Assembly (NCBI GenBank): GCA_902528545.1
Contig: CABZTB010000003.1
Location: 47,433 to 79,432 of the forward strand
Origin: an uncultured Pelagibacteraceae bacterium
Lineage (GTDB): Bacteria > Pseudomonadota > Alphaproteobacteria > Pelagibacterales > Pelagibacteraceae
Length of the DNA stretch: 32,000 bases
Reading direction: 5' to 3'
Shown here: positions 1-32,000 of the stretch, in pieces
Layout: each line of letters opens with the position of its first letter
How positions within the stretch are numbered: position 1 is the stretch's first letter
Notes under the pieces: generated by a model
Seen by the model: the letters and a program-made list of their open reading frames with translations, nothing else
What the model was told of the DNA's origin: nothing
Databases searched by the model: none
Program-made: the position numbers and the translations under genes

Positions 1-291
1 AGTATTAGAGGCAATATTGGATTTGATTTAGAAATGGATAATGGTTTATCTCTAATGACGATCTATGAAAGAAGTCAAAGTGAAATTGCTCATAGTGATA
101 CCTTATATATAGGGTTTGGCTATGTGCCTGTTGAAAGTACTGAGTATGCTATGAAATTAGATAATAATAAAGCATCTTTAAATTATAAAAGAAATTTAAG
201 TGGTTTTGATATCAACATAAGTTCCAACTATAGTTTAATAAGTGAAATTCCTGAATATGGAACAAACCTTGAATTAAGAAATACATTCTAA
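1..291 (+). CDS. C-terminal fragment of an outer-membrane beta-barrel / autotransporter-like protein (5' end lies outside the window)
   Basis: Frame 1 is open from nt 1, with no stop before the listed ATG at 34, so the ORF enters from the left edge. The sequence alternates hydrophobic and polar residues and ends ...LELRNTF. A C-terminal Phe is the usual OMP barrel signature. Confidence 0.4.
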   Translation, partial: SIRGNIGFDLEMDNGLSLMTIYERSQSEIAHSDTLYIGFGYVPVESTEYAMKLDNNKASLNYKRNLSGFDINISSNYSLISEIPEYGTNLELRNTF

Positions 292-329
292 ACTATTATT
301 AAGAGAGAGAATAACATATATTCATACTG

Positions 330-1742
330 ATGAAAAAATTCTTAGGCATAATTTTTCTGGGACTAATATTAAACAATAATGCTTTTGCTGGACCATATGA
401 AAGTTTGATAAAATTTAATAGATGGCTAAGCTTAAATGGTTATGATCAGTATTTAGATAAAACAGGAGATCCTGTTGATATGGTGCTTGATAGATCGCTT
501 TGTACATCTGAGGCAACTTGGGACGAATGTGTTGGAGCTGATGGAAAATTAATACCAACCAAAGATCGTAAATACACTCTAATTTATCCAAATAATTTAG
601 ATGTAAAAATAATGAAAAGGGGAGGTGGAAACGAAATAAATTATCAAGCCAATCCTAATTTTGGCACTTTACTCTTTTATGTTTTCCATTACTTAGAGGA
701 TATAAAAGGATTTGGTAAATATTTAGTACAACCATCTAAAAATCCAATTAAATTCAAATCAAATTTAATAGATGATAAAATTGTAAAAAAACAATTACAA
801 ACAAAAGCAATTCTAAGTTATCTTTATTTTGAAAATGATGAAATCATTGTTGATGAAATTTCACCTAAGGATCGTTTTGGTATTATCTTTAAAAATGATA
901 CTAAATGGAGTTCCATGTCGATGGGTAAAAGCTTAGTTTCTTACGTGACAGGTCATGCAATTTGTGGCGGTTATATTGATAGTATTGATACAACATTAAA
1001 CGACTGGCCTTTGATCAAGAACACTCTCTATTCTAAAAAAAAATTAATTGATATTCTAAACATGGCTGCTGGAGATCAACAATATGTTGATGATCATGAT
1101 GGATTAAAAAAGACTGGAAGATGGTACAATAGCTTTCCTATATCTGCTTTTGCTGATTTAGAATTAAAAGATTCAGAACCATCTAATTCTAAAAAGTATC
1201 ATTATAATGGTTTAGCAACAAATATTATAATGAACTATGTAATTTACAAAACTGATAAAGATTTTCAAAAACTTTTAAATGAAATTTTTCAAAAAAAAGC
1301 CAAAGTAGAAAATAGTGTATTTTTTTTAAAACAAAAAGGAATTTCAGATAAGCAAGGTCCAGGAAGATATTCATTTAGAGCTAGTAGATATGATTATCTA
1401 AGAATTGCAAAAGCAATCATGGATGATTATCAAAATGATACTTGTGTAGGTAAATATTTAAAAGAAATTCATGAAAGGAGAATTAAAAAAAATTTAAAAA
1501 AAGGACACGAACCTGGCTTTAATCTCTCGAGTACTTATGGTGGACAATTTCATATGGATTATCCAGGTCTAAAAAATAGGGTAGTTTTTGGTTTAGGAGG
1601 TTTTGGTGGTCAGGCGATTTTGATTGATGTGGAAAATTCAAGAATAGTTGTTCTAAATTCTTTGCATTATAATAACAAGAAATTCAAATATAATGTTAAA
1701 AAACTTTTATTAGATCCAATAAAAAACGGAAGATTAAATTAA
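330..1742 (+). CDS. Secreted serine hydrolase, beta-lactamase/PBP-related fold
   Basis: 470 aa. N-terminal signal peptide MKKFLGIIFLGLILNNNAFA|GP. SxxK-type motif in SMSMGKSLVSYVTGHAI. YHYNGLATNII resembles the YxN region. C-terminal GLGGFGGQAILIDVENSRIVVLNS resembles the third conserved box of class C-like hydrolases. Confidence 0.55.
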   Translation: MKKFLGIIFLGLILNNNAFAGPYESLIKFNRWLSLNGYDQYLDKTGDPVDMVLDRSLCTSEATWDECVGADGKLIPTKDRKYTLIYPNNLDVKIMKRGGGNEINYQANPNFGTLLFYVFHYLEDIKGFGKYLVQPSKNPIKFKSNLIDDKIVKKQLQTKAILSYLYFENDEIIVDEISPKDRFGIIFKNDTKWSSMSMGKSLVSYVTGHAICGGYIDSIDTTLNDWPLIKNTLYSKKKLIDILNMAAGDQQYVDDHDGLKKTGRWYNSFPISAFADLELKDSEPSNSKKYHYNGLATNIIMNYVIYKTDKDFQKLLNEIFQKKAKVENSVFFLKQKGISDKQGPGRYSFRASRYDYLRIAKAIMDDYQNDTCVGKYLKEIHERRIKKNLKKGHEPGFNLSSTYGGQFHMDYPGLKNRVVFGLGGFGGQAILIDVENSRIVVLNSLHYNNKKFKYNVKKLLLDPIKNGRLN

Positions 1743-1755
1743 AAAAATTTACTTA
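1731..1755 (+). repeat. Third copy of the core module (agattaaattaaaaaaatttactta)
   Basis: 23/25 identical to 3384-3408 (agataaaataaaaaaaatttactta). It overlaps the last three codons and the stop of the hydrolase ORF. Confidence 0.6.
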
Positions 1756-1773
1756 ATAATATTTATTCGAACC

Positions 1774-1791
1774 AGAGCATGACTAGAGCAT
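1774..1791 (+). repeat. Tandem word pair agagcat-gact-agagcat (11-bp period) upstream of the pilin gene
   Basis: agagcat at 1774-1780 and 1785-1791. It sits exactly 22 nt after the ctta of the junction, the same spacing as the word pair at 2356. Confidence 0.55.
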
Positions 1792-1813
1792 AGAGTGATG
1801 GTATAACAATGTT

Positions 1814-2314
1814 ATGAAACAAAAAGGTTTCACCCTAATAGAACTCCTAGTCGTAGTAGCCATCATTGGTATCCTTGCTGCAGTAGGAGTGGTTGTTTAT
1901 AATGGGTATACGAGTAATGCTAAAAATGCAGTTCTTAAAAATAATCATAAAACAATAATAAAAATGATTAAGGAAGATTTTGTTAAATGTGAAATTGAAG
2001 GAAAACTTGATAGATTTGTTTGGAGCAGTGGTGCAGTTAAAGAATATACAAACTGTACCCTCGCTTTTGATCAAGGTATTTTACAACAACATTTTTTTTT
2101 CGTCGGATTAAAAGACCCAATCTTTGTTAGACCTAGCGCTTGGGGAAATAGGAAAGTTATGGATTCAGGTGCCTTATGGGCTGGATCTCCAAGTGGTTCA
2201 TATAAAATAGGAAAAACTTTTGTTGAAAGTAGTTGGACTAATTTAAAAATCACAACATATATGACTGATGGGGTAACAAAATTAGAAGATAACTTAATAG
2301 TACCAAATAATTGA
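1814..2314 (+). CDS. Type IV pilin / pseudopilin-like protein with a prepilin-peptidase (class III) signal
   Basis: 166 aa. N-terminus MKQKG|FTLIELLVVVAIIGILAAVGVVVY is the canonical G/FTLIE cleavage and methylation motif plus hydrophobic helix. Variable C-terminal globular part has two Cys. Confidence 0.8.
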   Translation: MKQKGFTLIELLVVVAIIGILAAVGVVVYNGYTSNAKNAVLKNNHKTIIKMIKEDFVKCEIEGKLDRFVWSSGAVKEYTNCTLAFDQGILQQHFFFVGLKDPIFVRPSAWGNRKVMDSGALWAGSPSGSYKIGKTFVESSWTNLKITTYMTDGVTKLEDNLIVPNN

Positions 2315-2355
2315 ATTATTTTTATTGGAAAATCTTAATAATTAATTTTCAGATT
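2315..2355 (+). repeat. L module copy 1 (ATTATTTTTATTGGAAAAT + related tail)
   Basis: 19 nt at 2315-2333 are identical to 3586-3604. The following ~20 nt (cttaataattaattttcagatt) are about 65% identical to 3605-3624. Weaker similarity (8/12) extends 12 nt leftward. Confidence 0.7.
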
Positions 2356-2387
2356 CTCGGATCATTCTCGGATCTAGATAGATAAAT
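2356..2387 (+). repeat. Left bracket of the DUF4268 cassette: ctcggatc-att-ctcggatc + tagat + agataaat
   Basis: ctcggatcattctcggatct is identical to 3360-3379 and is followed by the shared agataaa core. The 8-mer repeats at 11-bp period. Confidence 0.8.
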
Positions 2388-2412
2388 TTATGATACATTA
2401 ATATAAAAAATT

Positions 2413-3354
2413 ATGGTTTCGAGACTTAAAAAACAAAAAATAAGAGATATCTGGAAAACAGAAGATAAAGACTTTACTCCATGGTTGGTTCAAAATATTG
2501 CACTTCTTAATGAAGATTTAGGCTTGAATATTCAAGATCCTGAAAGTGAAAAAAAGTTAGATACTTTCAAAGTAGATATCGTGGCTGAAGATGATCAAGG
2601 AAAAGTTATAATTGAAAATCAGTTTGAAAAATCTGATCACGATCATTTAGGAAAATTATTAACTTACATAAGTAACGTAGAAAATACTAAAAAAGCAATT
2701 TGGATTGTAGAAGATGTAAAACCAGAACATCACAGAGCAATAGAATGGCTTAATGCTAATGTAAAAACGTGCTTATTTTTTTTAGTGAAAATTCAAGTTT
2801 TTAAAATAAAGGATAGTGAGCCAGGAGCTCAATTCTTTTTATTATCAGGACCAGATGAAAATATTACGAAGGTTGGAAAAATTAAGGAAGAGGACTCAGA
2901 AAAAGAAAAAATTAAATTTAATTTTTGGTCAGCCTTTTATGAAAAATTAAAACAAAAAAGTAATATTTATAGTAACACAGCTCCAAAGGGCAGAAATTAT
3001 ATGGGTGTAAGTGCTGGGGTAAGAGGGGTCAACTACCTTGTTGCTGCAATGAACAGATCTGGCCAAGTAGAAATCTACATTGATAGAGGAAAAGAAGAGG
3101 GCAAAGAGGCAAATTTAAAAATTTATAATCATTTGGAGAAACATAAATCATCTATTGAAAAAGATTTTGGAAATGAATTAGAATGGAAAAGACTAGATGA
3201 CTCTAGGGCTTGTAGAATAGCATTTAAATCTGATTTAGGTGGTTTCCAAGATGAAGACACATGGGAGGATATTCACAATTTTCTAGTAGATCATTTGATA
3301 AAACTAGAAAAAGCTTTTAAAGGACCGATAAAAGAATTAGATAGGATTTTATAG
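2413..3354 (+). CDS. PD-(D/E)xK nuclease-like N-terminal domain fused to a DUF4268-like C-terminal domain
   Basis: 313 aa. FKVDIVAEDDQGKVIIENQFEKSDHDHLGKLLTY fits a D...E-x-Q/K restriction-endonuclease-fold core. C-terminal FNFWSAFYEKLKQK... resembles DUF4268 as I remember it. Not verified by HMM. Confidence 0.5.
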   Translation: MVSRLKKQKIRDIWKTEDKDFTPWLVQNIALLNEDLGLNIQDPESEKKLDTFKVDIVAEDDQGKVIIENQFEKSDHDHLGKLLTYISNVENTKKAIWIVEDVKPEHHRAIEWLNANVKTCLFFLVKIQVFKIKDSEPGAQFFLLSGPDENITKVGKIKEEDSEKEKIKFNFWSAFYEKLKQKSNIYSNTAPKGRNYMGVSAGVRGVNYLVAAMNRSGQVEIYIDRGKEEGKEANLKIYNHLEKHKSSIEKDFGNELEWKRLDDSRACRIAFKSDLGGFQDEDTWEDIHNFLVDHLIKLEKAFKGPIKELDRIL

Positions 3355-3357
3355 GAT
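3341..3357 (+). repeat. R module copy 1 (ATAGGATTTTATAGGAT)
   Basis: 17/17 identical to 7385-7401. It is internally atagga repeated at 10-bp period. It supplies the last codons and the TAG stop of the DUF4268-like ORF. Confidence 0.75.
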
Positions 3358-3359
3358 CC

Positions 3360-3392
3360 CTCGGATCATTCTCGGATCTGGGGAGATAAAAT
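3360..3392 (+). repeat. Right bracket of the DUF4268 cassette: ctcggatc-att-ctcggatc + tgggg + agataaaat
   Basis: Direct repeat of 2356-2387: 20 nt identical, 4-5 nt divergent, then the shared core. Confidence 0.8.
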
Positions 3393-3501
3393 AAAAAAAA
3401 TTTACTTATTCATCTTGTTCAATTATAAATATTGGCATAAACACTCATGAAATTCATTAATGCCCTCGTGGTGAAATTGGTAGACACAAAGGACTTAAAA
3501 T
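3383..3501 (+). repeat. Left copy of the 119-bp direct repeat (core + tRNA-Leu upstream region + 5' 40 nt of tRNA-Leu)
   Basis: Ungapped alignment with 7427-7545 gives 113/119 identities by my count. Four of the six mismatches cluster in the 10 nt just upstream of the tRNA 5' end. Confidence 0.9.
3462..3501 (+). pseudogene. Truncated tRNA-Leu(UAA) copy: acceptor 5' strand, D-arm, anticodon 5' stem and loop only
   Basis: gccctcgtggtgaaattggtagacacaaaggacttaaaat is identical to 7506-7545. Identity stops one nt past the anticodon loop. No variable arm, T-arm or 3' acceptor strand follows. Confidence 0.9.
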
Positions 3502-3523
3502 AGTTTGAATTGAGGAATTTCAG

Positions 3524-3550
3524 AGTCTCTTATAGTCTCTAATAGTCTTA
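3524..3550 (+). repeat. Three tandem words agtctct / agtctct / agtctta at 10-bp period
   Basis: Copies at 3524-3530, 3534-3540 and 3544-3550, beginning 23 nt after the tRNA-fragment breakpoint. Confidence 0.7.
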
Positions 3551-3585
3551 ATCCCTTATAATCCTAGAACTTTCTAAATCGTTGG

Positions 3586-3624
3586 ATTATTTTTATTGGA
3601 AAATATGAATAATAAATTCTGTTA
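3586..3624 (+). repeat. L module copy 2
   Basis: 3586-3604 is identical to 2315-2333. The tail atgaataataaattctgtta is related to 2334-2355. Confidence 0.7.
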
Positions 3625-3659
3625 AACTAGTAGCAAACTAGTAGTCAGAGAGATAAAAT
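3625..3659 (+). repeat. Left bracket of the 3-gene cassette: aactagtag-caa-actagtag + tcagag + agataaaat
   Basis: 33/35 identical to 7402-7436. The 8-mer actagtag repeats at 11-bp period. The core ends 5 nt before the ATG at 3665. Confidence 0.85.
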
Positions 3660-3664
3660 TTTAT

Positions 3665-5188
3665 ATGTTTGATTTTCTCAAAAACAATAAGTGGATTAAA
3701 TATTATGATGAAATTAAATCATATTTTAACCCAAGATTTTTAATTGATGCAATCATTCCTACAGATATCATTGATACAGCAAAAACAGTAGCAAGCAACA
3801 AATCAGAAGACCAAATATTTAGATTTATAATAGGGTGTGCAATAGTTAGAGGAATACTTATTGCAATTCCTGGAGATGTAGCTGTTGGATTATATATTGC
3901 CCAAGCTATTGATTTTGCAATGGCAGCTAACATAGCAAGACTAGTTGGTTTAGATTTTAAAAAAGAAAATATTTTTAAGTTGTTAGGAGCTGCAAGTCTT
4001 TCTGCAGTTGCTGTGCTTTATGCGTTTGAAAAAGTTTTAAATATTATATTTAAATTCGTAGCTAATTTACCAATTGCGGCACCAGCTTCATTTATTTCTA
4101 CTACAATTACTTCATTGTTTTTGGGTTTTTTTTGTTTTCTCGCTTTTACTGAAATTAAAAATAGTGGTAACAAAAAACTTAAAATACTATCTGTTGGAAA
4201 AATAGCTAAAAACGCATCTACCTTTACTTATAAAATCGGTAAAAATCTAATGACTTTGCTATTTAAAGATATGCCAGGACTTTTCAATCAAGTGAAAGAA
4301 AATGTTAAATCTTTTATGCAGCTAAACATTGACTATAAAAAAAAAATTAAGGGAGAATTTTTTTTTGCTGCAAGTATGGCTTATTTATTAGACGGAAAGA
4401 CACAAAGTTTTGATGGTCCTATAAGTCAAATGTGGCTGGATGCTTGGAGAATGTCGTATACCAATAAATTAGGCCCTGATGCCTCGATTGAAGATATTAA
4501 AAATTTAGCACAACAGTATCAGCCTGAGCAAATGCCTGGTGTTGAGAATTTGGTACAATCAAAATTTTATGAAATTTTGGAGGAAAACTATGAAAATATG
4601 GATGGAGATAATTGGTCAGCAAAACTTTTTACTGATCCGTCACATCCTGCTACTGATGTAAGATTTTATAACTCCGAGACTAATCAAACTTATGAAGTAA
4701 ACTACAAACTAACTGATGACTCTGAATATATTGAGCACCATTTAGAAAAATATCCTGATACACCAGTTGTAACTTCACCTGAAACAGCAGAGAAAATGAA
4801 TAATCCATTAGTCACCGGAGGTCAGTATGAAACTAAAGAAGTTATTAAATTATCAGATGATAATTTTATGAAATTATTAAATTCAAAACATTCACTTTAT
4901 TTGCAAGAGGGGGCCGCAGCAGCAGGTATTATTGTGCTATCAATTTATTTATTTCCTTTTTTCGTTCATTACTTCAAAGAAAATATTGATAGAGAACAAT
5001 TTATGTTAGCTGTTAAGAAATTTGTACCAGATGTTACTACCAAAACATTAAATAGAATAATAATGCTTACACTTATGGGGCCTATTTTTGGATGGTTTTT
5101 ATTAGCAAGATTTTTATTAAATATATCAACCCACGAAAGTGATAATGTTAAAGATATAAAGCAATTATTTTATAAACCCTTAGTATGA
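3665..5188 (+). CDS. Multi-pass membrane protein of unknown function (N-terminal DUF697-like region, central soluble domain, C-terminal TM hairpin)
   Basis: 507 aa. Hydrophobic segments at about aa 52-95, 105-125, 133-165, 415-437 and 465-487. ILIAIPGDVAVGLYIAQAIDFAMAANIARLVGL recalls the DUF697/YcjF-type motif (from memory, unverified). About 230 aa of central hydrophilic domain has no motif I recognise. Confidence 0.6.
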   Translation: MFDFLKNNKWIKYYDEIKSYFNPRFLIDAIIPTDIIDTAKTVASNKSEDQIFRFIIGCAIVRGILIAIPGDVAVGLYIAQAIDFAMAANIARLVGLDFKKENIFKLLGAASLSAVAVLYAFEKVLNIIFKFVANLPIAAPASFISTTITSLFLGFFCFLAFTEIKNSGNKKLKILSVGKIAKNASTFTYKIGKNLMTLLFKDMPGLFNQVKENVKSFMQLNIDYKKKIKGEFFFAASMAYLLDGKTQSFDGPISQMWLDAWRMSYTNKLGPDASIEDIKNLAQQYQPEQMPGVENLVQSKFYEILEENYENMDGDNWSAKLFTDPSHPATDVRFYNSETNQTYEVNYKLTDDSEYIEHHLEKYPDTPVVTSPETAEKMNNPLVTGGQYETKEVIKLSDDNFMKLLNSKHSLYLQEGAAAAGIIVLSIYLFPFFVHYFKENIDREQFMLAVKKFVPDVTTKTLNRIIMLTLMGPIFGWFLLARFLLNISTHESDNVKDIKQLFYKPLV

Positions 5189-5203
5189 GGCTACTTTTAA
5201 AAC

Positions 5204-5845
5204 ATGAAAATTAAGAACAAGAAACTATATAGAATAGATTTTAAACATAGCAAATCCACATGTAATTATGATGAGCATGATGATTATGATGAAATATATG
5301 GAAAGGCTGTAATTGATGAAGGAGATGACAATACTGAAAATTACGTTGATGCAGGTTTAATTGAAGCTTATTTTTTAAACGTAGAGGACATAAAAGAACC
5401 GGTTCATTTTTTATTAGACTCAATATCTGGTGATCATGAGCGTCTAGCTAAATATTTTGACGATGAAAATAAAATTAACGATAAAATTAGAAAATTACTC
5501 AAATTGAGCGAAGAGGATGTTAGAATGATGAGTCTAAATTTTCTCTATATTCATAAATTAAAAGTTTTAAAAAAGTACAGAGGATTAGGAATAGGAAAAA
5601 CCTTAATGCAAGCTATGATAAATGATTATAAAAGAGATAGTTCTCTTGCTTTTTTAATTGCTGCACCCTTGCAATTTAGTGGACGAGAAATAAACGATGA
5701 TCCCAGTGCTCAAGAAAGTTTTAACAATAGAACTGAAGCCCAATCAAGAAAGAAACTTATAGAGTTATATGAGAGTTATGGTTTTTTAAAGATACCTGGT
5801 GGTGAAGGTGATATGGTAGCTTATATTGGAGATTGGTTTTTTTAA
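5204..5845 (+). CDS. GNAT-family N-acetyltransferase with an acidic N-terminal extension
   Basis: 213 aa. LYIHKLKVLKKYRGLGIGKTLMQAMI is the GNAT motif A (R-x-x-G-x-G) acetyl-CoA loop. KLIELYESYGFLKI is motif-B-like. It starts 15 nt after the membrane-protein stop. Confidence 0.7.
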   Translation: MKIKNKKLYRIDFKHSKSTCNYDEHDDYDEIYGKAVIDEGDDNTENYVDAGLIEAYFLNVEDIKEPVHFLLDSISGDHERLAKYFDDENKINDKIRKLLKLSEEDVRMMSLNFLYIHKLKVLKKYRGLGIGKTLMQAMINDYKRDSSLAFLIAAPLQFSGREINDDPSAQESFNNRTEAQSRKKLIELYESYGFLKIPGGEGDMVAYIGDWFF

Positions 5846-7351
5846 CTACAAGTTAAAAGGTTTTAATTTAGCCTGGACAGTTGGTCTAGTTATACTAATA
5901 CCTTCATCATTAAGTTTTAAAGCTATATTTTTGTAAGAGAAACCATCTTTTCTCATCTCTTTAATCAAAGAGATATGCTCTTTATTTAGATTAACGAAAT
6001 AGGGTGTTTTAAAATTATTTTTTTTTGCGTATCTATCAAATTGACTCCTGCTAATTGGTTTGAATTTTTTTGAAAAATCTTTTCTAATATTTGCAAAAAG
6101 TCTTTGTTTTTTAATTTCCTTTTCTAAAAATTTTTTTTCTTTTTTTGTTAAATTAATGTGTTTATATTCCTTATTTCTTAAATTTGGGTTATTTCCATCT
6201 GGATATAAATAGAAAAATAATTCTTTAAATTTTTCTCCAGTAACAACGTTTGAAATGTGTGAGGGGATTACTTTTAATTTTGAAGCAATGGTGTCATATT
6301 TTAATCCATCATTATACATTTTATGTATATTAAAAGCTATTTTCTCTCTAGTCTTAATCATTTTAAGTGGAAAATTATTATTTGTTTTTGAAACTTTCTT
6401 AAAATTACCATGATTAATTATTGAATTTATTTTTTCTCTTATATTCTCTCTATAATCAATTCTAATTAATTTAATTTTTTTTAATTGAGCATATTTTTCC
6501 TTTTCTTTGTCTCTTTTCTTAATTTTCAATAACTCTATTTTTCCATTCCCTTTTTTATTTGCCCAATGTTTTGTTGTAGTATGTTGTTCACCATCTATTT
6601 CTATAAAAATTATATTTCCTTTTTTTTCTTTAATTACGATATCAATATAATGAACATTTCCTTTATATTTAATCTGTTGTTCTATTTCAAAAGGAATTCC
6701 TAAACTATGTAAAGCGTGATAAGCTATTAGTTCATATTTAGAGGCATTACAAAAACTACATTTAACACCTCTTGTTATTTTATTAATATTTTTCTCATGA
6801 ACCTTATGCCACTCATGTATATTACATTTGACTGAGTACTTTTCGTTAGATTTGTATTTTTTATCTTTTTTGATATTTACCGCATTAACGAACCCATTTG
6901 AATAATGATTGACTAACTTTATGATTTGTTTTCCAGTTTTGGGTTTATTAAGTTTACATGTCCCACAACCTCTTCCTTGCAAATGAATTTCATATTTTTG
7001 TTTATAATTCCCATTATGAGTAGGACAAAAATAAGTGATGAAGTTTTTTGAACCTTTATATTTAAAATTTGGGTATTGGTAGAAACTATTATGAACTTTG
7101 CTCAATCTTTCTACATGTTCCTTATTAGTAAGATTGAGATTATTACACTTTGAACAAAATGGGTTCTTTCTAAAGTTAGACATTCCCTGAATATTTTCGT
7201 GATTTTCTGAACAATGAAATTTGATTTTCCAAACTTTACCTTTTCCAGATTTTAGATGAAGTGCATCAATAAATTTCCATTTGAGCTTCTTCTTTTTGCA
7301 TTTAGATATAAATTCTTCTTTAATTTGAGCTATGTTTCTTAAACTTCTCAT
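5846..7351 (-). CDS. Zn-ribbon x3 + Vsr/DUF559-like (PD-(D/E)xK) endonuclease + tandem HTH modules; homing-endonuclease-like architecture
   Basis: 501 aa. Three C-x2-3-H-x14-18-C-x2-C units (aa 46-69, 108-132, 176-201). SKYELIAYHALHSLGIPFEIEQQIKYKGNVHYIDIVIKEKKGNIIFIEIDGEQH...KKRDKEKEKY...IKLIRIDY matches the Vsr/DUF559 pattern. HTH-like DGLKYDTIASKLKVIPSHISNVVTG and DGFSYKNIALKLNDEGISITRPTVQAKL. Confidence 0.65.
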   Translation of the reverse strand: MRSLRNIAQIKEEFISKCKKKKLKWKFIDALHLKSGKGKVWKIKFHCSENHENIQGMSNFRKNPFCSKCNNLNLTNKEHVERLSKVHNSFYQYPNFKYKGSKNFITYFCPTHNGNYKQKYEIHLQGRGCGTCKLNKPKTGKQIIKLVNHYSNGFVNAVNIKKDKKYKSNEKYSVKCNIHEWHKVHEKNINKITRGVKCSFCNASKYELIAYHALHSLGIPFEIEQQIKYKGNVHYIDIVIKEKKGNIIFIEIDGEQHTTTKHWANKKGNGKIELLKIKKRDKEKEKYAQLKKIKLIRIDYRENIREKINSIINHGNFKKVSKTNNNFPLKMIKTREKIAFNIHKMYNDGLKYDTIASKLKVIPSHISNVVTGEKFKELFFYLYPDGNNPNLRNKEYKHINLTKKEKKFLEKEIKKQRLFANIRKDFSKKFKPISRSQFDRYAKKNNFKTPYFVNLNKEHISLIKEMRKDGFSYKNIALKLNDEGISITRPTVQAKLKPFNL

Positions 7352-7384
7352 AATAATAAGTTTACAAAATTATTATTTATATAA

Positions 7385-7401
7385 ATAGGATTTTATAGGA
7401 T
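7385..7401 (+). repeat. R module copy 2 (ATAGGATTTTATAGGAT)
   Basis: Identical to 3341-3357. Here it is intergenic, upstream of the minus-strand nuclease start. Confidence 0.75.
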
Positions 7402-7436
7402 AACTAGTAGCAAACTAGTAGCCACAGAGATAAAAT
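7402..7436 (+). repeat. Right bracket of the 3-gene cassette: aactagtag-caa-actagtag + ccacag + agataaaat
   Basis: 33/35 identical to 3625-3659. Confidence 0.85.
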
Positions 7437-7545
7437 AAAAAAATTTTACTTATTCCTCTTGTTCAATTATAAATATTGGCATAAACACTCATGAAAATAA
7501 CTCATGCCCTCGTGGTGAAATTGGTAGACACAAAGGACTTAAAAT
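7427..7545 (+). repeat. Right copy of the 119-bp direct repeat (core + tRNA-Leu upstream region + 5' 40 nt of the intact tRNA-Leu)
   Basis: See 3383-3501. Confidence 0.9.
7446..7487 (+). promoter_or_regulatory. Candidate tRNA-Leu promoter region (duplicated at 3402-3443)
   Basis: Two sigma70-like readings are possible: ttactt-16-tataaa (7446-7473) or ttgttc-17-taaaca (7459-7487). Both lie 20-35 nt upstream of the tRNA 5' end. AT-rich context makes this weak. Confidence 0.3.
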
Positions 7546-7591
7546 CCTTGCCGCTTGCGGAGTGCCAGTTCGAGTCTGGCCGAGGGCACCA
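7506..7591 (+). tRNA. tRNA-Leu (anticodon UAA), class II with long variable arm, CCA encoded
   Basis: Manual fold. Acceptor gccctcg/cgagggc. Anticodon stem aagga/tcctt with loop cttaaaa. Variable arm gccgcttgcggagt. T-arm gccag-ttcgagt-ctggc. Ends in acca. Confidence 0.95.
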
Positions 7592-7595
7592 CTAA

Positions 7596-8366
7596 ATGAA
7601 TAGGGTTCAAATCATATCTGATAAAAATCAAAAATCTTTAAAGATTAAATCACTAATTCAAAAAAAAATTAAACAGAATAATATAAAACGATCCAATATT
7701 ACGATTGTCATTGGTGGCGATGGTTTCATGCTGCAAACACTTAAAAAGAATAGAAAATCTAAAAAGTTTTTTTATGGTGTAAATTCTGGGAGTTATGGAT
7801 TTTTGATGAACAAATTTTCATCAAAAAATATCATAAGTAATTTACACAAAGCAAGAATGATAACCATCTCTCCACTAGAGATGGTAGTTAAAAATAATAA
7901 GAATCAATCAAAAAAACATATAGCTATAAATGAAGTTTCAATTTTAAGACAAAGTAGGCAAGCTGCTTCTTTATCTATTTATCATGGTTCTAAACAGATT
8001 ATAAAAAAACTTGTCTCTGATGGTGTACTGGTTTCCACACCTGCTGGAAGTACTGCTTATAATTTATCAGTTCACGGACCTATATTAAGTTTGAATTCAA
8101 AAAGATTATCCATATCTCCAATAAGTCCATTTAGACCAAGAAGATGGAAGGGTAAAATTGTAACTGACAAATCTAAAATAAATATCAAGAACTTAAATTC
8201 AAAAAAAAGACCAATTTCTGCTGTTGCTGACAATATTGAGGTAAGGAATGCAAAAAAAATTACGGTAAAAACTAATCAAAAAATTAAATTTAATCTTCTT
8301 TACGATAGAAACAGAAGTTTGCAAAAGAAAATCAAAATAGAACAATTAAGAAAAGAAACATCTTGA
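7596..8366 (+). CDS. nadK: NAD(+) kinase
   Basis: 256 aa. ITIVIGGDGFML (GGDG motif) and DGVLVSTPAGSTAYNLSVHGPIL are NAD kinase hallmarks. It starts 4 nt after the tRNA-Leu CCA end. Confidence 0.9.
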   Translation: MNRVQIISDKNQKSLKIKSLIQKKIKQNNIKRSNITIVIGGDGFMLQTLKKNRKSKKFFYGVNSGSYGFLMNKFSSKNIISNLHKARMITISPLEMVVKNNKNQSKKHIAINEVSILRQSRQAASLSIYHGSKQIIKKLVSDGVLVSTPAGSTAYNLSVHGPILSLNSKRLSISPISPFRPRRWKGKIVTDKSKINIKNLNSKKRPISAVADNIEVRNAKKITVKTNQKIKFNLLYDRNRSLQKKIKIEQLRKETS

Positions 8367-8442
8367 TGGTGCCCCCGCACGGATTCGAACCGCGGACCTA
8401 TTGATTACAAATCAATTGCTCTACCAGCTGAGCTACAAGGGC
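8367..8442 (-). tRNA. tRNA-Thr (anticodon UGU), CCA encoded
   Basis: Reverse complement gcccttgtagctcagctggtagagcaattgatttgtaatcaataggtccgcggttcgaatccgtgcgggggcacca folds as a 76-nt cloverleaf. Anticodon loop is tttgtaa. Confidence 0.9.
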
Positions 8443-8471
8443 ATGCGCAATAATTATTAATTATTCATTAA

Positions 8472-9218
8472 TTAATCAACTCTTTTTTTTAGATAACTTA
8501 AATGATGAAATACAATTGCTGCACTATTTGATACATTTAGGCTTTCAATTTTTTGATTTATCTTAATCTTAATTAAAAAATCTGCATATTTGGATGTATG
8601 TTTATGCATTCCTGATCCTTCAGATCCAAATAACAATATATTATTTCCTTTCCACTCGATTTCAGTAAAGTCTTTTTTTCCATTACCGTCAAAACCATAT
8701 ACCCAAAAATTTTTTTCTTTTAGATTTTTAAGTGTTGAATTGATATTAGAAACCTCAAAAATATTAATATATTCTATTGCACCACTTGCTGCTTTATACA
8801 TAAGTTTACTTTCGCTAGGAAAGTTTCTTTCTTTAATAATCACTCCATCTATATTAAAAGAGGCAGCACTTCTGATCAAAGATCCTATATTTCTTGGATC
8901 AGTTACACCATCAAGACAAACTAATGTTATGTTATCTCTATCTTTAATGTATTCTTTGAGAATAGGTTTAATCATATGCTCAACTTCTGCAACATAACCT
9001 TGATGCTGTAAATTTTCTCTGGTGCTATACTTATCTAGCTCTTTTTTCGTCTTAAAGTAAACTTTGATATCTTTTAACAAGTTTTTATTAGGATTTTTTT
9101 TATGAATATTCTTCTTACTTTCTTCAGTTAAAAATACCCTTAAAACTTTTCTTTTAGGATTACGTAGGGCCTCAATTACAGCATGTTGTCCAATGATAAA
9201 AAAAGATGATTTGTTCAT
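8472..9218 (-). CDS. rlmB: SpoU/TrmH-family RNA 2'-O-methyltransferase, RlmB-like
   Basis: 248 aa. N-terminal substrate-binding region (IGQHAVIEALRNP). SpoU motifs DPRNIGSLIRSAASFN, LLFGSEGSGM and LNVSNSAAIVFH. Confidence 0.75.
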   Translation of the reverse strand: MNKSSFFIIGQHAVIEALRNPKRKVLRVFLTEESKKNIHKKNPNKNLLKDIKVYFKTKKELDKYSTRENLQHQGYVAEVEHMIKPILKEYIKDRDNITLVCLDGVTDPRNIGSLIRSAASFNIDGVIIKERNFPSESKLMYKAASGAIEYINIFEVSNINSTLKNLKEKNFWVYGFDGNGKKDFTEIEWKGNNILLFGSEGSGMHKHTSKYADFLIKIKINQKIESLNVSNSAAIVFHHLSYLKKRVD

Positions 9219-9272
9219 AAAATTACCTTTGTTTTACACGTTTTTTCAAATATTTTCCTATTAAATCACGTG

Positions 9273-9300
9273 TTGCATTTGGACAAATAAAATATATAAA
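9273..9300 (+). promoter_or_regulatory. Candidate promoter for the tRNA-Tyr/tRNA-Gly/tuf unit
   Basis: ttgcat-16 nt-tataaa, about 50 nt upstream of tRNA-Tyr in the divergent rlmB/tRNA spacer. Confidence 0.3.
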
Positions 9301-9348
9301 ACGCTTGTTGTTTGAAGCTTTATTGAACAAGGGGACACTTCCCCTAAG

Positions 9349-9434
9349 GGAGGGGTTCCAGAGCGGTCAAATGGGGCGGGCTGTAAACCCGTTGACTTCG
9401 GTCTTCGAAAGTTCGAATCTTTCCCCCTCCACCA
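9349..9434 (+). tRNA. tRNA-Tyr (anticodon GUA), long variable arm, CCA encoded
   Basis: Acceptor ggagggg/cccctcc. Anticodon loop ctgtaaa. Variable arm tgacttcggtcttc. T-loop ttcgaat. Confidence 0.95.
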
Positions 9435-9478
9435 TTCAATAGTTTTAAGCAATACTGGAGTGTTACTCTTGGGGTTGT

Positions 9479-9552
9479 GCGGGTGTAGTTCAATGGTAGA
9501 ACGCTAGCCTTCCAAGCTGGATGTAAGGGTTCGATTCCCTTTACCCGCTCCA
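9479..9552 (+). tRNA. tRNA-Gly (anticodon UCC), CCA encoded
   Basis: gcgggtgtagttcaatggtagaacgctagccttccaagctggatgtaagggttcgattccctttacccgctcca. Anticodon loop is cttccaa. Confidence 0.95.
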
Positions 9553-9595
9553 AGAAAAATAGTTTATTAAAAAATAAAAGTGAGGAATATAAGTA

Positions 9596-10786
9596 ATGTC
9601 AAAAGAAAAATTTGTTAGAAATAAACCGCATTGTAACATCGGAACAATCGGTCACGTCGATCATGGTAAAACAACTTTAACTGCTGCGATCACTAAAGTT
9701 TTATCTGAAACTGGTGGTGCTCAGGCTGTAGCATATGATCAAATTGATAAAGCGCCAGAGGAGAAAGAAAGAGGGATTACAATTTCAACAGCACACGTTG
9801 AATATGAAACTGAAAAAAGACACTATGCGCACGTAGATTGTCCAGGTCACGCTGACTATGTGAAGAATATGATTACAGGTGCAGCACAAATGGATGGTGC
9901 GATTTTAGTTGTTAACGCTGCTGATGGTCCTATGCCTCAAACAAGAGAGCATATTCTATTAGCAAGACAAGTTGGTGTTCCTGCTATCTGTGTTTATTTA
10001 AATAAAGTTGATCAGGTTGATGATAAAGAAATGATTGATCTTGTCGAAGAGGAGATTAAAGAATTATTAACTTCGTATAAATTTCCAGGTGACAAAACTC
10101 CAATCGCTAAAGGTTCTGCACTTGCAGCAGTTGAAGGTAGAGATGATGAAATTGGAAAAAATTCAATTCTAGAGTTGATGAAGAATGTTGATGAATTTAT
10201 TCCACAACCAGATAGACCAAAAGATAAAGATTTCTTGATGCCAGTAGAGGATGTTTTCTCAATCTCAGGAAGAGGTACAGTTGCAACTGGAAGAGTTGAG
10301 TCAGGTATACTTAAAACTGGTGATGAGCTTGAGATAGTAGGTATTAGAGAAACTAAAAAATCTGTCTGTACTGGTGTTGAAATGTTCAGAAAACTTTTAG
10401 ACTCTGGTGAAGCTGGTGATAACGTTGGTGTACTTTTAAGAGGTGTAGAAAGAACTGATATTGAAAGAGGACAAGTTCTTTGTAAACCAGGTTCTGTTAC
10501 ACCACATACTAAATTTGAAGCTCAAGCTTATGTATTAAAAAAAGAGGAAGGTGGAAGACATACGCCTTTTTTTACAAAGTACAGACCTCAATTCTATTTC
10601 AGAACTACAGATGTAACTGGAGAAGTAGAGTTACCGGCTGGTACCGAAATGGTTATGCCTGGTGATGACGCTAAATTTACAGTTAAATTAATTACGCCAA
10701 TCGCGATGTCAGAGAAATTAAACTTTGCTATTCGTGAAGGTGGAAGAACTGTCGGAGCTGGAGTAGTAACTAAAATTATAGAGTAA
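9596..10786 (+). CDS. tuf: Translation elongation factor Tu
   Basis: 396 aa. [18 protein letters not shown] and NKVD GTPase motifs, with full-length EF-Tu similarity. Confidence 0.98.
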
Positions 10787-10795
10787 ACTCTATAT

Positions 10796-10871
10796 AGGAG
10801 TGTAGCTCAATTGGTAGAGCGCCGGTCTCCAAAACCGGAGGCTGAGGGTTCGAGTCCCTCCGCTCCTGCCA
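10796..10871 (+). tRNA. tRNA-Trp (anticodon CCA), CCA encoded
   Basis: aggagtgtagctcaattggtagagcgccggtctccaaaaccggaggctgagggttcgagtccctccgctcctgcca. Anticodon loop is ctccaaa. Confidence 0.95.
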
Positions 10872-10888
10872 ATATAAAATGAATAAAT

Positions 10889-11080
10889 ATGAAGAACCCG
10901 ATAAAATTTATACAGGAAGTAAAACAGGAAGCATTTAAAGTTTCTTGGCCCACAGGAAAAGAAACACTTCAAGGTGCATTAATGGTTTTTGCAATGGCAG
11001 TAGTTATGTCGTTGTTTTTTCTTTTATTAGATCAGGTTTTAAAATTTTTCTTAGAGTTATTACTTAAGGTGAGTATTTAA
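10889..11080 (+). CDS. secE: Preprotein translocase subunit SecE
   Basis: 63 aa, single C-terminal TM helix. FIQEVKQEAFKVSWPTGKET is the conserved SecE N-terminal box. Located immediately upstream of nusG. Confidence 0.9.
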   Translation: MKNPIKFIQEVKQEAFKVSWPTGKETLQGALMVFAMAVVMSLFFLLLDQVLKFFLELLLKVSI

Positions 11081-11610
11081 TGAAAAATTGGTATATAGTT
11101 CAATCTCATTCTAGTTTTGAAAATAAAGTCGCGGGACTGATTAAAGAAGAAGCTGATAAAGCTAAAATCTCAGAAAAATTTGAGGAAATTATTGTTCCAA
11201 CTCATGATGTAACTGAGGTTAAAAGAGGCAAAAGAATACAGAGAAAAAAAAAATATTTTCCAGGCTATGTTCTAATTAAGAGTGAGATGGATAATGATAT
11301 TTACCATATGATAAAAAATATAAAACGTGTCAGTGGTTTCCTGGGAACAAAGGGTATGCCTGTTCCAGTATCAGACAAAGAAATTGATAAAATTTTAGGT
11401 CAGATAAAAGACGGAGTTGCCCAACCAAAATCAGCAATAGAGTATACAGTTGGTGAAAAAGTACAGGTAATTGATGGACCTTTTGCTTCATTTAGTGGAA
11501 TGGTTGAGGAAATTGATGAAGAAAAGTCTAGACTTAAGGTGTCAGTTTCTATATTTGGAAGACCAACACCAGTTGATTTAGAATATAATCAAGTGGAAAA
11601 AGTAAGTTAG
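11080..11610 (+). CDS. nusG: Transcription termination/antitermination factor NusG
   Basis: 176 aa. [17 protein letters not shown] start and C-terminal KOW ([22 protein letters not shown]). Confidence 0.95.
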
Positions 11611-11614
11611 AATT

Positions 11615-12046
11615 ATGGCGGCTAAAAAAGAAATAAGTGGTTTTATAAAATTACAAATTAAAGGTGGACAAGCAAATCCTGCTCCACCGGTTGGACCTGC
11701 ATTAGGGCAAAGAGGGGTAAACATCATGGAATTTTGTAAAGCTTTTAATGATAAAACTAAAAAGTTAGCTGGTAAACCTGTGCCAGTCGAAATTACTGTT
11801 TATAAAGATAAAAAATTTGATTTTAAAATCAAATCACCACCAGCATCTTTCTTTATAAGAGAAGCAGCAAAGTTAAAGAGTGGATCCCAAGAACCTGGCA
11901 GAAATATTGTTGCATCAATAACAAAAAAACAAGCTGAGGAAATTGCTAAACAAAAAATGGAGGATTTGAATGCACTCGATTTGGATCAAGCGGTCAAAAT
12001 AATTGCTGGGTCTGCAAGATCTATGGGTATCGAGGTCAAAGATTAA
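11615..12046 (+). CDS. rplK: 50S ribosomal protein L11
   Basis: [24 protein letters not shown] signature. Confidence 0.97.
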
Positions 12047-12048
12047 TT

Positions 12049-12738
12049 ATGTCTTCAAAAAGATTTAAAAAACTTCCTGAAAAAACTTTAGAACTTCCAT
12101 CTGAAATGATTGAAAAATTAATACCAGTAATTAAAAAAAATTGCACTACTAAATTCGATGAGTCAGTTGATTTAAGTTTTCAGATAAACAATAAACAAAA
12201 AAAAAGTGAGATAAATATAAGGACTGTAGTAAATCTTCCTGGTGGAACTGGAAAAAAAATTAAAGTTGCTGTGGTATGTGAGGATACAAAATTTGATGAA
12301 GCGAAAAGTGCTGGTGCAGATATTGTAGGTGGTGATGAATTTATTGAAAAAATTAAAAATGGAGAAATGAATTTTGAAAAATTAATTTGTACTCCATCTA
12401 TGATGATTAAATTGTCGAAATTAGGGAAGGTATTGGGACCAAAAGGTTTAATGCCAAACCCTAAACTTGGAACAGTGACTGAAAATTTAAAAACAGCAAT
12501 TTTAGATGCAAAATCTGGTCAAGCAGAAATTAGAAATGATAAAGATGGTAATATTGGTGTGAGTATAGGAAAAAAATCTTTTACTGATGATAAGTTAATT
12601 AAAAATTTTAATGCTGTTATAGATACACTTGAAAAGGAAAAATCAAATAATACAATAAAAGGAGATTTAATTAGATCTGCATTTTTAACATCAACAATGG
12701 GTGTTTCTTACAAAATAAAATTAGGTAAAAATATTTAA
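12049..12738 (+). CDS. rplA: 50S ribosomal protein L1
   Basis: 229 aa. FDESVDLSFQI...VVNLPGGTGKKIKVAV and GKVLGPKGLMPNPKLGTV. Confidence 0.95.
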   Translation: MSSKRFKKLPEKTLELPSEMIEKLIPVIKKNCTTKFDESVDLSFQINNKQKKSEINIRTVVNLPGGTGKKIKVAVVCEDTKFDEAKSAGADIVGGDEFIEKIKNGEMNFEKLICTPSMMIKLSKLGKVLGPKGLMPNPKLGTVTENLKTAILDAKSGQAEIRNDKDGNIGVSIGKKSFTDDKLIKNFNAVIDTLEKEKSNNTIKGDLIRSAFLTSTMGVSYKIKLGKNI

Positions 12739-12741
12739 GTT

Positions 12742-13263
12742 ATGATGAATAAAGAACAAAAGAAAAATTATATTGCGGAAATGACAACGCAATTTGAAAA
12801 TAGTAAGGCGGTAATGGTTACTCATTACCAAGGTTTGACCATGACTCAATTAGACGAGTTAAGATCAAAAATGAGAGAACATGGAATAATTTTCAAAATT
12901 ACAAAAAACAGAATTACAAAATTAGCATTAGAAAAAACTAAGTGTAAAGATTTATCAAATTTATTTACTGGCCCAACAGCAGTTGCATTTGGGGAAGATG
13001 CAATTATGTCAGCTCGAATTTTATCTAAGTTTGCAAAAGATAATGAGAATCTTAAGTTGATTGGTGGGATGATGGAAAATGAAATTCTTGATCAAGCTGG
13101 AGTAATGAATGTCGCAAATTTACCTACTTTAGACGAAGCAAGGGCTAATATTGTGGGTATTTTGAATGCATCTGCATCAAAATTAGTGAGTATTTTGCTT
13201 GCACGATCGGAAAAAATGAGTAGTTTACCCCCAGAAAATTCTGAAACACAACCTAAAGAGTAA
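12742..13263 (+). CDS. rplJ: 50S ribosomal protein L10
   Basis: 173 aa. AVMVTHYQGLTMTQLDELRSKMRE. Start could be the second ATG at 12745. Confidence 0.93.
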   Translation: MMNKEQKKNYIAEMTTQFENSKAVMVTHYQGLTMTQLDELRSKMREHGIIFKITKNRITKLALEKTKCKDLSNLFTGPTAVAFGEDAIMSARILSKFAKDNENLKLIGGMMENEILDQAGVMNVANLPTLDEARANIVGILNASASKLVSILLARSEKMSSLPPENSETQPKE

Positions 13264-13266
13264 ATT

Positions 13267-13632
13267 ATGCCAGATCTAAATAAAATTATAGAGGACTTAT
13301 CAAGTTTAACTGTTGCTGAAGCAGCAGATCTTTCAAAACAATTAGAGGAAAAATGGGGTGTTACGCCAATGGCGGCGGCAGCTCCAGCAGCAGCAGGAGC
13401 AGCTGCAGCAGCGGAAGACAAAGATGACTTTTCAATCATGCTTGTTTCTGCAGGCGATAAAAAAATTAATGTAATTAAAGAAGTAAGAGCAGCAACTTCT
13501 CTTGGTCTAAAAGAAGCAAAAGACTTAGTTGAAGGCGCACCTAAAGAAGTAAAAGCTGGTGTTCCAAAAAAAGAGGCAGAAGAAATTAAAGCTAAGTTAG
13601 AAGCTGCAGGGGCAAAAGTAGAACTTAAATAA
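13267..13632 (+). CDS. rplL: 50S ribosomal protein L7/L12
   Basis: 121 aa. Ala-rich hinge and [31 protein letters not shown]. Confidence 0.97.
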
Positions 13633-13652
13633 ATTAACAGGAAATTTTTAAG

Positions 13653-13678
13653 TACTGATTAATTAGATTTAATCAGTA
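13653..13678 (+). promoter_or_regulatory. Perfect 10-bp stem hairpin in the rplL-rpoB spacer (attenuator/processing-site candidate)
   Basis: tactgattaa (13653-13662), loop ttagat, ttaatcagta (13669-13678). No U-tract follows. Confidence 0.35.
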
Positions 13679-13689
13679 TTAAGACATAG

Positions 13690-16600
13690 ATGCAAATATC
13701 TTTTACTGAAAAGAAAAATATTAGAAAGAGTTTCGGAAAACTAAAAGAAAGTTTATCCATACCCAATCTAATAGAAGTTCAAAAAAATTCCTACGATGAA
13801 TTAACATTTTTTAACCCAGAGGCAGGTGATTTAACTAAAGGATTTGACAGAGTATTTAAAAGTATTTTTCCTATTGAAGATCTAAATGATAAAGCAACTT
13901 TAGAATATGTATCTTACAGACTTGAAAAACCAAAATTTGATGTAGAAGAATGTATTGCTAGAGGCTTAACTTACTCCTCTGCTTTAAAATGCACATTGAG
14001 ACTAGTTGTTTATGAAATAAATCAAGAAACCAACACTAAAGATATTTTGTCAGCAAAAGAGCAAGAGGTTTATATGGGTGAAGTACCTATGATGACTAAT
14101 AGCGGTACATTCATTACAAATGGTGTTCAAAGGGTTGTTGTAAATCAAATGCATAGAAGTCCAGGAGTTTTTTTTGATCATGACAAAGGTAAAACCCATG
14201 CAAGTGGTAAACTTTTGTTTAATTGTAGAGTAATACCAAATCGAGGATCTTGGTTAGATTTTGAATATGATGTAAAAGATTTTTTATATTTTAAGATTGA
14301 TAGGAAGAAAAAAATTCTTGCATCTACTTTATTGCTTGCTCTTGGTTATTCAAAGAGCGAAGTAGTAAATGAATTTTATGAGTCAGAAAAATATACTTTC
14401 GATACAAAATCAGAAAAGTGGAAAACAAAATTCAATCCTGAAAATTATAAAGCTAAAAACTTTTCTGAGGAAGTTGTTGATGCTAAATCAGGAAAGGTTG
14501 TAATCAAATTAGGGGAAAAAATAAATTATTTAAACGCGAAAAAATTATCTAATGATGGATTAAAAGATATTCTAGTTGCTAAAGAATCATTATTCGGAAA
14601 GTTTTTACATAAAGATATTAAATTAAATGATCAAGAGGATGGATTATTAAAAATTGGTACTGAGTTAAATGAGACAATCATTCAACAAATTTTAGATGCA
14701 AATATTACAAGTCTAGATATTTCTGTAACAAATTCTATAAACAAAGGTCCTTATTTACTCACTACAATCCTGAATGACAAAAATAATACTAAAGATGAGG
14801 CAATTACTGAAATTTATAAGATGTTAAGACCTGGTGAGCCTCCAACAATTGAAATAGCAACTCAAATTTTTAATAATTTATTCTTTAGTTCAGACCGATA
14901 TGACTTGTCTGACGTTGGAAGAGTTAAAATGAATTCTAGATTAGATTTAGAATGCTCAGATAAAATTACAATATTAAGAAATGATGATATTTTAGCAATA
15001 ATTCGTAAAATGTTGGACTTAAGGGATGGTAAAGATGATGTTGATGACATTGACCATCTTGGAAATAGAAGAGTTAGATCTGTAGGTGAATTAGTTGAAA
15101 ATCAAGCTCGTATTGGTGTTTATAGAATGGAAAGAGCTATTAAAGAAAAAATGACCACTTTAGATATCGAGTCAGCAATGCCGCAAGATTTGATAAATGC
15201 AAAACCACTCACAATTTCACTAAAAGATTTTTTTGCAAGTTCTCAACTTTCTCAATTTATGGATCAAACAAACCCACTTTCAGAAATTACTCATAAAAGA
15301 AGAGTTTCTGCTTTAGGCCCTGGTGGACTAACAAGGGAGAGAGCAGGGTTTGAGGTTAGAGACGTGCATCCAACACATTATGGAAGAATCTGTCCTATTG
15401 AGACTCCAGAAGGTCCAAATATTGGTTTAATCAATAGTTTATCTACTTATGCAAAAATTAATAAATATGGTTTTATTGAAAGTCCTTACAAGAGAGTAAA
15501 AGAAGGTGTTGTCCAAGATAAAGTAGAATATTTATCAGCAATGGAGGAGACAAAATTTACCATAGCTCAAGCAAATACTAAAATCGATAAAAATGGTAAA
15601 ATAGTGGAGGAATTAGTTTCTTGTAGACAAAACTTAAATTTCCTTTTAGCAAAACCTGAAACGATAGATTATATTGATGTATCACCTAAACAATTGGTTT
15701 CGGTGGCAGCTTCATTGATACCTTTCCTAGAGAATGATGATGCGAACAGAGCATTAATGGGTTCTAACATGATGAGACAAGCAGTTCCGTTACTAAAACC
15801 TGAGGCACCTTTGGTTGGTACTGGAATAGAAAGTGATGTTGCATTAGATTCAGGAGTTACAATTGTTGCTAAAAGAGACGGCGTAGTAGATAAAATTGAT
15901 GGTAAAAGAATTGTAATTAAAGTTACAGAGGAAACTGATTTCTCAAAATCTGGTGTTGATATTTACAATTTACAAAAATTTAAAAGATCTAACCAAAACA
16001 CGTGTATAAACCAAAGACCTTTAGTTAGAGTGGGGGATAAGGTAAAAACTGGTGATATCATTGCTGATGGTCCTTCTACAAAATTAGGTGAGTTAGCTCT
16101 AGGAAAAAATGTTACTGTAGCATTTATGCCTTGGCAAGGATACAATTTTGAGGACTCTATTTTAATTTCAGAAAGATGTGTAACTGATGATGTATTTACT
16201 TCAGTACATATTGTTGAGTATGAGATTATGGCAAGAGACACAAAACTTGGTGAAGAAGAAATTACAAGAGATATACCCAATGTTAATGAAGAAGCTTTAA
16301 AAAATTTAGATGAATCAGGAATAGTATACATTGGCGCAGAAGTAAACGCGGGTGATATATTAGTAGGAAAAGTAACTCCTAAAGGAGATTCAGCATCTGG
16401 TCCTGAAGAAAAGTTATTGAGATCAATTTTTGGAGAGAAAGCAATTGATGTAACGGATACATCTTTAAGGATGTCTAGAGGAAGCAGTGGTACCGTAGTT
16501 GATGTGAGAGTGTTTAACAGACATGGAATAGAAAAAGATGAGAGATCTATCACAATTGAAAGAGCTGAAATTGATCAAGTTCAACAAGACAAAATTGTTG

Positions 16601-17778
16601 AAGAGGAAATTTTAGAGAGAAGCATCAAACAAAGAGCTGCACAAATTTTGTCAGGAGAGACCCTTTCTAAGAAAATAAAAGATGTTGAGGCAGGGTCTAA
16701 ATTGGATTTTGAAACAATTAATAAGATATCTATTAATGATTTATTTAAATTAGCTATTTCAAATCCAAAAAATGAAAATGCATTATCACAATTAAAAGAC
16801 CAGTATAATAATGCAAAACAAGACATTACTGAAAGATTTGAAGATAAAGTTTTAAAAATAAGAAGTGGTGATGATTTATTGCCTAGTGTAATGAAAATGG
16901 TAAAAGTTTTTGTTGCAATTAAAAGAAGGTTAAGACCAGGTGATAAGATGTCAGGTAGACATGGTAATAAAGGTGTCGTCAGTAAAATTGTACCAGTTGA
17001 AGACATGCCTTACAGAGAAGATGGTCGACCAGTAGATATAGTTTTAAATCCTTTAGGTGTTCCGAGTCGTATGAATGTGGGGCAAATTCTTGAAACTCAT
17101 TTAGGATGGGCTTGTAAAGAATTTGGAGAACAAATTAAAAATCTAGTTAATGAAAATAATAAAAAAATTGAGAGAAATGAAAAAATCGAGAGTTTTTTAA
17201 AATCTGTTTATGGTGAGGAAATATTTGATCAAAAAGTTGATAAATTAAGTAAAACAGAATTTAAGGATTTATGTGAAAATTTACAAAATGGTATAGCTAT
17301 ATCCACACCAGTTTTTGATGGGGCTAAAGAAAAAAATGTAACAGAGATGTTAGAATTAGCAAATCTTCCTAAATCTGGACAAACTTACTTATGGGATGGA
17401 AGAACAGGTGAAAAGTTTGATAGACCGGTAACTGTTGGAATAATTTATATGCTTAAACTTCATCATTTGGTTGAGGATAAAATTCACGCAAGATCTACAG
17501 GTCCTTATAGTTTGGTGACACAACAACCATTGGGTGGAAAAGCTCAATTAGGTGGACAAAGGTTCGGTGAAATGGAGGTATGGGCACTTGAGGCATATGG
17601 TGCATCATACACACTTCAAGAAATACTTACTGTAAAATCTGACGATGTTGCTGGAAGAGTAAAAGTTTATGAGACCATTGTGAAGGGTGAAGAAAACTTT
17701 GAGTCTGGAATACCAGAATCATTTAACGTACTTGTTAAAGAAATTAAATCTTTGGCATTAAATGTGGAATTAAATTAA
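13690..17778 (+). CDS. rpoB: DNA-directed RNA polymerase subunit beta
   Basis: 1362 aa with full-length beta subunit motifs (e.g. [30 protein letters not shown]). Confidence 0.99.
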
Positions 17779-17780
17779 TT

Positions 17781-20700
17781 ATGAAAAAAGAACTAACAGA
17801 TCTTTTTAAAAATTCAGAAATATCTGAAGCTCAAAATTTTAATAGTATCAAGATCTCATTAGCTAGCCCAGAGAAAATAAAATCTTGGACCTATGGTGAA
17901 ATTAAAAAACCAGAAACTATCAATTATAGAACTTTTAGACCAGAGAAAGATGGCCTTTTCTGTGCAAGAATATTTGGTCCAATTAAAGATTACGAGTGTT
18001 TGTGTGGAAAATATAAAAGAATGAAATTTAGAGGCATCATCTGTGAAAAATGTGGTGTTGAGGTAACAAAATCAAATGTTCGAAGAGAACGAATGGGTCA
18101 CATTAATTTAGCAACACCTGTTGCTCACATATGGTTTTTAAAATCACTACCAAGCAGAATAGCGCTTGCTGTTGATATGAAGCTTAAAGAAGTTGAAAGG
18201 GTTTTGTATTTTGAAAATTTTATTGTCATTGAGCCAGGTTTAACAGGTCTCCAAAAAAATCAGCTTTTAAATGAGGAAGAGTTAGCAAAGTATCAAGATG
18301 AATATGGTGAGGAGGCATTTACAGCTGGAATAGGTGCTGAAGCAGTTTTGGAAATGCTTAAAAATCTTGATTTAGATTTAGAGAAAAAAAATCTTGTTGA
18401 TTACATTAAAGAGACAAAATCAAAAGTAAATGAAGAAAGGGCTATTAAAAGATTAAAATTAATTGAGTCTTTCATTGAAACTGGACAAAAACCTGAGTGG
18501 ATGATTATGACAGTTGTTCCGGTTATTCCACCAGAACTCAGACCATTGGTTCCTCTAGATGGTGGAAGATTTGCAACATCAGATCTAAATGATCTTTATA
18601 GAAGGGTCATTAATAGAAATAATCGTTTAAAGAGACTGATGGATCTTAAGGCACCGGATATTATCATCAGAAATGAAAAAAGAATGTTGCAAGAATCTGT
18701 TGATGCACTTTTTGATAACGGAAGAAGAGGTAGAGTAATCACTGGGACAGGTAAAAGACCATTAAAATCTTTAGCTGAAATGTTAAAGGGAAAACAAGGA
18801 AGATTTAGACAAAATCTTCTTGGTAAAAGAGTTGATTATTCAGGTCGTTCAGTCATCGTAGTAGGTCCAGACTTAAAATTACACGAATGTGGATTGCCAA
18901 AAAAAATGGCGCTAGAGTTATTTAAACCATTTTTATATGCAAGACTTAATAAACTCGGTTTAGCTTCAACAATTAAACAAGCAAAAAAATTAGTTGAGAA
19001 AGAAACTAACGCTGTCTGGGATGCACTAGAATTAATTGTTAGAGAACATCCAGTTTTACTAAATAGGGCTCCAACACTTCATAGGTTGGGAGTTCAAGCT
19101 TTTGAACCAAAATTGATTGAGGGAGATGCGATTGAATTACATCCTTTAACATGTGCAGCGTTTAATGCAGATTTTGATGGTGATCAAATGGCTGTTCACG
19201 TTCCTTTAAGTTTGGAGGCACAACTTGAGGCCAGAATATTAATGCTATCAACTAACAATATTCTTTCTCCATCTAACGGAAAACCAATAATTGTCCCAAG
19301 TCAGGATATGATTTTAGGAATTTATTATTTATCTCAAGAACCAGTCACCGATAAGCCAGCTGGATATTTTTTAAATGCAGATCAAATTGAATTTGCTCTT
19401 TCTTCTGGTCAAATAAAAGTCCATAGTACGATAATTTCTAGATTTGAAACAATTGATGAAAAAGGTAAACAAAAATTTGAGAAGTATACTTCTACTGCAG
19501 GAAGATTTTTACTAGCTAACTTATTACCAAAAAATAATAATATTAAGTTTTCTTTGATAGATAGAATTTTACCAAAAAAAACAGTCTCAGAAATTATTGA
19601 TATTGTCTTTAGATTTTGCGGTCAAAAAACAACAGTTATTTTCTGTGATAAATTAAAAGACTTAGGGTTTAAACACGCATTCAAAGCTGGAATTTCTTTT
19701 GGTAAAGATGATTTAGTCATTCCAGAAAGTAAAAATAAACTTATTGATGATACTAAAAAACTAATAGCTGACTATGAAACTCAATATTCTGAGGGACTAA
19801 TTACAAGAGGAGAAAAATACAACAAAGTTGTTGATGCATGGTCAAAATGTACTGATCAAGTTGCATCTGAAATGATGAAAGGAATTTCTGCCACAGAAAA
19901 AACCACAGAGGGTTTGAAAATAAATTCAGTATTTATGATGGCAGATAGCGGTGCGAGAGGGTCAGCAGCACAAATGAAGCAATTAGCAGGTATGAGAGGT
20001 CTTATTGCAAAACCATCTGGTGAGATTATTGAGAGTCCAATTACGTCTAATTTTAAAGAAGGATTAACAGCTTTAGAATATTTTAATTCTACACACGGAG
20101 CAAGGAAAGGTTTGGCTGATACTGCCTTAAAAACAGCTAGCTCAGGATATTTAACTAGAAGATTATGTGATGTAGCCCAAGATTTAACTGTAACAAAAAA
20201 AGAATGTGACTGTAAAAATCCTGGGTTCATCGAACTTTCTGAAATTTTGGAAGGTGGAAATGTTGTTGTAAGCTTATCAGAAAGAGCTTTGGGAAGAGTT
20301 ACTTTTGACGATGTAAAGCATCCAATAACTGGTGAAATTATAATTAAAAAGTTAACTATGATTGATGAGGCTGGTTGTGATAAAATAGATTCTGCAGGAA
20401 TAAAATCAGTTAAGGTTTATTCTGTTATGACATGTGGATCTAAAGAAGGTGTATGTGCAACTTCTTATGGTAGAGATTTATCTAGAGGTCAGATGGTTCA
20501 TGTAGGTGAAGCAATCGGAATGATTTCTGCACAATCAATTGGAGAACCGGGAACACAATTAACGATGAGAACTTTTCACGTAGGTGGTACCGCTTCAGTC
20601 AAGCAAGACTCACAAATAGTCACTAAAAATGAAGGGACTTTAAAAATTATTAACTCAAACATTTTAGAGGATTCTAAAAAAAACTTGATTGTTATGGGTA

Positions 20701-21950
20701 GAAATACACAATTATCTATCGAAGATGATAATGGAGTTCAAATTGCTGTTTACAAAGTAGCTTATGGTTCAAAATTATTTTTCAAGAACGGTGACAAAGT
20801 AAAAGCCAACACAAAAATTTGTGAATGGGATCCTTATACCACACCAGTAATTGCTGAAAAAAGTGGTATTGCAAGTTTTGTTGATTTAATTGATGGTGTA
20901 TCAATTCAAGAAACAACAGATGACGCTACAGGTATTTCCTCAAAATCTGTAGTTGATTGGAGATCTCAATCAAAAAGCACTGATTTAAAACCAAGAATTA
21001 CTTTAAGAGATGAAAAAGGAAACGTTATTAAAAAGGCTGATGATAATGAAGCAAGATATTATTTAGTTCCTGACTCAATTTTATCAGTTAAAGATGGTCA
21101 AAAAGTTTCTGCTGGTGATGTTATTGCAAGATTACCTAAAGAAACTACTAAAACAAAAGATATTACTGGAGGCCTTCCAAGAGTTGCTGAATTGTTTGAA
21201 GCCAGAAAAGCTAAGGATAGTGCAATCATTGCTGAAAATGATGGACAAGTTATATTTGGAAAAGAAGTTAGAGGAAAACAAAGAATATCAATTGTGCCTG
21301 AAGATGGGTCAGAACCATCTAATTATTTAATACCCAAAGGAAAACATATTAATTTTAATCAGGGTGAAAAAATTAAAAAAGGAGAATATTTATTAGATGG
21401 ACAACCATTACCACACGATATTCTTAGAATTATGGGCATAAAAGATTTAACTGAATATTTTGTTAATCAAGTTCAAGAGGTTTATAGGTTACAGGGTGTA
21501 ATTATTAACGATAAACACATAGAAACTATTTTAAGACAAATGTTGAAAAAAGTTGAGGTAAAAACTACTGGTGATTCCTCTTACTTACCCGGTGAAATCA
21601 TTGATAGAATTAAATTTGATAACGTTAATGAAAAATTAAAATCTGAAGGTAAAAAACCAGCCACTGGAGAAAGAGTTTTAATGGGAATTACCAAAGCTTC
21701 TCTTCAGACTGAGTCTTTTATATCCGCTGCATCATTCCAGGAAACTACAAGAGTTCTTACCGATGCTGCTATTAAGGGTAAAGTTGATCCACTTAATGGT
21801 TTAAAAGAGAATGTAATAGTTGGACGATTAGTACCTGCTGGAACTGGTAATATTAAAAATAAATGGAACAAAAAAGCTCTACAAGATGACAATAAATTTC
21901 TTTCTGAGCAAGAGCAGATTGATCAGCCAGAAACCCCTGTAAATCAATAA
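17781..21950 (+). CDS. rpoC: DNA-directed RNA polymerase subunit beta'
   Basis: 1389 aa. Zn finger CLCGKYKR...CEKCGVEV and catalytic [12 protein letters not shown]. Confidence 0.99.
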
Positions 21951-21979
21951 AAATAACACGTTTGCTAATTAGTTTTAGT

Positions 21980-22007
21980 TTGACAAAATTAAATTAATAA
22001 GTATTTT
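21980..22007 (+). promoter_or_regulatory. Candidate sigma70-type promoter of the str/S10/spc super-operon
   Basis: ttgaca (21980-21985), 16 nt, tatttt (22002-22007), in the only large spacer (166 nt) right of rpoC. Confidence 0.35.
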
Positions 22008-22116
22008 GGCGATATTTTTTGGTTGGAATGTAGTGTTAACTTTAGACACTAAACGCTGCCACAAATAACCTGTCAGTTATTTCATTCAAAAATAAACAAT
22101 TATAAAATTTACAGAT

Positions 22117-22488
22117 ATGCCAACTATTAACCAGTTGTTAAGAAAAAAAAGAACTAAACCAATTGCTAGGAACAAGGTTCCAGCATTACAAAAACAACCA
22201 CTCAAACGAGGAGTTTGTGTAAAAGTTTATACGACAACTCCAAAAAAACCTAATTCTGCTTTAAGAAAAGTTGCTAGAGTGAGATTATCAAATGGGTTTG
22301 AAGTAACTGCTTATATACCTGGAGAAGGTCATAATCTTCAAGAACACTCTGTTGTATTAATTAGAGGTGGTAGGGTTAAAGATTTACCAGGTGTACGTTA
22401 TCACATTTTAAGAGGTAATTTAGATACTCAAGGAGTGGCAAATAGAAAGAAAAGAAGATCTTTGTACGGAACAAAAAAAGGTAAATAG
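22117..22488 (+). CDS. rpsL: 30S ribosomal protein S12
   Basis: [12 protein letters not shown]...[16 protein letters not shown]. Confidence 0.98.
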
Positions 22489-22490
22489 AT

Positions 22491-22961
22491 ATGTCTAGAA
22501 AAAAAACACAACCTAAAAAAAATATTGTTCCTGATCCAAAATTTAATTCCACAATTATTCCTAAATTAATTAATAATATTATGTATGACGGCAAAAGAGG
22601 TGTAGCCACTAAAATAGTTTATGATGCAATTGAAAAGATTAAAACTAAGTCAAAAGATGAACCTATTAATATTTTTAATGAAGCAATTAATAATATTAAA
22701 CCAACTGTTGAAGTGAGATCACGAAGAGTAGGTGGTGCCACCTATCAAGTTCCAGTTGAAGTTAAAAGTAAAAGAGCACAAGCTTTAGCTATCAGATGGC
22801 TTATAGATTCAGCAAGAAAAAGAAAAGATAAACATATGTCAGATAAAATTTTTAATGAACTTTATGATGCATATGAAAAAAAAGGTGCTGCTGTAAAGAA
22901 AAAAGAGGATGTGCATAAAATGGCAGAGTCCAACAAGGCTTTTGCACACTTCAGGTGGTAA
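22491..22961 (+). CDS. rpsG: 30S ribosomal protein S7
   Basis: 156 aa. VEVRSRRVGGATYQVPVEV. Confidence 0.97.
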   Translation: MSRKKTQPKKNIVPDPKFNSTIIPKLINNIMYDGKRGVATKIVYDAIEKIKTKSKDEPINIFNEAINNIKPTVEVRSRRVGGATYQVPVEVKSKRAQALAIRWLIDSARKRKDKHMSDKIFNELYDAYEKKGAAVKKKEDVHKMAESNKAFAHFRW

Positions 22962-22967
22962 AATATT

Positions 22968-25046
22968 ATGGCTAGATCTCACACATTAGACAAATATAGA
23001 AACATTGGGATCATGGCCCACATAGATGCTGGTAAAACAACTACAACTGAAAGAATTTTATATTATACGGGGAAAAGTCATAAGATTGGTGAAGTTCATG
23101 ATGGTGCAGCTACCATGGATTGGATGGAACAAGAGCAAGAAAGAGGTATTACAATTACATCAGCAGCAACAACCTGTTTCTGGCAAGACCATAGAATTAA
23201 TATTATCGATACACCAGGTCACGTAGATTTTACCATTGAAGTTGAAAGATCACTTAAAGTACTTGATGGTGCAGTTGCAGTGTTTGATGGTGTAGCAGGT
23301 GTGGAACCTCAATCAGAAACAGTATGGCGACAAGCTGATAAATATAAAGTACCGAGAATTTGTTTTGTAAATAAGTTAGATAGAACTGGTGCAGATTTTT
23401 TTAGATGTGTGGATATGATTAAAGACAGATTGGGAGCAAAACCATTGGTCATACAAGTACCAATCGGTATTGAAGCCTCTTTAACAGGTGTTGTTGACCT
23501 TGTTAAAATGAAAGCACAAGTTTGGAAAAATGAAGCTTTAGGTGCTGAATGGGAATATAAAGATATACCAGAGGATCTTAAAGAAATCTCTCAAAAATAC
23601 CGAACAGAATTAGTCGAAATGGCTGTAGAACAAGACGAAAAGCTGATGGAGTCTTATTTAAATGGTGAAGAAATTAATGAAGAAGATTTAATTAAATGTA
23701 TAAGAAAAGGAACATTAAATTTTGATTTTGTTCCTGTATTAACTGGTTCAGCTTTTAAAAATAAGGGTGTTCAGCCACTACTTGATGCAGTGATTAATTA
23801 TCTTCCAAGTCCAATTGATATTGGTTCAATAAAAGGAACTAAATTAGGATCAGAGGATGAAATAGAAATGAAATTTGACGATAGTGCGCCATTTTCTGCT
23901 TTAGCATTTAAAGTGGCAAATGATCCATTTGTTGGATCATTAACATTTATTAGAGTTTATTCAGGTACAATAAAAACAGGAACGGCTGTATATAATTCTT
24001 CAAAAGAAAAAGAAGAAAGAGTTGGTAGAATGTTATTAATGCATGCTAACTCTCGAGAGGACATTAAAGAAGCAAATGCAGGTGATATTGTATCACTAGC
24101 TGGCTTGAAAAATACCATTACTGGACACACGCTATGTAATAAAGATAATCCAGTTCTTCTCGAGCCTATGGAATTTCCTGACCCAGTTATTGAAATTGCT
24201 GTTGAACCAAAAACAAAAGCTGACCAAGAGAAAATGGGAGAAGCATTAGGCAGATTAGCCAAAGAAGATCCCTCGTTTAGAGTTTCTTCTGACGAAGAAT
24301 CTGGACAAACGATTATAAAAGGAATGGGTGAATTACACTTAGATATCATTGTTGATAGAATGAAAAGAGAATTTAAAGTTGAAGCAAATGTTGGAGCCCC
24401 ACAAGTAGCATACAGAGAAACAATCGAAAACTCTTCAGAAGTAGAATACACACATAAAAAACAAAGTGGTGGTGCAGGACAATTTGCAAAAGTAAAATTA
24501 TTAGTAGAACCGCAAGAACCTGGTAAAGGGAGAGCTGTTGAAAGCAAAATTAAAGGTGGAGCAATTCCAAAAGAATTTATTCCAGGCGTTGAAAAAGGTA
24601 TCGAAACAGTATCTGATGGTGGAATTTTAGCAGGGTTTCCAATGATTGACTATAAAGTTACAATTTTAGATGGTTTACATCACGATGTTGACTCTAGCGT
24701 ATTAGCTTTTGAACTCGCAAGTAGAGCATGTTTCAAAGATGCTTGTACAAAAGGTGGTTTAAAATTATTAGAACCAGTCATGAGAGTTGAGGTCGTAACA
24801 CCTGAAGACTATATGGGTGACGTTATTGGAGACTTAAATAGTCGAAGAGGACAAATAAGTACTCAAGAGCAAAGAGGTAATGCAACAGTAATAACTGCAA
24901 TGGTGCCTTTAGCGAATATGTTTGGATATATTAATAGTTTAAGATCAATGTCACAAGGGCGTGCACAATATTCAATGTTTTTTGATCATTATGCAAAAGT
25001 CCCACAAAATGTTCAAGACGAAGTAACAAAAAAAATAGCAGGCTAA
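22968..25046 (+). CDS. fusA: Translation elongation factor G
   Basis: 692 aa. [32 protein letters not shown]. Confidence 0.98.
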
Positions 25047-25047
25047 A

Positions 25048-25356
25048 ATGGAAAAACAGAATATTAGAATTAAACTCAGAGCTTATGACAATAAGATTTT
25101 AGATGCTTCAACTGAAGAGATTGTAAATACAGTCAAAAGAACTGGAGCTACAATAAAAGGTCCAATTCCATTACCAACTAGAATTGAAAGATATACAGTT
25201 TTAAGATCTCCTCATATAGATAAAAAAAGTAGAGAACAATTTGAGTCGAGAACCCATAAAAGATTAATTGATATAATTGAGCCAACACCACAGACTGTCG
25301 AGGCTTTAATGAAGTTAGATTTAGCATCAGGTGTCGATGTGGAGATTAAGATATAA
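25048..25356 (+). CDS. rpsJ: 30S ribosomal protein S10
   Basis: 102 aa. IRIKLRAYD...GPIPLPT...[14 protein letters not shown]. Confidence 0.97.
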
Positions 25357-25358
25357 TT

Positions 25359-26069
25359 ATGAGTGAGATTGCTTTATTAGGAAAAAAAATCGGAATGACT
25401 AGAGAATTTTATAAATCTGGTCAGTTGGTACCAGTTACTGTATTAAAAATGGAAAAAGCTAGAGTAATCCAGGTAATAGATAAAGAAAAAAGAGGCTACA
25501 CCGCTGTTCAACTTGGATACGGAAAAATCAAAAATTCAAAATTAACAAAGGCTATGAAAGGTTATTTTTCAAAAAGAAATACTGAAGCTAAAAGGAAACT
25601 TAAAGAATATAGAGTTCAAAATATTGAAAATTATAAAGAGGGAAATGAATTTGGTTTAGAGATTTTTAAAGATGTTAAATTTGTAGATACTAGATCAAAA
25701 ACGATTGGAAAAGGTTTTGCAGGAGCTATGAAAAGACACAATTTTGGTGGTTTGAGAGCTACACATGGTGTTTCAATTTCACATAGATCACATGGTTCAA
25801 CGGGTCAAAGACAAGATCCTGGTAAAGTATTTAAGGGAAAAAAAATGGCTGGACATATGGGAGATAAATTAAGAACTATGCAAAATATCGAAATTATCAA
25901 AACGGATCTAGAAAATGAGCTTTTATATTTAAAAGGTTCTATCCCAGGAGCAAAAAACTCTGAAATTCTCGTAAAAGGTTCAGTTAAAAATATAAAAAAA
26001 ATGACTATCAGTGAAAAACATAAAGCTGCTGAATTAGCTAAGAAAACACCGGAGAAAAAGAAAAAATAA
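25359..26069 (+). CDS. rplC: 50S ribosomal protein L3
   Basis: 236 aa. KIGMTREF...[15 protein letters not shown]. Confidence 0.95.
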
Positions 26070-26692
26070 TGAAAGTCGATAAAATTAATTTAGATGGTAA
26101 AAAAAGTTCTATTGAAGTCTTAGATAAGATTTTTTCAGCTAAGATAAATAAGAAATTAGTGAATACAGTTTTATATAAGACTAATGCTAATTACAAAGGT
26201 AGGCATGCAAAAACTAAGCAGCAAAACGAAGTCTCAGGTCCAACATCAAAAATTTATGCACAAAAAGGAACAGGTAATGCTAGACACGCAAGTAGAAAAG
26301 CCCCAATCTTTGTTGGTGGTGGTATAGCTCATGGTCCTAAAGGAGAGCTATCATATAAAAAAAGAAAATTAAATAAGAGTGAAAAAAAACAAAGTATAGC
26401 ATCTTTAATTAGTGACAAGATAAAGAACAACAACCTTCTAATTTTTAGCGATTTTAGTTCTAAAATAAAAAAGACTAAAGAGATGAGCTTAATTTTAAAG
26501 AAATTTCAAATATCAAATTCAATTGTAATTCTTGACAAAACCTCAAAAGATAATGTTGAAAAATCAATTAGAAATATTCCAAACATCAAAGTGACAGACA
26601 TTAATCATTTCAGTGCATTTGATATTGTCAAGTTTGAAAAAGTTGTGTTTACCGAAACATCCGTAAAAGAATTAGAAAAGAGGTATGCTTAA
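26069..26692 (+). CDS. rplD: 50S ribosomal protein L4
   Basis: 207 aa. KGTGNARHASRKAPIFVGGGIAHGPK. Confidence 0.95.
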   Translation: MKVDKINLDGKKSSIEVLDKIFSAKINKKLVNTVLYKTNANYKGRHAKTKQQNEVSGPTSKIYAQKGTGNARHASRKAPIFVGGGIAHGPKGELSYKKRKLNKSEKKQSIASLISDKIKNNNLLIFSDFSSKIKKTKEMSLILKKFQISNSIVILDKTSKDNVEKSIRNIPNIKVTDINHFSAFDIVKFEKVVFTETSVKELEKRYA

Positions 26693-26987
26693 GATGGAAA
26701 AGATACATTTATACGACAAAATCTTATCACCTTTAGTTACTGAAAAATCAACAAATTTATCAGAACAAAATAAGATCGTATTTAAGGTTCCTTCAAAAGC
26801 AAATAAGAAAAATATAAAAAACAACATTGAAAAAATTTTCAAAGTAAACGTTACAAAGATAAATATTATCAATAAACAAAATAGAACTAAATTAACTAGA
26901 GGAAGAAAGGTTAAAGTCTCTGGTTTTAAAAAAGCAATCATAACACTTAAAAAAGGTCAAAGTATTGATCTAACAACTGGAATTTAA
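26685..26987 (+). CDS. rplW: 50S ribosomal protein L23
   Basis: YDKILSPLVTEKS... The start is either ATG 26685 (8-nt overlap with rplD) or ATG 26694. Confidence 0.9.
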   Translation: MLKMEKIHLYDKILSPLVTEKSTNLSEQNKIVFKVPSKANKKNIKNNIEKIFKVNVTKINIINKQNRTKLTRGRKVKVSGFKKAIITLKKGQSIDLTTGI

Positions 26988-26988
26988 A

Positions 26989-27828
26989 ATGGCACTAAAA
27001 ACATTTAAACCTTATACAAAATCTACTCGAGGAACAATTCTTGTAGATAGAATTGGTCTTTGGAAAGGTAAACCATTTAAATCTTTAGTTTCTCCAAAAA
27101 ATGCAATGAAAGGGAGAAACAACAATGGCCATATTACTTCTATAAATAGAGCTGGTGGACACAAAAAAATGTATCGACATGTTGACTTTTACAGAAAAAA
27201 ATTTGATATGCCTGCTACAGTTGAAAGAATTGAATATGATCCGAACAGATCTTGTTACATTATGTTAGTAAAATTTGATGATAATTCACATGCATATTAT
27301 CTTGCACCACAAAAAATAAAGGTGGGTGATAAAGTTGAAAATGGATCAAAAAAAGAGATAAAAATTGGAAATTGTATGCCATTACAGGATATCCCAGTTG
27401 GTATAGATATTCACAACGTTGAAATACAACCAGGTGGTGGAGGTAAAATTGCAAGATCTGCTGGAACTTCTGTTACGATTAGTGGATTGGATGGGAATTA
27501 TAGTTTGATTAAATTAGCATCAGGTGAAGTTAGAAAAATCGATTCAAGATCATTGGCAACAATTGGCGTATTAAGTAACCCCGATCAAAAAAATATAAAA
27601 ATTGGTAAAGCAGGAAGATCAAGATGGTTAGGAAGAAGACCTCACACTAGAGGTGTAGTTAAAAATCCAGTAGATCACCCGCATGGTGGTGGAGAAGGTA
27701 AATCAGCAGGTGGAAGACATCCAGTTTCTCCTAAAGGACAATCGGCAAAAGGATTGAAAACAAGAGACAATAAGAGAACTGATAAATATATTGTGAAGAG
27801 AAGAAACAAAAGGAAGGATACAAAATAA
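26989..27828 (+). CDS. rplB: 50S ribosomal protein L2
   Basis: 279 aa. [12 protein letters not shown]...[18 protein letters not shown]. Confidence 0.98.
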
Positions 27829-28127
27829 TGGCTAGAGCAGTATGGAAAGGACCTTTTGTAGAGGAAAGTTTGATTAAAAAAGTTGATAAATATAAGACTG
27901 ATCCAAAAAAAATTCCTATTAAAACATGGTCAAGAAAATCAACAATAATTCCAGATTTTGTAGGGGTTAGTTTTTTGATTTATAACGGAAAAAAATTTAT
28001 ACCAATTACCATATCTGAAGATATGGTTGGTCACAAATTAGGTGAATTTGCACCAACAAGAACTTTTTTTGGTCATACACCTGCAGATAAGAAAGCAAAA
28101 CCTGCTGAGGCAGAGGCTAAGAAATAA
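27828..28127 (+). CDS. rpsS: 30S ribosomal protein S19
   Basis: 99 aa. [10 protein letters not shown]...YNGKKFIPI...[13 protein letters not shown]. Confidence 0.97.
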
Positions 28128-28129
28128 TT

Positions 28130-28528
28130 ATGAGTAAAAAAAAGAAAATAGAGAAAAAAAAAGAAAAGATAGTGAAATCTATTAACAATAATATTAGATC
28201 AAGTGTAAGAAAACTTAATCCTATTTTAAAAGGTATAGTAGGAAAGAAAGTAGAGTTAGCTATTAGGGATCTTCAATTTTCAGAAAAAAGAGTCACACGT
28301 GATATCAGAAAGACTATTTCATCTGCTGTTGCAAACGCAGAAAATAATTTTCAGTATGATATTGATAAACTTGTAGTTAAAGAAGCCTATTGCGGAAAGA
28401 AAATTACTATGAAAAGGTTTAGACCAAGAGCAAAAGGAAGAGCTGCACCAATCTTAAAACCTTATTCAAGTGTTACAATTATTTTATCAGAAGCAAAAAA
28501 AATGGAGAGTCATGGGTCAAAAGGTTAA
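28130..28528 (+). CDS. rplV: 50S ribosomal protein L22 (Lys-rich N-terminal extension)
   Basis: 132 aa. [28 protein letters not shown]...[10 protein letters not shown]. Confidence 0.93.
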
Positions 28529-29192
28529 TCCAGTAGGTTTCAGATTAGGTGTAAACAGAGGCTGGGACTCTGTTTGGTACGCTAAAAAGAAAGATTTTGG
28601 TAATTATCTCATAGAAGATTTTAAAATAAGAGAATATATAAAAAAAAATGTAATAAATTCTGGGGTTTCAAAAGTGATGATCGAAAGAACAGCAAACAAA
28701 TGTTATGTTACAATTTATACTTCTAGACCAGGTTTTGTCATTGGAAAAAAAGGTAGTGATATTGATAAGATTAAAAATAATTTATCTAAATTTACTTCAA
28801 ATGAAGTCACTTTAAATATTAAAGAAGTAAAAAAACCTGAAACAAATGCTTATCTAGTTGCTGAAAATATTGCTCAACAATTAGTTAAAAGAATTTCTTA
28901 CAGAAGAGCAATGAAAAGAGCTATGCAATCATGTTTAAGATTAGGTGCTAGAGGAATTAAAGTTTCAGTAAGTGGAAGATTGGGTGGAAATGAAATAGCT
29001 AGAACTGAATGGTTAAGAGATGGTAGTATACCATCTCACACATTAAGAGCTGATATAGATTATGCCGAGGCAGAGGCATTGACGACTTATGGAATTATTG
29101 GAATAAAAGTTTGGATTTATAAAGGCGAGGTGTTTGCTAAAGAATTTAGTCAAGAAACAAATAAAGTCACACCCAAAGAAGGAAAACAATAA
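28512..29192 (+). CDS. rpsC: 30S ribosomal protein S3
   Basis: The canonical [13 protein letters not shown] start is at ATG 28512, preceded by ggagag. The ORF-track start at 28470 is an upstream in-frame GTG. It overlaps the rplV end by 17 nt. Confidence 0.95.
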
Positions 29193-29603
29193 ATGTTACA
29201 GCCAGTCAGAACAAAATGGAGAAAAGCTCACAAAGGTAGAATTCATGGAACTGCCTCAAGAGCGAATTTCATTAACTATGGTGCTTACGCTTTAAAAGCA
29301 TTATCTCCTGATAGAGTTACTGGTAAACAAATAGAGGCTGCTAGAGTTGCTTTAACAAGGCACATGAAAAGACAAGGAAGAGTTTGGACAAGAATTTTTC
29401 CAAATGTTCCAGTTTCTAAAAAACCAATTGAAGTACGTATGGGTAAAGGAAAAGGTTCTCCAGAATTCTATGCATGCCGTGTAAAACCAGGAAGAATTTT
29501 ATTTGAGGTAGATGGTGTTTCAGAACAGATAGCTAAAGAGGCCTTATATAAAGCATCCGCAAAATTGCCAATTAAAACTAAAACCATAAAGAGATTTGCT
29601 TAA
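29193..29603 (+). CDS. rplP: 50S ribosomal protein L16
   Basis: [16 protein letters not shown]... Confidence 0.97.
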
Positions 29604-29604
29604 T

Positions 29605-29796
29605 ATGAAAAAACAAGAAATTAAAAAACTCTCAAAAGATCAAATTAAAAAAAACATTGATAAATTTAAAAAAGATTTATTTAATTTTAGATTTCAAAAA
29701 ATGAATTCACAGATTACAAATCCTGCAAAAATTAGTGAAACAAAGAAAACAATTGCTAGATTAAAAACAATATTAAAAGGAAAATTAAATGCCTAA
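29605..29796 (+). CDS. rpmC: 50S ribosomal protein L29
   Basis: [16 protein letters not shown]...LFNFRFQ. ATG 29605 is preferred over the ORF-track TTG at 29596. Confidence 0.9.
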
Positions 29797-30025
29797 AAAA
29801 ATATTAACAGGTGTGGTTGTAAGCGATAAACCCAACAAAACTATAACTGTTTTAGTTGAACGAAAATATTCTCATCCATTATTAAAAAAAGTAATAAAAG
29901 TGAGAAAAAAATACAATGCCCACGATGAAAATAATAAATTTAAAACAGGTGACAAAGTATCAATCATTGAGAGCAAACCTTTTTCAAAAAATAAGAAATT
30001 TCAAGTAATGGAGAACACAAAATAA
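29789..30025 (+). CDS. rpsQ: 30S ribosomal protein S17
   Basis: 78 aa. [20 protein letters not shown]...YNAHDENN. Confidence 0.95.
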
Positions 30026-30393
30026 TGATACAAGTCCAAACAGAATTAAATGTAGCTGATAACACTGGGGCAAAGAAAATTGAGTGTATTAAAGTCTTAG
30101 GTGGATCGAAAAGAAGATATGCAAGTATAGGGGATACGATAGTGATTGCAGTAAAAGAAGCAATTCCCAAGGGAAAAGTAAAAAAAGGATCAGTTCATAA
30201 AGCAGTGGTGGTAAGAGTAAAAAAAGGAATTCATCGGGATGACGGATCAAAAGTAAAATTTGACAATAATGCTGCTGTACTTGTTGATGACAAAGGTGAA
30301 CCAGTTGGAACTAGGATTTTTGGTCCAGTGACTAGAGAATTAAGAAATAAAGGACAAATGAAAATAATCTCATTAGCCCCAGAGGTTTTGTAA
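30025..30393 (+). CDS. rplN: 50S ribosomal protein L14
   Basis: [18 protein letters not shown]... Confidence 0.98.
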
Positions 30394-30641
30394 TGATTAA
30401 AAAAGGTTTAAAAGTTCGTATTTTATCAGGCAGAGATAAAAAAAAAGAAGGTGAAGTAATTGAAATTGATAGACCAAACAATAGAGCAAAAGTTAAAGAT
30501 ATTAATATGGTAAAGAGACACGTAAAAACAACTAAGGAAAAAAAAGGTGGAATTTTTTCAAAGGAAAGTTTTATTCATTTATCAAATTTAAAACTAATTG
30601 ATGAAAAAACAAAAACTAAAAAAACTGAGGCTAAAAAATAA
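30393..30641 (+). CDS. rplX: 50S ribosomal protein L24 (short, 82 aa)
   Basis: KOW motif [18 protein letters not shown]. Position between rplN and rplE. Confidence 0.9.
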
Positions 30642-31195
30642 TGACTCCGAGATTAAAAGAACTTTATTATAAAGAAATACAACCTGCATTAAAATCTCAA
30701 TTTGGTTTTAAAAATCTATACATGGGTCCAAAAATTGAAAAAATTGTCTTAAATATGGGCTTAGGCTTAGATGGAAATGATTCAAAAATATTAAAGTCTT
30801 GTGAGGAGGATTTAGCAAAGATAACAGGTCAAAAACCTGTAATTACCAAATTTAAAAAATCAGTTGCAAATTTTAAAACAAGAAAAGGGTCAAATGCTGG
30901 CTTAAAGGTAACACTTAGAAAAGATAAAATGTATGAATTTTTAGATAGACTTGTAAATATAGCTTTGCCAAGAATTAAAGATTTTAGAGGCCTGTCTGCC
31001 AATGGTTTTGATAAATTTGGAAATTACACGTTTGGTGTAAAAGAACATATCATATTTCCTGAAGTAAGTTTTGATCGTGCTGATAAGGTTCGTGGTATTG
31101 ATATTGTGATTGTAATATCAGCTAAAAGCAAAGAGCATAGTTTTGCTCTTTTAGAAAAATTGAATTTTCCATTTATTAAAAAAGGAGAGAACTAA
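30641..31195 (+). CDS. rplE: 50S ribosomal protein L5
   Basis: 184 aa. [13 protein letters not shown]...RDFRGLS...[15 protein letters not shown]. Confidence 0.96.
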
Positions 31196-31196
31196 A

Positions 31197-31502
31197 ATGG
31201 CTAAATTAAGCTCAATAAATAAAAACAATAAAAGAATAAAATTATCTGACAGATTATTCAAAAAAAGACAAAAGTTAAAAAAGATTGTTATGAATAAAAA
31301 GCTTCCTTTAGAGGAAAGATTTAAAGCACAACAAAAATTATCAAAATTACCTAGAAACTCTGCGAAAGTGAGAGTGATGAATAGATGCCAGATCACAGGA
31401 AGACCTCATGGAGTTTATAGAAAATTGAAAATATCTAGAATTGCATTGAGACAATTAGGTTTGCAAGGAAAGATACCAGGTTTAGTTAAATCAAGTTGGT
31501 AG
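31197..31502 (+). CDS. rpsN: 30S ribosomal protein S14 (long form)
   Basis: 101 aa. [26 protein letters not shown]...PGLVKSSW. Confidence 0.95.
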
Positions 31503-31512
31503 AAAGGAAAAT

Positions 31513-31908
31513 ATGAGTTTAAGTGATCCAATTGGAGATATGATAGCAAGAATAAAAAATGCTCAAGATAGAAGCCATAAGAAAGTTGAATTACCTTCTT
31601 CAAATTTTAAAACTAAGATTGCTGATATTTTAAAGAATGAAGGTTTTATAAAAGATTTCAAAGTTAACAAAGAAAATAATAAATCTTTATTATCTCTAGA
31701 GCTTAAATATCATTCGGGAAACCCGGTTATAAGTACTTTTGAGAGAGTTTCTAAACCAGGGAGAAGAATATTTTCTAGTGCAGAAAGTTTACCAAAAATA
31801 AATAATGGTTTGGGTATAGCAATTGTATCAACCCCCAAAGGTGTCATGACCGATATTGATGCAAGAAAGCAAAGAGTGGGTGGAGAAATAATTTGTAAGG
31901 TATTTTAA
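31513..31908 (+). CDS. rpsH: 30S ribosomal protein S8
   Basis: 131 aa. SDPIGDMIARIKNA...GLGIAIVSTPKGVMTD. Confidence 0.96.
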   Translation: MSLSDPIGDMIARIKNAQDRSHKKVELPSSNFKTKIADILKNEGFIKDFKVNKENNKSLLSLELKYHSGNPVISTFERVSKPGRRIFSSAESLPKINNGLGIAIVSTPKGVMTDIDARKQRVGGEIICKVF

Positions 31909-32000
31909 TGTCTAAAATTGGTAAAATTAATATTTCAATCCCTGAAAAAGTCAAAGTTGCTTTGGCTGGTAATATGTTGAACATAGAAGGGCCTTCGGGG
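31908..32000 (+). CDS. rplF: 50S ribosomal protein L6, N-terminal fragment (continues past the window)
   Basis: ATG at 31908 overlaps the rpsH stop (TAATG). It translates to MSKIGKINISIPEKVKVALAGNMLNIEGPSG, the typical L6 start. Not in the ORF track because it is truncated. Confidence 0.85.
   Translation, partial: MSKIGKINISIPEKVKVALAGNMLNIEGPSG

Follow-up and report, generated by a model that had tools for sequence, protein, structure and literature searches.

Stacked small integrase-less elements, probably inserted in succession at tRNA-Leu(TAA), in an uncultured Pelagibacteraceae bacterium

The tract preceding tRNA-Leu(TAA) at positions 290–7429 of the DNA analysed here is likely, with the mechanism proposed below included, to be a hypervariable island formed by successive site-specific insertions of small integrase-less elements into the anticodon loop of this tRNA gene. 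The window, that is, the whole stretch analysed, comprises 32,000 nt from an uncultured Pelagibacteraceae bacterium (GCA_902528545.1, CABZTB010000003.1, positions 47,433 to 79,432, forward strand). We read its stack as one intact and two apparently truncated non-autonomous elements, cargo carriers of 1–4 kb, and such stacked islets suggest a route by which a streamlined bacterium acquires flexible genes, those for defence included. A preliminary description had proposed a stacked gene-cassette array ending at tRNA-Leu, and a stack of horizontally acquired cargo ending there was borne out. The features of the window are the following:

1–291, +, conserved left-flank gene, 3′ end; island left boundary at 289/290
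290–7429, +, inserted tract of 7.1 kb, relative to the empty-site relatives L006, L008, L021 and L023
330–1742, +, 470-aa ORF, no family match; oldest island layer
1728–1755, +, incomplete copy of the A/T tract preceding tRNA-Leu and of the beginning of its promoter; old attachment-site remnant
1752–1799, +, tail-like stretch, third word pair and core-like sequence before the pilin gene (direct reading)
1814–2314, +, type IV pilin-like gene, cargo of the remnant element (Pfam N_methyl, 9e-10)
2305–2387, +, left-end module of the DUF4268 element (profile match, positions 3–89)
2413–3354, +, DUF4268 gene, cargo (Pfam DUF4268, 2e-33); final codons form R
3341–3392, +, right-end module of the DUF4268 element: R 3341–3357, word pair A 3360–3378, core 3381–3392
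3384–3461, +, displaced tRNA-Leu promoter/leader, part of attL of the three-gene element
3462–3501, +, displaced 5′ half of tRNA-Leu, attL of the three-gene element
3502–3583, +, P′ arm of the three-gene element (34-junction alignment; profile match, positions 4–82)
3586–3659, +, left end of the three-gene element: L 3586–3604, tail 3605–3626, word pair B 3627–3645, core 3648–3659
3665–5188, +, 507-aa cargo gene (PDC-M72B, a PADLOC candidate defence protein, matched weakly, 1e-10)
5204–5845, +, GNAT acetyltransferase, cargo
5846–7351, −, 501-aa phage-type homing-endonuclease-like protein, cargo (PHROG_559, 2e-27; also PHROG_9084, PHROG_681)
7385–7436, +, right-end module of the three-gene element: R 7385–7401, word pair B 7404–7422, core 7428–7436
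7428–7505, +, promoter/leader upstream of the intact tRNA-Leu(TAA)
7506–7591, +, intact tRNA-Leu(TAA) (ARAGORN and Rfam)
7596–8366, +, nadK, conserved right flank (80 syntenic loci)

In L006 and L008, the sequence corresponding to window positions 1–289 aligned at 96% and lay only 5 nt from the equivalent of position 7430, and an identical empty-site junction was visible in L021 and L023. Since position 289 is joined to 7430 in these relatives, 290–7429 is entirely an insertion. The preliminary description had considered the locus unlike ordinary tRNA islands, but it had missed the duplicated 5′ half of tRNA-Leu. A direct repeat relates 3338–3501 to 7382–7545 (143/164 identical; 113/121 for 3381–3501 versus 7425–7545), contains the promoter of tRNA-Leu(TAA) together with the first 40 nt of the tRNA gene, and stops exactly at the anticodon loop, the homology of the displaced copy ending after CTTAAAAT. 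The leaders of the intact and displaced copies differ at four positions. The repeat noted earlier after cassette 1 is far longer than described. This duplicated tRNA half identifies the three-gene block as a classical integrative element in the anticodon loop, lying between attL and attR. Extra 5′-half copies were counted at the 61 genome loci that had 3 kb or more of upstream sequence: 34 had none, 22 had one and 5 had two.

All the repeats reported previously in the window were recovered in place. The L module (ATTATTTTTATTGGAAAAT) has exact copies at 2315–2333 and 3586–3604, its sole further match in the window carrying 3 mismatches, and the R module (ATAGGATTTTATAGGAT) has exact copies at 3341–3357, where it forms the end of the DUF4268 coding sequence, and at 7385–7401, with no third match in the 32 kb when up to 3 mismatches were allowed; a degenerate inverted R (13/17) lies at 3551–3567. 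Word pairs A (2356–2374 and 3360–3378) and B (3627–3645 and 7404–7422), previously held to be unrelated, both fit CTnGnAnC-3nt-CTnGnAnC with a period of 11 bp, and this shared frame was matched 4 times in the window versus 0.15 expected. Direct reading gave 33/35 identity between 3625–3659 and 7402–7436, and the third core copy described earlier corresponds to the weaker core/promoter copy at 1728–1763.

The element at 3502–7545 is intact and carries the words CTAGTAG; its P′ arm contains three tandem AGTCTnnnnn repeats (3524–3552) followed by the inverted R. Its 507-aa cargo gene is 92.8% identical to L062 8255–9793, with homology beginning exactly at the core (window 3651). The 501-aa cargo protein, homing-endonuclease-like by its PHROG_559 match and with weak Pfam matches to REase_MTES_1575 and HTH_38, is not a recombinase. 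The element at 2305–3501 is, as compared with other loci, an older one that appears to have lost its 5′-tRNA half and P′ arm and carries the words CTCGGAT; in its left end, L is followed by a tail (2334–2355), word pair A and a core (2378–2387), without the tRNA half and P′ arm that usually precede L, and its DUF4268 gene is 91.7% identical to L012 8279–9231, whose words differ. The element at 1752–2314 is, on similar grounds, a still older remnant, seemingly truncated at both ends, with the words CyAGAGC and a pilin cargo. Its word pair is CCAGAGCA tga CTAGAGCA (1772–1790), followed by the core-like TAGAGTGAT (1791–1799); the word CTAGAGC also occurs in L041, L002 and L191, and pilin cassettes were found again in L142. 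The partial tRNA is absent from two of the three window elements, which are called truncated by comparison with other loci. The region of the 470-aa ORF is 98% shared with L003, which is collinear with the window to 1755 and there runs into the full promoter and the 5′-tRNA half.

About 70 such elements of 1–9 kb were found in SAR11 genomes and metagenomes. They share the order 5′-tRNA half, P′ arm (three AGTC repeats and inverted R), L-tail, word pair, core, cargo, R, identical word pair, core, promoter and tRNA, which is kept in 34 genome and 120 metagenome junctions, and both arms were complete with matched words in more than 60 elements. In 63 of 72 elements (about 90%) the same word was read at both ends, most others being 1 nt or a register off, and in a shuffle test of word matching the observed value was 17.1 out of 19, compared with 12.7 on average and 14.5 at most under the null. 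We distinguished at least 26 word types; stacked neighbours differed in their words at every junction where both were readable. The bracketing words are element-specific, as had been proposed. Moreover, gene content in relatives switches at module boundaries, and all module matches in 1.33 Mb from 80 SAR11 loci lay upstream of tRNA-Leu on the + strand, both of which support the preliminary description. Cargo ORFs were oriented with the promoter in 75/80 cases. No integrase was detected in the small elements by tblastn with pelagiphage-integrase queries in genome loci, with pelagiphage and L071 integrase queries in metagenome loci, or with 545-aa integrases in both, nor among the 25 Pfam families listed of 66. 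The pelagiphage integrase is about 295 aa and too dissimilar to retrieve the 545-aa family.

Integration at the tRNA alone does not explain the exchange of cargo blocks at word edges. Over 2,331 nt, L035 and L061 are 99.8% identical although their words differ at either end, and homology blocks between elements start at the core and stop at R, likewise in the window versus L062 and versus L012. Several cassettes, each closed by R, word pair and core, were found in L142, L191, L003 and L118. A cassette-exchange system with cassette-specific address words had been suggested for the window. This is partly supported, as backbones do exchange the blocks that core and R delimit, but near-identical cargo carries different words, and therefore the words belong to the attachment backbone and not to the cassette.

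The absence of an integrase, observed earlier, holds for the window, but relatives of about 8 kb with the same arm layout encode a tyrosine integrase. One copy, L070, sits integrated in a single-cell genome; free attachment-site forms are L093, L100, L117, L127, L146, L181 and L186, of which L100 and L181 repeat as concatemers every 7,823 bp. These elements carry the word pair, core, 5′-tRNA half and P′ arm with AGTC repeats, and the same words recur within the first ~25 codons of a 541–552-aa ORF (~545 aa), identified as a tyrosine integrase by Pfam PF00589 above threshold and PHROG_1 (4e-19); a primase-helicase is also encoded. The predicted integrase fold matches Tn1549, XerH and lambda integrases, and one predicted domain resembles the arm-type binding domains of the P4-like HPI and HAI7 integrases (TM 0.65–0.77 normalised to target, rmsd 2.2–2.7 Å). 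In integrase pairs with different words, residues 170–540 are 98–100% identical and residues 34–150 only 43–71%; the exceptions are two closely related pairs in which the words differ and the N-terminal domain does not. The N-terminal module thus changes together with the words, and physical linkage alone could account for this, because the words sit just upstream of its coding sequence. Six of the eight word types of integrase-bearing elements were also seen in small elements, and the integrase was present at 7/120 metagenome and 1/34 genome junctions. None of the integrases recovered came with CTAGTAG, or with an exact CTCGGAT on each arm, the words of the window itself. This result counts against the main reading, as does the absence of R, inverted R and L from integrase-bearing elements. 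Small elements were likewise not found as free attachment-site or circular forms: none of about 17 metagenome junctions with readable words on each side showed the same word twice, and the terminal overlaps of two contigs are ambiguous.

In the proposed mechanism, each element would carry a complete two-armed attachment region. The P arm, the right end once integrated, would consist of R, a tandem, element-specific pair of 8-bp words with an 11-bp period, the core/upstream A/T tract, the tRNA-Leu promoter and the 5′ tRNA half. The P′ arm, the left end, would start with about 23 nt and continue through three AGTC repeats, inverted R and L-tail to a second copy of the word pair and the core. Upon integration, the element's copy would replace the chromosomal promoter and 5′ tRNA half and the old copy would be pushed to the far side, so that the newest element adjoins the intact tRNA, whose promoter and 5′ half the most recent element would have supplied. 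The small elements are probably moved in trans by the recombinase of the ~8-kb relatives with their 545-aa tyrosine integrase and primase-helicase; the attachment-site layout is the same in both. The words are probably arm-type binding sites of that integrase, which would explain why they match within an element and differ between elements. Read-through from the displaced tRNA promoter probably drives cargo transcription, and blocks bounded by core and R may also pass from one backbone to another when recombination occurs at these conserved edges.

The islets could alternatively be inert fossils, that is, elements or prophages that lost integrase and replication genes and became immobile, their cargo changing through homologous recombination and deletion only. 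The integrase-less window with its two truncated elements, the many loci with a right end but no left end (such as L004, L010 and L019) and the lack of a free small form all fit this explanation, which is nevertheless unlikely given the complete arms and matched words of so many elements and the 97.9% and 99.8% identity of elements between genomes with flanks at about 79%. Moreover, L, R and inverted R are common to small elements with unrelated cargo, and their confinement to these implies that the small form itself propagates. Integron-like cassettes inserting at word-pair/core sites of a platform upstream of tRNA-Leu, with words as matching addresses and partial tRNAs as secondary, would account for homology blocks from core to R, for the multi-cassette elements and for the cargo-free 'empty platforms' L016, L026 and L066 (L-tail, word pair, core, promoter and tRNA), but deletion between flanking 35-bp repeats would yield such platforms too. 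The same cassette occurs with different words, the anticodon loop is the sharpest and most frequent boundary, and in integrase-bearing relatives the same words form the arms on either side of a tRNA core. No dedicated recombinase was found, and attC-like hairpins, which the preliminary description had not seen either, were not found, single-strand DNA folding only at −3.5 to −7.7 kcal/mol; this explanation is quite unlikely.

That L, R, words and core are ordinary SAR11 promoter, terminator or operator motifs is very improbable and largely refuted. AGATAAAAT alone is indeed enriched and less specific (8 sites in the 32 kb versus 2.2 expected, 5 of them outside the array), and the core, which is present at the empty site too, coincides in part with the A/T tract preceding the native tRNA-Leu promoter. 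L, R and the word frame, however, occur nowhere else in the 32-kb window and are confined to the region upstream of tRNA-Leu in the related loci, a promoter scan gave fewer sigma-70-like sites than in shuffled sequence (19 versus 34.7), and Rfam returned nothing.

Among known systems, attachment sites of the lambda/P4 type have arm-type integrase binding sites recognised by an N-terminal arm-binding domain. The SAR11 site is similarly long (about 330 bp), with tandem direct repeats on both arms and a short core, and the 545-aa integrase has a predicted N-terminal arm-binding domain; unlike in lambda/P4, the putative arm sites are extremely diverse (26 types or more), and in integrase-bearing elements the P′-arm copies lie inside the integrase's own first codons. 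CIMEs of streptococcal ICEs are non-autonomous and integrase-less, have functional attL and attR, and stand in tandem with relatives at a tRNA-type site; they are few and derive from ICEs by deletion. The window elements are likewise non-autonomous, integrase-less, attL/attR-flanked and in tandem at a tRNA site, but in SAR11 the non-autonomous form is the more numerous of the two and possesses conserved modules of its own. As in integrons, co-oriented, mostly promoterless cargo lies beside a strong promoter, with a conserved module at cassette 3′ ends and multi-cassette arrays, but IntI and the attC hairpin are lacking and boundaries are mainly a tRNA half-site.

Pelagiphages of the HTVC019P type use SAR11 tRNA-Leu(TAA) as their integration site and provide the 5′ part of the gene (Zhao et al., bioRxiv 10.1101/410191). 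They share the target, the mid-tRNA crossover and the 5′ part from incoming DNA; HTVC105P and MedDCM-S35-C6 match window 3459–3501 exactly over 43 nt, and L071 carries an integrase-bearing prophage joined at the same anticodon-loop point. The phage attachment-site arms also hold repeated, phage-specific words, but have none of the window's L, R, word or core sequences. VEIMEs are marine phage satellites reported in Pelagibacter genomes, and about 20% of VEIMEs lack an integrase (Eppley et al., PMC9618062). The integrase-bearing relatives resemble them in size (7.8–9 kb), in assembling as concatemers (L100, L181), in occurring in viral contig collections (L210–L214) and in encoding integrase and primase/helicase, whereas the window elements are 1–4 kb cargo carriers without satellite genes. 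Tycheposons of Prochlorococcus are described as cargo elements that integrate at island-associated tRNA genes, successive integrations being separated only by partial tRNA copies and newcomers pushing older ones inward (Hackl et al., bioRxiv 10.1101/2020.12.28.424599). Unlike these, the window elements lack integrase and replication genes, their host is SAR11, and they have L, R, inverted R and word pairs, of which the keyword-matched passages of that preprint make no mention. The two systems agree in cargo elements at a tRNA gene of a streamlined marine bacterium and in stacking with partial tRNA copies, and the integrase-bearing relatives agree in module content, with a large tyrosine recombinase and a primase-helicase.

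The nadK gene of the window (7596-8366) was 78-96% identical to its counterparts in 80 SAR11 genomes (isolates, single-cell and metagenome-assembled genomes), all of which kept tRNA-Leu(TAA) adjacent to nadK. In L006 and L008 (L-numbers designate SAR11 genome loci or metagenome contigs compared at tRNA-Leu), window positions 1-289 were followed by 5 nt and then by the equivalent of window 7430, and the same empty-site junction was visible in L021 and L023, which indicates that 290-7429 is wholly an insertion. An intact tRNA-Leu(TAA) stood at the proximal boundary of the element at 3502-7545 (tRNA at 7506-7591 by ARAGORN; Rfam score of 58.6 bits), and a partial copy at the distal boundary of this element, 3462-3501, comprised the first 40 nt of the gene, with homology stopping at the anticodon loop. 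The repeat following the DUF4268 gene was in fact a 164-nt direct repeat (3338-3501 versus 7382-7545, 143/164 identity) spanning the tRNA-Leu promoter and these 40 nt and ending at the anticodon loop CTTAAAA. To judge from its sequence, such a repeat bears the signature of site-specific insertion into a tRNA gene, in which the promoter and the 5′ tRNA half would come from the incoming DNA; the four positions that differed between the displaced and native leader copies would fit a leader copy brought in by each element. Extra copies of the tRNA 5′ half were counted in the 61 genome loci that extended at least 3 kb upstream: 34 had none, 22 one and 5 two. The genome loci defined 34 elements of 0.9-8.8 kb, and a metagenome scan for the 5′-half/AGTC-repeat junction yielded at least 120 further loci. 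A search for known RNA families (Rfam) returned tRNAs only. Genes for four further tRNAs (Thr, Tyr, Gly, Trp) lay within 3.3 kb downstream of nadK (window 8367-10871). In another locus, a pelagiphage-like integrase fragment (L027:3627-4088) was found at a contig end, beyond nadK and close to the tRNA-Thr region, and may mark a second integration hotspot in the tRNA cluster.

Repeated modules and cargo of the window
2315-2333 and 3586-3604: L module, exact copies
3341-3357 and 7385-7401: R module, exact copies
2356-2374 and 3360-3378: word pair A
3627-3645 and 7404-7422: word pair B
Cargo: pilin-like gene
Cargo: DUF4268 gene
Cargo: gene for a 507-aa protein (weak match, candidate defence family)
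Cargo: GNAT acetyltransferase gene
5846-7351, minus strand, cargo: 501-aa homing-endonuclease-like ORF, phage-type (PHROG_559, 9084, 681)

All the repeats reported in the preliminary description were found in place and exact, and L, R and both word pairs had no further copy within the 32-kb window. The two word pairs, previously regarded as unrelated, both fitted CTnGnAnC with an 11-bp period. The 9-mer core AGATAAAAT occurred at 8 sites in the window against 2.2 expected, and this total raises the possibility of a general motif of this genome, A/T-rich and promoter-proximal; five more exact sites lay outside the array, at 13018, 14958, 15888, 22841 and 30922. That the modules could be generic intergenic sequence was contradicted by profile models built from the element modules and scanned on 1.33 Mb of related loci, since every match was on the + strand and upstream of tRNA-Leu. 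A consensus scan for a promoter/terminator explanation was uninformative, giving fewer sites than in shuffled sequence.

The left ends of the 34 genome elements, which correspond to the P′ arm, fell into at least four sequence types with one common order: tRNA 5′ half, about 23 nt, three tandem AGTCy repeats with a 10-bp period, inverted R, an L or L-like stretch, tail, tandem word pair, core and cargo. Right ends (the P arm) usually consisted of R, word pair, core, an A-tract, the promoter and either a 5′-half copy or the intact tRNA. The nucleotides just after the anticodon loop in P′ arms (e.g., GCCGAGGGAT) resembled the tRNA 3′ acceptor strand, as in L003:7260-7270, L012:4480-4490, other type-2/4 left ends and window 3501-3517; pairing with the tRNA 5′ strand is possible, and acceptor-strand pairing appeared in minimum-energy folds. 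The idea that the partial tRNA and P′ arm start fold like a tRNA was nevertheless rejected, since the energies did not improve on those of shuffles (z = 0.1 to 1.8). The left attachment end seems to be lost often (L019, L067, and also L004 and L010). For example, L019:7420-7660 and L067:1830-2070 presented the same 711-aa cargo as L009, L022 and L055 directly behind the native left flank, without 5′-tRNA half, P′ arm and L, and with R, word pair and core intact at the right end.

Regarding R, this module overlapped the stop codons of unrelated cargo, namely DUF4268 in the window (3341-3357) and a 507-aa gene in L062 (9789-9809), and it supplied stop codons in two of the three reading frames; a degenerate R-like stretch also followed the 507-aa gene of the window (5183-5203). 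The reverse complement of R (7385-7403, 3551-3567) contained TAAAATCCT, 9 nt that exactly match the anticodon loop and 3′ stem of tRNA-Leu (7536-7547; shuffle p ~0.0015), and R and its inverted form may each represent a copied right half of the attachment core. Neither was found in the integrase-bearing elements. A resemblance of the core itself to the anticodon loop was not significant (p ~0.2-0.6).

The words mostly matched at the two ends of an element: among the matches listed, the 7-mer was the same in 63 of the 72 elements with both pairs readable, and most of the remaining nine presented a one-base or register difference. In a shuffle test covering the first 25 elements, the observed value was 17.1 out of 19, against a null mean of 12.7 (maximum 14.5). 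At least 26 word types were distinguished, with positions 1 and 4 conserved, 2 and 6 less strictly so, and 3, 5 and 7 variable, and abutting elements with both words readable always had different words. Following this layout, the stack in the window can be read as an intact non-autonomous element at 3502-7545 with CTAGTAG words, a presumably older element at 2305-3501 with CTCGGAT words, which would have lost its 5′-tRNA half and P′ arm, and a probable still older remnant at 1752-2314, made of tail, word pair CCAGAGCA/CTAGAGCA, core and pilin gene. The pilin gene abutted L of the 2305-3501 element directly, and the remnant was joined to a truncated promoter copy (1728-1755), whose equivalent in L003 runs on into a full promoter and partial tRNA.

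Concerning cargo, the elements carried type I, IIG and III restriction-modification systems, Mrr, DUF4268 and candidate defence proteins, besides TRAP and ABC transporters, superoxide dismutase and pilins; no recombinase was found among the cargo, and 75/80 cargo ORFs were co-directed with the tRNA promoter. Pilin-like cargo recurred (window 1814-2314; L142:4540-5650, with two pilin cassettes in a row), suggesting that the island diversifies surface structures besides defence. The 501-aa ORF was considered as a hidden recombinase and rejected, given its matches to phage homing-endonuclease families; it showed Cys-rich repeats, a weak Vsr/DUF559-like nuclease domain match and C-terminal helix-turn-helix motifs. 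Placed inside the newest element, on the strand opposite to all other window cargo, it is a selfish-gene candidate.

The core-cargo-R block was 99.83% identical over 2,331 nt between L035 and L061, whereas their words differed in concert at both ends (CTAGTAGC versus CTAGAAAC), their P′ arm, L and promoter were 78-90% identical and their nadK flanks 79%. Similarly, the 507-aa gene of the window was 92.8% identical to L062 8255-9793, in an element with other words, and the homology extended from exactly AGATAAAAT to the stop codon and R; the DUF4268 gene and L012 showed the same boundary pattern. It follows from these comparisons that core/R-bounded blocks swap between attachment backbones while the words remain with the backbone. 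The repeats of the preliminary description were confirmed as an observation, and the cassette array with cassette-specific addresses proposed there was partly supported as an interpretation: core-to-R blocks do exchange, but the words stay with the backbone and not with the cassette. Moreover, there were multi-cassette elements in which each cassette closed with R, word pair and core (L142, L191, L003, L118), and cargo-less platforms made of L-tail, word pair, core, promoter and tRNA (L016, L026, L066).

Neither an integrase nor a transposase was found in the window (1-32000) or among the small elements, as had been noted for the array, and integrases were found only in relatives of about 8 kb. 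The tblastn searches, with pelagiphage and 545-aa integrases as queries in the genome loci and with these plus the L071 integrase in the metagenome loci, matched only the L071 prophage, the L027 fragment and L070. The integrase-bearing relatives were, among the matches listed, metagenome contigs L093, L100, L117, L127, L146, L181 and L186, and one integrated copy, the single-cell locus L070. They shared the order word pair and core, promoter-like stretch, tRNA 5′ half, AGTC-repeat P′ arm, and then, about 60 nt on, an ORF of 541-552 aa, several small ORFs and a primase-helicase (AEP and DUF5906). In all seven metagenome contigs the attachment site lay between the primase, upstream, and the large ORF, downstream, pointing to a free, circular or concatemeric form, and L100 and L181 had a repeat period of 7,823 bp. 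The 541-552-aa ORF is a tyrosine integrase, with Pfam PF00589 above threshold and PHROG_1 at 4e-19. Its predicted structure (mean pLDDT 81.5) matched Tn1549, XerH and lambda integrases, and one domain matched the arm-type binding domains of the P4-like HPI and HAI7 integrases (target-normalised TM-scores 0.65-0.77, rmsd 2.2-2.7 Å). Clustering at 90% identity divided the family into 92 clusters, most of them from contigs no longer than 9 kb, and five IMG/VR contigs of 7.8-13.8 kb also carried members.

These relatives carried words on both arms, and the P′-arm copies lay inside integrase codons ~8-25, a segment predicted to be disordered. In L117:4295-4370, L100, L181 and L070:1249-1330, the first ~25 codons contained 2-3 arm words and a GAGATA core, so the DNA sites dictate a hypervariable, predicted-disordered N-terminal peptide. 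Integrase pairs 98-100% identical in residues 170-540 were only 43-71% identical in residues 34-150 when the word-encoded peptides differed, whereas both regions were about equally similar when these peptides were the same; in the 90-100% bin, the mean N-minus-C-terminal identity was -5.8 for 68 same-word pairs versus -24.9 for 93 different-word pairs. This co-change would fit a swappable specificity module, but physical linkage could also cause it, and two integrase pairs broke the pattern.

The word-pair/core layout on both arms was common to small elements and integrase-bearing relatives, the core-proximal part of the P′ arm was nearly identical in L070 (integrase-bearing) and L003 (small), and six of the eight word types of integrase-bearing elements, among the matches listed, also occurred in small elements. 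Shared word types and horizontal spread indirectly suggest that the small elements are mobilized by the integrase of the autonomous relatives. A wider reading would take the words as heterospecific addresses read by tyrosine integrases with swappable arm-binding N-terminal modules, whose binding sites lie in their own first codons, the same enzyme inserting elements at the tRNA-Leu anticodon loop and capturing or exchanging core-to-R cassettes at word-pair/core sites; in this full form the proposal is rather unlikely. Cargo may be exchanged by secondary integrase activity at word-pair/core sites or by recombination at the short, conserved edges, with matched arms favoured by selection. Regarding a circular small element, none of ~17 junctions among the matches listed had matching words on both sides. 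The metagenome contigs L161 (1,476 nt) and L168 (1,628 nt) contained one small element each, with exact terminal overlaps of 43 nt and 60 nt in the promoter and 5′-tRNA half, and may represent either circles or repeat-bounded assemblies.

Pelagiphages of the HTVC019P type integrate at SAR11 tRNA-Leu(TAA), bringing its 5′ part (bioRxiv 10.1101/410191), and HTVC105P had an exact 43-nt match to the window. A pelagiphage origin was rejected, as HTVC105P, HTVC109P and MedDCM-S35-C6 carried the tRNA 5′ half and no L, R, word or core; the arms of HTVC105P were unrelated to the window modules, yet had phage-specific repeated words. IMG/VR pattern scans (type-1 and type-2 junctions, R) gave nothing, or chance matches without tRNA. 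In L071 (single-cell genome AG-457-N18), a prophage-like insert (8796-9950) had a 347-aa tyrosine integrase directly upstream of tRNA-Leu, joined at ...gaCTTAAAATCC, the same anticodon-loop position; the 5′ half was not restored and the ARAGORN call was lost. The integrase stop codon was followed by three GTGCAT words in tandem, repeating every 11 bp.

No marine bacterium is more abundant than SAR11, and the mechanisms by which it gains flexible genes are poorly understood. The tRNA-Leu locus is a recurrent insertion hotspot for plug-ins of 1-9 kb without their own recombinase, bringing restriction-modification, defence candidates, pilins, transporters and metabolic genes. If they are mobilized in trans, most of the hotspot traffic would consist of non-autonomous elements dependent on rarer integrase-bearing satellites, with hypervariable arm sites setting specificity, which would offer a concrete, testable model of island assembly in streamlined genomes and a natural set of orthogonal integrase/arm-site pairs. 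If the words were an address system, SAR11 would possess an integron-like cassette platform, itself mobile, with dozens of mutually exclusive specificities.

In the context of known systems, no IntI with attI stood beside the array, the window and flanks having no integrase, and, as previously stated, no attC-like imperfect hairpins emerged from single-strand DNA folding: the R/word-pair/core stretch consists of direct repeats and folded at only -3.5 to -7.7 kcal/mol, solely owing to CTAG/GATC palindromes within words. With regard to ISs and transposons, R and inverted R formed a 13/17 inverted pair inside the attachment arms, and the flanking repeat was 120-165 bp of tRNA and promoter. Stacking at a tRNA gene with partial tRNA copies as separators was already described for tycheposons (bioRxiv 10.1101/2020.12.28.424599). 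Tycheposons, however, carry a lineage-specific inward-facing tyrosine recombinase at one end and a replication module (primase/helicase), whereas the window elements had no recombinase and the window no such module, the latter (AEP-TOTE and DUF5906) being present in the ~8-kb relatives. Integrase-primase satellites of about this size, the VEIMEs, were described in Pelagibacter (PMC9618062). For the ~8-kb relatives, concatemers at the level of assemblies (L100, L181) and occurrence in IMG/VR were observed. Within the portions of the literature searched, no description was found of a dedicated non-autonomous form that is abundant and has conserved modules of its own, of hypervariable, end-matched arm words common to integrase-bearing relatives, or of modular core-to-R cargo blocks. 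Cis-mobilizable elements (CIMEs) are integrase-less elements flanked by attachment sites, and the small elements likewise presented both attachment arms of an autonomous family with the integrase absent.

Follow-up and report, generated by a model that had tools for sequence, protein, structure and literature searches.

The closest described counterparts of the repeated words at the junctions studied here are the arm-type sites of heterobivalent integrases, such as P1/P2 and P'1-3 of lambda and those of the P4-like integrases of HPI and HAI7 (PDB 3jtz, 3ju0, 3rmp). As in those systems, the words are short direct repeats with a spacing of 10-11 bp, stand on both arms and lie about 120-140 bp from the tRNA core, and the integrase of autonomous relatives appears, from its modelled structure, to have a distinct N-terminal domain whose fold is of the P4 arm-binding type. 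In contrast to known arm-type sites, the words are hypervariable among close relatives and occur as discrete alleles that co-vary with the N-domain, the sites of one arm lie inside the integrase's own first 25 codons, and the element supplies the tRNA 5' half together with its promoter. The junction system is most likely of a known arm-site kind with new variation.

Several mobile elements of marine bacteria share other parts of this arrangement. Virion-encapsidated integrative mobile elements (VEIMEs) are satellites of marine Pelagibacter phages (Eppley et al., 2022, PMC9618062), and the main text describing them makes no mention of tRNA or attP (PMC9618062). The autonomous relatives are alike in size (7.7-9 kb), in coding for a tyrosine integrase and a primase, in their presence in viral-fraction collections (IMG/VR) and in being integrated in Pelagibacteraceae genomes, and they alone combine a size of 5-13 kb with integrase plus replication genes and with viral-fraction as well as integrated occurrence. 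The window, that is the whole stretch of 32,000 nucleotides analysed, differs from VEIMEs in holding integrase-less derivatives only, without VEIME-type genes. Tycheposons of Prochlorococcus and the additive flexible islands of Methylophilaceae (PMC10872708) likewise consist of cargo units stacked at one tRNA, with repeated partial tRNA copies between them and highly variable cargo. The host is a different one here, and so is the integrase family as far as compared. To our knowledge, private arm words common to both flanks of a unit have not been described for either of these systems. Cis-mobilisable elements (CIMEs) and other att-only derivatives of integrative elements also keep att sites in the absence of a recombinase, so that any movement would depend on the integrase of a related element; the word alleles of the cassettes are common to autonomous elements, which is compatible with trans-mobilisation. 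Unlike CIMEs, the integrase-less units described here have their own conserved scaffold across many word alleles, suggestive of a non-autonomous lineage that is being propagated rather than of isolated decay events. Lastly, HTVC019P-type pelagiphages integrate into tRNA-Leu(TAA) with an attP that carries the 5' part of the tRNA (bioRxiv 10.1101/410191), and thus have both the target gene and this feature of attP in common with the present locus. HTVC105P shows a 43-nt exact match to these junctions. A pelagiphage attP was rejected, as HTVC105P, HTVC109P and MedDCM-S35-C6 share the 43-nt tRNA core only and their attP flanks have no modules or words in common with the junctions.

Layout of the junctions

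The junction features of the window are the following, with the basis of each in brackets:

1728-1755, plus strand: relic of the universal core motif and the start of the tRNA-Leu upstream region (repeat family D3/D5, sequence)
1771-1801, plus strand: private pair of the pilin-like cassette, ACCAGAGCAT, one base and ACTAGAGCAT, then the degenerate core AGAGTGATGG (sequence, word check)
2316-2333, plus strand: conserved left-arm block TTATTTTTATTGGAAAAT of cassette A (repeat comparison)
2354-2387, plus strand: left-arm private pair of cassette A, CTCGGATC at 2356 and 2367, and degenerate core AGATAAAT (sequence)
3341-3356, plus strand: ATAGGA twice with a period of 10, distal block of the cassette A right arm (word check, consensus)
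3358-3392, plus strand: right-arm private pair of cassette A, CTCGGATC at 3360 and 3371, and core GAGATAAAAT at 3383-3392 (sequence)
3393-3501, plus strand: upstream region and 5' half of tRNA-Leu(TAA) in a displaced copy, which ends in the anticodon loop, the crossover region (repeat family D1)
3524-3550, plus strand: AGTCTCT/AGTCTCT/AGTCTTA with a 10-bp period, 22 nt past the crossover, core-proximal left arm of cassette B (word check)
3587-3604, plus strand: conserved left-arm block of cassette B (repeat comparison)
3625-3659, plus strand: left-arm private pair of cassette B, ACTAGTAG at 3626 and 3637, and core GAGATAAAAT at 3650-3659 (sequence)
3665-7351, no strand assigned: cargo of cassette B (gene content, without recombinase)
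7385-7400, plus strand: ATAGGA twice, distal block of the cassette B right arm (word check)
7402-7436, plus strand: right-arm private pair of cassette B, ACTAGTAG at 7403 and 7414, and core GAGATAAAAT at 7427-7436 (sequence)
7506-7591, plus strand: intact tRNA-Leu(TAA), of which the 5' half and promoter are the element-supplied copy (RNA annotation)

The relic at 1728-1755 is fused to the tail of a left-arm module and forms a decayed junction upstream of the pilin-like gene; in relative L035, ACCAGAGCAT also stands where the right-arm module has its word. The AGTC triple is found in autonomous elements as well. The ATAGGA consensus was taken from the consensus line of a MAFFT right-arm alignment that included one truncated sequence. 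An Rfam search of the junctions found no known RNA.

Non-randomness, classes and conservation of the words

A letter check of the window found all the words listed by the first-pass annotation, each at its claimed coordinates. Exact tandem words (k of at least 7, period 10-11, at least two G/C) were counted in 633 bp of junction DNA (1743-1813, 2315-2412, 3355-3664 and 7352-7505), and the comparison with shuffled controls and with the intergenic DNA of the genome, which that annotation had called for, came out clearly: there were 8 in the junctions, against a mean of 0.045 and a maximum of 1 in 2000 dinucleotide-preserving shuffles and 9 in the other ~84 kb of crude intergenic DNA, an enrichment of more than 100-fold over both, in which the 8 events are interdependent, two pairs being paralogous copies and one triple being counted twice. 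The phased short repeats are genuine and depart far from chance expectation. Within the 1.11-Mb genome, CTCGGATC occurs 5 times and ACTAGTAG 14 times, and four copies of each lie in these junctions. We give almost no credence to the view that the repeats are due to chance or are passive scars (target-site or slippage duplications from cargo insertion), even though the direct repeat of ~33 bp that brackets each cassette superficially resembles a long target-site duplication. This view is already contradicted: the enrichment argues against chance, the words are kept while the spacers drift within one ~33-bp repeat, and the arrangement recurs in autonomous elements with the integrase gene inside.

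The words had been regarded as five unrelated ones, and they fall instead into three classes. Those that read agagcat, ctcggatc and actagtag are variants of a single class, ACYNGnnnn twice with an 11-bp period and with GAGATAAA 3-5 nt further on; the palindromes GATC and ACTAGT, to which attention had been drawn, are incidental to this consensus. AGTCTC x3 and ATAGGA x2 are two further classes, kept across cassettes. Both flanks of each cassette bear their own "private" allele at fixed distances from the tRNA-Leu crossover (14 cassettes from the window and relatives), with one pair about 140 bp upstream of the anticodon-loop crossover and the other about 122 bp downstream of it, in these 14 as in all sampled autonomous elements. 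In the 14 cassettes, which include those of the window, the left arm repeats the right-arm pair of the same cassette at +158 to +164, counted from the start of the tRNA; the copies mismatch at word positions in 0-2 of the 14 and at spacer positions in 5-7. There is, as in arm-type systems, a short word on both arms that is distant and distinct from the core crossover sequence. The orthologous junctions, for which a check of conservation had also been proposed, bear this out: at 18 loci of the same genus the scaffold is kept, the word pair is cassette-specific with both half-copies changing together, and within the 14 cassettes words are kept while spacers drift. Across cassettes and autonomous elements the AGTC words are constant and their spacers variable, and CCCAC-type words stand in for them beside integrases that are 29-33% identical.

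The pair and GAGATAAAAT might also be read as a promoter or regulatory module for the first cargo gene and the tRNA, with TAAAAT as a -10-like element below a variable upstream element. At 3665 the ATG of the 507-aa gene does follow TAAAAT by 6 nt, which would leave room for a leaderless transcript. We nevertheless hold this reading to be quite improbable, as a consensus promoter scan returned no site using the words, the module falls inside the integrase coding sequence in autonomous elements, it lies at varying distances from the start codon of the first cargo gene, and the co-variation of four to five copies would be unexpected for a promoter.

Autonomous relatives and their integrase

The autonomous relatives are elements of ~7.7-9 kb from metagenomes and Pelagibacteraceae single-cell genomes that combine the cassette layout with a 545-aa tyrosine integrase and a primase; examples are a circular 7.7-kb IMG/VR contig, other metagenome contigs and integrated elements in three Pelagibacteraceae single-cell genomes. 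Each has one word common to the copies of both arms, one arm holding two of them and the other three, and the left-arm pair and a third copy fall within the first 25 codons of the integrase. Nine word types occur in total, several of them identical to cassette words; for instance, ACTAGTAGC of cassette B occurs in contig Ga0070750_10018597. A Xis-like ORF of ~100 aa comes after the integrase, and the small ORFs of these elements gave no match in a Pfam search. Viral-contig scans yielded 0 matches for the core-plus-promoter motif, 0 for the left-arm block and, for the ATAGGA pair, one contig, itself ending at the motif.

The 545-aa protein is an integrase (phrog_1, E = 4e-20), and a homologue 56% identical to it passes the PF00589 cut-off. 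For an AlphaFold model of its N-terminus (pLDDT 75.5), the top three PDB matches are the arm-type binding domains of the HAI7, HPI and P4-like integrases (3ju0, 3jtz, 3rmp), with a probability of 1.0, target TM-scores of 0.63-0.72 and a Foldseek E of about 0.01. The N-terminus thus appears to adopt a P4-type arm-binding fold, an assignment made from the predicted fold: its sequence had no match to Pfam arm-binding families, the N-terminus and the full length had none in PDB sequence searches, and full-length integrases had none in NCBIfam.

The N-terminus is also the most divergent part of the integrase, its first 150 residues being ~50% identical on average and the rest 57-77%, and in elements that are 91-96% identical elsewhere, the arm words and integrase codons ~1-130 are precisely where sharp divergence sets in. 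In strands 2-3 of the N-domain the variable residues alternate. Word distance against N-domain divergence gave a rho of -0.70, and of -0.49 once C-domain divergence was removed, over 36 sequence pairs that are non-independent. Words and arm-binding domain therefore co-vary, and part of this covariation could come from linkage or modular exchange, because in the circular form one contiguous stretch of ~700 bp holds the words, the core and the codons of the N-domain. The AGTCTCT triple stays constant while the N-domain diverges. It was this near-core triple that had been expected to be the arm-type site; the variable pairs are better candidates, because they co-vary with the N-domain and the triple does not. 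The wider proposal of the first-pass annotation, that the same-face tandem words belong to an integration system, arm-type sites included, gains support from the conserved junctions and the modelled P4-type fold of the relatives' integrase, and its word classes, arm candidate and binder have been revised.

Other proteins of the element might read the pairs. It is possible, if unlikely, that the pairs serve as operators or binding sites for a specificity protein of the element other than the integrase; candidates are a directionality factor and the variable protein of ~115 aa that is encoded downstream of the integrase. The ~115-aa ORF is indeed a second hotspot of divergence between L113 and L114 (63% identity vs 91% for the whole element), a collinear pair used here because a whole-element comparison of L097 with L101 is confounded by their differing gene content. 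However, in the contrast between CTAGGGTC and CTAGGATC the ~115-aa protein is 90.5% identical, while integrase residues 60-105 fall to 70%; the protein belongs to no recognisable DNA-binding family, and the operator of a lost gene would leave unexplained that four word copies are kept on both arms of integrase-less cassettes at fixed crossover distances. Lineage-specific tandem direct repeats are typical of iterons, and the private pairs are iteron-like in being just such repeats; moreover, the primase of the autonomous elements is of the AEP type and has a helicase-like DUF5906 part. Replication-origin iterons read by this primase-helicase, as in phage P4 ori/crr, are nonetheless highly improbable, since L113 and L114 differ in their words (CCAGTACC vs CCAGCACA) while their primase regions are 90-100% identical (almost every 90-nt window, element positions ~2500-7500), the repeat does not co-vary with the primase-helicase initiator, and the words are symmetric about the crossover at fixed distances and retained by cassettes devoid of a replication gene.

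Integrase-less cassettes and possible gene capture at tRNA-Leu

The cargo of cassette B comprises a 507-aa membrane-like protein, a 213-aa GNAT protein and, on the minus strand, a 501-aa Zn-ribbon/Vsr-like/HTH protein, and no recombinase was found in the cassettes. Cargo proteins of 19 loci are nearly all singletons, and no protein family recurs across cassettes. For this reason, and since the 501-aa protein is present in only one of 301 genomes of the genus, the window's own, we judge this protein to be cargo and not the binder that it had been suggested to be; the likely binder is an integrase that this genome lacks. Neither the window nor its genome (91% completeness) contains an integrase of the 545-aa family or any PF00589 match, and the genomes of the genus mostly have one ~325-aa Xer-like gene, located elsewhere. 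The word sites in this genome may be inert fossils. ATAGGA x2 and TTATTTTTATTGGAAAAT are common to the integrase-less cassettes and missing from the sampled autonomous elements, indicating that the exact parent of the cassettes is unsampled. Integron attC sites are imperfect inverted repeats that fold as hairpins, with the IntI integrase adjacent. Integron gene cassettes (attC/IntI) were rejected, as all repeats here are direct and the genome has no PF00589 match.

We consider it probable, from sequence comparison and a modelled fold, that the junctions correspond to the arms attL and attR of small tRNA-Leu(TAA)-integrating elements and that the private pairs are putative arm-type integrase sites on integrase-less cargo cassettes. 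Small elements would integrate into the 5' half of tRNA-Leu(TAA) in a SAR11-type (Pelagibacteraceae) genome, with the crossover in the anticodon loop. The left arm would run from AGTC x3 at 10 bp through the conserved AT-rich block, the private pair at 11 bp and GAGATAAA to the cargo genes, and the right arm from ATAGGA x2 through the same private pair, GAGATAAAAT and the tRNA promoter to the tRNA 5' half. On each arm, two N-terminal domains of the integrase would be placed next to each other on one helix face while the catalytic domains act at the tRNA core, and each word allele would stand for an orthogonal specificity class. In the window, the cassettes would have lost the integrase and kept both arms, so that they would move only with a matching integrase in trans. 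The AGTC triple and the ATAGGA pair may be sites for an Xis/RDF- or host-type accessory factor, or extra integrase contacts.

SAR11 is the most abundant bacterial group of the surface ocean, and little is understood of the way in which its streamlined genomes come by their very variable island genes. For one hotspot, the junctions supply a cis-acting grammar, consisting of the tRNA-Leu core, the conserved triple and the private pair on both arms, and the likely enzyme family has been identified; annotators gain a simple means to delimit cassettes in SAR11 islands. If the alleles are orthogonal integrase addresses, this would explain how many unrelated cassettes can be stacked at one tRNA unscrambled, and it would provide a natural set of closely related integrases with differing arm specificities for studies of the evolution of arm recognition. 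A tentative and somewhat doubtful extension is that gene capture in SAR11 may have two tiers, in which a lineage of integrase-less cassettes with a common scaffold and orthogonal "address" words is stacked at tRNA-Leu, and rare satellite-type elements, through P4-like integrases with matching, fast-diversifying arm-binding domains, move them in trans. The arm words would then be specificity barcodes deciding which helper moves which cassette and keeping neighbouring units of an array from being recombined together, an integron-like function built on a lambda-type attP.

Phased words and module order in the tRNA-Leu(TAA) cassettes

The phased-word pattern is real and local. Every word that the first-pass annotation had reported at 10-11 bp spacing was found in its place in this SAR11-like genome (1.11 Mb, 29.8% G+C, 24 contigs, 91% complete). 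Tandem words were counted as maximal exact repeats of at least 7 nt that recur 10 or 11 nt apart and include two or more G/C. By this count there are 8 in the junction DNA (633 bp in all), which are not independent events as two pairs are paralogous copies, against a mean of 0.045 (maximum 1) in 2000 dinucleotide-preserving shuffles and 9 in the genome's other intergenic DNA (~84 kb, crudely delimited), an enrichment that bears out the annotation on this point. The few intergenic words of this kind outside the window, among them GTTTTGATTCA x2 and GTTAGTAA x2, lie at G000:C1:63003, C1:354578, C1:400209-400245, C1:433759 and C3:7404 (G000, the genome of the window).

Left arm and right arm denote the putative attL and attR flanks of a unit, with the crossover in the tRNA-Leu anticodon loop, and a private pair is a cassette's own word given twice at 11 bp. 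The window reads, in order:

1. 470-aa ORF
2. decayed junction with the agagcat pair
3. pilin-like gene
4. left-arm module with the ctcggatc pair
5. PD-(D/E)xK/DUF4268 gene
6. right-arm module: ATAGGA x2, ctcggatc pair, GAGATAAAAT, tRNA-Leu promoter, tRNA 5' half to the anticodon loop
7. AGTCTCT x3
8. left-arm module with the actagtag pair
9. three cargo genes
10. right-arm module with the actagtag pair
11. intact tRNA-Leu(TAA)

From this order, both complete cassettes, A (ctcggatc) and B (actagtag), are each flanked by their own pair. Homologues of two ORFs in window 1-1742, the partial one at 1-291 and the 470-aa one, are carried as cargo by cassettes of other genomes (L027/L033 and L034), which indicates that the array continues leftward as decayed cassettes.

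The cassette cargo proteins are nearly all singletons, with no recombinase among them. The 501-aa HTH protein (5846-7351, minus strand), which had been proposed as a binder of the words, was found in the window's genome alone out of 301 of the genus. It is cargo and may be a nuclease of the homing or defence type; it carries three CxxH...CxxC ribbons, a Vsr/MTES_1575-like core and HTH modules, with weak Pfam matches. A PF00589 search of the 91% complete window genome gave no match. A ~325-aa Xer-like gene is found in 117 of 151 genus genomes, most having a single one sited elsewhere than the cassettes, and that of G000 may be hidden in an assembly gap.

Site classes at junctions of related genomes

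The related loci come from Pelagibacteraceae single-cell genomes. Of 36 genomes sampled from the genus, 26 match the junction, and in many of these the tRNA 5' half is stacked in 2-4 copies. Across 18 fetched loci the scaffold is kept and the pair varies between cassettes, its two half-copies always changing jointly; all pairs fit ACYNGnnnn, which occurs twice at 11 bp ahead of GAGATAAA. In 14 cassettes, a further copy of the right-arm pair stands in the left arm of the same cassette, +158 to +164 from the tRNA start. Within these ~33-bp repeats the word positions are mismatched in 0-2 of the 14, compared with 5-7 for the inter-word spacer and the stretch preceding GAGATAAA, so that the words are indeed better conserved than their spacers, the outcome that the first-pass annotation had asked for in its conservation check. 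Moreover, several left-arm subtypes keep the AGTC triple while its spacers vary, and the ATAGGA pair is conserved among integrase-less cassettes. This comparison yields three site classes rather than the five unrelated words first described: agagcat, ctcggatc and actagtag are alleles of a single class, and AGTCTC x3 and ATAGGA x2 are two more, the latter specific to the integrase-less lineage.

Three other arrangements were seen. Inside the L021 cassette (G017:C5; oriented position 5996), whose two arms share the word ACTGGTACC, lies a 5' fragment that resembles tRNA-Leu but is divergent, as is the promoter that accompanies it; this could be an att fragment that was nested or captured. One left-arm subtype (L021, L023, L029, L034, L088, L113) has GCCGAGGGA directly after the crossover; this sequence is similar to the 3' strand of the tRNA acceptor stem and might therefore base-pair with the displaced 5' half. 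In L091 (G200:C1:467695-472353), a right-arm module (ATAGGA x2, word pair, GAGATAAAAC) nearly abuts the left-arm start AGTTTGAAT without the tRNA promoter and 5' half, followed by an integrase of the distant CCCAC-word type.

Autonomous relatives and the putative reader of the words

An IMG/VR scan for the AGTCTC triple returned three contigs with the triple after a tRNA-Leu 5' half, one of which (7.8 kb) has a terminal repeat and so represents a circle of ~7.7 kb. Its products include a 545-aa integrase (phrog_1, E = 4e-20; weak PF00589 match) and an AEP primase with DUF5906. The start codon of the integrase is ~50 nt past the triple, codons 1-25 hold word, word, GAGATAA, word, and in the opposite arm the tRNA fragment is preceded by word, word, GAGATAAAT. 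Metagenomes yielded further elements of this type, and others are integrated in the genomes of three Pelagibacteraceae single cells. Together these elements carry nine word types, a single word being common to both arms within each element, and several are also cassette words, such as ACTAGTAGC of cassette B. The integrase family is rare (8 of 301 genus genomes), and in that survey the window's genome has none. Contig L097 (Ga0209631_10011785, 7880 nt), in which the arms upstream of the two tRNA fragments are not quite alike (ggttAGATAAAT vs gggGAGATAAAT), looks like a concatemer or hybrid of two variants, not a clean terminal repeat.

Modelling of the integrase N-terminus (A2, 9 sequences) gave a beta-sheet with a helix after it (pLDDT 75.5). 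In the PDB this fold is closest to three arm-type binding domains, those of the HAI7, HPI and P4-like integrases, and matches ranked below them are noise. The N-terminus is also the most divergent part of the protein (~50% mean identity vs 57-77% elsewhere). Between CTAGGGTC and CTAGGATC elements, the C-terminal part is 94-96% identical and residues 60-105 70-72%, and nucleotide identity falls exactly at the words of both arms and codons 70-110; a same-word element pair has no dip. Elements L113 and L114, collinear over 8.6 kb at 91% identity, diverge in three places: the left-arm words together with integrase codons 1-130, the right-arm words, and a single small ORF. It could be argued that the words are iterons; however, the primase region of these two elements stays 90-100% identical in nearly all windows although their words differ, which argues against it. 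Word distance correlated with N-domain divergence at rho = -0.70, and at -0.49 after regressing out C-domain divergence, in sequence pairs that are not independent and with words, N-domain codons and other parts physically linked. The modelled N-domain fits as reader of the words.

A minor rival for this role is the ~115-aa product of the small ORF just downstream of the integrase (L113:9981-10325; L114:10002-10331; homologue L045:1968-2318), the sole other divergence hotspot between L113 and L114. It is 63% identical between these two, but 90.5% in the CTAGGGTC vs CTAGGATC contrast; it has no Pfam family (N-terminus MGTRGRPK / MSRKPGQPK) and may be a second specificity factor. The conserved ~100-aa ORF that follows (L113:10371-10694; L045:2367-2660; motif like ...RSTFYAWQ...), without a Pfam match, looks like an AlpA/Xis-type excisionase, and its product is a candidate binder of the AGTC triple.

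The private pairs are best read as arm-type sites for a P4-type integrase, one of the several kinds of site that the first-pass annotation had listed for same-face tandem words; the window's cassettes retain both arms of elements of this kind but lack the enzyme. An arm-type role, which the annotation had favoured for the AGTCTCT triple from its position, suits that triple less well: it is constant while the integrase N-domain diverges, with CCCAC-type words in its place beside distant integrases, and more likely serves a conserved partner, which could be a directionality factor, a protein of the host or some other part of the integrase.

Relation to known elements

Pelagiphages targeting the same tRNA have only a 43-nt core in common with these junctions. 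The autonomous elements are similar to the Pelagibacter-associated VEIME satellites, the main text on which (PMC9618062) contains no analysis of att sites. Stacked partial-tRNA arrays are already known from additive islands and tycheposons. What is new is that the arm words are hypervariable and co-varying, and that an integrase-less cassette lineage retains them on both flanks.

Follow-up and report, generated by a model that had tools for sequence, protein, structure and literature searches.

The island at 3501-7544 of the window, by which we mean the whole 32-kb stretch of SAR11 DNA analysed here, is the tRNA-proximal unit of a tandem array, and this arrangement recurs in many SAR11 genomes. 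The island is, in our judgement, probably a non-autonomous integrative gene cassette, with an integrase of the L072/P0070 family as its most likely mover in trans. This reading builds on the anatomy of the cassette, on its recurrence and the empty sites in related genomes, and on an attachment-site (att) architecture common to integrase-bearing elements.

A previous inspection of this DNA, called the sequence-only reading below, had described an island bounded by two 119-bp repeats, and its measurements were reproduced. A MAFFT alignment pairs 3383-3501 with 7427-7545 without gaps at 113 of 119 positions, each copy comprising 79 nt of upstream sequence and tRNA nucleotides 1-40, and both ARAGORN and Rfam place the intact tRNA-Leu(UAA) on the right, at 7506-7591 of the forward strand. 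The island is thus bounded by direct repeats with a tRNA segment reaching the anticodon loop and has the intact tRNA at one end. A repeat search extends the pair to 164 nt at 87% identity (3338-3501 and 7382-7545, spacing 4044), and a 119-nt repeat at 95% identity in 32 kb cannot be of chance origin. That identity stops one nucleotide past the anticodon loop is correct for the window, but the segment shared across 33 cassettes in relatives ends at nucleotide 39, the last anticodon-loop base (CTTAAAA); the fortieth base of the window's left copy, a T, is the first base of that cassette family's left end (TAGTTTGA...).

Two of the six mismatches fall in an A/T run and variable triplet, and four lie within the 10 nt preceding the tRNA start. 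From this clustering the sequence-only reading had concluded that one copy arrived with foreign DNA, and it asked which copy is resident. A foreign insertion is indeed indicated, but neither copy is resident: the left one is the right arm of a DUF4268 cassette, the right one is the right arm of the studied cassette, and the leader differences between them are two alleles, each recurring in many cassettes. The statement that no recombinase lies between the repeats was borne out, since Pfam, PHROGs and PADLOC found no integrase or other known recombinase in the three open reading frames (ORFs), and tblastn with two integrase families gave no match in the 32-kb window. Without PF00589 or another recombinase in these ORFs, the cassette is not an island of the kind that encodes its own tyrosine integrase beside the att site.

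The integrase-less insertion at the anticodon loop is, however, not alone. Judged from the junction sequences, the window holds at least four cassettes (292-7505), with both repeat copies cassette-borne (Table 1). The tRNA-distal junctions are visibly degraded. In its 3' flank, the oldest unit retains of the tRNA leader just the initial 15 nt (1743-1757), and this junction is therefore truncated; in L005, a gene 99% identical to the 470-aa gene is followed by the full leader and a tRNA fragment. The pilin-like cassette has its right arm deleted, and the left arm of the DUF4268 cassette is truncated, starting from ATTATTTTTATTGG.

Table 1. Features of the tRNA-Leu(UAA) island in the window.
Feature	Position	Strand	Remarks
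Whole additive island	292..7505	+	At least four cassettes between conserved gene (ORF 34-291) and tRNA-Leu(UAA), from the junction sequences read
Oldest unit	330..1742	+	470-aa gene, preceded by core-like AAGAGAGAGAATAA (about 311-324)
Pilin-like cassette	1771..2314	+	Gene with N-terminal methylation motif (PF07963) at 1814-2314
Pilin-like cassette, word pair	1771-1790	+	ACCAGAGCA/ACTAGAGCA, then core TAGAGTGATGG
DUF4268/PDC-S11 cassette	2316..3500	+	PADLOC PDC-S11, E = 5e-105
DUF4268 cassette, word pair	2356-2374 and again 3360-3378	+	CTCGGATC, both arms
DUF4268 cassette, gene	2413-3354	+	
DUF4268 cassette, TAGGAT pair	3342-3357	+	
DUF4268 cassette, right end	tRNA nt 1-39 at 3462-3500	+	Core, leader, tRNA nt 1-39
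Left copy of 119-nt repeat	3383..3501	+	Right arm of upstream cassette: core, 79-nt leader, tRNA 5' part
Left arm of studied cassette	3501..3659	+	Layout shared by most of 33 cassettes and about 80 metagenome contigs
Junction-proximal variable segment	within 3501..3659	+	TAGTTTGAATTGAGGAATTTC, family C
Three AGTC repeats	3524, 3534, 3544	+	10-nt spacing; left arm
ATCC pair	3551-3566	+	Inverted copy of TAGGAT pair; left arm
AT-rich module	between ATCC pair and word pair	+	Left arm
Left word pair	3626-3645	+	ACTAGTAGC/ACTAGTAGT
Left core	3646-3659	+	CAGAGAGATAAAAT
Cargo gene 1	3665..5188	+	507-aa predicted membrane protein; middle part resembles candidate defence component PDC-M72B (E = 1e-10)
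Cargo gene 2	5204..5845	+	GNAT-family acetyltransferase-like protein, 213 aa
Cargo gene 3	5846..7351	-	501-aa protein, Cys-rich motifs; weak PD-(D/E)XK-nuclease and HTH-like matches
Right arm of studied cassette	7386..7505	+	TAGGAT pair, word pair, core, leader (putative promoter) to 7505
TAGGAT pair	7386-7401	+	Right arm
Right word pair	7403-7422	+	ACTAGTAGC, twice
Right core	7423-7436	+	CACAGAGATAAAAT
Right copy of 119-nt repeat	7427..7545	+	Repeat search and alignment
Intact tRNA-Leu(UAA)	7506..7591	+	Shared sequence ends at 7544; crossover probably in anticodon loop

Cargo gene 1 has a homologue of 96% amino-acid identity in a different cassette of L064, and the homology begins exactly in the core AGATAAAAT and stops at the stop codon. 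Cargo gene 3 is not a known recombinase; it resembles phage 'HNH/homing endonuclease' families (phrog_559, 2e-27; phrog_9084), while its Pfam matches are all sub-threshold and a PDB relative was not found.

The same locus was compared in 61 related SAR11 genomes. In 26 of them, one or two extra copies of the upstream region plus tRNA nucleotides 1-39 stand before tRNA-Leu, delimiting 33 cassettes of 0.9-8.8 kb whose junctions all lie at nucleotide 39. The uninterrupted site for which the sequence-only reading had proposed to search was found in four relatives (L008, L010, L023 and L025), where a homologue of ORF 34-291 is followed directly by leader and tRNA-Leu. Insertion polymorphisms occur at exactly this position: L049 is like L021 with a 1,016-bp cassette added, and L064 is like L056 with two. 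By the test that the sequence-only reading itself had set, these empty sites and alternative occupants exclude a fixed duplication of ancient date. Two direct repeats at one locus would also be expected if the region upstream of the tRNA had been duplicated locally in tandem and had trapped unrelated DNA, but ends of this same structure flank unrelated cargo in dozens of genomes, there are empty sites, and the copies differ in flanking words and leader alleles that are each found in other cassettes. Together with the insertion polymorphisms, this refutes such a duplication, to which we assign a negligible probability.

The cargo is extremely diverse, forming 81 clusters in the 33 cassettes, and is mostly defence-like, with many RM and candidate defence genes; 62 of the 65 ORFs in it have the tRNA's orientation. 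Between genomes, cargo genes are 92.7% identical at the nucleotide level versus 77% for the adjacent NAD kinase gene in one case, and 91.8 versus 85% in another. A cassette encoding a 711-aa protein is the same in L011, L024 and L057 but has three different upstream neighbours. No near-identical (>99%) cassette was seen in two contexts in this comparison.

Most cassettes share one architecture. The left arm consists of three AGTC repeats, an ATCC pair and a tandem pair of 8-9-nt 'words'; in the right arm, a TAGGAT pair is followed by the word pair of the left arm, a GAGATAAAAT core and the tRNA leader. The words agree between the two arms of one cassette in 24 of 24 cases (23 by script, one by eye), and across neighbouring cassettes in none of 12. 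About 8 of the 33 cassettes are without canonical arms, and cassettes as small as 0.9-1.5 kb have perfect ones. A simple scan of the leader did not flag a sigma-70 promoter.

This architecture is also that of elements which do encode an integrase. At the same tRNA-Leu site, L072 carries an element of 8.7 kb, encoding a PF00589 integrase together with an AEP-primase/DUF5906 helicase, whose left end is that of family-A cassettes, with word pairs at the same distances. In elements of about 8 kb with a 540-560-aa tyrosine integrase and a primase-helicase, the attP has the cassette-type core, AGTC repeats and word geometry, in the order word pair, core, leader, tRNA nucleotides 1-39 / GGGATTCACA, three AGTC repeats, int. 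Core, crossover, AGTC repeats and word-pair geometry of the cassettes are common to L072, L183, L192, L197 and L198, and the words agree between the arms in 10 of 11 integrase-bearing elements. Both ends of the studied cassette hence carry att sites of the autonomous-family type. In metagenomes the integrase-bearing elements appear as permuted or concatemeric contigs, L186 and L192 being concatemeric scaffolds.

The common att architecture, like the degraded tRNA-distal junctions in the window, could also be expected of a dead remnant, that is, an autonomous element, once with its own integrase, from which int and rep were lost in situ, which gained cargo and which never moved as a cassette. 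We consider this quite improbable. Remnants of int or rep were found in none of 32 integrase-less cassettes by tblastn and clustering, arms are perfect even in the 0.9-1.5 kb cassettes, and the 711-aa cassette lies beside different neighbours. Moreover, the TAGGAT/ATCC inverted pair and the conserved AT-rich module are cassette-specific, being absent from the integrase-bearing elements examined by eye.

We now return to mobilisation in trans and to the integrase that might perform it. The integrase family comprises 115 clusters; Pfam reports PF00589 in 55 of 72 family members and Arm-DNA-bind_3, weakly, in 5 of 72. The AlphaFold model of the member P0070 (pLDDT 83.7) has a beta-sheet-plus-helix N-domain that matches the arm-type binding domains of HAI7, HPI and P4-like integrases (3ju0, 3jtz, 3rmp; TM 0.66-0.70), while the rest matches lambda and Tn1549 integrases. 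On this predicted fold, the candidate trans-acting partner fits a heterobivalent tyrosine integrase, with an N-terminal arm-type domain and a catalytic domain. The element encoding P0070 (L198) is integrated at tRNA-Leu, its words CTAGGATC/CTCGGATC are of the type of the window's upstream cassette, and the left arm of family C in the window is the one that its AGTCT repeats resemble most. For the studied cassette's own word, no integrase whose 5' end encodes ACTAGTAGC (peptides LVA...TSS) was found among the 115 clusters.

A comparison of L187 with L192 bears on the role of the words. Over 8 kb the two show 96-100% identity, and their Rep 98-100%; the differences lie in the words, on either arm, and in integrase residues 1-150 (38-52%). 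The words thus co-vary with these residues and not with Rep, but the comparison is confounded by a small ORF upstream of the right arm, which differs as well, and L186 is discordant. The right-arm word of L186 fails to match its integrase, and therefore strict word matching is perhaps not required, or L186 is an assembly chimera.

The following mechanism would account for these features. Cassette 3501-7544 would have entered the genome's only tRNA-Leu(UAA) gene at the anticodon loop, through site-specific recombination of the tRNA (attB) with a cassette-borne attP of roughly 290 bp, in which tRNA nucleotides 1-39 are the common core. The P arm would comprise the tandem word pair and GAGATAAAAT core about 105-140 nt upstream of the crossover, and the P' arm three AGTC repeats beside the crossover and, about 125 nt downstream of it, that word pair again. 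Recombination there would displace the resident upstream region, which would be why the cassette carries its own leader of about 79 nt, a putative promoter, and the tRNA 5' half; these would rebuild a complete tRNA gene, and the earlier leader copy, left upstream, may drive the cargo, of which 62 of 65 ORFs point in the tRNA's direction. The integrase would come in trans from the SAR11 integrase and primase/helicase elements of about 8 kb, which are satellite-, VEIME- or tycheposon-like, and its N-terminal arm-binding domain most likely reads the words as arm-type sites. Successive insertions at the tRNA would push older cassettes outward, where their junctions decay, giving the array 292-7505.

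An excised circle had been proposed as a check, and the assembled metagenome contigs gave no sign of one: the circle-junction pattern for the studied cassette's word had 0 matches, none of 37 family-C junctions with both flanks was circle-like, and scans of viral contigs returned chance matches only. A free integrase-less cassette, circular or concatemeric, was not found in these contigs. This would suit an explanation by homologous recombination only, in which the leader/tRNA repeats and arms are homology anchors in SAR11 DNA exchange, no integrase acts on the integrase-less cassettes today, and the arms are relics or serve expression. Homologous recombination is known to be frequent in SAR11, the repeats measure 119-164 nt, and cargo is exchanged at breakpoints within short conserved motifs, the core and the TAGGAT pair. 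Unused arms should decay, however, yet they are intact and word-matched in all 24 canonical cassettes, with words differing between cassettes, and the junction is always at nucleotide 39, as in the attP of free integrase-bearing elements. The tRNA-distal junctions do decay, and the proximal ones therefore appear maintained or young. We judge this explanation unlikely and retain the integrase acting in trans.

The integrase might also be that of a phage. For HTVC105P, experiments have demonstrated integration at the tRNA-Leu(TAA) 5' end (Zhao et al., bioRxiv 10.1101/410191), so that the 5'-half duplication, which the sequence-only reading contrasted with the usual 3' pattern, is unusual in general but a known rule in SAR11. 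A pelagiphage of this type could mobilise the cassette, or the cassette could be its remnant: the attP of HTVC105P and of uvMED S35-C6 has tRNA nucleotides 1-43 right after int, and L073 has a podovirus-like prophage at this site. As in the cassette, attB is the same, the element supplies the 5' half, and the rebuilt tRNA receives its upstream region from the element. HTVC105P is, on the other hand, a 42-kb podovirus with an integrase of an unrelated subfamily, only distantly related to the L072 family (E = 4e-4). It shares just the tRNA half with the cassette and has a different leader, no word pairs and no AGTC repeats. Blastn against 50,697 phage records gave a match confined to the 46-51 nt tRNA half, with unrelated flanks, and the island contains no phage genes. 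A prophage remnant is rejected on these grounds, and we hold any role of such a phage to be very improbable.

Partial tRNA repeats in SAR11 islands and additive flexible genomic islands have been reported (Microbiome 2025, PMC11796062); the passages searched in that paper do not describe arms, words, leader duplication or a link to integrase-bearing elements. The tycheposons of Prochlorococcus are tRNA-targeted, with a large tyrosine recombinase and primase/helicase, and include cargo-carrying and satellite-like forms (Hackl et al., 10.1101/2020.12.28.424599; Cell 2023); successive integrations at one tRNA build islands whose units are separated by partial tRNA copies (10.1101/2020.12.28.424599). 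The likeness to the SAR11 array, judged by element features, lies in tRNA targeting, stacked units with partial tRNA copies and streamlined oligotrophic marine hosts. In contrast to tycheposons, the cassettes keep both att arms, with cassette-specific word pairs, and carry the 5' half and the tRNA leader; the host is SAR11, and tRNA-Leu(UAA) is outside the 7 Prochlorococcus tRNAs. The studied cassette is not itself a tycheposon, as the hallmark tyrosine recombinase and replication module are absent from it and present in relatives such as L072.

VEIMEs are marine phage satellites found as head-to-tail concatemers or permuted contigs, with several modules assigned to Pelagibacter; about 20% are without integrase and might use that of a helper (Eppley et al. 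2022, PMC9618062). Att arms and tRNA-anchored cassette arrays are not described there. The integrase-bearing relatives, of about 8 kb and with integrase, small ORFs and primase-helicase, are VEIME-like in their concatemeric or permuted form. The studied cassette is not a VEIME or other phage satellite, since it lacks integrase, replication and packaging genes, and its free form was not found in metagenome contigs.

CIMEs, as in the ICESt1/CIME system of Streptococcus thermophilus, are flanked by the att sites of an ICE, lack recombination genes and accrete in tandem at a tRNA or gene 3' end; their mobilisation by the integrase of an autonomous partner has been proposed. The cassettes are similarly bounded by the att of an autonomous family, without recombination genes of their own, and accrete in tandem, but each is only 1-5 kb long, they are numerous, and their highly diverse cargo forms an integron-like array; their partners are satellite-like instead of conjugative, and the arm sites are of many specificity types. 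As in integrons, small cassettes of mostly one to three genes, very diverse in cargo and sharing one orientation, are arrayed at one site, the integrase would be encoded elsewhere, and new cassettes would enter at the promoter-nearest end. Integron cassettes proper they are not: attC hairpins, IntI and attI are absent, the window has no integrase, the ends are direct tRNA/leader repeats and arm-type direct word repeats, recombination would be in a tRNA anticodon loop with a lambda/P4-like attP and arm sites, and each cassette brings its leader (a putative promoter).

Going further, we tentatively suggest, as a possibility somewhat short of probable, that an undescribed integron-like system builds the SAR11 tRNA-Leu defence/flexible island. 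Each of many integrase-less mini-cassettes would possess a complete attP of the lambda/P4 type, a replacement leader for the tRNA and an 'address', the word pair on both arms, by which it is matched to one among many specificity variants of an integrase carried by satellites. The arm-binding N-domain of that integrase would be swapped as a module, and the integrase's own gene would contain arm sites in its 5' end.

No bacterial clade in the ocean is more abundant than SAR11, which is usually described as nearly free of mobile elements. The locus shows regular, recurrent island-building at the sequence level, in which small cassettes, many with a defence-related cargo, enter at a single essential tRNA gene. 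They have complete attachment sites but no integrase, and these sites are common to satellite-like elements circulating freely in seawater. The element-borne leader indicates how a cell could tolerate an insertion that cuts off the upstream region of an essential tRNA. If the cassettes are mobilised in trans, phage satellites would be tied directly to the construction of SAR11 genomic islands, and the integrases would form a natural set with many arm-site specificities. If the integron-like reading is also true, the cassettes would hitch-hike on phage satellites, in a three-level chain from phage to satellite to cassette.

The 119-bp repeat that borders the cassette is genuine: as the sequence-only reading had described, its two copies align without gaps at 113/119 identities, and each contains 79 nt of upstream sequence followed by tRNA nt 1-40. 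The similarity continues, more weakly, out to 3338/7382. No recombinase is encoded between the copies, the three ORFs found there having no recombinase domain in Pfam, PHROGs, PADLOC and PDB searches, and integrase homologues are absent from the whole 32-kb window by tblastn. The window is AT-rich (GC ca 30%), and its closest relatives are Pelagibacteraceae genomes. Downstream of tRNA-Leu(UAA), it encodes NAD kinase, tRNA-Thr, a SpoU methylase, tRNA-Tyr/Gly, tuf, tRNA-Trp and secE-nusG-rplK.

Scanning a genome collection with the NAD kinase gave 80 SAR11 loci, and cassettes were counted in the 61 loci that have at least 3 kb of upstream sequence. In 26/61 loci, one or two additional copies of the leader (the sequence directly upstream of the tRNA), joined to tRNA nt 1-39, stand ahead of the intact tRNA-Leu; they mark off 33 cassettes, which are 0.9-8.8 kb long. 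In every case the tRNA sequence that is shared stops at nt 39, the final base of the anticodon loop CTTAAAA. The empty sites sought in relatives are present in four genomes (L008, L010, L023 and L025), where a homologue of window ORF 34-291 is followed directly by leader and tRNA. Locus L049 corresponds to L021 with a one-gene cassette of 1,016 bp placed exactly after nt 39, and L064 to L056 with two cassettes. An ancient fixed duplication, which the earlier reading would have accepted had all relatives carried both copies with identical genes between them and no empty site, is ruled out by these empty sites and occupancy differences. The mobile insertion favored in that reading is correct in essence, not as a lone island: the window island is one member of a recurrent, structured, non-autonomous cassette family.

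In some SAR11 lineages (L027, L036 at 6706, L125 and L160), the resident sequence ahead of tRNA-Leu belongs to the end of a coding gene and has no similarity to the cassette-borne leader, and the leader is therefore a feature of the element and not a local chromosomal copy. In L029, a partial tyrosine integrase (3351-4212) lies just past the NAD kinase, at the place of the window tRNA-Thr, and this site may be a second, adjoining integration hotspot.

Most cassettes have the same layout when read from the tRNA fragment onward. It starts with ca 20 variable nt of three families (A, GCCGAGGGAT...; B, AACATAGGGTAG...; C, TAGTTTGA.TTGAGG, found in the window), followed by three AGTC motifs at a spacing of 10 nt, an ATCC...ATCC pair, an AT-rich module, a tandem pair of an 8-9-nt word ca 124 nt past the junction, and a core (A/T)GAGAGATAAA. 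After the cargo come a TAGGAT...TAGGAT pair, which is the ATCC pair inverted, a word pair identical to the first, the core GAGATAAAAT, the ca 79-nt leader and tRNA nt 1-39. The TAGGAT pair is confined almost wholly to its two arm positions. Word types vary among cassettes (ACTAGTAGC, CTCGGATC, ACTAGAAC, ACTTGCAC, ACCAGTAC and others). The left- and right-arm words of one cassette agree in 24/24 cases (23 by script, one by eye), and those of neighbouring cassettes, compared across the tRNA fragment, in 0/12. At L137 (7861-9665), two adjacent cassettes have the same word type (CTCGGAC), and one right arm carries three word copies instead of two. The leader was not flagged by a sigma-70 consensus scan, so the promoter assigned to it is putative.

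The window contains several such units (see the table). The word pair before the left repeat copy recurs ahead of a DUF4268 gene, which identifies that copy as the right arm of a cassette further upstream. Also upstream are a pilin-like cassette and a 470-aa gene, the junctions of these two units being partly deleted. At least four cassettes in a row therefore make up the island, and both 119-nt repeats are cassette-borne. Of the earlier suggestion that one copy is resident and the other foreign, the foreign origin stands and the resident copy does not; the six mismatches between them reflect allelic forms (GAAATTCATTAAT vs GAAAATAACTCAT) found in many other cassettes.

Coordinates of the features of the window discussed in the text
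Feature	Position	Strand	Remark
ORF with homologues at the empty sites	34-291		
Cassette array	292-7505		
Leader remnant	1743-1757		first 15 nt only
Words of pilin-like cassette	1771-1790		
Type IV pilin-like cargo gene	1814-2314		N-terminal methylation motif
Word pair CTCGGATC, recurrence	2356-2374		ahead of DUF4268 gene
TAGGAT pair after DUF4268 gene	3342-3357		contains its stop codon
Word pair CTCGGATC x2	3360-3378		before left repeat copy
Left repeat copy	3383-3501		
Cassette under study	3501-7544		
Word pair ACTAGTAGC, left arm	3626-3645		
501-aa ORF	5846-7351	minus	three Cys-rich motifs
Word pair ACTAGTAGC, right arm	7403-7422		
Right repeat copy	7427-7545		
tRNA-Leu(UAA)	7506-7591		
tRNA-Thr	8367-8442	minus	

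The cargo proteins of the 33 cassettes form 81 clusters, nearly all singletons, and 62/65 cargo ORFs (those of at least 80 aa) have the same orientation as the tRNA. PADLOC matches in the cargo are to type I, IIG and III restriction-modification, PDC-S11, PDC-S57, PbeA and mad5; an upstream cassette of the window encodes PDC-S11 (5e-105), and a 507-aa window protein resembles PDC-M72B. Common cargo genes occur in cassettes with differing arms. The 507-aa gene recurs at 96% protein identity in a family B cassette of L064 with the word ACTAGAAG, and the DUF4268 gene, 98.7% identical, in an L014 cassette with the word ACTAGTAC. Between genomes, the cargo is more similar than the adjacent NAD kinase gene. 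The homology of shared cargo begins exactly in the core and stops at the stop codon or the TAGGAT pair; the limits of a cargo module would seem to be the core (5') and the TAGGAT pair (3'), and there are hints of a second level of cargo exchange. In L064, the 507-aa gene likewise has its stop codon inside the TAGGAT pair (about 9785-9800), and L014 has an extra gene after the TAGGAT-like end of DUF4268 (about 9215-9230).

The 501-aa ORF is among the only three of the 65 cargo ORFs with the opposite orientation. It matches PD-(D/E)XK-nuclease-like and HTH-like sequences weakly, resembles phage 'HNH/homing endonuclease' PHROGs, and may be a selfish endonuclease gene within the cassette. That this endonuclease-like ORF is a novel recombinase was rejected, as it has no relatives in other cassettes and no recombinase domains, and most cassettes are without anything similar. 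A group I intron or homing-endonuclease insertion was likewise rejected: the break falls past the anticodon loop and not within the anticodon, there are two copies of the 5' exon, and Rfam finds no intron RNA in tRNA-Leu(UAA).

A phmmer screen of all ORFs of the loci gave three integrases, in L073, L029 and L072. In L073 (1-9996), the same tRNA-Leu is occupied by a podovirus-like prophage that has a terminase among its phage genes; its 347-aa integrase lies directly upstream of the tRNA, and the match to the host version covers only tRNA nt 31-86. The L072 element (8.7 kb) is flanked by a tRNA fragment and the intact tRNA, has a left end of family A, and carries word pairs ACCAGTACC on both arms at the distances seen in cassettes. 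Its integrase is of the tyrosine type (544 aa; PF00589, 3.7e-10) and starts ca 100 nt past the junction; the other genes are small ORFs and an AEP-primase/DUF5906 helicase (Rep). This integrase family comprises 115 clusters (36-99% identity), and in many cases the contigs coding for it are circularly permuted or head-to-tail concatemers (L183, permuted; L186 and L192, repeat periods of 7,940 and 8,002 bp; L194, 127-nt terminal overlap). Their attP consists of word pair, core, about 79 nt and the tRNA 5' half, and past the crossover of G(C/T)C(G/C)AGGGATTCACA, three AGTC motifs and int. Additional word copies (W'-W-core-W) occur within the first ca 25 int codons (L183 4629-4710, L192 4933-5030, L187 6245-6330, L198 249-330). 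Some members bear halves of other tRNAs, Leu-CAA-like, Arg-UCU-like or a reversed 3' half (L193 5560-5600, L196 4730-4770, L194 1-60). These keep the anticodon-loop crossover and the word pairs, with the GGGATTCACA motif kept in L193 and L194; the family thus changes its target by exchanging the tRNA half.

Two of these elements, L187 and L192, are 96-100% identical across the 8-kb unit, with 98-100% identity in Rep and nearly identical sequences over the ca 100 nt from the crossover to the int start codon. Yet their words differ on both arms (ACTTGCACA vs ACTAGTACA), and residues 1-150 of their integrases are only 38-52% identical. By this comparison, the primase-helicase does not read the words, which are therefore not its replication iterons; the comparison points to the integrase N-terminal domain as the reader, although the two elements also differ in a small ORF that precedes the right arm. 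L186 is a concatemeric Tara scaffold; compared at 9790-9900 with L187 and L192, it combines a backbone of the L187 type with a ca 200-bp patch of the L192 type (words, leader and tRNA half) that begins shortly before the word pair and reaches the crossover, so its right-arm word is mismatched to its integrase. The other junction, which has no match to the standard tRNA half, may carry the L187-type variant; the scaffold is a genuine mosaic or else an assembly chimera.

In the AlphaFold model (pLDDT 83.7) of P0070, the integrase of L198, the word-encoded residues 1-25 form a disordered tail. The four-stranded sheet and helix that follow match arm-type binding domains of HAI7, HPI and P4-like integrases (Foldseek, TM 0.66-0.70), and the rest matches the catalytic cores of lambda, Tn1549 and Xer; Pfam Arm-DNA-bind_3 gives weak matches in 5/72 members. 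The left-arm words lie inside the int 5' end, so that the protein N-terminus reveals the type of arm site; the tail there varies with the word type (e.g. LVH..TST, LEH..TRA, LGS..TRI). The types so read overlap those of the cassettes: LEH...TRA corresponds to ACTAGAGCA, as in the window pilin cassette, and LGS...TRI to ACTCGGATC, as in the window DUF4268 cassette. L198 is an LGS...TRI-type element integrated at tRNA-Leu, with AGTCT repeats nearest family C. No integrase encoding ACTAGTAGC (peptides LVA...TSS) was found in the 115-cluster family.

For pelagiphage HTVC105P, integration supplying the 5' half of tRNA-Leu(TAA) has been demonstrated experimentally (10.1101/410191); its attP has the tRNA half alone in common with the cassette. 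The closest described systems to the integrase-bearing relatives are tycheposons (10.1101/2020.12.28.424599) and VEIME satellites (PMC9618062). In a 2025 SAR11 pangenome paper, which gives about 32 tRNA genes for SAR11, partial tRNA repeats in four islands are read as signs of 'a gene cassette' (PMC11796062). The arm architecture, word matching, leader duplication and cassette-integrase link were not found described in the papers searched.

The sequence-only reading also called for an excised circle. A pattern for the circle junction of the window cassette, built on its word ACTAGTAGC, had 0 matches in metagenome contigs, where no free forms of integrase-less cassettes were found. Viral-contig scans with the three left-end families gave chance matches only or none, and no cassette copies; the L072 integrase, used as a query, had no match among viral contigs. 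In the circular-contig test, L112, a metagenome contig of 4,197 bp, showed a 38-nt terminal overlap. It could be an excised cassette circle or, since the overlap lies within the repeated tRNA/leader, a repeat-collapse artefact.

We propose that a heterobivalent tyrosine integrase of the L072 family would act on the cassette attP and the tRNA, recombining them at the anticodon loop. The element separates the upstream region of the tRNA, assumed here to be single-copy, from its 3' part, and must therefore supply the leader and the 5' half itself. The leader copy left upstream could transcribe into the cassette as a putative promoter, which would fit the uniform cargo orientation. Fresh insertions would enter at the intact tRNA, so that older cassettes would shift outward and decay, as in the window. 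Having kept both arms, the integrase-less cassettes would, we infer, depend on a cognate integrase-bearing element.

Follow-up and report, generated by a model that had tools for sequence, protein, structure and literature searches.

A putative free-standing zinc-finger and Vsr-like endonuclease, probably a selfish passenger at one end of a Pelagibacteraceae gene cassette lacking an integrase

The window analyzed here, a 32,000-nucleotide stretch of DNA from an uncultured Pelagibacteraceae bacterium, carries a nuclease gene (P0001; 5846..7351, minus strand) that starts with ATG, encodes a free-standing protein of 501 amino acids, and is present as a single copy in the genome. Its stop codon abuts that of a convergent gene encoding a GNAT acetyltransferase (5204..5845, plus strand). 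On the other side, a 33-nt leader (7352..7384, minus strand) extends from the start codon to the right cassette junction (7385..7436), which lies outside the gene and comprises the R module ATAGGATTTTATAGGAT (7385-7401), the doubled word AACTAGTAGCAAACTAGTAGC (7402-7422), and the core GAGATAAAAT (7427-7436), all on the plus strand. The word and core of this junction are repeated at the left end of the cassette (3625-3659). A tRNA-Leu(taa) gene with its upstream region follows (7437..7591, plus strand), and the segment 7382-7545 is duplicated at 3338-3501. The leader was kept together with a 73%-identical homolog in another cassette, and positions 7354-7408 of the window matched L007-L012 at 83.6% in blastn. 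The nuclease gene has the lowest G+C content of its cassette (24.8% vs. 29.6-30.4% in its neighbors). A scan for promoters and terminators identified none upstream of the gene, and an Rfam search in its vicinity yielded no intron RNA or other family. The dN/dS ratios (NG86) of 0.12-0.24 against six homologs, with dS near saturation, place the gene under purifying selection.

An earlier sequence-only reading of this DNA had described three C-x2-3-H...C-x2-C repeats followed by a nuclease motif, and both observations were borne out, with the ligands and the motif invariant or nearly so in an alignment of 16 homologs that extends down to 27% identity. The ligand patterns of the three repeats are C47-x3-H51-x14-C66-x2-C69, C109-x2-H112-x16-C129-x2-C132, and C176-x2-H179-x18-C198-x2-C201. 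Ten of these 12 ligands (C47, C66, C69, C109, H112, C129, C132, C176, C198, and C201) do not vary at all, and the other two, H51 and H179, reach at least 90% conservation, which goes far beyond chance. Zinc module 1 (residues 36-72; 7136..7246, minus strand) has conserved ligands and is modeled as strands with a short helix. Zinc module 2, together with a preceding helix and a Y-x-Y motif (residues 87-135; 6947..7093, minus strand), likewise has conserved ligands and is the repeat unit of the superfamily; residues ~66-140 match 10,296 cluster representatives, as many as 15 times in a single protein. Zinc module 3 (residues 165-204; 6740..6859, minus strand) combines ligand conservation with coverage by the phrog_9084 profile. 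DUF4379 was detected in 4 of the 16 homologs (best E value, 8.5e-12) and DUF723 in one (2.1e-12), and a precomputed DUF723 assignment was found on 16 of the 20 matches of the homolog search.

The zinc modules lead into a predicted restriction-endonuclease-fold, Vsr/EDxHD-like domain (residues 203-320; 6392..6745, minus strand), for which AlphaFold modeled an alpha-beta-beta-beta-alpha-beta arrangement of the restriction endonuclease type (pLDDT, 91). Its motif reads E224...D237...E251-x-D253-G-x-x-H257...D281-x-x-K284...R297, and E224, D237, E251, D253, G254, H257, D281, K284, and R297 are all invariant among the homologs. In a Foldseek search of the PDB with the domain-only model, the top matches were all restriction-endonuclease-fold proteins, including I-Bth0305I (3r3p_B; TM, 0.55, target-normalized; probability, 0.80; E value, 0.21) and, scoring above it, R2 RLE (the best match, 7.6e-3), TnsA, and Exo5; Vsr was absent from the top 50 of this search. 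The same search with the full-length model was uninformative (best E value, 0.07), phmmer and hmmsearch searches of PDB chains returned no match, whether started from the single protein or from the full or the domain alignment, and no solved structure matched P0001 at an E value of ≤1e-3. The proposed Vsr/DUF559-like core stood in part. Its motif, its predicted fold, and a recurrent weak match to MTES_1575 (16.8 bits, E value of 0.0074 in P0001; in 9 of the 16 homologs, best E value of 1.9e-4) argue for it. However, the MTES_1575 matches always remained under the curated cut-off (38.2 bits), DUF559 gave zero match to P0001, and in hhalign the domain alignment showed no significant similarity to E. 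coli Vsr (probability, 0.1). Genome-wide HMM searches with DUF559 and MTES_1575 likewise did not register the gene. The order and spacing of D237, E251, H257, and D281 resemble the composite catalytic motif of the EDxHD (I-Bth0305I/Vsr) family, in which a metal-binding Asp, a conserved Glu at the Vsr F62 position, a His general base, and a neighboring Asp come together, a correspondence by pattern and not by significant alignment.

The C-terminus was predicted to form three small helical bundles, and the helix-turn-helix (HTH) modules proposed there, although plausible from the model, are the least secure part of the observation. Module 1 (residues 335-382; 6206..6349, minus strand) is an HTH-like unit of four modeled helices, with a Pfam HTH_38 match at 342-370 (E value, 0.0056; best among homologs, 1.7e-4). 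Module 2 (residues 403-444; 6020..6145, minus strand) is modeled as a three-helix bundle for which no family match was found. Module 3 (residues 457-499; 5855..5983, minus strand; IALKLNDEGISITRPTV) is HTH-like in the model and in weak profile matches, namely DUF6471 at 464-496 (E value, 0.014) and, in some homologs, HTH_7 and Arg_repressor. HTH_Tnp_Tc5 likewise matched the C-terminus of some homologs. The HTH-like character of the two segments originally described thus received weak Pfam support, but the bundles number three rather than two. Taken as a whole, P0001 appears to be a DNA-cutting enzyme that joins a triplet of zinc fingers to a nuclease core of the Vsr type and to additional HTH modules.

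Profile and structure searches tied residues 1-320 of P0001 strongly to phage homing endonucleases. The PHROG profiles phrog_559 (E value, 2.2e-27; residues 14-336), phrog_681 (3.5e-8), and phrog_9084 ("homing endonuclease"; 8e-8; residues 165-319) matched the protein, and the annotation on the profiles matching at 2e-27 and 8e-8 is (homing) endonuclease. Foldseek against viral models gave 188 matches at ≤1e-3, the top ones being phage "treble clef zinc finger," "homing endonuclease," and "Group I intron-associated VSR homing endonuclease" proteins. Phage homing-endonuclease models aligned over ~320 columns (1e-9 to 1e-15), and the "VSR homing endonuclease" model matched at 8.7e-10 across the zinc modules and the nuclease. 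An NCBIfam search returned nothing, and Pfam, PHROG, and NCBIfam revealed no tyrosine or serine recombinase, DDE, or HUH domain in P0001; one homolog had a chance-level "Recombinase" match (E value, 0.026). The design that the sequence-only reading had recognized, a nuclease carrying small DNA-binding modules in the manner of homing endonucleases, is supported by the PHROG profiles, the phage models, and the domain layout reported for a phage family (PMC12350094).

The gene is rare. None of the 605 other genomes searched (200 of the family, 5 array-bearing genomes of the genus, and 400 of the phylum) yielded a homolog, which makes 1 of 606 genomes when its own is counted, and intact copies of 57-97% identity occur in at least eight different metagenomic contexts. 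No close homolog was found in sequenced phages or IMG/VR contigs: tblastn against the former gave zinc-module matches only, in Vibrio phages, and the latter contained only distant nuclease-domain relatives. A region-restricted homolog search added no diversity. In four independent cassettes (those of the window, L007, L040, and L013), the gene adjoins the target-proximal word-core junction in either orientation. The expectation that homologs would sit beside such junctions or tRNA-Leu was borne out in part, at the junctions of these four cassettes; only the cassette lineage of the window (the window and L049) places the gene at tRNA-Leu. The nuclease is the sole gene of the L007 cassette. In L044, it directly follows a phage-type integrase gene (PF00589; 1e-26) and lies between the copies of a 37-nt direct repeat that originates from the 3′ end of the integrase gene. 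In L052, the flanks are kept (GNAT, 91% at the nucleotide level; R module and word, 92%), and an Mrr-type gene occupies the nuclease slot; this allele without the nuclease represents a replacement by the Mrr-type gene and not a clean empty site. GNAT homologs in two complete relatives lie in unrelated contexts that provided no empty site. P0019 adjoins an Mrr gene.

The surrounding junctions point to a phage-related crossover site. Positions 3459-3501 match the attP core of HTVC105P, a pelagiphage that bears an integrase, at 100% identity, and the displaced copies of the target stop within the anticodon loop of the tRNA, exactly where this attP core also ends; experiments have shown that such phages integrate at this site (bioRxiv 10.1101/410191). 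A derivation of the cassettes as simple copies of the HTVC105P attP was rejected because the attP arms lack the R and L modules and the words of the cassettes. The same junction architecture, with private doubled words, is present in relatives that lack the nuclease gene and in whose cassettes the only genes are those for metabolism, transport, pilins, or restriction-modification (R-M). A similar word (AACTAGAAG) brackets an R-M cassette (L030). A specificity of the words for the nuclease was rejected on the grounds that L052 carries the same word, and this R-M cassette a similar one, without the nuclease.

We lean toward the interpretation that P0001 is an endonuclease with site specificity that belongs to the zinc-finger-repeat and Vsr/EDxHD-like homing class, a free-standing and selfish cargo of a cassette array built by another activity; the analysis shows how the protein is built, which residues are conserved, its family relationship, and where the gene occurs, and from these we infer that it is catalytically active, chooses specific targets, and homes. 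Zinc modules of the treble-clef type, three in all toward the N-terminus, and two to three HTH-like bundles toward the C-terminus would lay the protein along a long DNA site, and the central restriction-endonuclease-fold domain would cut through a Vsr-type active site in which, by analogy with Vsr and I-Bth0305I, D237, E251, D253, and D281 may bind metal and H257 may act as the general base. The gene is a self-contained unit of ~1.54 kb (5846-7384) with its own leader; it is rare, foreign to the cassette, and recurs across many unrelated contexts, and it behaves like selfish cargo settled at the target-proximal edge of the integrase-less cassette, in the slot that separates the final cargo gene from the conserved R module. 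The array itself would owe its assembly to a different activity, for which the likeliest candidate is a trans-acting tyrosine integrase of the phage type that works at the tRNA-Leu anticodon loop. The nuclease gene is rare and probably selfish cargo at the cassette edge, not the array builder.

P0001 could instead be a defense nuclease, the main rival reading, directed against phages or satellites and carried, alone or in association with GNAT, by a defense island; it would cut invading DNA and not further its own spread, and we regard this as a real but minority possibility. The cassette neighbors fit defense equally well: a DUF4268 ORF matches PADLOC PDC-S11 at 4.9e-105, a 507-aa ORF matches PDC-M72B at 1e-10, and Mrr genes occur as alternatives. 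The PDC-S11 candidate, a likely nuclease-type defense protein encoded by the neighboring cassette, also argues against the earlier suggestion that P0001 is the only DNA-active enzyme in the island. Related cassettes pair the same GNAT family with a 785-aa Mrr_cat protein (L050 and L052) or a 3xDUF4379 protein (L051), which looks like effector swapping; P0019 beside its Mrr gene and the R-M genes in other cassettes of relatives point the same way. A weak match to PADLOC PDC-S68 (2.8e-4) covers residues 203-268 of the nuclease core, but this sole match falls short of most of the protein, and the PADLOC search matched no validated system. Moreover, the nuclease gene is not in an operon with the GNAT gene, since the two are convergent and the former has its own leader, and most homologs have no GNAT neighbor at all. 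The closest characterized or annotated relatives are homing endonucleases, and a protein with five to six putative sequence-specific DNA-binding modules should recognize a target that is long and rare, as homing enzymes, more than restriction enzymes, typically do.

A rather improbable variant is that a homing endonuclease parasitizes the cassette system, with the conserved cargo/R-module boundary common to every cassette of this type as its target, and spreads between cassettes and to integrase-proximal att regions of phage-like elements. Such targeting would explain the junction-adjacent position, the occurrence in either orientation, and the whole-gene swaps in the slot (nuclease vs. Mrr). 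As a related possibility, the nuclease might be a weapon in conflicts between integrase-less cassettes and helper phages.

It is very unlikely that P0001 is instead the engine of the cassette, reading the phased words or an empty L-word-core-promoter site and thereby moving or maintaining the cassette, as the sequence-only reading had proposed. The gene does adjoin the word-core junction in four independent cassettes, a position usual for integrase genes, its leader and R module are co-conserved with it in the window and L007, and no tyrosine recombinase was detected in this genome (91% complete). These observations are outweighed in our assessment by the arrays that share these junction modules and have private doubled words in genomes without a homolog, by the Mrr swap in L052, and by the coincidence of the displaced target copies with the attP core of the integrase-bearing HTVC105P; conservative integration would also be beyond a hydrolytic nuclease alone. 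Word recognition by the nuclease finds no support either, given the same word with its R module in L052 and the near-identical word around an R-M cassette, neither with the nuclease. Least probable of all is a domesticated or inactive derivative serving as a DNA-binding regulator, for example of the cassette or neighboring genes, with a core that no longer cuts: it would suit the many DNA-binding modules, the R module and words upstream of the nuclease gene, and the repressor role of CapR, the founding member of this zinc-finger type, but the putative catalytic residues are all invariant in homologs down to 27-36% identity and under purifying selection.

Taken as a free-standing homing-type endonuclease, P0001 represents a subfamily that is bacterial, borne on a cassette, and equipped with an HTH extension at the C-terminus, and so enlarges the zinc-finger/Vsr-like homing endonucleases, a very large family (~10,000 cluster representatives) that is barely characterized and none of whose zinc-finger members is known to have been studied biochemically. 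With so many independent modules for reading DNA, it is a candidate for a modular nuclease with long sites. The recurrent att-proximal edge position ties selfish nucleases to gene turnover in the defense and surface islands of a streamlined, Pelagibacter-like marine bacterium, and the construction of the cassette array is left unexplained by the nuclease gene.

Among known systems, the Pfam REase_MTES_1575/DUF559/DUF2726 families share the motif hhD...hhhExDGxxH...D..(R/K)...L...G..hhR with P0001, for which the REase_MTES_1575 scores all fall under the curated cut-off and DUF559 goes undetected. The EDxHD prototype I-Bth0305I (PMC3239194; PDB 3r3p) resembles P0001 in its fusion of DNA-binding modules to the nuclease and may share with it the Vsr-type restriction-endonuclease fold predicted for P0001, and D237, E251, H257, and D281 are ordered, judged by pattern, like Vsr D51, the position of F62, H69, and D97. 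However, I-Bth0305I has N-terminal NUMOD/HTH motifs and zero zinc fingers, and its structural similarity to P0001 is moderate, whereas sequence similarity is undetectable. Vsr-like free-standing endonucleases are also known from "fractured genes," and free-standing marine members exist (PMC2677866). The GIY-YIG/T5orf172 homing endonucleases of ICP1 and other phages, whose genes are located at genetic-exchange boundaries, similarly carry repeated, exchangeable zinc-finger DNA-binding modules (CapR/DUF723/DUF4397), but their catalytic domain is not Vsr-like as in P0001 (bioRxiv 10.1101/2023.03.23.533998). Modules of this kind are what P0001 matched in Vibrio phages by tblastn. The closest counterpart is found in phage group I and II introns, whose homing endonuclease genes encode three to five CapR/DUF4379/DUF723-like domains and then an EDxHD/Vsr-like domain (PMC12350094, NAR 2025); the same 2025 paper describes such zinc-finger and Vsr-like proteins as forming a large outgroup to the homing endonucleases of the Vsr type (PMC12350094). 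Residues 1-320 of P0001 have the same domain order and type, with three ~60-aa zinc modules, related to CapR/DUF4379/DUF723, followed by a ~100-aa nuclease whose Vsr/EDxHD-like character is suggested by the model, and the gene is free-standing with presence/absence polymorphism. P0001 differs in lying outside introns, in a bacterial integrase-less cassette beside tRNA-Leu, and in having 180 extra residues after the nuclease, so that this domain is not C-terminal. P0001 is a variant of a recently recognized phage homing endonuclease family; its zinc and Vsr-like architecture is already known, and its novelty is the 180-residue C-terminal helical (HTH-like) extension.

The 501-aa putative nuclease P0001 is encoded by an ORF at 5846-7351 on the minus strand, which is single-copy in a genome of 1.11 Mb (24 contigs, ~30% G+C). 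Marine metagenomes contain 20 homologues ranging from close to moderate, which share 27-97% identity and are almost all 501-515 aa long. Across an alignment of 16 sequences, the ligands of the three zinc modules of P0001 (pattern C-x2-3-H-x14-18-C-x2-C; C47/H51/C66/C69, C109/H112/C129/C132, and C176/H179/C198/C201) and the nuclease residues E224, D237, E251, D253, G254, H257, D281, K284, and R297 were invariant or at least 90% conserved, and the motifs noticed in the sequence-only reading are therefore real and conserved. The AlphaFold model (pLDDT, 82 for the whole protein and 91 for residues 203-320) comprised an N-terminal part with three small zinc modules rich in strands, an alpha-beta-beta-beta-alpha-beta core, and a C-terminus of three helical bundles (335-382, 403-444, and 457-499). 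The helix-turn-helix label for these bundles is weak, being drawn from weak Pfam matches (HTH_38, DUF6471, HTH_7, and Arg_repressor) and low-probability fold matches (LuxR-type, paired-domain, and resolvase HTHs).

The P0001 gene sits within a cassette array upstream of tRNA-Leu(taa) (window 1700-7545). The right end of each cassette consists of ATAGGATTTTATAGGAT, a private doubled word of ~11 nt, GAGATAAAAT, and a copy of the region upstream of tRNA-Leu together with the first 40 nt of that gene, and each left end consists of phased words, the TTGGATTATTTTTATTGG module, and the same private word and core. The query region was matched in all 40 sampled genus genomes, and the fragment carrying the promoter and 5′ 40 nt of tRNA-Leu was present in 2-5 copies in several of the genus genomes. 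Two relatives (L028, G217:C5:50500-68000; L030, G236:C3:133000-143000) showed the same architecture, with a separate doubled word enclosing each clearly bounded cassette. This word (~11 nt, private to the cassette) and a GAGAT(A)AAAT core occurred at both ends of such cassettes, and the displaced tRNA half was followed by an R module (ATAGGATTTTATAGGAT) and an L module (TTGGATTATTTTTATTGG), both constant, and by a set of phased 10-nt words. Their cargo included methyltransferase, carbamoyltransferase, transporter, acyltransferase, restriction-modification (R-M), and pilin/protease genes. No integrase was found within the arrays examined, and none of the five array-bearing genus genomes, including these two, carried a P0001 homologue. 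At the tRNA-Thr gene neighboring the array, 50-nt fragments of the 3′ part were repeated several times in relatives (for example, G217:C5:70645-71931 and G233:C6:54899-58914), indicating a second, classical 3′-tRNA integration hotspot ~1 kb away.

The displaced tRNA fragments stop in the anticodon loop, the same endpoint as that of the attP core of pelagiphage HTVC105P (L031 2501-2543), which lies between the phage integrase and RNA polymerase genes, just after the integrase. Window 3459-3501 (43 nt) was 100% identical to this core, with a second match at 7503-7545, and such pelagiphages have been shown experimentally to integrate in the 5′ part of tRNA-Leu(TAA) (bioRxiv 10.1101/410191). The simplest explanation for the array is thus recombination of the tyrosine-integrase type, with the activity provided in trans. 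The R/L modules and words of the cassettes were absent from the HTVC105P phage arms, and PF00589 (Phage_integrase) had no match in the whole genome bearing the window (91% complete). A 325-aa tyrosine recombinase gene was present once in each of three of the five array-bearing relatives (L053-L055); in G236, the sole relative with both placed on one contig, it lies ~90 kb from the array.

Homologues of the nuclease were found in several other contexts. In L007-L012 (73% protein identity), it is the only gene of a cassette with the same leader and R module as in the window and a related word; the insertion point of this cassette is the 5′ end of a gene for a small protein, not a tRNA gene. In L040-L042 (43%), where the nuclease gene has the opposite orientation, its stop is immediately followed by the R module, a doubled word, the core, and the 5′ end of the same small target gene (MNKENASKLWK.IQEAGDYLVGQLPDHPNHPKGRNPYAHVAI...; L007 1200-1600 and 3060-3360; L040 4833-5027). 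At these sites, the element brings a replacement promoter and a 5′ coding part of ~66 nt, and a truncated displaced copy remains on the opposite side; because of these insertions, the cassette type (R module, doubled word, and core) targets more than tRNA genes. The L040 element, which bears the homologue P0018, also encodes MarR-like and DnaD_N-like proteins and a second homing-endonuclease-like protein (406-2004, minus strand; 532 aa; phrog_559, 2e-62; three DUF4379 fingers), a gene set that looks phage- or satellite-like. In L013 (57%), a doubled word and GAGAT come after the nuclease stop, and then a stretch resembling a promoter and the 5′ part of a different tRNA. In L044 (68%; GCA_001757045.1, contig MDTC01221570.1, 1100-2900), the nuclease gene comes after a phage-type integrase, and a 37-nt repeat derived from the 3′ end of the integrase lies on both of its sides. 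The order is a complete 329-aa tyrosine integrase, the displaced C-terminal fragment of a second (…SGHKDVRMLFRYTHLKAEDILRKL*), the nuclease, and a further 37-nt copy, a layout that is the trace of an insertion or recombination at the 3′ end of the integrase gene. The word ACGTAATT lies on both sides of the ORF in L038. In L003 (35%; G+C-rich contig), the phased words CGCTAAT (three copies) and ACAGGAT (three copies) adjoin the nuclease gene, with CTCTGAT (two copies) in the same stretch (9400-9600). The ACAGGAT words resemble the two ATAGGAT copies of the R module, and this contig, with sulfatase and PSCyt genes, looks planctomycete- or verrucomicrobium-type.

The P0001 gene was not detected in the 200 family, 5 genus, and 400 phylum genomes searched, has a G+C content 5 points under that of its neighbors, evolves under purifying selection, and is not within an intron. 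Together with its many DNA-reading modules and annotated relatives, these features tip our judgment toward a free-standing homing-type endonuclease, an activity that we infer. No clean empty site for the nuclease was seen among the cassettes compared. That P0001 is instead a defense nuclease is the main alternative, possible though rather unlikely, and is favored by its surroundings. The adjacent single-gene cassette encodes a DUF4268 protein (2413-3354, plus strand) whose full length matches the PADLOC phage-defense candidate PDC-S11 (E, 4.9e-105), and a 507-aa membrane ORF (3665-5188, plus strand) resembles the PADLOC candidate PDC-M72B (1e-10; residues 258-385). The family of the GNAT acetyltransferase encoded at 5204-5845 (plus strand) is also followed by varied partners in related cassettes (L050 800-3802; L052 1-2708; L051 380-1807), either a 785-aa protein whose C-terminal domain is an Mrr_cat restriction endonuclease, with the stop and start codons overlapping, or a 251-aa protein consisting of three DUF4379 zinc fingers. 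GNAT and an exchangeable nuclease or DNA-binding partner may thus form a two-gene module.

The tie of the nuclease to the cassettes holds only in part: the contexts of L007-L012, L040-L042, L013, L044, L038, and L003 make it repeatedly the target-proximal gene, adjoining that junction, but three cassettes speak against a causal role. It is very improbable that the nuclease is the cassette engine or reader of the words, as had been proposed, since L052, with the same GNAT gene (91% nucleotide identity), R module, and word, holds the Mrr_cat gene in its slot, L049, a metagenomic copy of the cassette (97% identical) with GNAT and nuclease genes only, precisely lacks the 507-aa ORF (window 3664 joined to 5197), and an R-M cassette bears the word AACTAGAAG. 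The unit that differs is bounded by the GNAT stop codon (5845/5846) on one side and the R module (7384/7385) on the other.

P0001 itself gave only sub-threshold Pfam matches; among its homologues, REase_MTES_1575 was matched in 9 of 16, DUF4379 ('treble clef zinc finger') in 4 (best, 8.5e-12), DUF2726 in 2, and DUF723 in 1 (2e-12). Of the PHROG profiles, phrog_559 matched strongly (2.2e-27; residues 14-336), and phrog_9084 'homing endonuclease' matched residues 165-319 (8e-8). Among predicted viral structures, 188 matched at 1e-3 or below, the top matches being phage 'treble clef zinc finger', 'homing endonuclease', and 'Group I intron-associated VSR homing endonuclease' proteins of ~300-340 aa aligned over ~320 columns. 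The isolated nuclease domain matched no solved structure at 1e-3; its matches were all restriction-endonuclease-fold proteins, led by R2 RLE (7.6e-3; probability, 0.98) and including TnsA, Exo5, AF1548, Cas4, and Card1, with I-Bth0305I at a TM-score of 0.55 (E, 0.21) and the comparison of P0001 with E. coli Vsr lacking significance. The Vsr-specific label draws on the motif pattern, predicted-structure matches, and literature, the solved Vsr-type structures having given no significant alignment. Earlier work has defined the EDxHD/Vsr-like family, including the residues used for catalysis (PMC3239194; PMC2677866), and Barth et al. (bioRxiv 10.1101/2023.03.23.533998) show that in phage homing endonucleases the zinc-finger repeats serve as modular domains for DNA binding. 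An exhaustive search (E ≤ 1e-3) related 10,296 cluster representatives to P0001, most of them matching at the repeat unit (residues ~66-140), which occurs as many as 15 times in one protein, and only a handful reached the C-terminal 180 residues of P0001. Given these published accounts, P0001 belongs to an already known nuclease class, a classification settled by the literature, and its C-terminal helical extension is what sets it apart.
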